From the NCBI GenBank assembly GCA_965112155.1, contig OZ218104.1: a stretch of 64,000 bases of DNA. The stretch is one strand, 5' to 3'. Of this stretch, positions 1 to 64,000 are shown piece by piece. The position numbers and the translations under genes were made by a program. Below the pieces are notes generated by a model. It saw only the letters and a list, made by a program, of their open reading frames with translations. It was not told the DNA's origin and did no database searches. Each line of letters opens with the position of its first letter. Position 1 is the first letter of the stretch. This DNA is from Podarcis liolepis (lineage: Eukaryota).

Positions 1-1867
1 TTCTGCCCTGCTTCCTGACCAGAACCTGGTACCTCTCTCAAACCATGTGATATTAGCACATACACAGAAACATAGGGAGCAGATTCACCCATTCAGAACA
101 GGTGGTATAGTCCTGCTCATTGTTTCTCTACTTGCCTCCTGTGAGTTTTTACTGGTTGTTTCAAACATTCTTGTTAAATTCAAAACATCAGATAAAAAGC
201 TCTAACGTTTTGGCTTAAATATTTGTTTATTTTTTAAATAAAACATTTAAAACAACCAGTAAAAACTCACAGGAGAATGAGTAAGACAATGTCCTGAATG
301 GTTGAATCTGCCTTGTATGTGTTTTTATGACTTCCTGTTGCTTACAGGAAGCAAGAGCAGGCAGGACTATACCACATGCCTACTCCCCACTCCATATGTT
401 GGAATATTATTTGTTATTTTCTCTCTGCAGCCCACAGGAGCTCACCACAAGGGGGATGCACCACGCAGATTAAGAGTTTCCTGGTTCAAGGACCAACTCA
501 ATGATGGAGAGTTTATGGCCTGCCAAATGTTGTTGGACTCCAGTTCCCATCAACCCCAGTGGTTGACCAGTGGTTCAAAGATTATTGAAGCTGTAGTCTG
601 ACAACATCTGGAGAGCCACAAGTTCCTCATCCCTGCCCTAACTGATGCTAACAAACCCTTGGCCCCCTTTTCCAGAAAGGAAAATTCACCTTGGAACTCT
701 CATCTTGCATTGAGACATACAGTTGTGATGGAGAAACTGGAGAATCGTAAGTGGCCACCCTAGAGGTCTTGCCTCTAGCCAATCCCCTGAGCTCCCACAG
801 TGCCATCCTCCCACCCAGATGCCCATGCATTGGGCATGGCCTGTGTGGACATTTGCAAAGGGAGACCTCCATGCATAGGCATGTGCAAAGGAGGCTCTGC
901 TCTTCGTCCTGTGTACCTTCTTGTCACCTGGTAAATTCCAGTCCTCCAGCAGCTCTGGCTCCAGAATATTGTCAGAGGCAGCCGTGCAGCATCCCTTAAG
1001 CATGCCAGTTTTCTCAATGGTTGCTTGATATAGCCAGAAAATAAACGCAACCTAAATAATGTTTAATTGACAGAACAGATTGTTTATTCTCAAATAATAG
1101 CACTAAATTGCAGCGCTTAAAAAGTAGTTAGTTGCTATCAGCCCATTATGGCAGCTGGAGTCTCATATATTTTTCCCCCTTCTCCAAGACCAGGCAGATG
1201 TAAAAACAAACTGTAGCCTAGTAGCCTGAAACTACTTGCGTAAAATGTTTGGCTCCCTGCCTCCAGATGTTTTTGCACTAATCTCTGTTACAGCTGTCAG
1301 CCTCCGCCTGGCATTGGGATAGAAAGTGTGCTCTGGGCTGAATCCCTATTGGAACAAGTTTCTCAGGGTTTGGCATCGTTTTCTTGCAAAGAACACAGCC
1401 CCATAAAGCTTCAGTGTTGAATGAATGGACTTGAACCAAGCAAAACCGAGGTTTTAGTGGCAAAAGAGCAATCCTGAAAATAAAATGGTGTGTGCATGTA
1501 TCTCTTCCTGTATAAGGAAAAATGCAAGGCTGTTGTCATGCTGTCATTCACATTGCTCCCAATAGGTGGCCCGGGCAACCCCAGGATGAGGACAGGGTGG
1601 TTGGTCGCCCAGGCAATCTGTTTAGTTGGGAGGTGCTTCATAAAGAAGTCAAACCACTCCCTGAATGCCAAACCACTCCCTGAAGCACTTACCCTCTCCT
1701 TTAAAAGAAGTTGGGGCAAGTTCTGAGGGGAAGGGGAGGGGATTCAGAAAAACTGGGAGAGGGACTTTGGGAAAACTGTGGGGAAAGAAAGGAGAGCAAA
1801 CTATGAGGAGATTGCTGATGTAGTGGTAAGTGTAAAGGCGGGGATTTGTTCAAAAGTAAAAGGAGGG

Positions 1868-2224
1868 GGGACACGGGTGGTGCTGTGGGTTAAACCACAG
1901 AGCCTAGGGCTTGCCGCTCAAAAGGTTGGTGGTTCAAATCCCCGCAACGGGGTGAGCTCCTGTTGCTCAGTCCCAGCTCCTGCCAACCTAGCAGTTCGAA
2001 AGCATGTCAAAGTGCAAGTAGATAAATAGTTACCACTCCGGCAGGAAGGTAAACGGTGTTTCCGTGTGCTGCTCTGGTTTGCCAGAAGCGGCTTAGTCAT
2101 GCTGGCCACATGACCCGGAAGCTGAATGCTGGCTCCCTCGGCCAATAAAGCGAGATGAACACCGCAACCCCAGAGTCGGCCACGACTGGACCTAATGGTG
2201 AGGGGTCCCTTTACCTTTACCTTT
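1868..2224 (+). mobile_element. Sauria SINE
   Basis: tRNA-like head (GGTGGTGCTGTGGGTTAAACC; GGTTCAAATCCC), Bov-B-like 3' segment, (ACCTTT)n tail, flanking TSD TAAAAGGAGGG. Confidence 0.92.
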
Positions 2225-2844
2225 AAAAGGAGGGGGTTGGGGCTGGTATGGGGGAAGGATCTTGGGTTTCTTCCCCTCATGAACTCTGATCCAGAGCCTC
2301 ATATGTGCTCCAACAGTTACCTGAAGCACCACTAGCACATGGAGCTTCATAAATTTGCTCCCAATGACATTGCTCCCAAGCATTGCTAAATTGGAGGCGG
2401 AAACCTGGAACTCCAAAATCAGAAAGCTGGAGGGGGGGGGGAATTTACATTTACAGGCTGGAACATGTCCTGTTTCCCCCACTTTTGGAGAATTTTCTGG
2501 TTTAATAGGCACCTTTCTAGCTTTGAATCAAAGGGCATGTGTGTAGCAGGAGCAGATTGTCTACAGGGGCAAAGCCGTAACCTTCCAGTAGGGTGCCAGT
2601 GGTGCTCACTGGGATACAGAGGGGTGAGGTGAGGCTGGCATTATGTGGGCATCTATACATTTAATTCGCAAATGCACATTTTATGGATTTTTTTTTAAAA
2701 AAAATCTGGACCTTCTTTTTGGTCCCCTTTCTTGGGCAATACATAAGTGACCACGATGGATCGGCAGATATGTCAATTTCAGTTTGTCTGTTTCTCATTC
2801 TTCCAGTCTTAAATACAGTTCTTCACATTTCCACATCAGTTTGC

Positions 2845-3003
2845 TGCTGTATTTTCAGTAAGTTTCTTGGGCTTTTTTAAACCCCTCCTCTGTATCTGTG
2901 TTTTATTTTTCTGCTTTTACATTTATCTTTATTCGCTGTGTCCATCATTTTATTGTATTCTGTATGTGTTTATGCCAATAAGCTTTTAAGAAATAAAATA
3001 AAA
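2845..3003 (+). mobile_element. Short retroposed 3' end with A-rich tail
   Basis: 10-bp TSD ATCAGTTTGC at 2835-2844 and 3004-3013. Ends in aaataaaataaaa. Confidence 0.6.
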
Positions 3004-4635
3004 ATCAGTTTGCAAAGCCTTTTTAAAAAATCTTTCCTGAAAATTCACCCGCATCTTAAAGCACATTTCTCCTAATAGGCACCTTTTTAAAATATGCAGT
3101 TGTGCCTAATAGACACACCATTGCGAAGAAATTTCCCCTAATACGTAATAACATGTCTTCTCATGCTCTTTATGTGGCTGTATGCATCTTTATTCACATT
3201 TTACCCTAGTGTGCACATTCTCGTACTGATGCCTTAGCTAGAGAACTGCACTGTAAATTTCCATTCATGCATCGTTTTTTGGAAAGAGTAAATCTGGTAG
3301 CTTCACCTTTAAATGTGATCTGAATCAAATTTCTCCCTCATTTTTAGTGGCCACCTTAAACTGCTCTGAGGCAAAGGAATGTTGGTATTATTGCTTCACC
3401 TACACCTCCTCTCCCTGCAACACTCACTACATCACAAATAGTTCCATGTAGTCAGGGGCGGGCAGCTTTCCTAAAACGCACACCTCCATCTTGGCTCAGC
3501 CCTCAAAACGTTTCCTTCCAATCTTGCCTTCTCTTCTTAAAACGAAAAGCCTATAAATTGTACCAGACTGAACAGAGATCCCGGATTTCTTTAATGAGTT
3601 CTGCTGAATCCTTCAAAGCTGAGGGGTAGAAATAATTCAGATCTTAAACGAAATAAAGTTTAAAAATGCGATGAAATGAAACAACCAACCAACAGGGTGA
3701 CTGAAGCATTTGCACAATGTGCAATACCTCAGTTTGCATAAAAAAGAAAAGAAAAGGCAAATGACCAGGTTCTAAATATAGCCATTTGTGGGAGACTCTT
3801 GGCAAGGAGTCGAAAGCATTTGGTTTGCCGGTTTGGTTGAGCTTGAAAAACAGTCAAGCCCCACAGTGTAAACAAAAAGCAGCTGTTTGCGCTGAGCTTC
3901 TGCCCCTGGTAACTCCTTGCAGTAGTTCTGCTCTGCCTCAACCCCATCCAAAAACCGTAAAGTGAAACTGGGATCAAACTCTATGGAACGGGACTCACAT
4001 CTTATTCATTCACCATGAAGCAATTGCTCAATGTTAAGCTTGCTGTGCACGGCGGTGAAGTTCTGTACTTTGCTGAAGGCTTCCCTCTATTTGAAGTATT
4101 ATCAGAAGCAATGGAGGCTGTCCCATCAGGGCAAATGGGGCATTGCAAGTTTGTCCACTCGACCGCTTTGATCTGCAGAACTGGCATCATCACAACAGCG
4201 GCTCTGTTGTGAATAGCCTCTTCGCTTAACCTAAGTTTTACACAGGTGGCTTTTTTGAATTTTATGGCCATTGAGCCCCACTAAGCATGAAATCCACTTC
4301 TGCAATAGATGCTAGATGCCATCCAGCCTCTTCTTTGAGATCTCTAGTGCAGTGGTGGTTGCTGCCCATTGAGACTGGTAGGGACTTTCTAGTTTGGGTA
4401 AAAGGCAAGTGAGAGGTGACTTGATAGAAGTTTATAATATTAGATGTGGCATGGAGAAAGGAGAGAGAGAGAGAGAGAAGTTTTTCTCCTCTCATAATAA
4501 ACTCCTGGACATCCCTTGAAGCTGAATGTTGGAGGCTTCAGAAGAAAGAAAATTCTTCTTCACATAGTGCATAGTTAAACTGTGGAACTCTCTCCCACAG
4601 GAGGCAGCGAAGGCCAACTTAGAAATGCATAAGCC

Positions 4636-4779
4636 NNNNNNNNNNNNNNNNNNNNNNNNNNNNNNNNNNNNNNNNNNNNNNNNNNNNNNNNNNNNNNNNN
4701 NNNNNNNNNNNNNNNNNNNNNNNNNNNNNNNNNNNNNNNNNNNNNNNNNNNNNNNNNNNNNNNNNNNNNNNNNNNNNNN
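4636..4779. other. Assembly gap
   Basis: Run of N. Confidence 1.
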
Positions 4780-5297
4780 CAGTACATTCATCTAAATGTT
4801 TTATTTATACATTGTGTATGGTATACACCCACCAATAACACACTTTTATTGTATCAACGACACCGGTACAAAAATAGAGTCTGGAAGAGCGCCCATTCAC
4901 AACAGACTTGGAGAGGGGGAACCCAGCTGGTGTGGCAATCCGGGGACATTTACAAATAAAATAACCCATTGAGAATGGGGAACATACAGGTCTTCAAGAA
5001 TCAGTGGAGAAAGCAAGTCAAGCTTAAAGCAATTTGGCCTAATTAGAAAACAAAGTATTTAAATATTTGTGGGCTGACTTTACAAGCCCAGATTTCTGCT
5101 TCTTCACACTTTCAAGATGTTCTGCATTTGGGGAAAAGAAATCCAGGACTTTTGGCCTTCGCTAGTTGCCAGCTGTCTCCATCCACCCTGGCTCAGCAGC
5201 CCCGTCTACGAAGGACTTTATTAGTCTTTTCTTACTTTTAGTCTAGTGGTTTTACTCCAAGCCTTGTCCAAGCTTCTTCTTGGTACTGATGCCAGAT

Positions 5298-5495
5298 GTT
5301 GTTGTTTAGTTGTTTAGTTGTGTCCGACTCTTCGTGACCCCATGGACCAGAGCACGCCAGGCACTCCTGTCTTCCACTACCTCCCGCAGTTTGGTCAGAC
5401 TCACGTTTGTAGCTTCGAGAACACTGTCCAACCATCTCATCCTCTGTCGTCCCCTTCTCCTTGTGCCCTTCATCTTTCCCAGCATCAGGGTCTTT
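5298..5495 (-). mobile_element. Bov-B/RTE LINE 3' fragment
   Basis: Encodes KTLMLGK..G.RRRGRQRMRWLD...WRALVHGVTKSRT, the Bov-B C-terminus. (CAA)n-like tail. 12-bp TSD CTGATGCCAGAT at 5286-5297 and 5496-5507. Confidence 0.93.
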
Positions 5496-6801
5496 CTGAT
5501 GCCAGATATAAGAGAAATATAAGACAACAACTCCCCAACCCTCGCGAAACTGTTTAATGGTAAACCATTTTACTTGTTCGTCGCTCAGAAAACATTTTTG
5601 AGGAGCAACTCATAAATACAATAAATAATGCTTACCTTTCCACGAAGAATGTTCTGACTGAGTGCTTCATAAATGCCTTCTCTTAATTTAAGCCTCACAA
5701 TACCCTGTAAAGGTAGGTCAGCATCATTGTCCCCATATTGCTAATGGGAGGACTGAGGCTGAGAGAGAGACTTGCGCAATGACATCCAAAGAACGTATGG
5801 CAGAGATAAGATGAGACTTCCTGCTTCATATTTTAGGCTGCAATCCAAAACCAACTTACCTGGGAGTAAGCTCCATTGGACTCAATGGAGCTTACTTCTG
5901 GCTTAGTGATGCATAGGATTGCTCTGTTGGCCGCTTGGCAGTTAATACTCACCCAGATCTTGAAATGGGATTGCTCAAGGCTACCCTCCAAAACCATCAG
6001 AAGCAGCTGAAGAATGTACAGTAGCTGAGGTTTTGGTCCTTTCTATGTGGGTGGTGAGTCAAAAGCACAGAAAAATGGGAGAGGGAGGTGGTTGTGTAAT
6101 AGAGGCTTAGTGCTGAAATGAGAATTGTTGGCATAGCACAGGCTCAGAAGGCTCTTCAGAACACTCTGCAAAGTCACTTAGGGATGTCGGGAGGGGGATA
6201 ACTGTAACAAGATCCAGCGAGTGAGGTCTGCTGCTTTGCAAGCAGGAAGAAAATTTCCCCCCATGTTAGATTCTCAATAATTTTCACAAATTGCTTTTAT
6301 CGCTTAAAATGCGGCGTGGGGATCTTTCCACCCACCAACTGTTCCTAGACTCCAAAGCCCACCACCCCTGACCATTGGGCATGCTGGTCGGGGACTGTTG
6401 GGCACTGTGGCCCTCCAGATGTTGTGGAACTCTGGCTCCCATCAGACCTGGCCAGCATGGCATGTGGTGAGGAGAGTTGGGATTCCCACAGCATCCAGAG
6501 AGTGACCCCTGATTTAAATCTAAAGTTTAAATCAGACCAACGAATGTCATGGATTGTTCATTTCTCTGCAGAGCTGGAAACTCAGATGTAGGATGCCTCT
6601 AACAGTGATGGTAGAGAGCAGCTATCACAGCCAGTAGCTGCTGAGAACGTTGTCCACTATGAAATTGTCCAATCCTCTTTTAGGCCATCCAAGTTGGTGG
6701 CTCCTGTGGAAATGAGTTCCATAGTTTCTATGCACTGTGTAAATATGTCTCTTATTGCGTACACCAGGATCTGCCTGCAGACCTTGGAGTGAATTGCAAT
6801 A

Positions 6802-7040
6802 CAGTGGTACCTCAGGCTAAGTACTTAATTTGTTCCGGAGGTCCGTAGTTAACCTGAAACTGTTCTTAACCTGAAGCACCACTTTAGCTAATGGGGCCTC
6901 CCGCTGCCGCCGTGCTGCCAGAGCACGATTTCTGTTCTCATCCTGAAGCAAAGTTCTTAACCCGAGGTACTATTTCTGGGTTAGCGGAGTCTGTAACCTG
7001 AAGCATGTGTAACCTGAAGCCTATGTAACCCGAGGTACCA
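6802..7040. mobile_element. Tigger/pogo-like (TcMar) MITE
   Basis: TA-CAGTGGTACCTC left end, GAGGTACCA right end, internal repeated aacctgaagc motifs. Confidence 0.8.
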
Positions 7041-7349
7041 AATACCAGAGGTTTTGACTGCCAACAGATTAACAGTTGCTACGGCATTTTCTGCTAAATT
7101 AGGCTGCAGAAATTAAGAATTAATTTCCAGACTGATGGAAACTAATGGACAAGGCTGACTCAGGTCCATTAATTTCAGTAGGTCTACTCTGAGGAGAAAT
7201 TAACTGGAGACATGCTTGTGTTGTTTTTCTGTGTCTTGATCCCTCTCCTCAGGCCGTCAACTTTCAAAACAGCTGCAGAAATCATGTCCTCAGCCAGGTT
7301 TGTTTTGAGTGATGGCCGGGTAGGGTTGGGGGGAGCGGAGAGAAATCAA

Positions 7350-7580
7350 CAGCCACAGTGGTATAGTGGTTAGAGTGTTGGATTAGAACCTGGGAGACCA
7401 GGGTTTGAATCCCCGCTTGGCCACAATGCGCACTGGGTTACCTTGGGCCAGACACTGTTTCTCAGCCTAACCTACCTCACAGGATTGTTGTGAAGATTTA
7501 AATGAGGAGAACCATGTACACCAACTTGAGCTCCTTGAAGCAAAAAGTGAGATACAAATGCAATAACTAAATAAATAAAT
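7350..7580 (+). mobile_element. Older MIR/CORE-like SINE
   Basis: A box gtggtatagtggttagag, B box ggtttgaatccc, core ccttgggcca...ctcagcctaacctacctcacagg, (AAAT)n tail. Confidence 0.75.
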
Positions 7581-8931
7581 TACAGACAGAGACTATTGCG
7601 TGGATAAATGGGTCTTTTTCTTTCCTTTTCCTTTTCTTTTAAAAACCCATTTATGTTACAAATTACCCCTCACTTTTGAACAGTAAATTATTTTTATTAT
7701 TAGCTAGGGCATGGCGCTGCAATTATTACCTGCCCTGTGTCGAAAGGTTTTTTGCAATTAGGAGTCTGGGGTGGCAGAACTATGATATAGAGAGATAATA
7801 TATGTCCGGCTCGAGACAAAGGGATGGTCTCAAGATGCGTTTTTAGTATGTATCCCAGGGAGTCGGGAAAAGCGGGTGGGTTGCTCTTAAACATTTCAAT
7901 TAGCCTTGACATGGCCTCTGTGAGCCCACCGATTATTCCTGCCTCACCGTTAAGTTTTTACGAGGCTTTTCGCGTAGATTACCCCTCCCTACAATGATCT
8001 ATAAATCTCCCTTAGCAGCCTATGATTAGGGCTTCCTGCACACAAAAGTCTTAAATTAATAAAAGAGGTGCTATTGTAAAGATGAGCATCCTTCAACCAT
8101 TATTTTATAACAATAACAACAACAATCTCTGTCTAAATATATTTTCCGGGAAGGAGATGAGTTGTTCTTTTTAAGAGGTGTTTGGGCATGCACCACCCCC
8201 CTTTTCCTTTTCTTCAGTGGGTTATAAGAACAAATCCCAAGGGAGATGTTGCCTTTTAAATAAGAATTGTCCAAGACTCAGGAATCTGTGGCACCATCAG
8301 GGTCAGCTTCTGATGTTTCTATGACTGGGGCAGTTGTCTGGAGCCCTGTGGAGCAGAAAGAACCAGAGGGTCTCTAAATGCAGCAAGATGGACCAAGGTG
8401 CCCACCTGTGCATTGCTAAAAACTGTGTCCCTGTGCAATCTGCTGTTCTGGTGCAAGCTACTGATGGGCAACTTCAAGGCTTCTCTCTTAGGGTCCTTTA
8501 TCTTTAAGCAGAGCCCCTCAAATAGAAAACTGCTGTAAAGTGGGACACACGGCAACCTTAGGGATGTAGCGTCCCACATTTTAATACAGAATCATCAAAT
8601 AGGAAGGGGCCCCAAATACCATCCAGTCCAAGCCACTGATGAGGCAGATGCAGATTCCTGCTGAGACCATTCAGTCCAAAGTCTAGAGTTACCTAATGGC
8701 ATCATTCTCATGTTATCATTTATTATTGGATTTATATCCTGCCTTTCCTCCAAAAAGCTTAATTCATAGTGCTTCATGCACAGCCTGTTTGATCCACATG
8801 AGAACCCTGGCAGGTAGGCTAGTTCCCATTTCTCAGTCCAGAGTAACGTCACTCAGTAAGCTTCATGACTGAATGGGCATTTGAACACAGGAGTCTTCCC
8901 AGTCTTAGCCTATAAATACGGTACTACACTG

Positions 8932-9230
8932 AGGGCTTATCCACACTTACCTTTCCTCTGCTCTTTCCAGGCATGGTCCTCAATTTAAATCCCCAGGTGT
9001 GAGCACCCTCTCCCTTTTCGTTGTTCCAAAACTTGTTCTCTAAAGCTCACAGCAATTCACAGAAACCTGAATTGACGTTTGCTCTTATTGAGTGCTAAAG
9101 AGTGGGTTTTTGCATGGAAAGCTCTGGGGTAAAACAAACAAACAAAGACACACACACTTGGAAACAGAGCTTTTAATCACGGACCTGCGCCCAGAAACAG
9201 CAGGGCAAAAGGAAAGTGTGGCTAAGCTCT
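8932..9230. mobile_element. MITE-like element
   Basis: TIR agggcttatccacactt / aagtgtggctaagctct (15/17), with decayed internal fold-back. Confidence 0.6.
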
Positions 9231-9640
9231 AACTCTCCATATATGACCTTGGCAGTACATGGTGTCACAAAGTCACATCTTGCTGAAGTGAGGTATGTCT
9301 GGAACTGGTCACTGTACAGATTGAAAATGGCTTGGCAGCCCAATGCACAGAGTACAGTTCAGGTGGGATGGAAACAAAGGGATGGCAGAAGGGGGAAGGG
9401 CCATAACTCAGCAGCAGGGCATCTGATTGAAGGTCCAAGGCTCAACCCTCAGCATCGGCAGGGAGGGCTGGGAATGTCCCCATGTCTGAAACCCCAAACA
9501 GCTGCTGTCAGTCAGTGGAGAGTCAGCTCAGGCTGGATGGAGCAATGGTCTGACTCTGTATATGGCAGCTTTCCTCTGTTCCTAGGTTCCAGAATCTCAG
9601 AACGTTTAGTCAGTGAAAGTAAGGCAAATCTTCTCATTCT

Positions 9641-9667
9641 TAGAATCATAGAATCATAGAATCATAG
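9641..9667 (-). repeat. CR1 3' terminal octamer repeat (ATTCTATG)n
   Basis: Plus strand tagaatcatagaatcatagaatcatag, directly beyond the 3' stem-loop. Confidence 0.95.
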
Positions 9668-9725
9668 AGTTGGAAGAGACCACAAGGGCCATCGAGTCCA
9701 ACCCCCTGCCAAGCAGGAAACACCA

Positions 9726-12647
9726 TCAGAGCACTCCTGACATATGGTTGTCAAGCCTCTGCTTAAAGACCTCCAAAGTAGGAGACTCCACCACACTCCT
9801 TGGCAGCAAATTCCACTGTCGAACAGCTCTTACTGTCAGGAAGTTCTTCCTAATGTTTAGGTGGAATCTTCTTTCTTGTAGTTTGGATCCATTGCTCCGT
9901 GTCCGCTTCTCTGGAGCAGCAGAAAACAACCTTTCTCCCTCCTCTATGTGACATCCTTTTATATATTTGAACATGGCTATCATATCACCCCTTAACCTCC
10001 TCTTCTCCAGGCTAAACATGCCCAGCTCCCTTAGCCGTTCCTCATAAGGCATCGTTTCCAGGCCTTTGACCATTTTGGTTGCCCTCCTCTGGACACATTC
10101 CAGTTTGTCAGTGTCCTTCTTGAATTGTGGTGCCCAGAACTGGACACAGTACTCCAGGTGAGGTCTGACCAGAGCAGAATACAGTGGCACTATTACTTCC
10201 CTTGATCTAGATGCTATGCTCCTATTGATGCAGCCCAGAATTGCATTGGCTTTTTTAGCTGCCGCGTCACACTGTTGGCTCATGTCAAGTTTGTGGTCAA
10301 CCAAGACTCCTAGATCCTTTTCACATGTACTGCTCTCAAGCCAGGTGTCACCCATCTTGTATTTGTGCCTCTCATTTTTTTTGCCCAAGTGCAATACTTT
10401 ACATTTCTCCCTGTTAAAATTCATCTTGTTTGCTTTTGCCCAGTTCTCTAATCTGTCAAGGTCGTTTTGAAGTGTGATCCTGTCCTCTGGGGTGTTAGCC
10501 ACCCCTCCCAGTTTGGTGTCATCTGCAAATTTGATCAGGATGCCCTTGAGTCCATCATCCAAGTCGTTGATAAAGATGTTGAATAAGACCGGGCCCAAGA
10601 CAGAACCTTGTGGCACCCCACTAGTCACTCTTCTCCAGGATGAAGAGGAACCATTGATGAGCACCCTTTGGGTTCGGTCAGTCAGCCAGTTACAAATCCA
10701 CTGAGTGGTAGCATAGTCAAGACCGCATTTTACCAGCTTCTTTACAAGAATATCATGGGGCACCTTGTCAAATGCCTTGCTGAAATCAAGGTAGGCTACA
10801 TCCACTGCGTTCCCTTCATCTACCAGGCTTGTAATTCTGTCAAAAAACGAGATCAGGTTAGTCTGACATGACTTATTTTTCAGAAATCCATGCTGACTGT
10901 TGGTGATCACAGCATTCCTTTCTAGGTGCTCACAGACTGTTTGCTTAATGATCTGCTCCAGAATCTTCCCTGGTATTGATGTCAGACTGACTGGGCGGTA
11001 ATTATTTGGGTCCTCTCTTTTCCCCTTTTTGAAAATAGGGACAACATTTGCCCTCCTCCAGTCTGCCGGGACTTCGCCTGTTCTCCAGGAATTCTCAAAG
11101 ATGACTGCCAGTGGTTCTGAGATCACATCTGCCAGTTCTTTTAATACTCTTGGATGCAGTTCATCTGGCCCTGGAGACTTGAATACATCTAAACTAGCCA
11201 AGTATTCTTGTACTATCTCCTTAGTTATTCTGGGCTGTGTTTCCTCTGCTGAATCATTTGCTCCAAATTCTTCAGGTCGGGCATTGTTTCCTTTATCGGA
11301 GAAGACTGAGGCAAAGAAGGCATTGAGGAGTTCAGCCCTTTCTGTGTCCCCTGTTTGCATTTCACCATCTTCTCCTCTGAGTGACCCCACTGTTTCTTTG
11401 TTCTTCCTTTTGCTACGAACATACCCATAAAAGCCTTTTTTGTTGCTTTTAACCTCTCTAGCAAGCCTGAGTTCATTCTGTGCTTTAGCTTTTCTGACTT
11501 TGTGTCTACACGTGCTGGCTATTTGTTTGAATTCCTCTTTGGTGGTTTCCCCCCTTTTCCATTTTTTGTACACATCCTTTTTTAATCTTAACTCAGTTAA
11601 AAGTTCTTTAGATAGCCACCCTGGCTTCTTTAAGCACCTTCCATGTTTCCGTCTCATTGGTATTGCCTGACGTTGTGCTTTTACTATCTCCCTCTTAACA
11701 AACTCCCAGCCATCATGAACTCCCTTTCCTTTTAGTATTACTGTCCATGGGATCTCACCCAGCACTTCCCTAAGTTTTATGAAGTCGGCTTTCTTAAAGT
11801 CAAGAAATTGAGTCCTAGTATGCTTGGCTGCTCCTTTCCGCTGTATAGTAAACTTCAGAAGAGCATGATCACTCGCGCCTAATGATCCTTCCACTTCTAC
11901 CCCACTAACCAGGTCATCAACATTGGTTAGGACCAGATCTAAAATGGCTGTTCCTCTTGTTGCTTCTCTCACTTTCTGGACAATGAAGTTGTCTGCAAGG
12001 CCAGTGAGGAATCTGTTTGACCTTATGCTCTTGGCTGAGTTTGGCATCCAACAAATATCCGAGTAATTGAAGTCCCCCATTACTACTATCTCCCTTCCTT
12101 TTGCATGCTTGGCCATCTGTTCCAGGAAGGCATCATCTATGTCCTCCGTTTGGCTTGGGGATCTATAGTAAACTCCCACAATGAGGTCTCTGTTATTCTT
12201 CTCTCCCTTAATTTTGACCCAAATGCTCTCACTTTGGCTTTGAGGTTCTAAATCTTGGATTTCTTCACAGGTATACACATCCCTGACATATAACGCCACT
12301 CCTCCTCCTTTCTTGTCTGGTCTGTTTCTCTGAAATAGATTGTATCCCCCCATTATTACATTCCAATCATGGGACTTATCCCACCAGGTTTCAGTGATGC
12401 CTATTATGTCATATTTAGTTTGCTGTACCAAGAGCTCAAGCTCATCTTGTTTATTTCCCATGCTTTGCGCATTAGTGTACAGACATTGAAGTCCATTAAT
12501 CATTCCCCCGTGTCTCTTATTTAAGGATTTTTTCCTCCCACCACTAGGTCTGCGTGCTGCTTGCTCCATTTGGTCTATGACATTTGGATGATCATCTTCA
12601 TCAATTGATAGACTCCTACCTTCAGGAGCACTGTCTCCCTCCCCCAC
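9726..12647 (-). CDS. CR1 ORF2 protein: apurinic-like endonuclease + reverse transcriptase
   Basis: 973-codon uninterrupted frame. APE motifs [39 protein letters not shown] motifs [39 protein letters not shown]. The track start is a GTG; the first in-frame ATG is at 12569. Confidence 0.97.
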
Positions 12648-12652
12648 ATTAG

Positions 12653-13681
12653 TCAGTTTAAAGCCCTTCTGATGAGGTTTCTGAGATTTTTGGCAAAAAC
12701 ATTTCTCCCAACCGTTGTGAGGTGCAGCCCATCGCTTGCCAGAAGTCCATCTGCAAGAAACTGCAGTCCGTGATCTAAGAATCCAAACCGTTCCTGTTTA
12801 CACCATTTGCGAAGCCAGCTGTTCACTTCCACTATTTTTTCCTCCCTCCCTGGGCCACGTCGTTTAAGTGGGAGGACAGATGAGATGACTATTTGTGCAT
12901 TTAGTTGCTTCAATTTCCTGCCGAGAGCCTCGTAGTCTCTTTTGATCTTCTGGAGGCTATTGCTTGCAGTGTCATTGGTTCCCACATGAACCAAGAGGAA
13001 GGGGTATTTGTCAGTGGGTTTTATGATTCCTTGCAGTCGTTCAGTTACATCTTGGATCTTAGCCCCGGGGAGACAGCACACTTCCCGAGACATCTTGTCA
13101 GGCCCACAGATCACTGCTTCTGTTCCCCTCAGTAGGGAATCCCCTATCACCACTACACGCCTCCTCTTAGGTTTGGTCGGGGTTCTTCCGTGAGCTGTCC
13201 GTTCCAAGATCGCCTGCACATTCCCTGAAGACTGACTTTGCTGCTCGTCTTCATATACCTGATTGACTGTAATGAGGGAGAGATCCTCAAATGGAGTCTG
13301 CTCTTCGTCTTCCATGTTAGGGGAGAGGACCTCAAAGCGATTGTGTATTTCTAAACAATCAGAGCGAACCCTGGGCCTCCTACTTCTTTGAGTCACGTTT
13401 CTCCATATATCTGGCTCCTGTGTTGGTGAACTAGCCTCCTTCTCAGGGGAGTCCCCTGTCTCCTCCTTGGTGGAGACGGTGTGCTCTGTTGCTTCCAAGA
13501 AGAGCTCCAGCTCTCTAATTCTTTGGAGCGTAGCTACACGTTCCTCCAGTTGCTGGACTTTGTCTTTTAGGAGGGCAATCAACATGCAATTGCTGCAGGT
13601 AAAGCTGCCTGCAACCTTTGGCAAGATGGCAAACATTGCGCAGGAACCGCAGGCGACTGCAGCTGTTCCCTCCCCCTCCAT
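12653..13681 (-). CDS. CR1 ORF1 protein: N-terminal CxxC..CxxC zinc finger, coiled coil, SGNH/GDSL esterase domain
   Basis: 342 aa from the ATG at 13681 (strong Kozak context, AAGATGG). CGSC...CSNC, then the heptad region [19 protein letters not shown]. Esterase blocks [25 protein letters not shown]. Confidence 0.93.
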
Positions 13682-13749
13682 CTTGAGAACTTTAGCTCCC
13701 CTAAAAACTAAAAGATGGATGAAACTGCGCGCGCCTAGCGGCGCGCGCC

Positions 13750-14051
13750 GCTGCCCTGCTAGGTCTGATAAGCTCCTCCCACAGCTAATCCCCTGCCTCA
13801 ACAGAAACCCTGCCCCCTCTGACCTTTGCACCGGGAAAACAGCTAATCAGCCACAAAGAAACACACAATAAAACCCTTTTTGCTCCTTCTTCAACTGCTG
13901 CCCTGCTAGGTCTGATAAGCTCCTCCCACAGCTAATCCCCTGCCTCAACAGAAACCCTGCCCCCTCTGACCTTTGCACCGGGAAAACAGCTACAAGAAAC
14001 ACACAAGAAAACCCTTTTTGCTCCTTCTTCAACTGCTGCCCTGCTAGGTCT
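13750..14051 (-). repeat. Tandem monomer array in the CR1 5' UTR (147 bp + 138 bp + 17 bp partial)
   Basis: The unit gctgccctgctaggtct starts at 13750, 13897 and 14035. The two full units are near-identical apart from a small indel region. Confidence 0.95.
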
Positions 14052-15399
14052 TGCTTTTCACCAGCACCATTTCACCCATCCATTCTTAACATATTTGTCC
14101 ATTGCCTGCTCTGTGAGCATCTCAGGGCAGTGTGTGGCAAATCATAAAATACAATTTAAAAAAAACCAGTTGGATGGGTGACTGCATGTTAGGATTCCTG
14201 CAGTTCTACATGTCTATTATTCTATGTCTACAATGATGAAATCCAACCCACCTCCCTTACACCAGGCAGGAGGGGCCTGCTTGAATTGAGCAGAGATGTC
14301 CCTCCACTTGTTTCTGGCAGCTCCTACTGAGCTTGTGGAAGGGCCTTCATTGCCTTCTCTCTCCCTCTGCTGCAGTACTGTGGAATGACCATTGCTGGAG
14401 CCAGTTCTGAAAGGGAAGGAGCCAAACGGCAGCTGTTTCCAGCTGAGCTGACGCAGGGGACCTTTCTGCCTCACCTCTCCCTCTGCTGCAGCCCAGTGGC
14501 CAGTGATGGAGGCAGTTCCAGGAGGAGAGGCGATGCTGAGGACCACACTGTCTCACCTCTCTGCTGCAGCCATATGTGGATTACACATGTACATGATGTC
14601 TGTGAATGCTGAGCTGTCGTTTTTCAAACACACTTAGCAGAAGGCTGTATTCCTGTCAGGCATAACAATCAAAAGGGCCATTTCCCCCACAGACAGATAT
14701 AAAAAGGGGCACTCCACTCAGAACTCAAATACAGCGAGCCCAGTCTCAGCACGACATGTGAGAGGACAAGAATCTATAACATATGTAATGTGCAGATTTG
14801 GGGGTGGGTGGGGAAAGAAACCACAGCAAAGGTTTGTGGGTTGTTGAACACAGAAAAGAATATTTCAAAATTGTCACACACTGCCACTTATATAGCCAGA
14901 CAGATAAAATAAACCCCAGGAGGTTCCTCTGTGGTTTGTGGTGCTACATTCCTCTTCTGCTCCACAGCTCATAAAGAAATTACTATTTTGCATTGTCATA
15001 AAATCAGAGGGTGGGAACGTACGGCTCCTGTAGCCCCTGATGCTAATCAGGGCTTTGTGCAGATGAAGTGCATTTTGGACAGAGCAAGGGGTGAACCACA
15101 AGGTGGGGGTTTTTTTGTTAGTACTTTTTTTGATACAAAAGACTTGAGAATGCCAAAATGATAAAGGGGCTGGAGCAACTCCCTGATGAGGAAAGTTCCA
15201 ACATTTGAGACTTTTTAAGTTAGAAAAATGGTGAGTGAGGTGGGAGGGGGACAAGACGGAGGTGTATAAGATGATGCACAACTATGCTATTGGCTACCCC
15301 TGCGGGAAGTAATGTTATGCCTATATGAGCAGCTTGGCCACCTTCTTAGTTGTGCTCTAGCTTCCTTGAAGCTACAGAGAACAGAACTGGGTGAACCCT

Positions 15400-15836
15400 C
15401 AAGCAGGAACCAAGCACAAGAGCCCTCTCCTCTCCTGAGCTTTCCAGCAACTGCTCTTCACAATCGCTACTACCTCCAAATGTAGTATGGAGGTATACTA
15501 GCAACATAATGGCTAGTAGTCATCGGTAGCTATCTCCTCCATGAATTTGTCCAAGCCTCTTTTAAAGCCAGCTGAGTTGGTGGCCATCACTGTGGCAGTG
15601 AGTTCCATAGTTTAACTACCAGCTGCTTGAAGAAGTCCTTTCTTTGATGTGTCCTGAATCTTCCAACATTCAGCATGTCTACAAGTTCCAATGTTATGAG
15701 AGAAGGGAAGAGAACTTGTCTCTGTCTACTTTATCCACGACATGCATGATTTTATAAACTTCTGCCATGCCAGCTCTTACCTTTCCTTTTCTGTAAACTA
15801 AAAAGTCTCAAATGGTGCAGCCTTTCTTCATAGGGG
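15400..15836 (-). mobile_element. Older CR1-clade 3' fragment (second family)
   Basis: tcctccatgaatttgtccaagcctcttttaaagcca...gagttccatagtttaact. Related pieces at ~4395-4635(+), 6600-6745(-), 15110-15280(+), 45055-45320(+), 59522-59695(-) and 63505-63572(-). Confidence 0.7.
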
Positions 15837-17108
15837 TTCAACACAAGGGATGAAGTGGAATGGAATGGAACATGACAGAGCAGAAGCACTCTGTGCTGCA
15901 AGCGTTTTTTTTGCGGGTCCCACTTTGTTGCTCTTTGTTAATTCCCCCCCTTCCCCTCCTTTACCCTTCTTTCCTTATGCCCCCCCCCCACTCCTTCCTC
16001 TACCAGCTGGCTGCTTCAGCTGTTCGATTGATCTCTCCTCCAGCCTGGCTCTGCTGATCTCAAGCACAGTGGGAGGCAAAGAGAGGCTCAGAGGAATCAG
16101 CAGAGCGGCTGACAGACCAAATACAGGCATGATTCCTGTAGAAAATGCAAGGGAAGCACAATTGTTTATTTATTTTGCTGGGGGAAAGCCCTTTTGGAAA
16201 AGGAAGAGCTTCTCTTCTTCTTCAACTTTTTTATTGAAGAATTTGCAATATCGACACAGCTTGTTCTTTGTGGCCCTCATTTTTTCCCCCCAGCTGAAAA
16301 ACGAAAATAATTAAAGTAGACAAACAATCACGGCCATAATCTTAATTCAGTGTATAAAGATTCCTAATAGCAAGTATACCTTGGTTTGAATCGCCTAAAG
16401 ATATTTCTGATCTCAAAATTAGCTGCCTGTCTCTCAAAGGAAACTTCCATTACTTTTTATTCCAGTACAGTAAAAACGTACACATATTTTCACAATGATT
16501 CTTGATCCTATCAGTCAGTTCCAACATCAGCAGACACGCAACACCCTTCAGCAGCCATCAGTGACCTAACACTGGCAGGGCCCACAGCTGATGGGGAAAC
16601 CCCTTTAAGCAAGGCTCAGTTGCATGCTTAGTTAGGGAGACACCTCTATAAATTAAAATAACATTAATGGTTGGCTCCAGTGGTGTATTGAGAGCCAGCA
16701 TTTTAATTTCCAAGAATGCTTCAGGGGAAATCAAAATGGTAGAAAGTTAAACAATGGTCAAGGTCCCCCTCACATTTGGAACTAGCCCTGCCATTAGGCT
16801 TCCCTACAGCCATGTTCAGTTATTCATATTCTGAGTTGAATAACTCATTTTCTTTGCACACAAGAGCAAAGAGCACTGATGTGCACACCAACTCCATCCT
16901 TGTTGCCATCTCTGGTCTGCTGTGAGTGGATAAGGTTCAGACTAAAGACTTCATGGGAATCACTATCATTCTCAGACTGAGCCTTAAATAGAAACTTTAG
17001 CTCTGGCTCAGTAGCCTTTGCTGGGAGGAGCCTCATCATTTAAAAGGACCCAGCATGCATTAGCAACCATGAACTCTAATAGTGCAGGGAAGACTTCGGA
17101 GTCTAAGA

Positions 17109-17627
17109 CAGGAGTGGGGAACCCTTGGTTCATGAGATAATCTTGACCTGCCTGGGTGTCCAAGCTGGGTCACAAGGCCACCTTCCCCAAACCATACCCA
17201 TCTTCTCATCATCTGATGCCAGTTGTGACATCATCCGATGGGCCAGAGAGTGTGGTTACATCCTGCATCGGCTATGCATGCCCACTAGGGAACTGCCAAA
17301 GCAGTGGAATTTAACCCCACTCCCAACCCTGCTCATCAGCTGTGTTCAAGGTGTTTGAATGGAAACCACTGGCAAAATGAAGACTCTGGTTCAGGATGAG
17401 GCCTGCACTGGAATCACCTACTAAAATGAAAGGGGGGAATCATTGCTCTAGCAGCACTTTGCAAAGTGCTTTGAGGTCTTGACTTTGGAACTTGAAGGCA
17501 CCTTGCACCTGGTGGCTCTGTGATGTAAGGTGGTTGACAAGTGGGCTGCCCAAGTGTCCAATTTGATCCATAAAGCTGATCCTGAGAAAGATCACACCCA
17601 TGGAACCCAAAAGGTTCCCCATTCCTG
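17109..17627. mobile_element. Non-autonomous hAT (Charlie-like) element
   Basis: 15-bp TIR CAGGAGTGGGGAACC / GGTTCCCCATTCCTG (14/15). Degenerate 8-bp TSD GTCTAAGA / CACTAAGG. Confidence 0.75.
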
Positions 17628-18409
17628 CACTAAGGCTCCAGAATGGAGCCCTTCAAGTCAGAGGAGGGCAGCATGATGCCATTGGGCCAGAGGGACACTG
17701 CTACTATATGCTCTTTTAGCAGAAGGACTTCCAGTTTCCTAGATGCTTCTGGGGCAATTCCCTCTCCTACTCTGGATTCCCAACCTCATTCCCTTGAAGA
17801 AGGGAAATCTGGCCTCCAGGCCATCCTCCCTAAGCTGGAGGGTGACTGACTGCAGCAGAAAGCCTGCTCCTACAAACAAAAGCCCCCTGCATCATGAAGA
17901 ACCATGGGAAATGGGTAGCAAAGGTATGGCATGTAATTGTCCAATATATCCTGAACTGGAGAGAGCACAGCAAATCTCTTTCTTCTTCTTTTGCTTTGTT
18001 AGCCAAGGTTTGACGCTGCAGGTAAGGCTTTGCTCTGGAATGCGCCAGCTCTCTCGTTTTGACAGCTGTCTCCCGCTGCTGCCGAATTTCTTCGTACATT
18101 TTGATTTTAATGTAAAGTGCCAAGACAGTCATACCAACAGTGAGTCTCTGTTTAATATAAGCAGCAGAAAAGCAGGCCCTTGAGGCTTGGCATCCACTGG
18201 GGACAGAAGTTGTTATCAGAATTCATATGATGACAAGACTGTTAAAAAAAGAAAAAGGGAGAGAGAGAAACTTCGGCAGAATGTGCGCTATCCTTTTCAC
18301 TTCTTAACATTAACTAAAAAGTTAATACTAGCAATAATAGCAAACTACAAAGCGATGGGAGCCTGGAGTAAAATGTGGCCCCTTGGGCCCTTCTGTCCAG
18401 TCCTCATCC

Positions 18410-18560
18410 TACAGCCTGGACAGCTCGGTTGGTTAGAGCATGGTGCTGAGAATGCCAAGGTGGCAAGTTCAATCCCTGTATGGGAGAGCTGCATATTTCT
18501 GCATTGCAGGGGTTGGACAAGATGATCCTCAGGGTCCCTTCCAACTCTACAATTCTATGT
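18410..18560 (+). mobile_element. Short SINE: tRNA-like head fused to a CR1-type 3' tail
   Basis: cagctcggttggttagagc...agttcaatccc, then ggggttggac...ttccaactctacaattctatg. Related copies at ~24300-24435(-) and ~54855-54972(+). Confidence 0.7.
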
Positions 18561-21500
18561 TTCTCTTGAAGGCCCTGTTTTGCCTCCTCCTCCTCCAGTC
18601 CTTTTCTCTGGCTGCACTATTCCCTTACCTGAACTATGGCGAGATGTTTGTGGGGTGTAGATTTTTGTCTGGGTGAGATGTAGTCTCATATACAGCCCAA
18701 GAGTCACATCTGTGTTGCTCTGCTGCCACTGGTTTATCCACCATTTCCCATGAGAGAAGGTGACCTTCGGGCAGAATCTGACATAGATGTATGGGGCTTC
18801 TACTCAGTATTGTGGCCTCCAGATTCTGTGGTCAGACTCCAACTCCCATTATCCCTGACTATTGGCCATGCTATCTGAGGCTAATGGGAGTTGGAGTCCA
18901 TCAACATCTAGGGGGCCCCATATTCACCACATGTCAGACAGTGGGTCCACTTAGCTTGAGAGTCTCTGCTACCGCTGCTGGTGTAGGGGTAAGTTGTGAA
19001 ATCTAAGAGATCATCATGATGGCCTCCAAAGCCACACTCTCAAAGAGACTCCATAGTCATACATCTCAATAAAAGATGTGTTGGAGGCCATCATGATGAT
19101 CTCTTCACCCCCAGATGTGTTGATCCCCTTATGCCTGAAAGAGCAGCAATAAAGAACAATGGATGCAAATTGTTTCTACAGACAGTCAGAAATACCCTCT
19201 GATCATCTCATCATCATCCAGACATGCAAGAAGAGCCTGCTTGATCAGGCCAATGGCCCATCTAGACCTGCTTCCTGTTCTTACAGGGGCTAACCAGGCA
19301 TTATCAAGGACACATTCGCACCAGACTAAAACATTAAAGGAATGGTGTGAAGAACGGGTGGCCCAGAGATACTGTAGATGGTGTGGATGAGGAGAGGGTG
19401 GCCTGGCAAGAGTTCCAAGGGCCACATAGGAACGTTTGATGGCCCACATTTCCCCACCCCCCACTCCTGATGCAGTAGTGGTTAGCATGTTGGGGAGTCA
19501 TGGGGAGACCAGGCTTCCCATCCTTAGGAAGACTTTGGGCCAGGCTGGAACACAAGAATACTCGGTCCATCTAGCTCAGTATTGTCTACATTGACTGGCA
19601 GCATCTCTCCAGGGTTTCAGACAAGAAGTCTCTCCCATCCCAATCTGGAGATGCTGGGGAGTGAACCTGGGACCTTTGGCATGCTCAGCAGGTACTCTTC
19701 CACTAAGCCACGGCGCTTCTCTTCTGCCACTGTATGAGCTAAACTAGGGGATCATGCACCAGACCAGACCTGTCCTCCTAACTGTCCCTCCAAGCACTGG
19801 TAAATACCGCTCCAGAAGATGATGTCCTTACTCCTGCTGTGAAGAAAGTACACAAGTTGCACTCCCTGAGGTTCCTGCTTCACTGTTTGCAAAGTTTTGG
19901 TGCTCCACAGCACCTGAACTCTCGTTCGGTCCCTCCTGCAGCCGGTTAGCCAATGCCGGGAGTTGCTTTTCAGTCAACTTGCCCAGACGGATAAGCAAAA
20001 GTGACAATTTCATATGATGCATCCAGACAGAAGGGTTTCTTTCCCCCCGCTGCCCTCGAGTGATGAAGCTTGTCATATTCCCTTCCTGGGGAAGGCACAA
20101 GGTTAGCAATCGATGCCTTCATCATGAGCAGCTCTGGGCCATCCAGATATATCACGCGCCCAAACAGGCTTCTAATTACATTTAAGAAATACATATCATA
20201 CATATATAAACTGACATCAATATCGGAGTGGCGTTGCGAGCTGTCAAAAGGGATAAGGGCAATTCCCTCCGCGGCCCTTGACGGGCTGCAGTACCTGGTA
20301 AGGAGGTGCTATGAGCAGCATTATACGGCTGATTGAGTTATGACAGCCCTAACCCAACAGGGAAGCCAGCCAGCGAGGAATAACCAGGCCAGCATACAAA
20401 TGATGATAAAGTGATCCCTTTAAAGAACAATCTCCATAATATTTCATGCCCATTGCGTGGTGTAAAGGCAGGCTTGTCTGCGGGGCTAACTGCTCTATCA
20501 ATTGATGTGATTCACTGCTGCAGCTACTCCCCGTCATAATATTTCAAATAAATGGCACCATGGATGGAAATAATATCTGCATCAATATTAACCCTGAAAG
20601 GGCTAATGGACATGGACTATAATTTCCTGGACACCCTTAATAATGCATTTTGACTTCCCTTGGCATGGGGAGATTTTTCTTTCTTTCCCGTTCCTCCCTT
20701 TTCTATTTATTCATTCATTTATTTGCTGTGCCTTGCTTACAGAAAGCCTCTCTCCTCTTCCGCGTGAGATGTAACAGGGCAGGCCTGCGCAGGAGGGATG
20801 CCGTAGACCTTGGGGAAGGCAGAGGATTCCTGGGTGTCTGAGAAGAGCAAGGTTCAGTGACATCCTGAGGATTACACTTTGTTATACTCCAGGTTAAACT
20901 GTGGGGTACAGTGGGGAAGTGCTTATGCTATTGCTAATGTAGTCATAACAGCACCACACAGAGAGACAAACAAAGAAGGAGGTGTCAGCGGGTTTGGGGG
21001 AGTCACAAGGTTTGAGATACAAAAAGGACTGAGAAAGGACTGACAAGGGCAGGGTGTCCCAATGAGAGTTGAGCGTGCTCAGAAGCCACAAAATGCTGAT
21101 TTCTTGTGCCTGTTATCATTATTATTAGTAGTAAAACCAAAGACGGGAAAGATTGGAGTGCATGGAACGCTGAGCAGCATGCTGAACCACAACATTCTGT
21201 TGCAGATCTGACTTGTTCAAAAGGATCTGGTGACTTGGTCCCCACCACCACCTGCAATGTGAATAGAAGCCTCCAACTGCCTGCAGCAGCCACTGGTGCT
21301 CTAGCATTAAGGGAGTCTCAGTGCTGACTTTGTAGAGTTCAGCAGAGAGAAGGATGGGGGCAAAACCAGAATTGGTTAGCTCTGGTTATCACTGGCTCCA
21401 GCTCTGCCTTCAGTTAGGCTCCCTGCCTTCTGCCCTACAAGTCCCACGGGTACCAGCCTCCAATGGAGAAGTAGGGAGGAACAAAGAACCCTTTATTCCT

Positions 21501-22169
21501 TTGGCCCTTCTGTTTCTCCTGCATACATGCAACACATTCTGCAGTTCCTCTTCCCTTTGGGTCCCTCAGCAGCAAAAAGACTAGGGTGGCCATGACGGTC
21601 CTGCTGTACACAGGGCAGCCCTTTCAGATCCAAGTCCAACTGAAAGATAAAGAAGCCTAAGGAAGGACAAGCAGGAACACTGAAGCTGCCCATCAGCAGT
21701 GAGCTCCTGGACTGCAGACTGAGCAGGCACACCCAGGTCACCTGACCAAAGTCTTCTTAAATTATAGCCATTGGGTTGCGTCCAGTGTCAGTCCTAGAGT
21801 AGAGCTGCTGAAATTGATAGACAGGAGTAACTTAATTTTGATAGACAGGACCATTAATTTTGATGAGCTTGCTCTGAGCAGAACTTAGTTAGATACCAGC
21901 CATGATTTCTAAATTTGCAGCTATGCACATAAATTAACAGATGCCAATTTTATGCAGAGCTATTTCCTCCCCCCCTCCCTCTTGTGAACACCCTACATTT
22001 TCTTTCTTGACTACCAATAAGATGGTCATTTTCAGGGAATTCAGACCCAATGATGTGAAAATTAAACAACTCCACCGTCTTTCTGGTGGGAAAGGGTCAA
22101 TCAAGCACACCCCAATTCACCACTCACAGATTCCTTTAAGAAACACTGGGATCCAAGGATGCCATTTTA

Positions 22170-22345
22170 TTTCTTTAATTACATTTAATTGCATTTATAT
22201 TCCACCTTTCTCCCCATTTTATCCTCAAGAAAACTCTGTGAGGTAGGTTGGGCTGAGAGTGGGTGACTGGCCATGGCAGAGTGAAGATTTGAACCCTTGC
22301 CTTGCAGGTTTCAGCCCAGCGCTCTGATCACTACACCACACAGTT
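22170..22345 (-). mobile_element. Older MIR/CORE-like SINE
   Basis: ctgtgaggtaggttgggctgagag...atttgaaccc...cactacaccaca. Boundaries approximate. Confidence 0.65.
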
Positions 22346-22612
22346 GCCATGGTCGGGCCCTTGACCTGAGAGCTCACGTTCCCCCTCCCTTTGCCATCCT
22401 TTCATTCTCCGACACACAAGAGGATCCAGAGTAGCTCCATCTTGGCATCTCCTTGGGTTGGGTCAGCAAGGAGCAACCCCTGGTTTCCTTTTGCCTTGTT
22501 CTTCTATTTCCTTGTTTCATAGTTGCATTTTTACTTGTTTTTAACTTAAGGTGCCCCTTTGGAGACCTGTGGGCCAGGAAAGCATCTTAAGCACCAACCT
22601 AAATACATAACC

Positions 22613-22962
22613 GGGGTGCGGGTGGTGCTGTGGCTTAAATCACAGAGCCTAGGACTTGCTGATCAGAAGGTTGGAGGTTCGAATCCCCACAACGGGGTGA
22701 GCTACCATTGCTCGGTCCCTGCTCCTGCCAACCTAGCAGTTCGAAAGCACGTCAAGTGCAAGTAGATAAATAGGTACCACTCCAGTGGGAAAGTAAACAG
22801 CGTTTCCGTGCGCTGCTCTGGTTCGCCAGAAGTGGCTTAGTCATGTTGACCACATGACCCGGAAGCTGTATGCCAGCTCCCTCAGCCAGTAAAGCGAGAT
22901 GAGCACCGCAACCCCAGAGTCGGCCACGACTGGACCTAATGGTCAGGGGTCCCTTTACCTTT
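22613..22962 (+). mobile_element. Sauria SINE
   Basis: Colinear with the 1868 copy. (ACCTTT)n tail. 16-bp TSD ACCTAAATACATAACC at 22597-22612 and 22963-22978. Confidence 0.93.
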
Positions 22963-23941
22963 ACCTAAATACATAACCACGATAATTGCTACACCACCCT
23001 AGCTAAGCCTACGTCATGGATCAGTGCGCAGAATGACCATCCAAGACAACCCCGCTTTTGAATTCCACGTTTCTGCATGGTCGGGTGAAGCACACGTCTC
23101 CTTCATTGGACTCAGCGGCGGGAGCCTTTTCTGACCCCTCCATGATGTACGACCCCGTTCATTTTTCAGCTTAAACATGGCCAGAGCCACATAAGCAGAT
23201 GACGGTTTAAGTGAGAGCTTCTCCTCGGGATAATGCCCTCCCCGGCGAAAGGGTGGGTGCAAATGGATGGCTGCCTCGACGCCAGCGAGGGCCAAAGAGG
23301 GACATCTCCAAAGATTAATTCCTTGCGTCTCCTTTTAAAGTAAGATTAAATTAGCTTGTGTGAGCGGCTGTTAGCAGATGTGTTCCTCCATTATGCATGA
23401 TCCTCGACTGCTCCCAGCATGGACGCGGTGCTCTGTATGTTCCATTAGTGATTTCCAATGCTGCACTAAGCTTTAAGTCACACAGACAAGGCGCGGTATT
23501 GGGTTTACTTTGCGGATGTGTTTTCCTGGCAATTTCACAACCTTACCTGATCACTGCTATCGACCGGCTGTGTTTGGAATGGATAAAAGAATTAACCTGT
23601 GCAAGGGCTGCACAGTGGGATGTGGGCAGTATCCTATTTGTTTAGGAAAATCAATAGTACTCTGATGCCCCAGCAAAAAAAAGGGGGGGGGATTACATGT
23701 GTGTCAGCTTTCCCTGTCTCCTTGTCCATGCTTCCATTATTTTTATTTTTTTCACAGTCCCTGTTGCCCGAGCAATGTGGAGTTCTACACAACTTTTGCA
23801 CATGGTCTGGCTTCCTTAAGGAGCCTTCAAGAAACTGCTATTTTGCTTGTCATCTTCTGATTTGCATATATACAGTTTCAGCAACAGACCAGGCTACAGA
23901 AGCCACAAAGGCTGCAATCCTATCCAGACCTACCAAGGAGT

Positions 23942-24177
23942 CAGACCCTCCAAGTGTCCCTGTCTTCCAGAGACAGTCCCAATTTTACAGAAGTCAACCC
24001 GGTTTCTTTAGGATTCCCCTATTTTTATTGTAGAACTACTGGAAGGAATTGAGTTATGTGACACCCAAGCCAAGGAGATAGGTTTTTAGAAATGTTTAAT
24101 GTTTTATTATGTTTTTATGTATGTTGTAAACCACCTAGAGTGGCTGGAGCAACCTAAGTCAGATGGGCGGGGTATTA

Positions 24178-24231
<54 letters not shown>

Positions 24232-24265
24232 ATAGAATTTCATCAGAAAAATGTTGGAGGGTATG
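23942..24265. mobile_element. Non-autonomous DNA transposon (TIR CA[G/T]ACCCTCCAA)
   Basis: cagaccctccaag ... ttggagggtatg. Flanks AGGAGT / AGAAGT. Confidence 0.7.
24173..24228. repeat. (ATT)n microsatellite
   Basis: Direct reading. Confidence 0.95.
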
Positions 24266-24672
24266 AGAAGTAAGTCCCATTTAATTTATTTTAACTTTCC
24301 AGTCTTTCCTCCCCAAAGGGAGTCCAGTTGGAAAGGGACCCCAGGATATTTTAGTCTAACCCCCTTGCAATGCAGGAACATGCAGCTGTTCCTTACTGGG
24401 ATCACACCTGCAACCTTGGCATTATCAGTCCTACATTCCTTGTTATTAGCTGTTGAGACAGGCAGGCACCTCCATTGTGTTCTTTTTGTCACCCGCTAAA
24501 AACATTTTTGTTAATACAAGCCAACTCAGACATGTAGAACGCTGTTGTATGTTTTGATCTGTTTGTAGTCATTGCTGGTTTTATCTTTTGAATGTTTTAA
24601 AGAGTTGTTTCTACTAATAATTTTATTGCTTTAATCTCTTTGTAAACCACTCTGAGGGGGTTTTTCCAGTCA

Positions 24673-24814
24673 NNNNNNNNNNNNNNNNNNNNNNNNNNNN
24701 NNNNNNNNNNNNNNNNNNNNNNNNNNNNNNNNNNNNNNNNNNNNNNNNNNNNNNNNNNNNNNNNNNNNNNNNNNNNNNNNNNNNNNNNNNNNNNNNNNNN
24801 NNNNNNNNNNNNNN
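24673..24814. other. Assembly gap
   Basis: Run of N. Confidence 1.
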
Positions 24815-25338
24815 AATAAAATGGATGGTGATGATGATGAATAATTCTATTCTTTTCTGTGAAATAATGATGCCCACTTCCTTCAACTGTTCATGGGACT
24901 TCCTCCCCACTCCTCTGCAAATACCCCTGGCCTTGTAGAACTTGTTTTCCACAACCTCTGACTAATCATGAATCGCCACATTTTTAATTGGCTATGAATG
25001 AATTTATTGATTCATCGCTCTGATTACCTGACGAGTGCCTCTTAGGGGGGTTCTTTTCTTTTAGGAAAACATGTCATGGTCTGATTCTCTCCAGTTCCAA
25101 GTGCAGATGAAATGAGACTCGCCAAAATGAATCCCCTTTTTTTTTTTTGGCTTTCTGCAGGAGCCAAACCTCTTGCTGCAGCAGGAGCAGCCTGGGTGGC
25201 GGGGTCAGTGGGGTAAGAGATGTGGCGAAACATATCATTCTGTCACTGACACAGACAGTCCAAACTCAAGCAAAGGCCCTGCCAAACCCCAGGTTGATGG
25301 CAGGAACACAGTGGAGGAGCAGCAATGAAGAGAGGAAG

Positions 25339-25873
25339 TGTTAGCTCCCCGCTGATATTCCAAAAGAGAGACGTATCGTGTGCTCTTTATTTTTTACAAG
25401 GCATGCATGGGGACCCTTCAGATTCCCAGAATAAGTGAAGCCTAGAGTGGCATCTCAGCAATCACACAACTGATACAGAATCGAAGACCAACGCAGCTCT
25501 TTATTGCTAAAAGTCCAAATGCTGCTTAGCAAGTTACTGCTTGCCTAGGGGCTCTTTCGCCAGTTGACACCCTCATTGGTCAGCAGATCGGTCACATTAT
25601 CGGTTGGTAAATTTGAGAGCACAGAATTATTTATTGGAAAATTAGAGATGGCAGAATTATTGGTTGGGAAGGAGAGGATGGTAGCGATTGGTTAGCAAAT
25701 TAGAGAGGCCTGTTTTTGTCAGCGGATAAATCAAGGCTGGTCAGCTGTTATTGGAGGCCAAATTAGAAGTGGGCATGTTATTTATCGTTGCGCTAAAGTG
25801 TTGCTGCCCAGGTTTCTAGACAAGGACATATTGGGAGATTTGGAAGGTGGTTTTCCTTCCCCTCTAGCTTACA
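25339..25873 (-). mobile_element. Probable solo LTR
   Basis: Termini TGTTAGCT...AGCTTACA (7/8 inverted, TG..CA), several CCAAT boxes on the minus strand, AATAAA on the minus strand at ~25500 and ~25387. TSD not resolved. Confidence 0.55.
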
Positions 25874-26263
25874 TCCGTTAAGTGCACAGCAATTGTGTTT
25901 GCTGCCACCTCAAAGAGAAAGCAATGGCAATGTGGTGTAGTGGTTAAAACACTGGCATTATACTCTTCGGTGCAGCAAGGCAAGGTCAGACAAGTTCACC
26001 ACACAAACTGTGGCAAGGCAGAGTTGAGGCAGTATGTGAGGTGAGGTGAGGAGAGTGTCTCACTCAAAGACCCTTCAAAACCTAGAGCAAACACTGTGGT
26101 TGACAACTCTGTGGTGAGACTAGATGGGTCATATTTCAGAAAGTGGAAATTTGGTAGGTACCTATTCCTTAGTTAATTTTTATGCCATCCCTCTAAGCTC
26201 AACATCCCCAGATTTACCAGCATTTCCTCAATAACTGCATTTTTTTAGACCCCGGTGTCACGC

Positions 26264-26607
26264 CAGACCATCCAAGTGTCCCTATTTTCCAGGGACATCC
26301 CTGATTTAGAGAAGCCATCCCGGATTCTGATTTGATCCCAGAGTGTCCCACTTTTCCTTAGGATGTCCCTATATTCATTGGATAAATGTTGGAGGGTATG
26401 GAGTTATCCAACCCCTGAGCCACCTGAAGGCAATCCTGTATAAAGAAGGGCTTTTTAATGTTTCATGTTTCATTATGTTTTTATATATTTTGGAAGCTGC
26501 CCAGAGTGGCTGGAGCAAACCAGTACGATGTGTGGGGTATAAATAGTAAAATTATCTTTATGGAATGGGATGTTCCTATTTTCATTGGAGAAATGCTGGA
26601 GGGTATG
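26264..26607. mobile_element. Non-autonomous DNA transposon, same family as 23942
   Basis: cagaccatccaagtgtccc ... ctggagggtatg, with an extra internal right end at ~26400. Flanks TCACGC / TCATGC. Confidence 0.7.
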
Positions 26608-27513
26608 TCATGCTCCTCTTGGCCCTCAGCTGAAACCATTTCCAACCTGTCAACTTCCACAATCCATGTGGCCTGGGACGGAATGAAGCCGTGGTGTTTT
26701 TTGTGGCATCGTGCTGGCATGACTTTCGGCACTCCTTGTCCTGAGCACTTAATGTGCTGCCACAGCAAATCATAGGGTTGAACTAGAAGTTTCGGGGGGG
26801 GGGGCAGAGAGGGGAGAGAAATAGTCTGGCTTTTCTACATGTTGCTTCTTCAACATGGCACTCTGTGTGTGAGAGGGGAGAGAGGGAGGGAGGGAGGGAG
26901 GAAGTGAGAATCAAAACCTTTTCAGGAGAGTGTAGAAATTGCAGTAGCTCAATGGAAGAGCATCAGCTTTGATGCAGATGGTCCAAAGTTTTCTGGCATC
27001 TCCGAGTAGAGCTGAGAAAGACTCCTGTTTGAAATCTTGAGCTGCAGTAGTCTGTGGACATAATCATAGAAGTGTACAGTTGGAAGAGGCCCAGAGAGTC
27101 CTCTAGTCAAACAACCTGCAATGAAGGAATCACAACTAAAGAATCCCTGACAGATGGCCAACCAACCTCCGCTTATTGTCCCTCTGTTAGGTGATTCTGA
27201 GCTAGCTGTACCTATGGTCTGGCTCAGTATAAAGAAGCTTCCTATCTCCCCTTTGTCCTGGCCCACCAGATTCTCAGACTGCTCCATGCCAGATGAATGA
27301 CATTCCCGTAGTTCTAACCATGGCATACAAGGATTTGCCTCGACTCTATGTTTAAGATGATCTTCTGAGCAAAAGCTGACCATCTTCTCAGGATGACCAC
27401 TCTCCACATGTGCCCAGACACCAGGGATGGAGAACCTGAGGTCCTCCAGAAGCTGCTGGATTCCAGCTCCCATCATCCCTGATCATTAACCATATATATT
27501 GCATGCCATTATG

Positions 27514-27514
<1 letters not shown>

Positions 27515-27556
<42 letters not shown>
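27515..27556. repeat. (AAT)n microsatellite
   Basis: Direct reading. Confidence 0.95.
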
Positions 27557-27557
<1 letters not shown>

Positions 27558-30362
27558 ACAAAATGTGTTCTAAACAGTGCAATATAATTCATGTTTGACC
27601 CTATTTGTAAGTCATCTCAAGGCTCTCTTTTTTAAAACATGTCAGACAGCAAGCTATAAATCTCTTAAAAATTTAAGATGTAAAAACATAAAATAAAATA
27701 AATGTTTCTTGAGATTGTGTTTTTACTTGAAAGTAAATAGTCTGGGGTTTTCCTTTCCCCTTCCTTACCTCCTCCCCACACTCTACTCCACTTCTCATTT
27801 TTGCAAAGTTCATCTCTGGGCTTTAAAACTGTCAAAAATGGTTTACTATTTCCAAACAAGGGATATCGGTTTTGGCAGAATTAAGAGATGTGGAAGGCAG
27901 GGGCAGTGTTGTTTCAGGACTCCATGTAAAAGAGCAAAATTTTAATGTTTCAGAGACTTAAAGGCCTTCCTCATGTTTTGAAATATATGCTCCCCCGACT
28001 GAGCACGTGATGTTATCAAAAGCTTTATGAAGTCTCCCCTTGGAAAAGTAAAGGTGATTGATGGGGCAGAGCAGAGCCCGATTGAAGGAGGTGGACAGCA
28101 GCTATCCAAACATCCATGGCACTTTCAATAAAGATGGTTCAAAATGTCATTTTATATGGCATTAGAGGTTGGCATGGTTTGCCTGCACTCAAAATGCTAA
28201 TGGTACTACTGAGTGCTCCAAGTGGAAGGCGGAGAAGCTAAGAGCTCAACATGAGGAGGATGCTGCTGCATCAGTCCACAGAATACAGAACCCTCTATAG
28301 GAACACGATGAGTCATATTATCACTTCGTGAAGCTCAGTATTATTGACACCAGAGAAGCCAGTGAGATGCTCTCTTGATCTTGAGGACTACAACTCCAAA
28401 GATCCTTGACCATTGGCTATGCTAACTAGGGCTGATGGGAACTGTAGTCCACAACATCTGGGTGGTGCCACATTGTCTACCCCTGACCAACACTGCATGA
28501 CAGTGGTTCTCTGAGGTTTCAGACAAGCGTTCCCTTCCCAGCCCTACCTGAAGATGCCAGGGATTGTACCTGGGATCTTCTCCATGCAAAGCATGAGCAG
28601 ATCTGAGCTATCTATTTATCCAAGATCATTCCTCTCCAAAAAAGTAGGCATCCATTTCCTAAACCTTATGACACTGTAACTTCTGAAAAGAAAGGTAATT
28701 TTTTAAAACAAACAAACAAAAAACCCACAAACAGGATCTTTGGATGCACCAGCTCATGGACAATATTTTCTTTTCTTTTCTGTTTGGACTGAGCTGTCCT
28801 GCAAAAGAATTTCCTTTCACCCAAATCCTTTCCAGGATTCTGCTTACAATATTTCCCCTCCCCCCATCTCTACTGTGAAGGGTGTTTGTCTGCCTTCTTC
28901 TTTTTGGCATTATTATTTAAGAATGAAAAGCTTTGCCTTTCAGTCTCATTTGGGGGAGATTCTGTTGTGAAAGCATTGGGAGACTCTTCTCCATTCATCC
29001 ATCACCACCACCCAAGCAACTCTGCAGCTCCCAGCTTGGATAACTTGGTGAACAATTGACTGAGAAAAGAATAAAAAGACAAAGAAGACAGCAGAAGACA
29101 CTGATAATTGAAAGAAGCACTGCCAGGAATCTGTATGTTTTTAAAAAATAAATCAGGGCATTTGTTGAAACAGTTGTGCAAACAGCATGGAGCCTGTGGA
29201 AGTGGTTCAAGTTGAATGCCTCCTTAAAAAGGGTCTAGGGATAAAAAAAGAAATCAAGAGACCTATTGGTCTCCCATGCTTTTAGGACAGAATTCACACA
29301 ACCATTTCAAGTGTGTTTTTCTCTGGGTTGGGAGAGGTCAAAGAAAGTTGCCTTCTTTGGTGGACATTAATGAAGTTATCAAACTGATTGTATGAACAGT
29401 TCAACACAGGTCCAAATGGTGACAAAGGAGGTTTGACCAACTTTCTCAAAGATTTTTTTCAGAATATCCTGGAGAAGGAAGATACAAAGATATTTCATTC
29501 TGAATACAGAATGCTAAAGGGTTTGGGGGGAGAATGAACATTCGTTCCTGTTTTTAGAAAATAATTTTTATTTTTATTTTATCAACAGCAATAAAACAAC
29601 AATATATACCAGCAGTTGAGGAAAGAGAGATTGGGGTTGTTCTGGGTATACATTCTGAGCTACCAAAAGAGAGAGCTACCATTCATTCCAGAGATGAATG
29701 TGACTCAAAGAAAGGTGAAATTTTTGTTCAAGAGTAGTTGCATACTGCATGGAAATAAACCAAGTTTTGTAAACACGTTATGGGTGTGTGTTGACTGTTT
29801 CTGTCTCTTAATCAATTTCTCCATTACAGCAAGTGACACATGAGTTCATACCAGCCTTTCATCAAGTTCAGTTCCAAGGATCGACAACTTTTTGCAAGAG
29901 TCAATTTTGTGCCTGCTAGTAAACATGAAATGAAATTCCTATGTATTAGTGTCCGGGTTGAATCATCATGAATTTAGGATATAGGGTAACCTCTAGCTTT
30001 GTTATTTGACCAATTTCTATGAAAAACTTTATCCAAAAAGAATGAACTTTAGGACATGACCATTATACATGGAACTCAGTTCCCACTCAGCCACAATTTC
30101 ACCCACACTTATTATCAACAGATTTAGTGATTTTACTTAATTATGATTTTTCTATTCTTGAATTGCACTAATGATTATAAAATGGCAGGTTCAGCTTGGA
30201 GCCAGGGTATCGGATAGACTGCCATACTTGTTTCTCCTACATTGTTTTTCATAAGATTTTATTAAAGCTTTTTTTATAATAAACAATAAGATAAAAGAAA
30301 CTAAAGAAAAACAAAAGCAGAGAAAGATAGATAAAAGAAGATGCAGATTCCTCTCTCAAAGA

Positions 30363-30611
30363 ATAAGAAGAAGAGTTAGGATTTGATATCCCGCTTTATC
30401 ACTACCCTAAGGAGTCTCAAAGCAGCTAACAATCTCCTTTCCCTTCCTCCCCCATAACAAACACTCTGTGAGGTGAGTGGGGCTGAGAGACTTCAGAGAG
30501 GTGTGACTAGCCCAAGGTCACCCAGCAGCTGCATGTGGAGGAGTGGGGAAGCGAACCCGGTTCACCAGATTACGAGTCCACCGCTCTTAACCACTACACC
30601 ACACTGGCTCT
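30363..30611 (-). mobile_element. Young tRNA-derived CORE-type SINE (Squam3-like)
   Basis: A box (GTGTGGTGTAGTGG), B box (GGTTCGCTTCC), CORE motif GGGTGACCTTGGGC, (TTC)n tail. Highly similar to the copy at 43277. Confidence 0.85.
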
Positions 30612-31962
30612 TGGAACCCTTGTCACCCAGAGAAAGTGGTGGACTCTCCTAGTTTTCTCTCAGTCTCTCACCCTGGGAGATCTTCCCTTCCCTGCCTCTC
30701 ACGCAGGGTTCTTCCACTAACCATCCACCACTTTCATGTGTGTGTAATCCTTGGACCTCAATAAAGGCTTCTTGTGATTTAGGATTATTGCTGTGGTTTC
30801 TCCAATTGTCTGGATTGGTTTAAATCAGGAGTGGGGAATCATACCTGGACTACAGCTGCCATCATCCCTGTCCATTTGCTATGATGCCTGGGACTGATGG
30901 GCGTTGTAGACTAACATCTGGAGCGACATCCCTGTTTTAAACGGATTCACTTTTATTTATTTTTTAATTTTATATTTTCTTCTTTGGGTTACACATGTTG
31001 ATGTTTAAAGTATACAGATGTACACTTTATACCAGCTTGATGTTTCCTTGCAGGTTGATGGTTTAGAAAGTGAATCCTAGGCACTTATATTCAGAGTAAA
31101 CCCGCTTAAATTAATAAACCTAGTTTAATCATTTCCAATAACGTTCAATGGGTCTACTCTGGGTAAGACAACAACTGGCTACAATCCTATGTAAACCAGT
31201 ACACATTGGCCAGGTATGTGCAAAGGGGAGAGGTGAATGACTTTCTATTAAAAAATAAAACAGGATTCTGACCTGCCTCAAAAATAATCTCCAGAATGAT
31301 ATTGGCTTGGCTTGAAAATGATGCTATCCTTTTTATTTCAAATTTTATTTTTGGTTGCCTTCTGTCTTCCATTTCTTGACACCCCCTTTGATTTCTTGCA
31401 GCGGGGACAGAGAATGTGATCTGCGGGGAAAAGACAAGGGTGCCAGGAGAGCTGCGCCCCAGGTGGGTCTTCCGGATGCCCAGAGTCCTAATTACCGTTG
31501 CATGATAAATTAGCTAGTAACACGGGCGGAAGATTTTTCTCATACAGTAGGAGCTGGGAAATATTCAATGGCAGTCAACGGAACAATTATATACCACAAT
31601 ATCTGCTCTCTTCTTCATTCAGCTCTTTGACAAAAGGAGCACCTATTATTAGCCAGGCAATAATCAATTGCTTAAAATAGGCATGTAAAAGGGAAGATTT
31701 GGGGTGGGGAGGGGATCATCATATACACCACCACTTAATAAGCATTTCACTCCTTCAAGAGAGATGAGGAAGAGTACACACTCTGGTTTTATCAGCATAC
31801 TCTGGAGTCGACAAAGTGGCTAGGGGGAAGGGAAGGCATAGACTTAACTCACCATGTGCATTTTGCATAACATGGCATTCCTCCTCTGTGGGGTGCCATC
31901 CAATCAAAGGCTAGCAGGTCTGGTGCTGCACGAGACAGACATTTATCTCAATCTCAGCCTCT

Positions 31963-32140
31963 CAGGGAAGGGGCTGTAGCTCAGTGGTAGAGCATATGCT
32001 TTGCATGCCAAAGGCCCTGGGTTCAATCCCCAGATGGAGCTGGGGGAAAAACCCCTTGCCTGAAACCCTGGAGAGCTGCTGCCTGTCAGTGTAGGCAATG
32101 CTGGTGGTCTGCCTTGGTATAAGGCGACTTTGTATGCTCC
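31963..32140 (+). mobile_element. SINE with tRNA-Ala-like head
   Basis: ggggctgtagctcagtggtagagcatatgctttgcatg...gggttcaatccc, then the body gcctgaaaccctggagagctgctgcc. Related copies at ~9391-9585(+), 36955-37100(+), 26935-27060(+), 19562-19720(-), 28490-28600(-) and 42640-42805(-). Confidence 0.75.
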
Positions 32141-32349
32141 TGAAATCAATGGTACTTAAAAAATGATTTATTTGGGCTGCCTTGAGTTAATTACATTTAA
32201 CTTAAAAGCCTCCTGCTCCTGATGGGCAGGAATGGGCTAAGACTGTGTCTAAGTCTCTGAGAATTACTGAAGGGCATTCATGGAACTCCAGTTCCAATCT
32301 GCTCCAACCAGCATGGTCAGGGGTGACGGGAGCTGTGGTTAAATAATAT

Positions 32350-32580
32350 TATTTATTTATTATTACTGCATTTATAGCCTCACTTTCTTCTCCAAGGAGT
32401 GTATATGGTTTTCCCCTCCTTGTTTAATCGCCACAACAACCCTGTGAGGTGGGTTAGGCTGAGAGCATTGACCACCACCCCCATGGTCACCCAGTAAGCT
32501 TGATGGCTTAGTGGGGATTTGAACCCTGGTCTATTCAGGTCCTAGTCCGACTCCGAACTACTGCACCACACAGGCTCTCA
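32350..32580 (-). mobile_element. Older MIR/CORE-like SINE
   Basis: caaccctgtgaggtgggttaggctgagag...gatttgaaccctgg...ctgcaccacacaggct. Boundaries approximate. Confidence 0.7.
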
Positions 32581-32834
32581 TTATCTGGAGAACTCCCCGA
32601 TTGAGAAGGTTTCTCTGAAGCAATTCCAGTTACAAGATCTGAAAACCAAACTAAATAAATAAACCAAGGTTCCCTAAATTTGCAAAGCTCTGTCTTGTGC
32701 ATATTGATGAACAGTGAGTCGTTAGTGAAGTACCTGTCAAATCCAAGGCTAGGAATCCACAGCTAACATGAATTAAAATCATTTTGGAGAACAACTTGGA
32801 ATGATTCTTAGTTCAAGTTCATTCTCTTGCATGT

Positions 32835-33255
32835 GGTAGCCATCTTCAAAATCCCTGAAGGGCTGTCACATGGAAGATGGGCCAAGCTTGTTTTATGATG
32901 CTCTAGAGCAGTGGTTTTCAATCAGTGTGCCATGGCACCCTGGGGTGCCTTGAATGATGCTCTGCAGTGCCGCAGGCAACACTGGTCTCTGTCCCTCTGC
33001 TCTAGAGGATAGGACCTGAACCAATGGATTCAAATGGCAAGGAAGGAGATTCTAACTACACATTAGGAATAACTTTCTGATGGTATGAACTGTTCAGCAG
33101 TGGAAGGGTGGTGGACTCTCCTTTGTTGGAGGTTTTTAAACAGAGGTTAGATGGCCATGGGTCAGGGATTATCTAGCTGTGATTGCTGCACTGCAGAGGG
33201 TTGGACTAGATGATCCTTGAGGTTTCTTCCACCCCTACAGTTCTATGATTCTATG
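32835..33255 (+). mobile_element. Older CR1 3' fragment
   Basis: Decayed homology to the end of ORF2 (aggagattc..cattagga..aactttctga), stem-loop and ttctatgattctatg tail. Interrupted at 32909-32999. Confidence 0.8.
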
Positions 33256-33274
33256 TGCTTTTTACACTTTAGAA

Positions 33275-33803
33275 TAGGGTTACCAGACATCCTCAGTTCC
33301 CGGGGACAGTCCCTGGATTTGCAAATCTGTCCCTGGACAAATTCCGTCCCCAGAATGTCCCCAGATTTGCAAATCTGTTCCCGGGAAACGTGGCAGCGGC
33401 AGCCTCAGCAGCCCAGAGCCAGCCTGGTAGTGGAGTTGGCTCTGGCTGGCTTCAGGAGCTGTTCGCTGCTGTGGCGCCCACCATTTTCCCTCGCCAGAAG
33501 TCCCCATATGATGTGTCTTGTGTGATCTCCTGCCCCTTCCACCTTTCCCCTTTGTTTTGACTGATCGGGGGAGGCTTGGGAGTTGTGGGCAGGCGGCCAT
33601 TGCCCAGTTTTTAAAAAAAACTCTGTGCATTTATGTTTCACAGGGTGCAAAAGAAGGGCTTTGCACCTTTATACAATATGCATATATGCTTCGGCCCAGG
33701 GTCTTTTGCCTCACCATCACCACCACTGACTCCCTGTTGCTACTCAGCTTAAAAAAAAAAAAAAAGTGTCCCCGGATTCATTGAAAAAAATCTGGTAACC
33801 ATA
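33275..33803. mobile_element. Non-autonomous hAT DNA transposon
   Basis: TIR TAGGGTTACCAGA / TCTGGTAACCATA. Perfect 8-bp TSD CTTTAGAA at 33267-33274 and 33804-33811. Subterminal GTCCC repeats and the palindrome CAGATTTGCAAATCTG at 33362. Confidence 0.9.
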
Positions 33804-36800
33804 CTTTAGAATCTTTGGGCTTTTGCTGGTCACTGCCAAAATACAGAAAGGAGCTTAAATGGGTTTTTTCAACTGTAGCTTGACATTTCCAGTTGTCCAA
33901 AAAGAACAAACACGGCAAGGGGGTCGGTTTGCTGTTTGTTTTGTTTTTGTTTCCTTCACTTTAAGCTTAAAGATCACAATTGTTGGGGGAAATAAACTGA
34001 ACCATGCACATTCCACCATGTGAGTGCCTTGATGTTTTCTTAGTCTTCTTAACTATATTTTATACTTCAGCAGAGTAGATTGTAACATTCTGAACACTGG
34101 AGTGGGGCAGGATTGCCAAGGATCAGTTGGATGAATTTTAATTGAACTGTGAGCTGACCAGTGAACAGAACCAGCCCATTTTGCAAAGGGACAAATGTGA
34201 AATTGGATTCGTTCCTTTTGAGGCCCGTTGAACTTGAATGAGAACTTGATCCTTTCGAAAACAAACTTTCAAAACTTTGCATCGCGTTCACACCTCATAA
34301 GGAACTGTCTTCAGAAATGTGAGGTATCAACCACACTTATTCCCTGATGCCTTTTCTGTGTGATAAATGCAGGATGAAGCAAAAAGAGAGGGGGAAATGG
34401 GGCAGGAAAAACAGTGTTGACTTTAAGACCTTCTCAGCCTGCTGGCTTTCTTGCTGGCATCTTTGGAGACCTCTCCTGTATGCTGCAGTTTAAGCATCTG
34501 ACTCAAGAGCTATAAATAAATCAGCAGAATACATAATTTAGCAATCAGTGTAAAAACAAAGGCCTTGTCAAAGAGGCCACTTGACTAATGAATATTCTTT
34601 GTTTACCAGCCCGGCAAGCAAAGTGGCATTAAAGATATACTGTGCGTGATAGCCAAGTGTGTTCTTGGTGGTCGGTGTTCCCTCTTATGGAGTGCATTTC
34701 CGTCCTCCTCATCTGGAAAAAAAGAGGGGAGAAGGGGCTTCTATGTAGGGTTGCTTCAGGAATTCAAAATTTTGTGAATCTCTGCCAGAAAGTGATATGC
34801 AGATACGGACTGAGATTCTGCACTTCTCCAACTGTTGTGATGCAGTCCTGAACAATGAAAACATATCAAAATGCATATTGAAATCGGTATTTTGAGAGAA
34901 CAGTTTAAATACACTTGAAGGAGGAGGAGGAGGAGGAAGAGGAAGAAGAGGAGGCCTGCTCAGATTGCTTTGGAAAGTACAAATCAGGCAAACTGACTTT
35001 TGAATGCAACATGAATCAGATTTTTCTCCCATTCCAATTCATGGTTTACTGGGGATCCGAACCCAGATCTCTGCACTCCAAGCCCAGCACTTTAACTGCC
35101 TCACCATATGGGCTATCAAGTGTCCAAGTGAAACATTCCATCCATTGCTATTTAAACTATTCTTCATTTCGCCTCCCCAGCTTGATAGGTTTCAGCTAAA
35201 TTAGTTTTTCCCTGAGCAAATTTTTTTTTCATGAGGACAATGCATAACATAGAAATTACATTTGTGAAATCTTAGACGGTTAAAGACTGCCCTTCAAAGC
35301 ATCAAAAATATTTACTCTTTGGGTACTTTCTTTCTTTTTATTAAAAAAAAGAACAGAAAAAGCAGTCGCTCTACAGAATTGCTGGAATAAATGCATTGAC
35401 AATCTTCCTTCCATTATATCTACTTAATCAGGCCCTTGCTACTGAATATGCATTGCTTGACGTTTTCTCCACCTGTACATTTATCAGTCTCCCTACTTTG
35501 GTTTAATTGCTTGCCTTAAAAAAAAAAGTGATTAATTTGTATTGCTGTAGCGTTGATAGACCCCCAGTTCTACTTAAAATCATTGAGGAATGGAACCTTA
35601 ACATTCCTGCCATGTACACTTTGTTAATTTATAGCTGAATAACCAGACAGCTCCTGAATCTTATGGTTTCCAAACAAATCAAACAAAAGTCGCTCCGTGA
35701 AGAAAGCTCAGTATAGCTTTTGAATATGTTTGTCAATGTAAAGTTAGCATTTGGTCCAAGGGCTCTGCAATCTAGCTTTGGGAAGGGGGGGCACTTCTAA
35801 TATTTAATGGCTCAAAGCCAGAAAAGGGTGTGGTTTTTCGGCTGGCAGGGTATCATAGAATGGCTGGGTTGGAAGGTACCCCCCCCCGGTCATCTAGTCC
35901 AATCCCCTGCCGTGCTGGAATCACAGCTAAATAATCCCTAATGGATGGTCATTTTAAAACCTCCAATGAAGGTGATTCCGTTCCATCTGGAAGCAGCTTA
36001 AAGAGGAGGGGGGGAGGAGGAGGAGGGATCCTTGCCTTTGGTGGCCATATGTCCTACTTTACAGAGGGTGGTCCTCTATATTCAGGTAAGTCCTGTTTGA
36101 AACACTGTCCAGTCCAACATAAATGTAAAGATAAAGAATCCTAAGAAGATAGACCTTCCTGGTTCCTCCTCCTTCTCCTCCTGCTTTTCCTCATAAGGCG
36201 TATCGATGAAACGTGTCATGCCATATATCATCATGGCATATATTTCTTCATTCCTTCACCATCTTACTGGTTTCCACACAGTGACAATAGTGCAGTTGAT
36301 ACCCCACACTTCATTATGACATGTTTATGGGGGAGAAGAGGAGGAACTAGACATGGGCCCATAACTTTCAGAGGGAACCTCAAGTTGGATCCAGAGAGCT
36401 AGCTGCACGAGTGGAAGCCCCTTCCCCATAACCTAATGCTTTAAATTACACGGTGCAGGTGGGGCCTCACACCTTAGCAAAGGACCCACTGCTTCTCTTT
36501 ACCACTGCAACCTGCTTCCTGGTTCTCCCACATGTCTCTCTCTGGCCCAGGCAGTGGTGGTGAGAAGCAGCAGCAACAGATGCCACTGCCTTCCCAGCAA
36601 GAAAACACATGACTGTGAGGAAGACAATACAAGGTGGTGTTTCTTGAAGAAGCCTTTGGATGGGTGAGGGTGGTGCTGGAGGAGCAAAGGTATCAAGCAA
36701 ATGTGGTCTTTCAGCAGGGCAGGCCCTACCATTTGGAAGAGGGAGGAGTAAGATATGTATCTGTTCTTTTTCAGCTCTCTCCCCCCCCCACCCCCTGCCA

Positions 36801-37666
36801 TTCCTGTTGGAGGAGATAGCTCTTGACACCCCTCTTAAGGAGCTTCGTTGCTCAGGTGTGATGTAGGGTGCCATTTCATTGCCAGTGTTGACATATGATT
36901 CAGTTTCCAGCCTCACTGGCTTCTGTATGTGGAAAGGGGAGAGGATGCCATCTTGGAGAAGGCTCAGTGGTAGAGCATCTGCTTTGCATGCAGAAAGTCG
37001 CAAGTTCAATCCTAGGCATCTCCAGGAAGGACTGGGAATGTGCCCTGGAGAGTGCAGGTAATGGACCCTTGGGCTGACTCAATATAAGGCAGCTTCCTAG
37101 CTCATCCTTTGCCAGAGAGAACAAGATGTCAGCCTTCTCTCCCTTCATGAGCTCTCTGTACCCAAGTTTGTTTGCTTCTTTGTTTGTTTAACAGAATTTT
37201 TTCTGATTATTTTTCACAGAGCAGATTACAGCATACTTTAAATATACAGAATGGGTCATCAGGCCATTAAAAACAATACACAACATTCAATTAAAAGCTT
37301 CAAAATAAATAAAAGGGCAGCAGCAGTAGAGGGACCCTCAGTAAAAATATAAAAAAGTGCAATTCCCTAAGAACAACTAAATACAGGCTGCAATAAATCA
37401 GTCTTTAAGATCTTCCTAAATACATGCCTCCACTGAGGGCTTGGCTAAATTTGGAACAACCATTAAGTTTGAGTGTGCAAATGTATATGTTGCCGAAGCA
37501 GAAAAGGTATCAGCTCCAAACGATTTGCCCTGGAGTTCTAACTTATTTCTCCATTTTCAGCTTCAGACTACACCACAGGATATAAGCAGAGTCCTGCAGG
37601 ATCAGGCCAGTGGTCTGTCTCCTCCAGCATCCTGTTCTCACAGTGGCCAAACAGTTGGTGGTGGGA

Positions 37667-37971
37667 CCCTGGGAGAAGACAAGGATCCTGAGATCACGTT
37701 AAGGGTAGCCAAATTCTGTGCGATTGCCATAAAACTTAGGGAACAAGCTGTGCTATCATAACGATTAAGGCCTTAAATGATAATTTTAGGTTATATTTTA
37801 GTGACTAAGTTTTAATTTATATATATTTTTAACTGTTGCTGTATCTGTATTGCCCCTGTTATACCCAATTGCAAATTCAAATGTATCCCTATCGTGTTTT
37901 ATGACTTCCTTGATATTGTATGTGGGCTGGAACTGGTCTGTGACAGAAATAATAAATTCATTCATTCATGA
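37667..37971 (+). mobile_element. 5'-truncated LINE 3' end (clade uncertain)
   Basis: ORF remnant LGEDKDPEITLRVAKFCAIAIKLR, AATAAA plus (TTCA)n tail, 8-bp TSD TGGTGGGA at 37659-37666 and 37972-37979. Confidence 0.65.
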
Positions 37972-38266
37972 TGGTGGGAAGCACACAAGCAAGAGTTGAG
38001 AGCAACAGCTCTCTCCCCTCCTGAGCTTTCCAGCAACTGGCATTCAGAGACATCCTGCCTCTGACCGCAGAGACAGAACATAGCCCACAGGGCTAGTAGC
38101 CATTACTACAAATACATTCCTCCTACAGTATATGGTAAGGTTTGCAAATACAACCAGAAGAGAGATAGAGTTTGAATGAAGTGGTCTTGATGCTGGGGGG
38201 GGGGGGGGGCATCCGAGTGTGAATTTGACTTCAGCCTCATAGTGTAAGGTTGCTGGGGTTGCTGTA

Positions 38267-38534
38267 CAGTGGTATCTCGGGTTACATATGCTTCAGGTTA
38301 CAGACTCCACTAACCCAGAAATAGTACCTTGGGTTAAGAACTTTGCTTCAGGATGAGAACAGAAATCAGGTAGCAGCAGCGCAGTGGCAGCAGGAGGCCC
38401 CATTAGCTAAAGTGGTGCTGCAGGTTAAGAACAGTTTCAGGTTAAGAACAGACCTCCAGAACGAATTAACTTCTGCTGGATCAGGCCAGTGGTCTGGATC
38501 AGGCCAGTGGCCAGTGGTACCCAAGGTACCACTG
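38267..38534. mobile_element. Tigger/pogo-like (TcMar) MITE, inverted relative to the 6802 copy
   Basis: TA-CAGTGGTATCTCGG ... CCAAGGTACCACTG-TA. The internal sequence is the reverse complement of 6802-7040. Confidence 0.85.
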
Positions 38535-41500
38535 TACTGACTTTCTCTGTATGCACTCAGGGGAGTGTTGGGCTAGGGTAACTGGGGAAGAGTGTTTCTG
38601 TGTGCACATGTTAGTGAATGTGTGCAGATGTAGATTGAAAGAGCTGTGGTTGTATTCATGTACATATGTGGATTTTCTGTGAGCAATTGAGTAGGACCTC
38701 ATTTTATGGATCTTGATGCCCTATATACTGTATTATTTATTTTTGTTTGCAAACTTTTTAAAGAGTAAAAAAAGTTTAAAAAAGTTAAAATTGAACATTG
38801 CATTACTATTACAATTATCACATTACTACAACTGGCCCCTGCATTAAATTAAATGTATGCTGTCAAATGAATGCGCTCATTATGAAATGAATATGAAGAC
38901 TGACCTTTGGTCTGATCCAGTGAGGGTCCTTTTCATGGTCTGTTAACTGTGACTATATCCTTTGCGACCTTGAGTTACTTCCCTGTTTCCCCTCCACTCT
39001 TTTTGATGTGGACTGAAAAAGCAGTGTAGCCATATTTTTCCATCCCCAGCAAACAAGAGCCCTATTTCTAGATCTTCAGAGGCACGATGATGACATTGCT
39101 AAATAAATCCCCCGAGTCACAACAAGGCCTTGCTTATGCTCTGCCTGGAAAACGGTGCGTCCCAAATGTCAGAAACGAAAAGCAAATCAATGGCAAGCCA
39201 TTGGGGAATGGGGAACACAGTGTAACATAACCCCCTCGTGTGCGATAAGCATCACCGGGGCAAATCCTGTCTCCCTGAAGATGTACAAATGACTTGCACA
39301 TTGGAAAACTAGGACGGCAAGACATACTATGCTATCCAGTGTGAGGTTTCCATTACGTCTCCCGTGGTTGGAGTGACACACACTTGCCAGTTGGCCTCTT
39401 TTAAACTAGCCAAACTGGTTTCACTTGCCTTGGTTCTTGTAGATATTTGGGTTGGAAGCAGCGCTAGCTGATGAGGAAAAGGTGCTTAATATGTCACGGT
39501 AGGCAAACAGGAGATCAGGACCTTCTGCTAGACCTCTGGGTGCTTTGCAGTAGATCAATGGTGGTTTTCGATTCCCAGGACTTACCATTAGCAAGTAAAA
39601 TCATAGGTAAAAGAAGTTGTAATCATAGGATAGGAAGCTATTCAACTAAGATCCCATCTGGTCATTCGGAACAATATCATGCCACTTTAAAGAGTCATGG
39701 CTTCTCCCAAAGAACCCTGGGAAAGAGAGTTTGTTACGCATGCTGGGCATCAGCAAACCTGCTACACCTGGAACTGAATGTAGAGCTGAATGGGACACAG
39801 CTGTGAGCAGCCAGAGGAAGCACAGTCCATTCACCTTGGACCTGCCCATAAAAAGCAAGTCTGGCATGAGAGACTAGGGTGATGCCCGCTGTTTCCAGGA
39901 ACTCTTCTCGTTGTGAGTCTTTTGTGGGTGAGCCAAGTTTGGACCCTGGGTGAGAACTCAAAGGCTGAGAGGGAGAGTGTGTCAGAAAGAAAATGAATTG
40001 ATACAGATTTACTTATATGTATCAGTAACTTTGTATTAATGTGACATTGTTATATGTAATTGTGCATTTTTGTAACATTTTGCTTAAGTTGTCTGCGGCT
40101 GCTTCTTTTTTGCATACTGCTTAGAGAGATTCTCAATACGTACTAAATGGTATAGAAATCATATCATCCAATGTTAGGAAGAGACCCCTTTTCCCCACCC
40201 CCAATTGTGCAATTCCCAGAGTTCCCTGGGAAGAGGGATTGATTGTGAAACCACTCTGGGAACTGTAGTTCTTTGAGGGGAGATGAAACAAGATGGGATG
40301 AGAATGGTGGACTAAATAGGGTGAATTCCAAAAAATGCAAGGTTCATTAAGAAATTCGGCAAACTTACTGAACTCATAACCAGGGTTGGAAATGGTTAAA
40401 GGAAATGGTCCAGTAACTCTTTATATTCCTTATTATTTAATGGACAGTAATAGGCAGATAGGAAGTTGCCTTACGCCTTTTCCTATGTAAAAAAAAAATG
40501 GTCCATCTAGCTCAGTATTGTCTATGTTTACTGCTGGTTGTTTCCTATGATTTAAGAAAGGAGCCTTTCCCAACACTTCCTGGAAATGATGGAGACTGAA
40601 CTTGGGCCTGCCAACATGCTGCAGAGACCATTTACCCTGATACTGACAGGAAGGACATCAGATTCACTTTCCATTTTAAGGCAAAATCACTTCATTTGCA
40701 GTTTCCAGGCCCCCCGCCCCCCACCAGGTACTGAAATGCAGCCGCCCTTCAAAATCTGCAATGTAGTTTTCCAGCCAAAAAAGAAAGTGCACCAAAACTC
40801 TACATATTCAGTGAAAGTGTGCATAAAAATCAAATATTAGGGGAAATTGCATACAATTCCCTAATGCATGGCATTAGAGAAATGTAAAATGTGTGTAGGC
40901 AAAATTGCATACCAAAATTGCATATAAGGAGGAAAATGCAGAAAAATTCTTATTGATTATTTTTTTAAAAAATTATTATTTTCTCATATTACAAACTGAC
41001 AAAAAACAGTATTAGAACAAAGCACATCCTCCCATCATTTCTGAAGATGTTAATTTAGATTGCATCGGAGCTTGCATCCCTTAAATTGTCATATTCCAGT
41101 CGTGTGGCAGTTCCAGTTACCACATGCCATCACAGCAACCAAAAAGTTTTATAATGTGGAGGAGATCCCACGTTCTCCTGTTTTGCACTGTATAGAAGAA
41201 ATGTATCCCCATTCATCCAAAATGTGTCTTTTTATTTCCTCCCCCTTGCTAGTTTTGGTTTACCGGTTAAATTTTCTATCAGCAGCAATTTGCAGCCTTT
41301 TTTAATACCATGTGGTCAATGCTGCACCCTCTAAGAATTTCCAATATCTAGCTGTTACTAGCATGGTTGCTAATAAATTCTGGTTGATAAGATGCTTAAA
41401 ATGCTGTCAAATTCTTATGATGCCTTTTAATATTCAAATATATATCAAACCATGCAAGAAAACTGAACTTAAAAACGTGCAGCCAGGGCATGTTCTTTGC

Positions 41501-42249
41501 TATTTGGCTCCCATTCTGATTTAACAAAAGGAAACCAGTGATACAAAAGTAATACATTCATGCCAGAGTATGGGGATGGGGGGGGGGACAGCGGGGATGG
41601 GGGGGATGGGGGGGGCTGTAATGAGGGCATCAGTGGATACTGTCGAAAGAACCCAAAATAGGCTTCTATGTTTCAACCCAACAATTAGAGCATATGCTGT
41701 CCCCGTTTACAGTATGCAGGATATAATTTTGGAAAGAACTGCCGTTTGTGGGACCGGTTCAGTTATGAATAGCTTGCAGGCTGGTGTTTCTGAGCACCCG
41801 TCCCTCCCCCCCCTCCCTCCGGGACTGCATATGGTTAAAAGAGGCCTGCCATGGTTAAAATGGATGTTGTAAAATAAGAACATTCTATATGGACAACAAC
41901 AAAAACAGAGGGGGGATTTGTGCAGCAAAAGTACTAGTTGTTTTTAAATCACATATTGAAGCAAAATTATGCTACATGCAGCTAAGAAGAGGCAGAAGAC
42001 AGAGCCTGTTGTCCAAAGCTCTACCTCTTTCTTCCAGTAACAGGAAAACAAGGTGTGGCGAGTTTCCCCAGCCCCTAGAAATGTCAGCCAAACAATGGAA
42101 AGGAACAGGGGCAGGGGGACCTGTGACACAGTGGTATGAGTGTTGCATTAGTCAATGCAGTGCAGGAGGAAAGAGGATAGATGCAGGATTAGAGCATTTG
42201 GTGGCTGGGACAACTCAGCCACAATGTGGAGATCCTGGTGCTACTAGAA

Positions 42250-42274
42250 GATGATGATGATGACGATGATAATA

Positions 42275-42309
<35 letters not shown>
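42250..42309. repeat. (GAT)n microsatellite
   Basis: Direct reading; imperfect. Confidence 0.9.
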
Positions 42310-42311
<2 letters not shown>

Positions 42312-43276
42312 GTACCCTTCAAGAAGCTCAAGGTGGTGTACACAGGTCTTCCCCTACTCATTACATTCTCACACCAACCCTGCAAAGTAGGTTTGGTTGA
42401 GAGGCTGTGGGCTCATCTGCATTCTGCATTTAAAGCGGTATCATGTCACTTTAAACAGTCATTGCTTTCTCTGAAGAATCCTGTGAAATGTAGTTATGGG
42501 TGCTCAGAATTGTTAGGAAACCCCTATTCCCCTCACAGAGCTGCAATTCCCAGAGCTGCTTGTAATGAACTCACTATACCAGTGAGTTCTGCCACACCCA
42601 CAAAAGCCCTGACTGTTGTACTGTTTTACTATTCATGGAGACATAGGAAGCTGCCTTATTTGGAGTCAGACTACTGGTCCCTCTAGCTCAGTATTGTCTA
42701 CACTGACTGACAGCAGCTCTTCAGGAACTCAGACAGAAGTCTCTCCCCGCTGGGGATTGAACCTGGGACCTTCTGTATGCAAAACAAAAGCTACGGCCCT
42801 TCCCTCCGTTCTCCCATCTTCAGTAGCCACCCACCCAAGCCTGCAGTCTAAACCAGAAGTAAGTCTCACTGGATTAAATGAGACTAACCCTCAGGTAAGT
42901 GGGGGAGATACAGACAGACAGAGTGCTCTCATTTCCCAGATTCCTGCAGGTATCTAGTTGGCCAATGTGAAAATAGGGAGCTGGACCATATGGACCATTG
43001 GCCTGATCCAGCAGGCAATTCTTATGAATTAGGGTTGAATCCTAAGAAAGAAGGACCTCTGGTGAAAACAGCAATGAACAACAACAAAAATCAATACCAC
43101 AATCCCATTATCCTTGTGAAGATATAGCAGAGGCCCTAGAACTTTGCAGATATCACTCGATGAAGGAGGTCTGCTCCTCAGGATCCCACCCCTGGTGGGG
43201 GCCACACAAAGAACTTTCATTGGTACTCCCCCACCATTGCTGCTCCGACACCAAAGATGGGGAAAGAATGGCTTAG

Positions 43277-43528
43277 GGAGAGCCAGTGTGGTATAGTGGT
43301 TAAGAGCGGTGGTCTCGTAATCTGGGGAACCGGGTTCGCTTCCCCAATCCTCCACATGCAGCTGCTGGGTGACCTTGGGCCAGTCACACTTCTTTGAAGT
43401 CTCTCAGCCCCACTCACCTCACAGTGTGTTTGTTGTGGGGGAGGAAGGGAAAGGAGAATGTTAGCCGCTTTGAGACTCCTTCAGGTAGTGATAAAGCGGG
43501 ATATCAAATCCAAACTCTTCTTCTTCTC
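43277..43528 (+). mobile_element. Young tRNA-derived CORE-type SINE (Squam3-like)
   Basis: Same family as 30363-30611, opposite orientation, with a ctcttcttcttc tail. Confidence 0.85.
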
Positions 43529-45944
43529 TACATCCCTCCGATGCTTATATTCAAACGTAATTCAGAGAGAAGGCAAGGGGTGGAAAAACAGAAGAAATAA
43601 GCAAAGGAGGGAGGGAGGGAGAGCCAGGAGTAAAGAAAGAAAAGAGCCCATTTCAAATTATATCTGCAGCCCTGGAAACATTAGTATTACTTTTCCTCAG
43701 TGGGACAAGTGATGTTTCAACAATCTATACATATTGATTTAGGCTGATAATAAACAATTTGATTAGCCTCTATCTATAAGGCTGTCATTTCAATCACTGT
43801 CATTGGGCCAATAGAGTGGAAGGCAACGAACAGACGCATATGGCCACAGTTCTCAAAATAAGAAACTCAGGCCTGATTAGAGACTTGGGTTCAGTGAATT
43901 GGACAAGACAGCTCAGCTGCCAAGTTATTAACTCCCTCAGAAAATACTCTGCCTGCTCCCTCTGGGCCAGCCTGAATATTCTGATCTGGATCGATAAGCA
44001 ATCTCCGGTGTGTACAAAATGCCAGCCAGAATCATTTGTCTCAGAGCGGCTTCCTTACAAAAGGATGAAACACCTGCAGTCTGCAGTATAAGGCCTGCCT
44101 TTCTGCTCCTCGTTCTTTCTCTCCCTCTCTCTGTCTTTTCCTTTCCCTCTTTTTAACTAATGACCCATAGAGGAAGCAAGGAAAAAACCAGGAAAAGTCT
44201 ATTTCATCATCCAAGAAAGCTCTCTTTTGGCTTCTTTTAATGATTGCAACGGGCTGCCTTTCAATCTTCCAGAAATTATATCCATCATGGGTTCCCTGTG
44301 GCATGTTTAGGTAAGTAATGTGAATTGCAGCATTAATGACAAGTGTGTAGATGTCATCGCAAGAGGGCCCTTGGCAAATCTGAAACAACAGAACAAGTGC
44401 ATTGCTTGTTCCTGCTGTTCTTGGTGGTTCTTTTTGCTCACTCCCCCCATTTTTTAAAAAAAACTGGGGAGGGATAGAAAAATAGTTCCTTTATTGCCTA
44501 TTGTCATCTGTGCTGCCCATGTGCCTGAGTGCAGGATAAAACACTTTCCCCTCCAAAAAAAGAGTGCAGTCTTGAGTCACTTCCAGGTAACCTGTTCCTA
44601 GAGCATTTGTTCTGATTTGTTTGCACAAAAGCAGCTATTTATTGAGCATTCATTCTTATTTGTTTTCAGGGAGGTTAGATGGTGTTGCATCAAACAAACA
44701 TTAGCCCACACTTCCCAGTGCATTTCCACATCACTTTCCTTACCACAACTGCTTGAGGGGAGATGGTCTCTTCTTGTTCCCCTCATTACAGTTGTCTTCT
44801 TGAACGGCTCGGCACTTAGGAATCTGAAACTTACAGCCCTTTATAATGAACATCAACAGACAAGGAAGTTATAATGCTGCAGAATGTATAACTCATCTTT
44901 AAACTTTAATGGAACCTCACCACTGACCTGTTTTGTAGGGTGTAGAGCCTTCATAGAAAGGACAGCAGGCATCATCCCAACTAGAACATAGCTCAGTGGT
45001 AGAGTATCTGGCCTTGCACTCAGAAGAACCCTGGTTCTGATCCTGGCAATGATCTCCACCAAACTTGATGGCTTTAAAAGAGGACTGGACAAATTCATGG
45101 AGGAGAAGACTATGATTGTGGCTACTAGCCACAACGGCTATGTGCTACATGCACTGTCAGAGGCATTATGCCTCTGAATATAAGTTGCTGGGAATCTCAG
45201 GTGGGCAGAGGGCTCTTGCGCTCATGTCCAGCTTGCAGGCTTCTCACAGGACGTGAGAACAGGACATGGACTGGATGGGCCATTGGCCTGATCCAGCAGG
45301 GCTCTTCTTATGTTCTTACATTTAGTAAATACAAAGCATCCCCTTCAGTATCAAAATAAACATTGCACATAAAAGATCAACTCCAAAAATACACAAAAAT
45401 TCACATAAACATCTAAACAAAATATCTTCTAAGGATCAGGGTGAAAAAAGTATTTCACAGAAAGCCAGCTAAAAAGCTCAGATTCCACATTTTTGAATAA
45501 CATGACTGACAGTTCGGCAAAAGAAATTCAACCCACTCTTCCCAACTGCCACACACCAACCAATCATCCAATTAGACCAACAAATCCAATCCAATTCCCA
45601 GCCCCCTTATAACTAAGGATAAAGAATACATTCCATTCAGTTCCACTCAAGCACACAATCAACATACTCACCTCCATCAAAGACATCAATACTCTGAACT
45701 TATAATCTTGCTAGTTTAGAACAAGCTCACATCATACTCTCTACACTCTGCAGTCATTCCCATAATTCATTTGACAACCAGGGATGTAAGGAGGCAGCAG
45801 TTTCCATGCTGACTTGTATTTACACTCTGCTTTGTTTCCATTCCACTGCAGTTTGCTTTCCACCAATTGCTATGTTATTTGTCCTGCTGTCTGCTATTTA
45901 AGTTACATAACTATTTGCATAATTTTACATAACTCCACGGTAAC

Positions 45945-46190
45945 TCAGAGCAGTGTTTTTAGTGTGGTTGCCCTTGTTCTGCGGAATGGCATTCCTGCCA
46001 AGATTGAACAGGTACCCTCTATCGGCACATTCTGGAAAGACTTGAAGACATTTTTGTTCCAACAGACTTCTCCAGCTGGATAAATGCATCTTTGACAGGA
46101 GTTTCTATTTTGTGTGTTTTTATTTTGCTGTTGTTTTTAATGTTTTTCCTGGGGTTTTTTGGTACATTGCCTCTGTACAGAGGGTGATTA
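45945..46190 (+). mobile_element. L2-clade LINE 3' fragment
   Basis: Translates as SVFSVVALVLRNGIP..IEQVPS..TFWKDLKTFLF, typical of an L2 ORF2 C-terminus, followed by a T-rich UTR and a (GAT)n tail. Confidence 0.65.
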
Positions 46191-46193
46191 AGA

Positions 46194-46236
<43 letters not shown>

Positions 46237-46243
46237 GTGATGA
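46194..46243. repeat. (GAT)n microsatellite
   Basis: Direct reading. Confidence 0.95.
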
Positions 46244-48935
46244 ATATGCAAACCAAACCAAATTTCTCCTCCATCCCTCCTCCCTCCACATTGGCCAGTG
46301 CTGCATGAAGTACCAACACCGATCTTCTTCCAGACATTGAGTGGGCTGGGGATTGCAGGTGGACTCTGCAATCTCCAGGCCTCCATTGTGGATGGGGAGA
46401 GCTGACAGCCAGACCAATTCTGTCATCTCTCCCAGACTCATTTTCCATTCCCTGCCTTGATGTGCTCTCTCTCTCTATCTACCCACTGTCAAAACTTTGA
46501 TTCTAAGTCCCCCTTCAGAGGGGGACTCCTCTCACATTTATGCTTATGTACAAAAGTTCCATGTACAAAGAAAAGCTATGTATGCCTGCACACAGTACCC
46601 TTAAAGCACATCCTGCCCCCTGAAAAATGAATTATGGGCACTGTTTGTTACTGGGTTGTTAGGAACGGTGACTCTGTGAAAGGCAAACTACAATACCCAG
46701 AATTCATTGAGGGAAATAATATATTTCAAATGTGCTTTAAAGGTATATTGCGTACGCAGCCCTGAGCTGCCATTGCATGTGTTTATGTGTCTACCTCTTG
46801 CTTTACCAATCCCAGCAGAAGAGGGAACACCAGAAATCTCACAAAGTGGGGGAAATAGCAGACAAAGTTTAGGGAGCCTCTGTCCTTTCTCCTGGGAATC
46901 GGTTCCCCGTCAAAGTACTCCATAATGATCAGCAGCAAGGAAAAGACTCCCCCAATGCACATGTAAAGGTTGTTGTGGAATCAGCAGTCAGGGGTCAGGG
47001 ACCTGAAGCTCTCCAGAGGGTGCTGGACTACAATTCCCATCATCCCTCATGATGGGCCATGCTAGCTAGGGATGATGAGAGTTGGAGTCCAACAGCATCC
47101 AAATGGCCACAGGTTGTTCATTTTTGAGAAGAATAATCCCCCCCCCCTGCTTTTTGTGTGTTTATATATTCTGAAGAAAGTTCGCAGGAAGAGGTTTTCT
47201 GGACACACCAGAAAAAAGAGACTTTCAGCTACCATTATGTACACATAATGCATTAAGCAGTTGCAATGGGGGATTGAAACTAAGGAACAATGTTAAACAG
47301 AGTGTGTGTTTCTTATACAGTGGTTCTGAGAAATGACAAAACAACATGGACATCTTTGCTTAATATATTTTAAGAGATTGAGAACACAACCCTTTTCTCT
47401 ACTTCCAAAAAAGAAAGGTTTTTAAAACATCCATCTCTGAATGTGTGATTTCCACTATCAAAAAGGTTTTCTTAAAAAGGCTTTAAATGAAGACACCCTA
47501 AAATAATATAATAGAAGCCCTCACAATATAGGGGAATAAGAGCGTTAACAGATTAATTTGCCCATGTAAGGAGCACATCTTCCTATCCAGAGACTTATTA
47601 GAATGATAACACACAGTTTACAAGAAAAGCTGCTGTTATGCTAATTTTCATTATTATACATGGATAATATTGGGGGTGATGAGGCAAAGTGCCTTTAAAC
47701 CAAAGCTTATCACATTTCCCCCCTCATTTGCTACACTTTTATTGTAGTGAAATATGCTCATTTTAGCAGTGGGAAATCACCCTAAACAGACAGCGGAACA
47801 GCAGAGAGCTGTCACAATGCTAAGCTCAATTTCCGAATGATATGCTCCAGAAGTAAAGCCGTTAGACATGTTGGTTTATGTATTCAAACTCCCTCCAAAT
47901 TTGATTGAAAATGGGCCTCTGATGGATATTTGCAGCGGTTATGCTGCATTAGACGCAATTTATCCATTGCCTCTCATTGTGGCTATTGATTGATTTTTAA
48001 ATTAGATGAAGGCAATCAGTAAATACCACCCAATCAAGTCCTAAAAACATACAGGAGATTAGACAATTTAGGGTAATCAATGAAAATATTCTGTGATTTG
48101 CTACCACTCAATCCCCACCATAAATTACAACCATAACTCGCAACTTGTGAAACCATAAAACAAGGGGAATGTGACAAGAAAAACTATAAGAAATGAATTA
48201 AGGAGATGAAGAGGAACCACTCACATTGTTGGCTAATGAGACAAAATTACACTTTATACATATCTTGCATTTCTGGCTTGTCAACAGTAATGTACTAGAG
48301 GGGGTCGTTGCAATTCACTCTTTTGTGGGAGGGAGGAGGAGATGAGGTAGGAGAAAGCCGAAAAGCATTCCTCCTCAGCAGCAGTGCAGTTAGGTAATTT
48401 TAGACACTGGATTTCAACATCTTATGGGGTGACCTCCTCTTTAGATGGTAATGTGTATAATGCTACTCACTCAAAAATGTGGTAAACCAGTCCTGCTGTG
48501 TCTCTTCCTCCTCCCTCTGCTGTGAGGGTCCTAAAGCCCTGACTTGATGGTGCCACCACTTCTGGAAACTCCGAAGGTTGTTTCCAGCTAAGTTCTACTC
48601 AGACTAGACCCACTGAAATTAATGGGCCTAAGTATATATGCCATGTAAGTTACATAATTTCAGCACAGCAGACAGTGGAATGAACAATGTAGCTCTGGAC
48701 AGGAGGTGAACTGCAGAGGAGCAGAAACAACACTGCCTGCGATGAATACAGTCTAGACAGGAAAATGAAGCCTTCTCACATCCCTAGTTGAAGGCAACTA
48801 TCCAGGGATCCAGGTTGAGATCTTTCCCAGCCTCACCATGTGTACTCCTTGAGAGAGGAGAGTCCTGTATTTGAAGGACTGTCAAAAGACCATCTGCTAT
48901 TTGAAGGAGTCTTCAGCATCCAATTAGCAATAGGC

Positions 48936-48938
<3 letters not shown>

Positions 48939-49007
<69 letters not shown>
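48939..49007. repeat. Compound (CT)n(CA)n microsatellite
   Basis: Direct reading. Confidence 0.95.
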
Positions 49008-49008
<1 letters not shown>

Positions 49009-50509
49009 TCTATATCCTACCACATAATCATATGACCTTAAGGTGTCTTAACAACAAAAAAGTTTAAAACCATAGAAGCACAAAAATAAAGGATAACAAG
49101 GTCATAAAAGCAGCAGACCAAACCATAAAAATGGTCCAGGTTATTATGAAATTATTGATGCAGGAAAAGGAAACGGGGGTGGGGCTGAACTGTCTGTCTT
49201 CTTATCTACAAACAGCTTGGGGCAGGGTGGCCCTGAGTACTGCCTGCATTTTGCCCTGTAGCACTCAGCAAGTGGCTGGAGTCAAAACTAGAATTAGTTG
49301 GCTCTGCCTGTGATTGGGTCTGGCGCCACCTACTGTTGGCCTCCCTGCCTCCCACCCTGCCCATCCCAACGGACACCAGCCACCACTGCTACTGAAGCAG
49401 CCCACAGCCCACTCCCTGCCTTATGGAAACAATGCCTTGGAATTCAAACACATTAATGGAAGAATAAGAGATCCAAACAGAAGGCACTACCTAAGGAAAA
49501 TGTGACGCTTGGGTAGTAATAAATCCAGAAAGGAGATAATTTCTGACTTTTATCAAAAGAAAGAACATCCTTAGATCTTCCTGACATCACAGAATGCTAC
49601 CAGCTCATCCAGAGGAAGTTTTAGAATAATTGCCCAGGAGGTAACTCGAAGGAGTGTGTTTTACTTTATCATGGTATATAAATAAAAAGGGCAGGCCAAT
49701 TAATCATATAACTTACTAAAAGTGCTTTTTATTTTGCCATTTAGTATGCCAAAAAGATCATTTTCTTTAATGTATATCCCCAGTATTCACATGATTTAAT
49801 CCATCATGTTCCGTATTATGAAATTACTTTGTTTCCCTTCCCAGTGCAGCTGAAGATCATTAACCCATGCTATTATCTAAGTCGTACATCATCCCAGGGT
49901 ATTACCTCATATGGGGATGGGGAGTGCAGGGGGGAGGGGACTGGGTAGAAAGCTACTCTCCACAGCTACACACTCCGATGAAGAAATAATTTTTCCTGGA
50001 TGGTGCTGACAGCCGGGGCTGCTTTCATTACAAAGCAGATGGCTTTGCCCATTCGGAGTAACAGCCATACCTTCACGGTCACCAGAGTTCTAAGTGCTCC
50101 AATCACCCGCTCTTGCTTTTAACATTTAAATCTGATATTACGATGCTGCCCTTACAGTATCTAGGAAACACATGTCAGTGGGAGCCACCTGCTCCAAACC
50201 TTAAGCAGAAAGGTTGTATGAGATACCTGCAGGTCTTAAGTCTTTAAAAGCCTCTATGTCAGGTTCCCCTTCCCTCGTTTTTGTTAAGAGGGTGGAAAAT
50301 GTAATGTAATTCCCGGAGGAATCCAAAATGAAAGGACCCATCTTCTGCCAAATCAGACTAATGGCCCATCCAAGCCAGGACTATCAACTCTGACTGGCAG
50401 CCATGCTTCAAGGGCACAAGCAAAAGCCTGACCAAGCAATTTTCAAACCATGTACTGTGGAATTCAGGGGCTCTCCTGGGGCTTCTTGGGGGTCCTTCAT
50501 TAAAAGAGA

Positions 50510-50790
50510 CAGAGTGTGGTAGTGGTTATAGCAGGCATAGGCAAACTTGGCCCTCCAGATGTTTTGGGACTACAACTCCCATCATCTCTGACCACTGGTC
50601 CTGTTAGCTAGGGATCATGGGAGTTGTAGTCCCAAAACTTCTGGAGGGCCGAGTTTGCCTATGGCTGGGTTGGGGTGCCAGCCTAGGGCCTGGGAGACTA
50701 GGGTCCAAGCCCCCACTGAGTCATGAAGCTCACTCGGTGACCAATCTCTCTCTGTCAGACTTATCTACCTTAAAGGGTTGTTGTGGGGAT
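50510..50790 (+). mobile_element. MIR/CORE-like SINE interrupted by a MITE
   Basis: A box gtgtggtagtggtta, then the MITE, then cctgggagactagggtccaagccccc...gggttgttgtggggataaaa. Confidence 0.6.
50532..50667. mobile_element. Palindromic hAT-like MITE (best-preserved copy of an abundant family)
   Basis: Near-perfect fold-back: caggcataggcaaacttggccctccaga...tctggagggccgagtttgcctatggctg. Decayed copies lie near 510-640, 6400-6510, 18810-18930, 28380-28485, 30826-30935, 46995-47115, 54500-54595 and 59190-59315. Confidence 0.8.
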
Positions 50791-53700
50791 AAAAGGAGAG
50801 TTGGTTTGTGTATATGGTTTATTCTTTGTTTTTCAAGCTTTAATTTTTAAAATAACTTTTAAAAGAAGTAGAACTACAGGTCCAGGTAGATTCCTATTGG
50901 AAGAGGCATTCCAGGAGATATTGATTAAGTCAGAACTAGGCATTTTGCTGCCCGAAGCGATCCTCCAACACTTTGAAGACAAAATTCAGGATGACATCTT
51001 TCTGGGCGCCATCTTACAATTTTTTTATCACGAGAGCATGGTGGCCATTTTGGTTGCCATGATATCACATGATTTTGCACCACAGCCCTTCCCCCCTAAA
51101 CAAATTGGGAGGGGGCATGGCACCCAAAAACATGTGTTTTAGGGCACCGTGTGAGATAGAGGCCCCAAAAAGTGCTTTGGGGCGGAATGCACTGTGAAAT
51201 CACGAGATCGTGGCAACCAAAATGGCCACTGTTCTTGTGTGATAAAGAATGGGATGTCCTGGTTTTCCCAAGACACTTGCAGGTTATGCAAATGGTGCCC
51301 TAAAGTAAAAGTGCAAAGTCTCCAAGGCCAGTCAAGTTGATTTAGCATCTTGTCACAAACACCTCTCCCATTCCCTAGCAGTGTACAACTAACAATAATG
51401 AACAAGACCTCTCATCAGTTGCTGCTCTTTCATGACACTCAAAACCAGCCACCTGAGGTGGCTACCTCACTCTGACTGTTAGTAAGGCTGGCCAAGGATC
51501 TAGTTGAAGATCCATACTGAAGATCCTTTAAAGGAATGGGATCAAATCTGAGACTCTCTTTATGAAAAGCATGTGCTCTGCCACTTGGACAAGTTTTAAA
51601 AGAGTTGTTTCCTGAGTTAGGATTATTGTAAATGGATAGTTTTTCTTTATTTTCATTTCTTTGGTGGTGGTTGGGAATCTGATGGCCTACATTTCAACTT
51701 TAACCCTTTCTGAGACAGCTGACAATTAATGCAAAGCAATAACATGAACCTGGAATAACAGAAAAAAGAGAGAGAAGCAAAGGGGAGAAATGCTGGGGCA
51801 TCGTTAATAGGAACTACAAAGGCTAGCCTATCAATAAAAGAAGAAGAAATAAAATGGCAGTGGTAATAAAAGCACAGAAAGCACAGTGAGCAATAAAAGC
51901 CATTTGTTGAAAGCATGGGAGAACAATATTATTTTTACCCTCCAGGTCACTCTGTCTGGTTTTTTGGGATTCTCATTAGACCACACCCACTCTCTCCAGG
52001 CCGCTCCCCCTCGCCAAGCCCTCTCCATGCCCTGCTCAAGTTCTTCTGCATGTCTAGAATGTGTCCTTGAACTGTGATTTTGAATCTTGAAGGAAGAATG
52101 TTATATTAAGTTATGTGTAGGTACCACAAAGTACTCAACAAAGGTGCTTCCTTATCTCCAGCTACTTTTTCTCCTTGTAAAGAACTGTGAGCACCTATAA
52201 TGAGACAACCTCTTGCTATGAAAGTGATGGAAGCCGGCAGCCCCATGTCGGCAGTGCCTTTTTTGCCATTTCCCCTCAAAAACAGCACAAGATTGTCCAG
52301 TTTCTTTGGGATTTTGCAAAGAAATGTGGCAACCCTAAACTGCAGACAATAATAAAATATTTCATGAGAATTAGAAGACCCAGACCACCACAAAACACAA
52401 GATTAGAGAGAGATGGGGGGATTTAAGTAATAGCTTCAAAACTAAATGGGCATTATTCATTTATTTATTTCTCAATGGGCTCTTTTTGGCTGCAGTCTTA
52501 TTGGCACTCACTAGATGAGCTCCTTATTAGAGGGAAATGGTCCCCTTTTTTGCCGTAGGCAGAAAATGCAGGCATGTTCATATTTGTATAGCACAATGTT
52601 GTGATTATGCAATGTGTATGATCGCTATGTAACTTAATTTTCAGTGATGATAACAATTTGACACGGAATGTCCAAAGTGACTGTAGGATGCCCTGCCTCC
52701 TCCTCCTTTTTTCTTCATCTCCCACATGGTACTTGGTAATTACATTGATACTTGGGTACATAAATAATCAGTGGCTCAAACACCCATGAAAAGCTGGACA
52801 AACTCAATTCCAAGCTATGAGCATTATGACTCTCATCCGCCAGCCGTTAATGAACATCGGGAAATTACACGCGCTTATTAGCAGCAATTTTTGCAGCGCT
52901 GAAGCATCGTTGTGCCTTTTGTGGTCCACAAATTACAATTTACATTTTAGTATCCTTTGATGGTTTTGCATTTCACTCTTTGGCCTTTGTGAGAACGTCT
53001 GGATTCGTTTTTGCCTTATTTGCCTTGATTTGTTTCCTGATAAATTGCAGCATAACTATACATGAGTTGACCTGACTGTTCTATTAAATTATCAAGAATC
53101 TGAGGTTGCTGTTGTTTTTGAAAAACTCATCTTCTCAATGCAGATTGTTTGCTTTGCTCATTCAGGCTGGCGCACAGGTCTAGCCTTGCCTTGAGAGAAT
53201 CTAAAGTGGCAGCCCCAGGCAGTCCATTTTGGCTGCCATTAAAGGGGAGCAAACGACAAAGTTATTTTATTTTATTTAATTCACAAGCCTGCAGTTCTGC
53301 ACCAAGGTCATCCTTTCAGCACTGGCAAAGGCAGTTGAGCGTTGGCAAATTCTGCCGGAACTCATTCACAAGTTTGCCAGTGGATGTTTGCATTCACAGT
53401 CACTTTTTAAGAATGAGATAACCATGCTTGTCTTCACTCCTTTAGAAAGTGTTAACACTCTACCTGAAGACACTGCTCAGGAGATCTACCTGCTCAGGAC
53501 TGTAATCTGCTTTCCCTTTACTTCTGGCTGCGCAATAATGAAAGGTCAAGCAGCGTATAAATTTTATGAAAATAGTAAAACTGATAATACTAAAAATACT
53601 GATAATGGTGATGATGCAATAACTGAAGTAGAATACACACTGTAAAGATATCTAAGAAAATAATAGTAGCATTGCTCACAGCTGTGAAAACCTTATCTGG

Positions 53701-54994
53701 ACATTTTGTTCAACACAGTTAAGTGTTCAACACAGCAGTGATGACAGAATATCACTTGCAAGAATGTGTGAGGAGGGAACGTTTCAGATTAACATAAAAT
53801 GAGATTAACATGTTCAAGGCTTGCTTTTCTATGCTGTCGAAATTTTGGTGAATGGAAGGTCTGAACAGACAGTACAGACCTTAAAACAGCCAAACACTGA
53901 GCTGGGATCCAAATACCCTCATCACAATGAACGCCAAGGAATATATTTACTTATTCTTTAATTATCCAAAGGACAAATGGTAACCTAAACATGCTAGGGA
54001 GAATACCACAAAGCAGCAATATTAACCAAACCTTAGGCCAAAGGTCGCCATCAACACTCACTGCCCCCTCTTGCAGTTAAGGGTTGTTGTTTTTCTTTAA
54101 GTGATGACTTGGTACTTAAGCCTTTGAGCTTTGTAACACAAACATGGTAGTAATCAGTTCAAATATTAGTTTGAAGTGGGTTTCAAATTTTCTTCTTTCA
54201 ATGCTTTCAGCATGAGTTTTTCTCCTGTAGGACCCCTGTGGGTTACATTAGATCATAAGAAGTGCCTGCTGGATCAGGCCAGTGGCCCCTCTAGCCCAGC
54301 ATCCTGCTCTCTTGTGCTTGGCTACTGTGAAAACAGGATGCTGGACTAGATGAGGCACTTGCTTGACCCAGCAGGCTCATTTTATGTCTGTATGTTCTTA
54401 CAAGGGCCAAGCTACAAGCAGGTCATGGGTGCAACAGCATTCTCCCCTCCTGGAGTTGTTCCATTTCCACTGTTTTCAGAGCAAAGATGCTGCAGTAGTC
54501 AACATGGTGCCCTCCAAATGTTGTAGACTACAACTCCCATCACTCCTGACCACTGGACATGGCTTGCTGGGGGTGATGGGAGCTGGAGTCTAACAGCATA
54601 TTTCCTACTCTAAGCAGGACTAGCACTGAATGCCACCCGGACTCTCTTGTAGAAAGTCATCTTCCTTGTTCCTCTCCATTCACCAGTGTTAGTACTCCCT
54701 GCTGCTTCCAATACTTTGTCACTAGTGTTTGTGCCACAATTAACATGGCAATGTTCAGAAATGATTATACAGTACCTTTAAGTAACTGGCATGATTACCT
54801 GATGCAGTCCTCCTGACAAACATCCCACTATCTGGAAGATATGCTAGTATTGCTCACTAGGCTAGAAGATGAGCTAATAATGCCACGGTTGCAGGTTCAA
54901 TCCCTGTGTGTGGCAGCTGCATATTCCTGCATTGCAGGGAATTGGATTAGGTAGTCTTCTACAATTCTATGATACTATCAATAACAACAACAAC

Positions 54995-55215
54995 AACAGC
55001 AACAACATTTGTATCCCACTTTTCCTCCACGTTGCTCAAGGTGGTTTACAAAGTTCTCCTCCTCATTTTGTCCTCATGACAGCCCTGTGAGATAGGTTAG
55101 GCTGAGAGGCAGTGACTGGCCCAAGGTCGCCCAGTGAGCTCCATGGCTGGGTGGAGATTTGAACCTTGGTCTCCCAGGTCCTAGTCCAAAACTCTATCCA
55201 CCATGCCATGCTGGC
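54995..55215 (-). mobile_element. Older MIR/CORE-like SINE
   Basis: ccctgtgagataggttaggctgagaggcagtgactggcccaaggtc...atttgaaccttggtctccc. Boundaries approximate. Confidence 0.7.
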
Positions 55216-55459
55216 TGTCATGAAACAGCCAACATAAGCTGTTGTGGATTCTTCCCCCACTTGCCTATCATTCAACAAGCCTCTCCCCTGTTCTTGGAGA
55301 AGCTTTTCCTTCCATTCTATAAACTTCCTGCCGCCGAATTCACACAATGTTAAGGTGTTTCTTCCCAATCTGTTAACTTCAAGTTCAGGTTCATTCTTGT
55401 GATTCTCACCAGAGGCTGTTGATGGTGTGTCTTCACCCTGCACCATCTCTCAATATATA

Positions 55460-55569
55460 CAGTGAAGGGAAAGAAGTATTTGATCCCCTGCTAAATTTGC
55501 CCGTTTGCCCCCTAACAAAGAAATGACATGGGGATTTAGCAGGGGATCAAATACTTTCCCCCTTCACTG
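55460..55569. mobile_element. Tc1-type mini element (internal deletion derivative)
   Basis: ~36-bp TIRs CAGTGAAGGG..AAGTATTTGATCCCCTGCTAAAT flanked by TA on both sides. Confidence 0.88.
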
Positions 55570-55901
55570 TAAAATATATGCTTTGTTTTAATTACTCAAG
55601 ATACATCTGATGAAACAGAAATATTGCTTCAGCGTTTTCTTTTAATTTTGAGCCTTTGCCATACAAATGGAATCAGGCAAAAGCTAACCTTTGCAGCCAA
55701 GTTGAATGGGTGGGAAAGAGTAGCAAAGTTCTCATTACTCTATTCTGGAGCAATTGTAACAGGAGCAAAGTCATTTTAATATGAAATTGAGAAGGTTTAG
55801 GGGAGGTGATGTTGTTTCTGCACTGTAACATGTCAGGCTGCAGGCTGATCAAATGCACCTCAATTTAAAACAAAAACAAAACAAAACAAACCCTGTACAG
55901 A

Positions 55902-56215
55902 CTAGGGATGGGGGAGACATTCAGTTCAGTTCAGATTTAAAGATGAACTTACCTAATTTGCATTTTTTTTGAAACTGGAACATGGAACTGGAAACACAGC
56001 CATCATTTGACATTCTCCAAAATTTGCAGTGAAGTTTTCCAGCCAAGAAATATGTACAAAAACACAAATACTACATGGACATTAAAATGAACATACATTA
56101 GTGAAAATAAAATGTGCATTAAAATGAACTTATATTGGCAAAAACAACATACAAAGATGCTTTGTGTTAGGGGGGATTACTCTGCAAATATGTGTATATT
56201 AGGCAAAATTTCAAA
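55902..56215 (+). mobile_element. Decayed AT-rich DNA-transposon fragment (TAGGGATGG end)
   Basis: Similar in reverse orientation to ~3014-3346 and partly to ~40640-40960. Confidence 0.45.
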
Positions 56216-56544
56216 CCACCCTGAGATCTTTTGAGGAAGGGTAGTATATGAATCTAATAAATAAAAATAAATATTAAGAAAAATACCAAGAAAGCCCCCC
56301 CCCCCCACACACAGATCTTAGCACCCAAGAAAACAGGAAGGAACATATAGAGACAGTCTACTGGTCTGTCTAAGTCCCATAAGCCACTATGTGAACAGGA
56401 TAATCTACCACTGAGCTGTGAATGAACTGGTAAATATTGCCATTACTATAGCTGGAGTTGCAGCAGACTCTTTGAGGAGTCCCAACTCCAGACCATAGCA
56501 CCTTCCTGGGTCACTGTCACCAAAACATATTGCGCTTCTTGATT

Positions 56545-56911
56545 TCATAGAATCATAGAATCATAGAATCATAGAGTTGGAAGAGACCACAAGGGCCATT
56601 GAGTCCAACCCCCTGCCAAGCAGGAAACACCATCAGAGCACTCCTGACATATGGTTGTCAAGCCTCTGCTTAAAGACCTCCAAAGTAGGAGACTCCACCA
56701 CACTCCTTGGCAGCAAATTCCACTGTCGAACAGCTCTTACTGTCAGGAAGTTCTTCCTAATGTTTAGGTGGAATCTTCTTTCTTGTAGTTTGGATCCATT
56801 GCTCCGTGTCCGCTTCTCTGGAGCAGCAGAAAACAACCTTTCTCCCTCCTCTATGTGACATCCTTTTATATATTTGAACATGGCTATCATATCACCCCTT
56901 AACCTCCTCTT
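56545..56911 (-). mobile_element. 5'-truncated CR1 copy of the same young family
   Basis: Matches 9661-10004 with one visible mismatch (atCgag vs atTgag) and carries the same octamer tail. Confidence 0.97.
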
Positions 56912-57521
56912 TGCCACATTGTTGGGTTGTACCTGGCCAATCCTAACTTTAGCAAGTTATTTAAGGGTTCAAATAAATCTTCTGAATGCCACCCAGTGCA
57001 TTCCAATTTCCACTCATGCCTTGCAAAATATAATTTAAAGAGCTGGTCACCACTTCCAATTAAGTATGGAGAAAATAGATCATCCCCATAATTTATGTCT
57101 TCAAAAGGTTGGGCTGGTTTCCTAATTAATGTTTGCTCCTTTTAATGAAATACTCCAAAGGTCTACAGTTCTGTCGTTCTTGGGGGTAATTTTTCAATTG
57201 ATTAGTAAAATAATACTTGGAAAAGTAAACGGACCGTCTTTGACAAAGAAATGTCTTACTCAAGTGGAAACAGTGACTGGAACGCTAACGAAATACCATT
57301 CTAATACGGTGGGGGCTGAAGTTTTACTCCACTGGAATTCACAACTCCTGCTAAAGGGGAAAAGGCAAGAGGTAATTAAGCTTCTTTGATGCGCTTTTAT
57401 TAAATTTAATTCTAGGGTGACTTTCAGAATATCTAAATAGTTTCAGAGTTAAATGTCTAAATGGTTCATTCTAGCTAGTGCAGAGCTTATGGAAGTGATG
57501 TGTGGGAAATTTAATTAATCA

Positions 57522-57612
57522 ACAGCGCAATCCTATGCCTGTTTACTCAGAAGTAAGTCCCCTTGTGCTCTGTGGGGCTCATTCCTAGGTAAGTGTGCCA
57601 AGGACTGCGGCT
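57522..57612. repeat. Short palindromic interspersed repeat (gcaatcctatg...agtaagtccc family)
   Basis: Related copies near 5836-5925, 7150-7210, 21775-21900, 31070-31190, 42840-42900 and 60060-60330. Confidence 0.55.
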
Positions 57613-60419
57613 TAAGAAACGCATAATATTATTTTACAGTGAATATCTAAGATTTGATGAATGTTGACATTTGAAAATGAACATTGACACTCACTGATGA
57701 GTTTTGTCACTGCCAGCCACCAGCATTCATATCCTTTTTCACTCACATACACCGAGGAGCTCTGGTCCCTGCACTTAAATGTCCACCAACAATTGCCACA
57801 ATATCCCTCAGATATTGTTATGCTTTTATTGTTATGATGTGTCCTTAAACTCTGTTCATTCTTATTTCTTGCTTGGGGAGGGAAGTTTACAAAGGTAAAA
57901 CTAACGTAGTTGGTCCAGTCACTTTGCTTCTGAACTCACTCACCACTGCAGGGGCAGCCTGTTCAATTTCATCACCTGGGGCAAAACAGTAATGTGCCCC
58001 AACCACTTCTGCCACTGCTGGAATGCCCCCCTCCTCCACCCCAGGGGCAGGGAAGACAAGCAGAAACACCACACCAGAATTTCTCTCTCTCAATGGGAAT
58101 AGGGTGGCCAAGGAAGTGGTAGGGTAGGCAGGGTGCTGCCACCATCTGAGGTGGGTGCTTCACCTCACTTCGTGGGCAGGCCAGCTCTGCACCACTGGCA
58201 TGTGGACTCTCCAGAAAACTGCTTAGAAGCGAATGTGACCCGCCACCTCAGAAAGGTGCTCCACCTCAGACAATGCATCTGGGAGTTTCAGCATTCAGAT
58301 GTGAATGTTGATGTCCATCAACTTCAATCATTCATGGCTGCAATTGCCATGTTGTAGTCATCCCTACTGTGTATCTTCTTGTGATATTTCTGGGGATTCA
58401 TGCAAAGTTGGAAGCTCATGGATCTCTCCTAAAGGTGGCATGGAAGTAGTGGAGGCTGGTCCATTAGGGCAAATGGGGCACTGCCCCACCAACCTGCCAG
58501 TTTCCATACACCTGCCTTCTTACTTGCAACCAGTCCAGGAGGTAGCCTTGGTTGTCAGCTTCCTCCTCCTTAGTCTCAGTTTTGCCCCTGTAGAACTCAG
58601 CTGGGAGGAGGGTGGGGACAAAACTAAGGGTGAGTTGGCTCTGCCTGCCATTGGCTCTTGCTCTGCCTGCCATGGGTTTTGGCTCCACCTACTGTTGGCC
58701 TCCCTACCTTCTGCATTTAAAGTCCCTTTAGGCACAGAATCATAGGCACAGGTCACATATCATTTTCTGCCCCTTTCTTAACACTGCAGCCCACATTTTA
58801 GGGGTTGTACTGCGCTGAAATGGCCATTCCCATGCAAATCTGCATCTATGATCATGACGGAGAGATGATTTACATAACCGTTGCCTTTACCATATTTCAT
58901 CTGAAGCTCCTTTTTAAATTGGGCTGGTGGTTGCAATTTTTCCTTGGGTTTGACGTTCAGAATAGAGCTAATTTTTGCCTGGCATAAAATTGATTTAGCT
59001 CCTACCCTGGAAAGGCAGACAGCCTTTATTTTAATTTTTTTCCCTCCCAAACATTGCATATACTCTATCTGTGAAGCATTTAATTGGGAGGACACATATT
59101 TAAAGCACAGCCGAGTTTTCATTAGCTAACACAATTAGTTGTCAGACAGAAGAAGGAAAAGCCAATACAATGGCTTGCAAAGCATGGGGTGCCCGGACCC
59201 AAATGTTTCTGTATGGCAACATCCATCAGTTCCCTCCAGCATGATCATCCTGGCTGGGACTGATAGAAGGAGTCATCTGAAACATCTGGAGGGCACCAGG
59301 TTGGGAAAGGATGCCCTAGAGCATGCATGCTGCAGATGCTGATTTGTACCTCCCATTCAATGGAATTATTGTCATACACACCACATGGTGGAAAATTCTG
59401 TAATTGATTTTGTTCAAAATTATTCCAAGAAAAAAGGGGGAAATCAGACCTGGATTAAGACATTGCTATTAAGTGCAATAAGAGTGATTGCTGGGCTTTA
59501 AACCTACTGCATAAGGATATGAAAACATAAGAAGAGCCCCACTGGATCAGCCCAGTGACCCATCTAGTCCAGCATCCTGTTCTTACAGCACCCAACCAGA
59601 TGCCCATGGGAAACCAGCAAGCAGGATTCAAGCTCATGAGCACTTTCCTCTCCTGTGGTTTCCAGCAACTGGTATTCAGGAGCACTTCTGCCTCCTTGTA
59701 CCTAGAGAAGATAATTCACACACAAAAGCAAGGCACTGCTTTGCTGCTGCCCCCAACACTTTGACACCTGATTAAAGAAATCTGAACCAATTCCTTATGT
59801 GAATGTTAATGGATTGATTAATAGCTTGTTGTGCAAGCTGCACCTGCTGAAATGGCCTCTTCTGCACAACTATTAAAGGTGAAAGAGTCTCATCCAGTTT
59901 TGCATCAGGTCACTCTATTCCAGTTACGGTAAATCCTCCCAAAGTAGTTCACATCAAAACAGAACACAGAAGCAATGCTACAAGGTTCATCTAAGGGGGA
60001 TGAAAATCTGCACTCAAAACCCTAAACATCACTACAACCCTATACCACAAAAGGGACAATACTAATCCTACTTACCCGGGAGTAAGCCCCATTGAATTAA
60101 ATAGCACGTGCTTCTGAGTAGATCTGGTTAGGTTTCTGCTCTACACTGGAAGTAGGCTGACCATGGTTTGTATCCAATGTTATTCCAACAGAGTGGACCT
60201 GCTGGAATGAATGGTGACTTGACTGGCACCAAAGAGCACAATCCTGGATATCTCTACTCAAGTAATTCTCACTTGAATTCAGTGGTATTTTACTTATTGG
60301 TAAGTGTGCATAAGAGTGCAGGTTATGACTCACCACTTAATGAAGCTTACCTCTTGAGAAAGCAGGCACTGGATTGCACAGTAATGTGTAGTAGGAGTAG
60401 GAGTAGCAACAACAACAAC

Positions 60420-60642
60420 ATTTATACCCTACACATCTGGCTGGGTTTCCCCAGCCACTCTGGGTGGCTTCCAGCACATATAAAAACATAATAAAGCACC
60501 AGACATTAAAAACTTCCTGATACAGGGCTGCCTTCAGATGTCTTCTAAAAGTTTTGTAGTTCTTTATCTTCTTGACTTCTGATGAGAGGGCAATCCACAG
60601 GGAGGGCCCCACTACTGAGAAGGCCCTCTGCCTGGTTCCCTG
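60420..60642 (-). mobile_element. L2-clade LINE 3' fragment
   Basis: Minus frame RAFSVVGPSLW.AL..EVK.I.NYKTFRRHLKAALY, followed by a 3' UTR. Confidence 0.7.
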
Positions 60643-61229
60643 TAGTTATAGTGTAAGGATATTCATAGTGCTGGATGAAAGAACAGGAACATCAAGAGTA
60701 ACTCTTTAAAGCCTGGTATTAACCAATCTAAGATCAGAAACAGGGGGAGCTCTCCAACTTTCCCATTTTATTGCAAACGGTTCTTGAGCCATAAAAACAC
60801 ATTTTCTCCCTGACTGAATGTAGGGCAAATTTTCCTTAAAGAGGTGCTTTGCAAACAGGCTATTAAAATACTAAAGAAAACATTGATTAGTTTTAAACAG
60901 CCACTACAATTCAGGCAGCTACAAAGGAGTGGATGTGTGTTATAGGTGAAGCCTTTTGTGTTTTAACAATTCAAGGAAAAATACAATAAGTAGGTTGGGA
61001 GGAAGCTTGTGGAAAACCTGCTGCTTTCACTCAAGGGTGGGCAGAAAGTAGATGTGGATCTACTGGTACAACCTGTGGCAATCTGCAGCCGGTTGATCAG
61101 GGTTTCTTATTTGAAACTGTTTATCAATAGAAACACCAAAAAGACCCTCCCAGTTCCAGTTATGCTATTCAAAAGCCTGATTTGGAGTTACACCGGTTCC
61201 ATTTTCGCTATGTATTTTAAAAAGCAGCA

Positions 61230-61520
61230 ACAAACAGTCATGGCTTCCCCCAAAGAATCCTGGGAACTGTAGTTTGTTAAGGGTGCTGAGAGTTGGTCGA
61301 AGACCATTCCCCCCACAGAGCTACAGTTCCAAGAGTGGTGTCTCAATCAACCCTTCTTCAAAGGGAGCTCTGCTAATTGTAGTTCTATGAAGCAAAAAGG
61401 GAGCCTCCTAATGATGCTCAGCACCCTTAACAAACTACAGTTCCCAAAATGCCTTGGGATAAGCTAGGAATATTTAAAGCAGTGTCACGGTGCTTTAAAT
61501 CTATGGTGTGGATGTGGCCC
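61230..61520. mobile_element. Palindromic MITE family (aaagaatcctgggaactgtagtt type)
   Basis: Inverted arms gggaactgtagtttgttaagggtgctgag / ctcagcacccttaacaaactacagttccc. Related fragments near 39660-39725, 40170-40280, 42403-42590 and 46580-46770. Confidence 0.7.
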
Positions 61521-63028
61521 AAGGAACGTTTTACCACTCGATTCTTCTGAACATTTAGCTGACCCGGATAAACGTGTCATCTTCAACATATAATTTAAGA
61601 TGAAACTACCAAGGGGTTAACTTTTACAGTACAAAGAAAGCATCCAGCAGGCTCCTTGTCAATGTAAGGCCCACAGATAAAGATTGGTGGCAAGCTTGTT
61701 CCCTTATTATCCACAGCCCGGTTTCCCTATGATGACTCCCCCCCCACCCCTTGAAATCCAATTTTCCAGTTATTGTAGCACTTATTAAAAGCTTGACTGT
61801 AAAATCTTTGCGTATCCAGCGACCTATTTTTTATCATAACTGTTTATAATGCTTAACCCTCCCCGACAACTTAAACACTTTCCGCAAAATAATGTATTTT
61901 CAATAAACTGAAATATTAACCAATCATATGTAATGGTGCGCGGCCCTTAACAACAGATTTGCCGGAAGTCCTTAGGGTTTCATATCAATCGAAAGCACCA
62001 TCGACTGCCTGGGCTTGCGTTCGAATTACATTGCCTTTGGATCAAAAAGCAGAGCTGGGGGGGGGGAGGGAAGGGAGGCGGGAGAAAGTTCTCATTATGC
62101 TTCCCTGTCATTAATTTGAGCATTTTTATATGTGTGTCCTATTAAGTACTTTAAGTGCTTTTTGATAATTGTGCTTTGTAGTTTTTTTTACAGCACTTCA
62201 GCCTATTCCCAGTTCAATTTTCTCTTTTATCCGATGTTTGAAATATTGATTTCTGACAGATAAAAGCAAACCTTATAATCTCAGCAACACGCAGGGAGCA
62301 GGAGAGATGGAGCTCTGGAATGCATCGGGGAATCACCATATTTGAAGCCCGTCTTTGTTTTATTACATTTTATCAGCCAAATTTACTTACTGCTTGCTGG
62401 TATTTATGTTTAAGAAAAGAAGAAGAGAAGAAAAGCAAAAGGCAGTCAGCCGGCAAAATTACCAGTTCCTGGCACACTTTTTTTTTTTTTTTTTGGTGCA
62501 TTTAGTAAGATAAAAGAAGAAACTCCCTCGGTGGCTGATGATTGCAGTAGCTTAAAGTCCTGTCAGCTGGCTCAGGGTAACTGTGATTTATCTACTGCAG
62601 ATTGTGGGGAAGGCTTGCTTCCCTTCCCTTTTTTTTCCCAGGCTGCTTGGGAAATTGACAGATCAGAATAGCAGGGGACTCTCACAAGGCGCCAGTGAGA
62701 TGTGGCGGAAAGCATTGCTGGGCTTGGAGCAAGAGGATCCAGGCTCAGACCCATAGGCTGCCACCTTTGGCCACTTCCCACAATGCAGATGTCAAGGGTT
62801 AGTCTTGCCAGGCATCTGCTGAGACCTGTGCCCAGGCAAGAGCTCCACAATCAATTTATTTTTCTTGGCCCTTCTGGTTCTCCCGCTTAGAGTTGCTGCT
62901 ACCTGTTCACCTGCCCTCTCTGAGCAAGCTACGAGGTAGGGAGGTTCTGCAAACTCCACATGCCTTGTTTTCTTTCTCCTGCCCCTCTCTCTGTGGCTGC
63001 CTGCATAGTACGCACTTTAAAGCACTAT

Positions 63029-63368
63029 AAGGTAAAGGGACCCCTGACCATTAGGTCCAGTCATGGCCAACTCTGGGGTTGCGGCACTCATCTTGCTTTA
63101 TTGGCCGAGGGAACCGGCGTACAGCTTCTGGGTCATGTGGCCAGCATGACTAAGCCGCTTCTGGCGAACCAGAGCAGCGCACGGAAACGCCGTTTACCTT
63201 CCCGTCGGAGCGGTACCTATTTATCTACTTGCACTTTGACGTGCTTTGGAACTGCTAGGTTGGCAGGAGCTGGGACCGAGCAACAGGAGCTCACCCCGTC
63301 GCAGGGATTCAAACCGCCAAACTTCTGATCGGCAAGTCCTAGGCTCTGTGGTTTAACCCACAGCGCCA
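63029..63368 (-). mobile_element. Sauria SINE, slightly 5'-truncated
   Basis: Reverse complement of the two other copies. Tail aaggtaaagggacccc on the plus strand. Confidence 0.92.
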
Positions 63369-64000
63369 AATACCACTTTAAACAGTAATGGTTCTGCTGC
63401 TGCACTACCTATTTTGTGATTGGTAGGTGTCAGAATTTTCAGCCATCTTATGTAGGCGCTGGGGGTATAAAATTTGAGAACCCATGGGGTAGGCAAAAGA
63501 GATATAAAAAGAGCCTGCTGGATTAGGGCAATGGCCCATCTAGTCCAGCATCCTGTTCTCACAGCAGCCAATCATGTAGCTTTTATTCCAGCACGTTTCA
63601 GACCTTTGGGGGAGATTCAAAGAAATAAAGGCTCAACATTTAGATATGTTGCCCATTCTTTAGTTGTGATCAGGGACCTACAGTGAGCAGTGATAAAAAA
63701 TACGTGCCTTGCCTACCCCACTACTTTCCTAGTCCTGCCTCAGCTAGAACCTGCGACCTTCTATGAGCAAAAGCAGGAGCTTTAGTACTGAGCCACAACC
63801 TTTTCAGAGATCTTTTGGAATTCAAGAACCTCAAAACGCCTTTCCCGCTATAAGTCTCCACACTCTGGTGTGTGGATAATGTTGAGTAAAGGGCATTTTT
63901 TCTCCTTAAAAAGAAAAAAAAGAAAGAAAATCTTTGTTGTTATGGACTGGCATTCTGCCAGCCACTTAGCAATTAAAGGTTTAATTTCCCAGCAATTAAA

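Follow-up and report, generated by a model that had tools for sequence, protein, structure and literature searches.

A candidate -1 ribosomal frameshift signal at the ORF1-ORF2 junction of CR1 retrotransposons, conserved in lizard, bird-like and annelid elements

Analysis of a 64,000-nucleotide stretch of Podarcis liolepis DNA (contig OZ218104.1, assembly GCA_965112155.1; hereafter the window) revealed a CR1 element on the minus strand whose ORF1 ends in a slippery heptamer and whose ORF2 lies in the -1 frame. Comparison with related elements suggested that this junction is fairly likely to be a conserved -1 programmed ribosomal frameshift signal yielding an ORF1-ORF2 fusion, and that in CR1 elements the reverse transcriptase is probably produced via ribosomal frameshifting, as part of a fusion protein. 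It has long been a question how LINEs translate ORF2 from their bicistronic RNA; in the models accepted for L1 and SART1, ORF2p is a protein of its own. The retention of a slippery heptamer beside the ORF1 stop in lizards, birds and an annelid points to a different solution.

ORF1 of the lizard element (12656-13681, minus strand) extends from Met at 13681 to Asn at 12656 and encodes 342 amino acids ending in RRALN. In the ORF1 alignment, its N-terminus shows a CxxC...CxxC motif followed by a coiled-coil-like, heptad-like stretch, and its C-terminal part (about 12707-13075, minus strand) contains an SGNH/GDSL esterase domain (Pfam PF13472, E=1.4e-9). The closest proteins are from Podarcis muralis (94%) and Zootoca (81%), and ORF1 also matched the esterase of ZfL2-1 ORF1p (PDB 4c1b, E=2.4e-22). 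The ORF2 reading frame, which is -1 relative to ORF1, has 978 open codons from the TTT of the heptamer (9729-12662, minus strand) and is closed by a stop codon at 9726-9728 (minus strand). Within it, Pfam placed an APE endonuclease domain (Exo_endo_phos, PF03372, E=1.3e-16; about 11865-12473, minus strand) ahead of a reverse transcriptase domain (RVT_1, PF00078, E=1.8e-34; about 10377-11027, minus strand). From the similarity of its ORF1 to bird, turtle and lizard CR1-type proteins, the element would be a CR1-group LINE with an esterase-type ORF1. The original prediction of a zinc finger-coiled coil-esterase-APE-RT make-up is in line with these domains and motifs, and its estimate of a ~1318-amino acid fusion agrees with the sum of the two parts (342 + 976 = 1318).

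Read on the minus strand, ORF1 ends AGG GCT TTA AAC TGA, with AAC at 12658-12656. The heptamer T TTA AAC (12656-12662, minus strand) is in X XXY YYZ phase in the ORF1 frame (codons GCT TTA AAC), it directly adjoins the ORF1 stop TGA (12653-12655, minus strand), and it is the sole in-phase XXXYYYZ within the entire lizard ORF1. The -1 frame at the junction reads TTT AAA CTG ACT AAT GTG GGG GAG and is open to 9729. Direct reading therefore confirmed both the in-phase heptamer with its adjoining stop and the long open -1 frame carrying APE and RT, as had been claimed. Stop-codon readthrough was rejected, because the zero frame after UGA meets another stop 26 codons on.

We compared 91 junctions, comprising that of the window, about 80 from bird-like CR1 copies and 10 from vestimentiferan tube-worm copies. 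The bird-like copies came from a host-contaminated metagenome, the host of which was called bird-like by similarity to penguin and pelican ORF1. TTTAAAC was kept at the end of ORF1 in 76 of the 91 junctions, including lizard, bird-like and annelid elements, with the qualification that most related copies are decayed and come from just two contaminated assemblies, such that independence amounts to about 8-10 lineages and not to 91 copies. A stop directly follows the heptamer in 74 of these 76 (TAG 59, TGA 13, TAA 2). Bird-like ORF1s are 32-52% identical to the lizard ORF1, yet they end in GCT TTA AAC followed by TAG or TGA, and most of these copies carry APE in the -1 frame. The tube-worm elements are CR1-like, with 91-96% identity to proteins of Ridgeia piscesae; their ORF1, only ~25-36% identical to the lizard ORF1, ends in TTT TTA AAC TAG or TAT TTA AAC TAG, and ORF2 is at -1 here too. 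In the best-preserved copies of every lineage, ORF2 was at -1 and open from the heptamer to the APE domain, and three lineages retained intact -1 ORFs counted from the heptamer (window, 978 codons; L078, 953; L081, 962). The ALN* ending, named in the original prediction as common among amniote CR1 ORF1s, proved to be more widespread, occurring in lizards, snakes, turtles, frogs, birds, a shark and an annelid; for turtles, frogs, snakes and the shark, this was read from protein sequences. Nothing was found in a scan of viral contigs.

The peptide encoded in the -1 frame right after the heptamer is also conserved (FKLxxKGEGD..RLA in bird-like copies, with a lizard counterpart), and its differences are synonymous, which indicates, as judged from the coding pattern, translation in the -1 frame. 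A codon-position test of the spacer in this frame gave slightly more variation at third positions (0.40 vs 0.31), a weak difference between decayed copies. Several esterase-APE 'fusions' present in databases (P0039, P0072, P0120, P0154 and P0187) were found to be products of predictor-invented introns or mutated copies and were not used as evidence of frameshifting.

On the 3' side, the sole conserved features were the adjoining stop and a G-tract. In the lizard element, the G-rich tract GGGGGAGGGAG (12635-12645, minus strand) begins 10 nt after the heptamer and encodes part of V-G-E-G-D in the -1 frame; the first GGGG begins exactly 10 nt 3' of the heptamer in 60/76 junctions, annelid lineage included. 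A duplex search upstream and downstream detected no consistent pairing partner for this tract (z about 0). On inspection, a G-quadruplex is unlikely as a general explanation, as most lineages have two G-tracts only. A weak hairpin, CTCCT-GAAGGT-AGGAG (12613-12628, minus strand), is located about 28 nt after the heptamer, and bird-like lineages have a weak hairpin at a comparable place (GGCTC/GAGCC; -3 kcal/mol consensus with one compensatory pair, RNAalifold, 11 junctions). A hairpin at about +28 is too weak and too distant for a classical stimulator. Among nested folds (RNAalifold and single-sequence folding), no conserved stable stem-loop was found 5-9 nt downstream. Downstream MFE z-scores in seven lineages were +1.6, +1.6, +1.3, -2.2, +0.5, -1.0 and -0.4, single-sequence folds being no more stable than shuffles in six of the seven, and an Rfam search of the junction matched no frameshift element. 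The caveat attached to the original prediction, that only weak hairpins and no classical stimulator were visible, thus remained in force.

The main rival explanation is that a separate ORF2p is produced by termination-reinitiation, or by AUG-independent initiation just past the ORF1 stop, with UUUAAAC-stop and the G-tract acting as a reinitiation signal. Accepted models of LINE ORF2 translation, as presented in the relevant sections of PMC3708506 and PMC5009743, are of such a kind, and the lack of a classical frameshift-stimulating structure is also in its favor. In the lizard element, a TAA at 12798-12800 (minus strand) closes the ORF2 frame upstream, and the 45 codons from there to the heptamer contain no AUG. 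Past the heptamer, an AUG first occurs 31 codons downstream (Met27; 12567-12569, minus strand) and again 53 codons downstream (Met49; 12501-12503, minus strand), each a possible reinitiation site; translation of the -1 frame agreed with the earlier statement that ORF2 has no AUG before 12569. In two bird-like lineages, a stop closes the -1 frame just 1-2 codons upstream of the heptamer. Together with the missing AUGs, these near-upstream stops confine entry into the ORF2 frame to the heptamer region. L078 and L019 have an AUG 4 codons past the heptamer and P0354 has one directly before the G-run, positions that fit reinitiation, and near-cognate starts (GUG, AAG, UUG) often precede the G-run. 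However, a restart AUG close to the ORF1 stop is absent in the window, in most bird-like copies and in all annelid copies, and in many lineages the stretch from the heptamer to the N-A-R-S motif of APE is free of AUGs, leaving none able to start a functional ORF2. In the annelid and some bird-like lineages, moreover, the G-run is preceded by CAG or TCG, neither of them near-cognate. Reinitiation also leaves unexplained the perfect in-phase X XXY YYZ, the fixed TTA and AAC codons and the third-position T before a variable residue. Thus, we regard this explanation as unlikely, if still the one to be taken most seriously beside frameshifting.

It could also be argued that leaky scanning or reinitiation lets the lizard ORF2 begin at an AUG of its own, at 12569 or 12503, and that the heptamer is an inherited, unused relic. 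Both AUGs precede the APE catalytic motif, such that the reservation about Met27 and Met49 in the original prediction still applies to the lizard copy, and Podarcis gene models begin at the equivalent Met (P0349-P0353). However, these models are automatic, and the first lizard AUG is not conserved elsewhere, with no AUG at all ahead of the APE motif in many bird-like copies and in the annelid copies. A scanning ribosome would be unlikely to pass the 342 codons and several AUGs of ORF1, and a relic is difficult to reconcile with a young, fully open lizard copy in which heptamer, stop and G-tract are all intact. We consider a start at these AUGs quite improbable.

Another possibility is that the bases are conserved merely via a required Ala-Leu-Asn C-terminus of ORF1p, with the same codons retained by chance or descent. 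The LN ending is indeed invariant at the protein level across all lineages. However, in ten lineage representatives the terminal Leu was TTA in 10/10 and Asn was AAC in 10/10, whereas other invariant Leu columns in the same comparison used 3-5 codons and TTA made up a minority (4-31%) of Leu codons in the compared ORF1s. The preceding codon varies in amino acid (GCT Ala, TCT Ser, TTT Phe, TAT Tyr, GAT Asp), but its third base is always T. Among 77 distinct '..LN' protein tails, a residue without any NNT codon occurred at -3 in 2 only, both Glu; for comparison, K/Q/E/M occurred at -4 in 21/77. At 25-50% identity between lineages, the flanking synonymous sites have reached saturation. In addition, the homologous ZfL2-1 esterase (PDB 4c1b) extends just two residues beyond its counterpart of R339 in the alignment, so ALN is dispensable for the fold. 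A constraint on the protein terminus is therefore highly improbable as the cause. The heptamer was conserved at synonymous positions over deeply diverged CR1-group lineages, as anticipated, and on this comparative evidence its occurrence at the end of ORF1 is not due to chance. ZfL2-1-type L2 ORF1s have no LN at the end, which we counted against the frameshift reading; retrotransposition of ZfL2-1 is reported to depend only weakly on ORF1. Finally, loss of one base at TTTAAA by transcriptional slippage or editing, for which short homopolymers are present but nothing direct speaks, can be dismissed almost entirely, as the T3 and A3 runs are far shorter than the known transcriptional slippage sites reviewed in PMC5009743.

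The -1 frameshift interpretation was supported by every comparative test that we ran of those put forward with the original prediction, the claim being a computational one. From the heptamer and its phase, the adjoining stop, the -1 position of ORF2, their conservation and the lack of AUGs, we infer how slippage might proceed. Ribosomes translating ORF1 would arrive at U UUA AAC, where tRNA-Leu would occupy the P site and tRNA-Asn the A site. The majority would decode on, meet the adjoining UGA or UAG and release ORF1p, with its zinc finger, coiled coil and esterase. A minority would slip back one base to UUU AAA, read CUG or CUA next and go on through ORF2, generating an ORF1p-ORF2p fusion of about 1318 amino acids in the lizard copy. 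This would set a low ORF2p:ORF1p ratio from a single RNA. Candidate stimulators are the adjoining stop codon and, 10 nt downstream, the linear G-tract. It is also conceivable that a single tRNA slips, peptidyl-tRNA-Asn moving from AAC to AAA with the stop waiting in the A site.

If ORF2 is translated in this way, CR1, the group of retrotransposons that dominates in most non-mammalian vertebrates, may follow a retrovirus-like Gag-Pol strategy to make an esterase-endonuclease-RT fusion. Models of CR1 ribonucleoprotein assembly, cis-preference and ORF1p:ORF2p stoichiometry would then change, and a large, ancient class of cellular -1 frameshift sites, apparently without a classical RNA structure, would be added to those known. 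The junction is a short, well-defined sequence that is directly testable in reporters. A broader scheme, which we offer tentatively and think doubtful as a whole, is that LN*-type CR1-group LINEs from annelids to amniotes make ORF2 mainly or only as an ORF1p-ORF2p fusion, through a -1 frameshift at U UUA AAC-stop that needs no RNA structure. The stimulus would come from the linear G-tract at a distance of 10 nt, via a bound trans-acting factor, possibly the element's own ORF1p, and the outcome would be autoregulated stoichiometry and built-in cis-preference; sister families with an ORF1 ending in QGN* or SKN* might likewise use G GGA AAC and A AAA AAC. We found no description of a CR1 frameshift site in the literature covered, which included targeted reading of Atkins 2016, Odon 2013, Metcalfe & Casane 2014, Schneider 2013, Suh 2014 and a 2026 CR1-group survey; key CR1 papers of 1997-2003 were outside this scope.

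The proposed arrangement resembles that of retroviral and LTR-retrotransposon gag-pol, where a structural or accessory first ORF is likewise fused to a -1-frame polymerase ORF at X XXY YYZ and frameshifting sets a low Pol:Gag ratio. Examples of such sites are A AAU UUA in Rous sarcoma virus, which is followed by the gag UAG, U UUU UUA in HIV-1 and G GGA AAC in PEG10. As in CR1, the zero-frame stop of Rous sarcoma virus abuts the heptamer. However, CR1 belongs to the non-LTR LINEs and lacks a protease that could cleave a fusion, its first ORF is an esterase protein and not a capsid, and no stem-loop or pseudoknot was detectable among the nested folds examined. The CR1 heptamer is identical to the U UUA AAC used between ORF1a and ORF1b by coronaviruses and PRRSV, and the few ELN* tails among CR1 ORF1s would give G UUA AAC, the site of equine arteritis virus. 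In nidoviruses, however, frameshifting requires a pseudoknot a few nt downstream and the stop is not adjacent, whereas in CR1 the stop is immediate and no such structure was found.

With regard to the G-tract, protein-stimulated frameshifting provides a possible parallel. A C-rich motif 11 nt downstream of the PRRSV nsp2TF site is bound by nsp1beta/PCBP, and cardiovirus 2B* frameshifting depends on a 2A-bound element 13-14 nt downstream. The CR1 tract is likewise a conserved, apparently unstructured element at a fixed spacing of ~10 nt from the shift site, but differs in being G-rich; by analogy, it might act in a similar way. Frameshift stimulators 12-15 nt downstream are mentioned in the Atkins review (PMC5009743).

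Among non-LTR retrotransposons, recoding has likewise been proposed from ORF arrangement, with frameshifting suggested for Drosophila HeT-A gag (in a passage of PMC5009743) and +1 frameshifting or reinitiation for Paramecium LINEs (PMC5405496). These cases concern other clades and shift directions, and no heptamer conserved across phyla was described for them. Human L1 and SART1 face the same problem as CR1, namely that one RNA carries a second ORF behind the first almost or entirely without a spacer; according to the relevant sections of PMC3708506 and PMC5009743, AUG-independent termination/reinitiation has been proposed for L1 ORF2 and UAAUG translational coupling shown for SART1. In both, ORF2p is made separately and a conserved slippery heptamer is missing, whereas CR1 has ORF2 at -1, often with no AUG, behind an in-phase heptamer.

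On the minus strand of the window, ORF1 of the CR1 copy was found by reading-frame translation to run from Met at 13681 to Asn at 12656, followed by a stop at 12655-12653 (junction AGG GCT TTA AAC TGA CTA ATG TGG GGG AGG GAG). The heptamer T TTA AAC (12662-12656) is in X XXY YYZ phase relative to ORF1, adjoins the TGA and is the sole in-phase XXXYYYZ sequence in this ORF. From the heptamer, the -1 frame reads TTT AAA CTG ACT AAT GTG GGG and remains open for 978 codons, to 9729. Upstream, it is closed by a TAA at 12800-12798, with no AUG in the 45 codons between this stop and the heptamer, and a frame scan placed its first AUGs 3' of the heptamer at 12569 and 12503. Pfam domains were a GDSL/SGNH esterase in ORF1 and Exo_endo_phos and RVT_1 in ORF2; the proteins nearest to ORF1 were from Podarcis muralis (94%) and Zootoca vivipara (81%). 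The sequence statements of the original prediction, including the position and phase of the heptamer, the long open -1 frame and the lack of an ORF2 AUG before 12569, were all correct, and its proposal that a -1 programmed ribosomal frameshift joins the two ORFs is supported by comparative evidence.

Related loci were found with ORF1 alignment, using search patterns far from the junction, and the junction sequences are therefore free of search bias. A metagenome scan yielded 80 loci, nearly all from one host-contaminated sample, with ORF1s most similar to those of CR1 in penguin and pelican (up to 80%). A genome scan yielded 12 loci, 11 of which were eukaryotic contigs within a MAG labeled Metamycoplasmataceae; their ORF1s matched tube worm (Ridgeia piscesae) proteins at 91–96% identity, and annelid and lizard ORF1s shared only ~25–36% identity. 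ORF1 of at least five bird-like sublineages ended in GCT (or TCT, GAT) TTA AAC and then TAG or TGA, with the APE domain in the -1 frame. Annelid ORF1s ended in TTT TTA AAC TAG or TAT TTA AAC TAG, with ORF2 likewise at -1, so that the predicted frame relationship held in both groups. The exact heptamer was present in 76 of 91 junctions, the stop being immediately next in 74 of the 76, and the codon before Leu always ended in T (GCT 63, TTT 9, TCT 2, GAT 1, TAT 1). Among ten lineage representatives, the terminal Leu was TTA and the Asn was AAC in every case (10/10 each); five other invariant Leu/Gly columns used 2–5 codons each, and TTA accounted for only 4–31% of Leu codons in the lineage ORF1s. 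Thus, the heptamer is fixed at synonymous positions among diverged CR1s, as had been anticipated. Copies inside one lineage are not independent and the effective sample is roughly 8–10 lineages, but flanking synonymous sites are saturated across these, which makes chance retention of the heptamer very unlikely.

At least 11 contigs of the Metamycoplasmataceae-labeled MAG (L081-L086 and L088-L092; CBDHHR0100...; 11–33 kb) carry CR1-like LINEs, and the similarity of their ORF1s to R. piscesae indicates that they are host DNA that ended up in a bacterial bin. In addition, a 753-bp Labedella endophytica scaffold (L087) contains a fragment of a tube-worm-type CR1 ORF1. Almost all of the 445 CR1 ORF1 matches (mostly L001-L080) came from one JGI metagenome, Ga0065711, in which several diverged bird-like CR1 sublineages point to heavy archosaur host-DNA contamination; the host is probably avian. 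None of the contigs appeared to be human, and masked N stretches played no part.

The comparative sequence data suggest that a conserved -1 programmed frameshift joining CR1 ORF1 and ORF2 is the best explanation, and we consider it fairly probable. Slippage would occur in tandem on the nidovirus heptamer U UUA AAC. The main alternative is that ORF2p is made by termination-reinitiation, or by AUG-independent initiation as in human L1, which is the accepted LINE model (PMC5009743, PMC3708506). Consistent with this model, the lizard copy has AUGs downstream of the heptamer, and an AUG lies right by the G-run that follows the heptamer in two related loci (L078, L019) and one retrieved protein (P0354). 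However, reinitiation leaves a perfect, in-phase, synonymously fixed heptamer unexplained. In two bird-like lineages, a stop closes the -1 frame just one or two codons 5' of TTT AAA, so that the ORF2 frame can be entered only at the heptamer or 3' of it. Annelid elements and many bird-like copies lack any AUG in the stretch from the heptamer to N-A-(R/Q)-S, the APE motif with the catalytic Asn, and an ORF2p initiated at an AUG in these copies would miss part of the active site. The -1-frame peptide right after the heptamer is conserved in bird-like lineages (FKLxxKGEGD..RLA(R/S)xEP) and has a counterpart in the lizard, with synonymous differences (GAG/GAA, GGA/GGG, GAC/GAT), pointing to translation of this stretch in the ORF2 frame. 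Intact natural -1 ORFs from the heptamer also occurred in L078 (953 codons) and L081 (962 codons). ORF2 spacers of 39, 66, 78 and 97 codons were observed among diverged bird-like sublineages.

At the protein level, almost every complete ORF1 homolog, from lizards, snakes, turtles, dendrobatid frogs and birds, ended in ALN or at least LN, in agreement with the predicted usual amniote ending. Leu342 and Asn343 were invariant in a 24-sequence alignment, even in members at 25% identity. A pure protein constraint on the ORF1 C-terminus is nevertheless disfavored: in the esterase structure of ZfL2-1 ORF1p (PDB 4c1b), the chain ends two residues past the R339-aligned position, and the ALN residues are thus dispensable for the esterase fold. 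Many more LN tails emerged when 1.84 billion representatives were searched with a profile and when a second word search was run; among them were EQYLN, RCGLN, QKHLN, KVRYLN and SKHSLN, and a sawshark protein ended in GEELN. LN ended 175 of the 347 retrieved proteins (77 distinct tails). The residue before Leu (A25, Y14, T8, F7, C4, S4, V4, H3, G3, E2, N2, L1) has an NNT codon in every tail except the two with Glu, as expected if the third base of this codon must be U; for comparison, K, Q, E or M occupied the -4 position in 21 of the 77. Glu would yield G UUA AAC, the equine arteritis virus shift site. Stop-codon readthrough and transcriptional slippage are also disfavored. P0032, P0049, P0055, P0065, P0071, P0074, P0083 and P0095 are publicly annotated as host genes or viral proteins (NUBP1, HAUS7, beta-parvin, 'Replicase polyprotein 1a', PAF acetylhydrolase, SOX-5-like); each is either a fragment of a CR1 ORF1 esterase or a chimeric gene model that includes such a fragment.

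No conserved stable RNA structure was found near the junction by RNAalifold, MFE z-scores or Rfam, the last giving no match. RNAalifold on 11 bird-like junctions gave only a 7-pair hairpin ~28 nt downstream (-3 kcal/mol, one compensatory pair), similar in position to the lizard CTCCT/AGGAG hairpin and in keeping with the earlier caveat that downstream hairpins are weak; z-scores for the 110 nt downstream were >=0 in most lineages. The two conserved 3' features are the adjoining stop and a G-run (12645-12635, minus strand), which lies at an equivalent position from annelid to lizard, its first GGGG being exactly 10 nt past the heptamer in 60 of 76 junctions, with annelid ones among them. No sequence on either side paired with it consistently, and a general G-quadruplex is unlikely because G-tracts were too few. 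By analogy with protein-dependent sites, the G-run may stimulate slippage as a linear element at the mRNA entrance; it may also be a trace of a Gly-rich linker in the fusion, or both.

Not all esterase-type LINEs carry the signal, since ZfL2-1-type L2 ORF1s end without LN. These (PDB 4c1b; P0318, P0341) stop a few residues earlier, e.g. ...NVLYK, and the sole experimentally studied esterase-type LINE, ZfL2-1, thus seems to lack it. Other esterase ORF1s form a QGN-ending family (P0296, P0334, P0344) and an SKN-ending family (P0342, P0345, P0346). The coding sequence could be G GGA AAC for the first tail and A AAA AAC for the second, each a further canonical slippery heptamer.

HeT-A, TART and L1 are the only non-LTR elements covered by the frameshifting review (PMC5009743). 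We found no description of a CR1 frameshift site in this review and the CR1/ORF1 literature covered, which extends to papers other than the original CR1 reports of 1997–2003; it is probable, but not certain, that the site was undescribed before. The novelty lies in the host, which is a group of non-LTR LINEs spanning phyla; the apparent absence of a classical stimulator is also unusual. The heptamer is the same as in nidoviruses and the mechanism would be ordinary tandem slippage. The purpose would be like that of retroviral Gag-Pol; the RSV shift site likewise abuts the gag stop.
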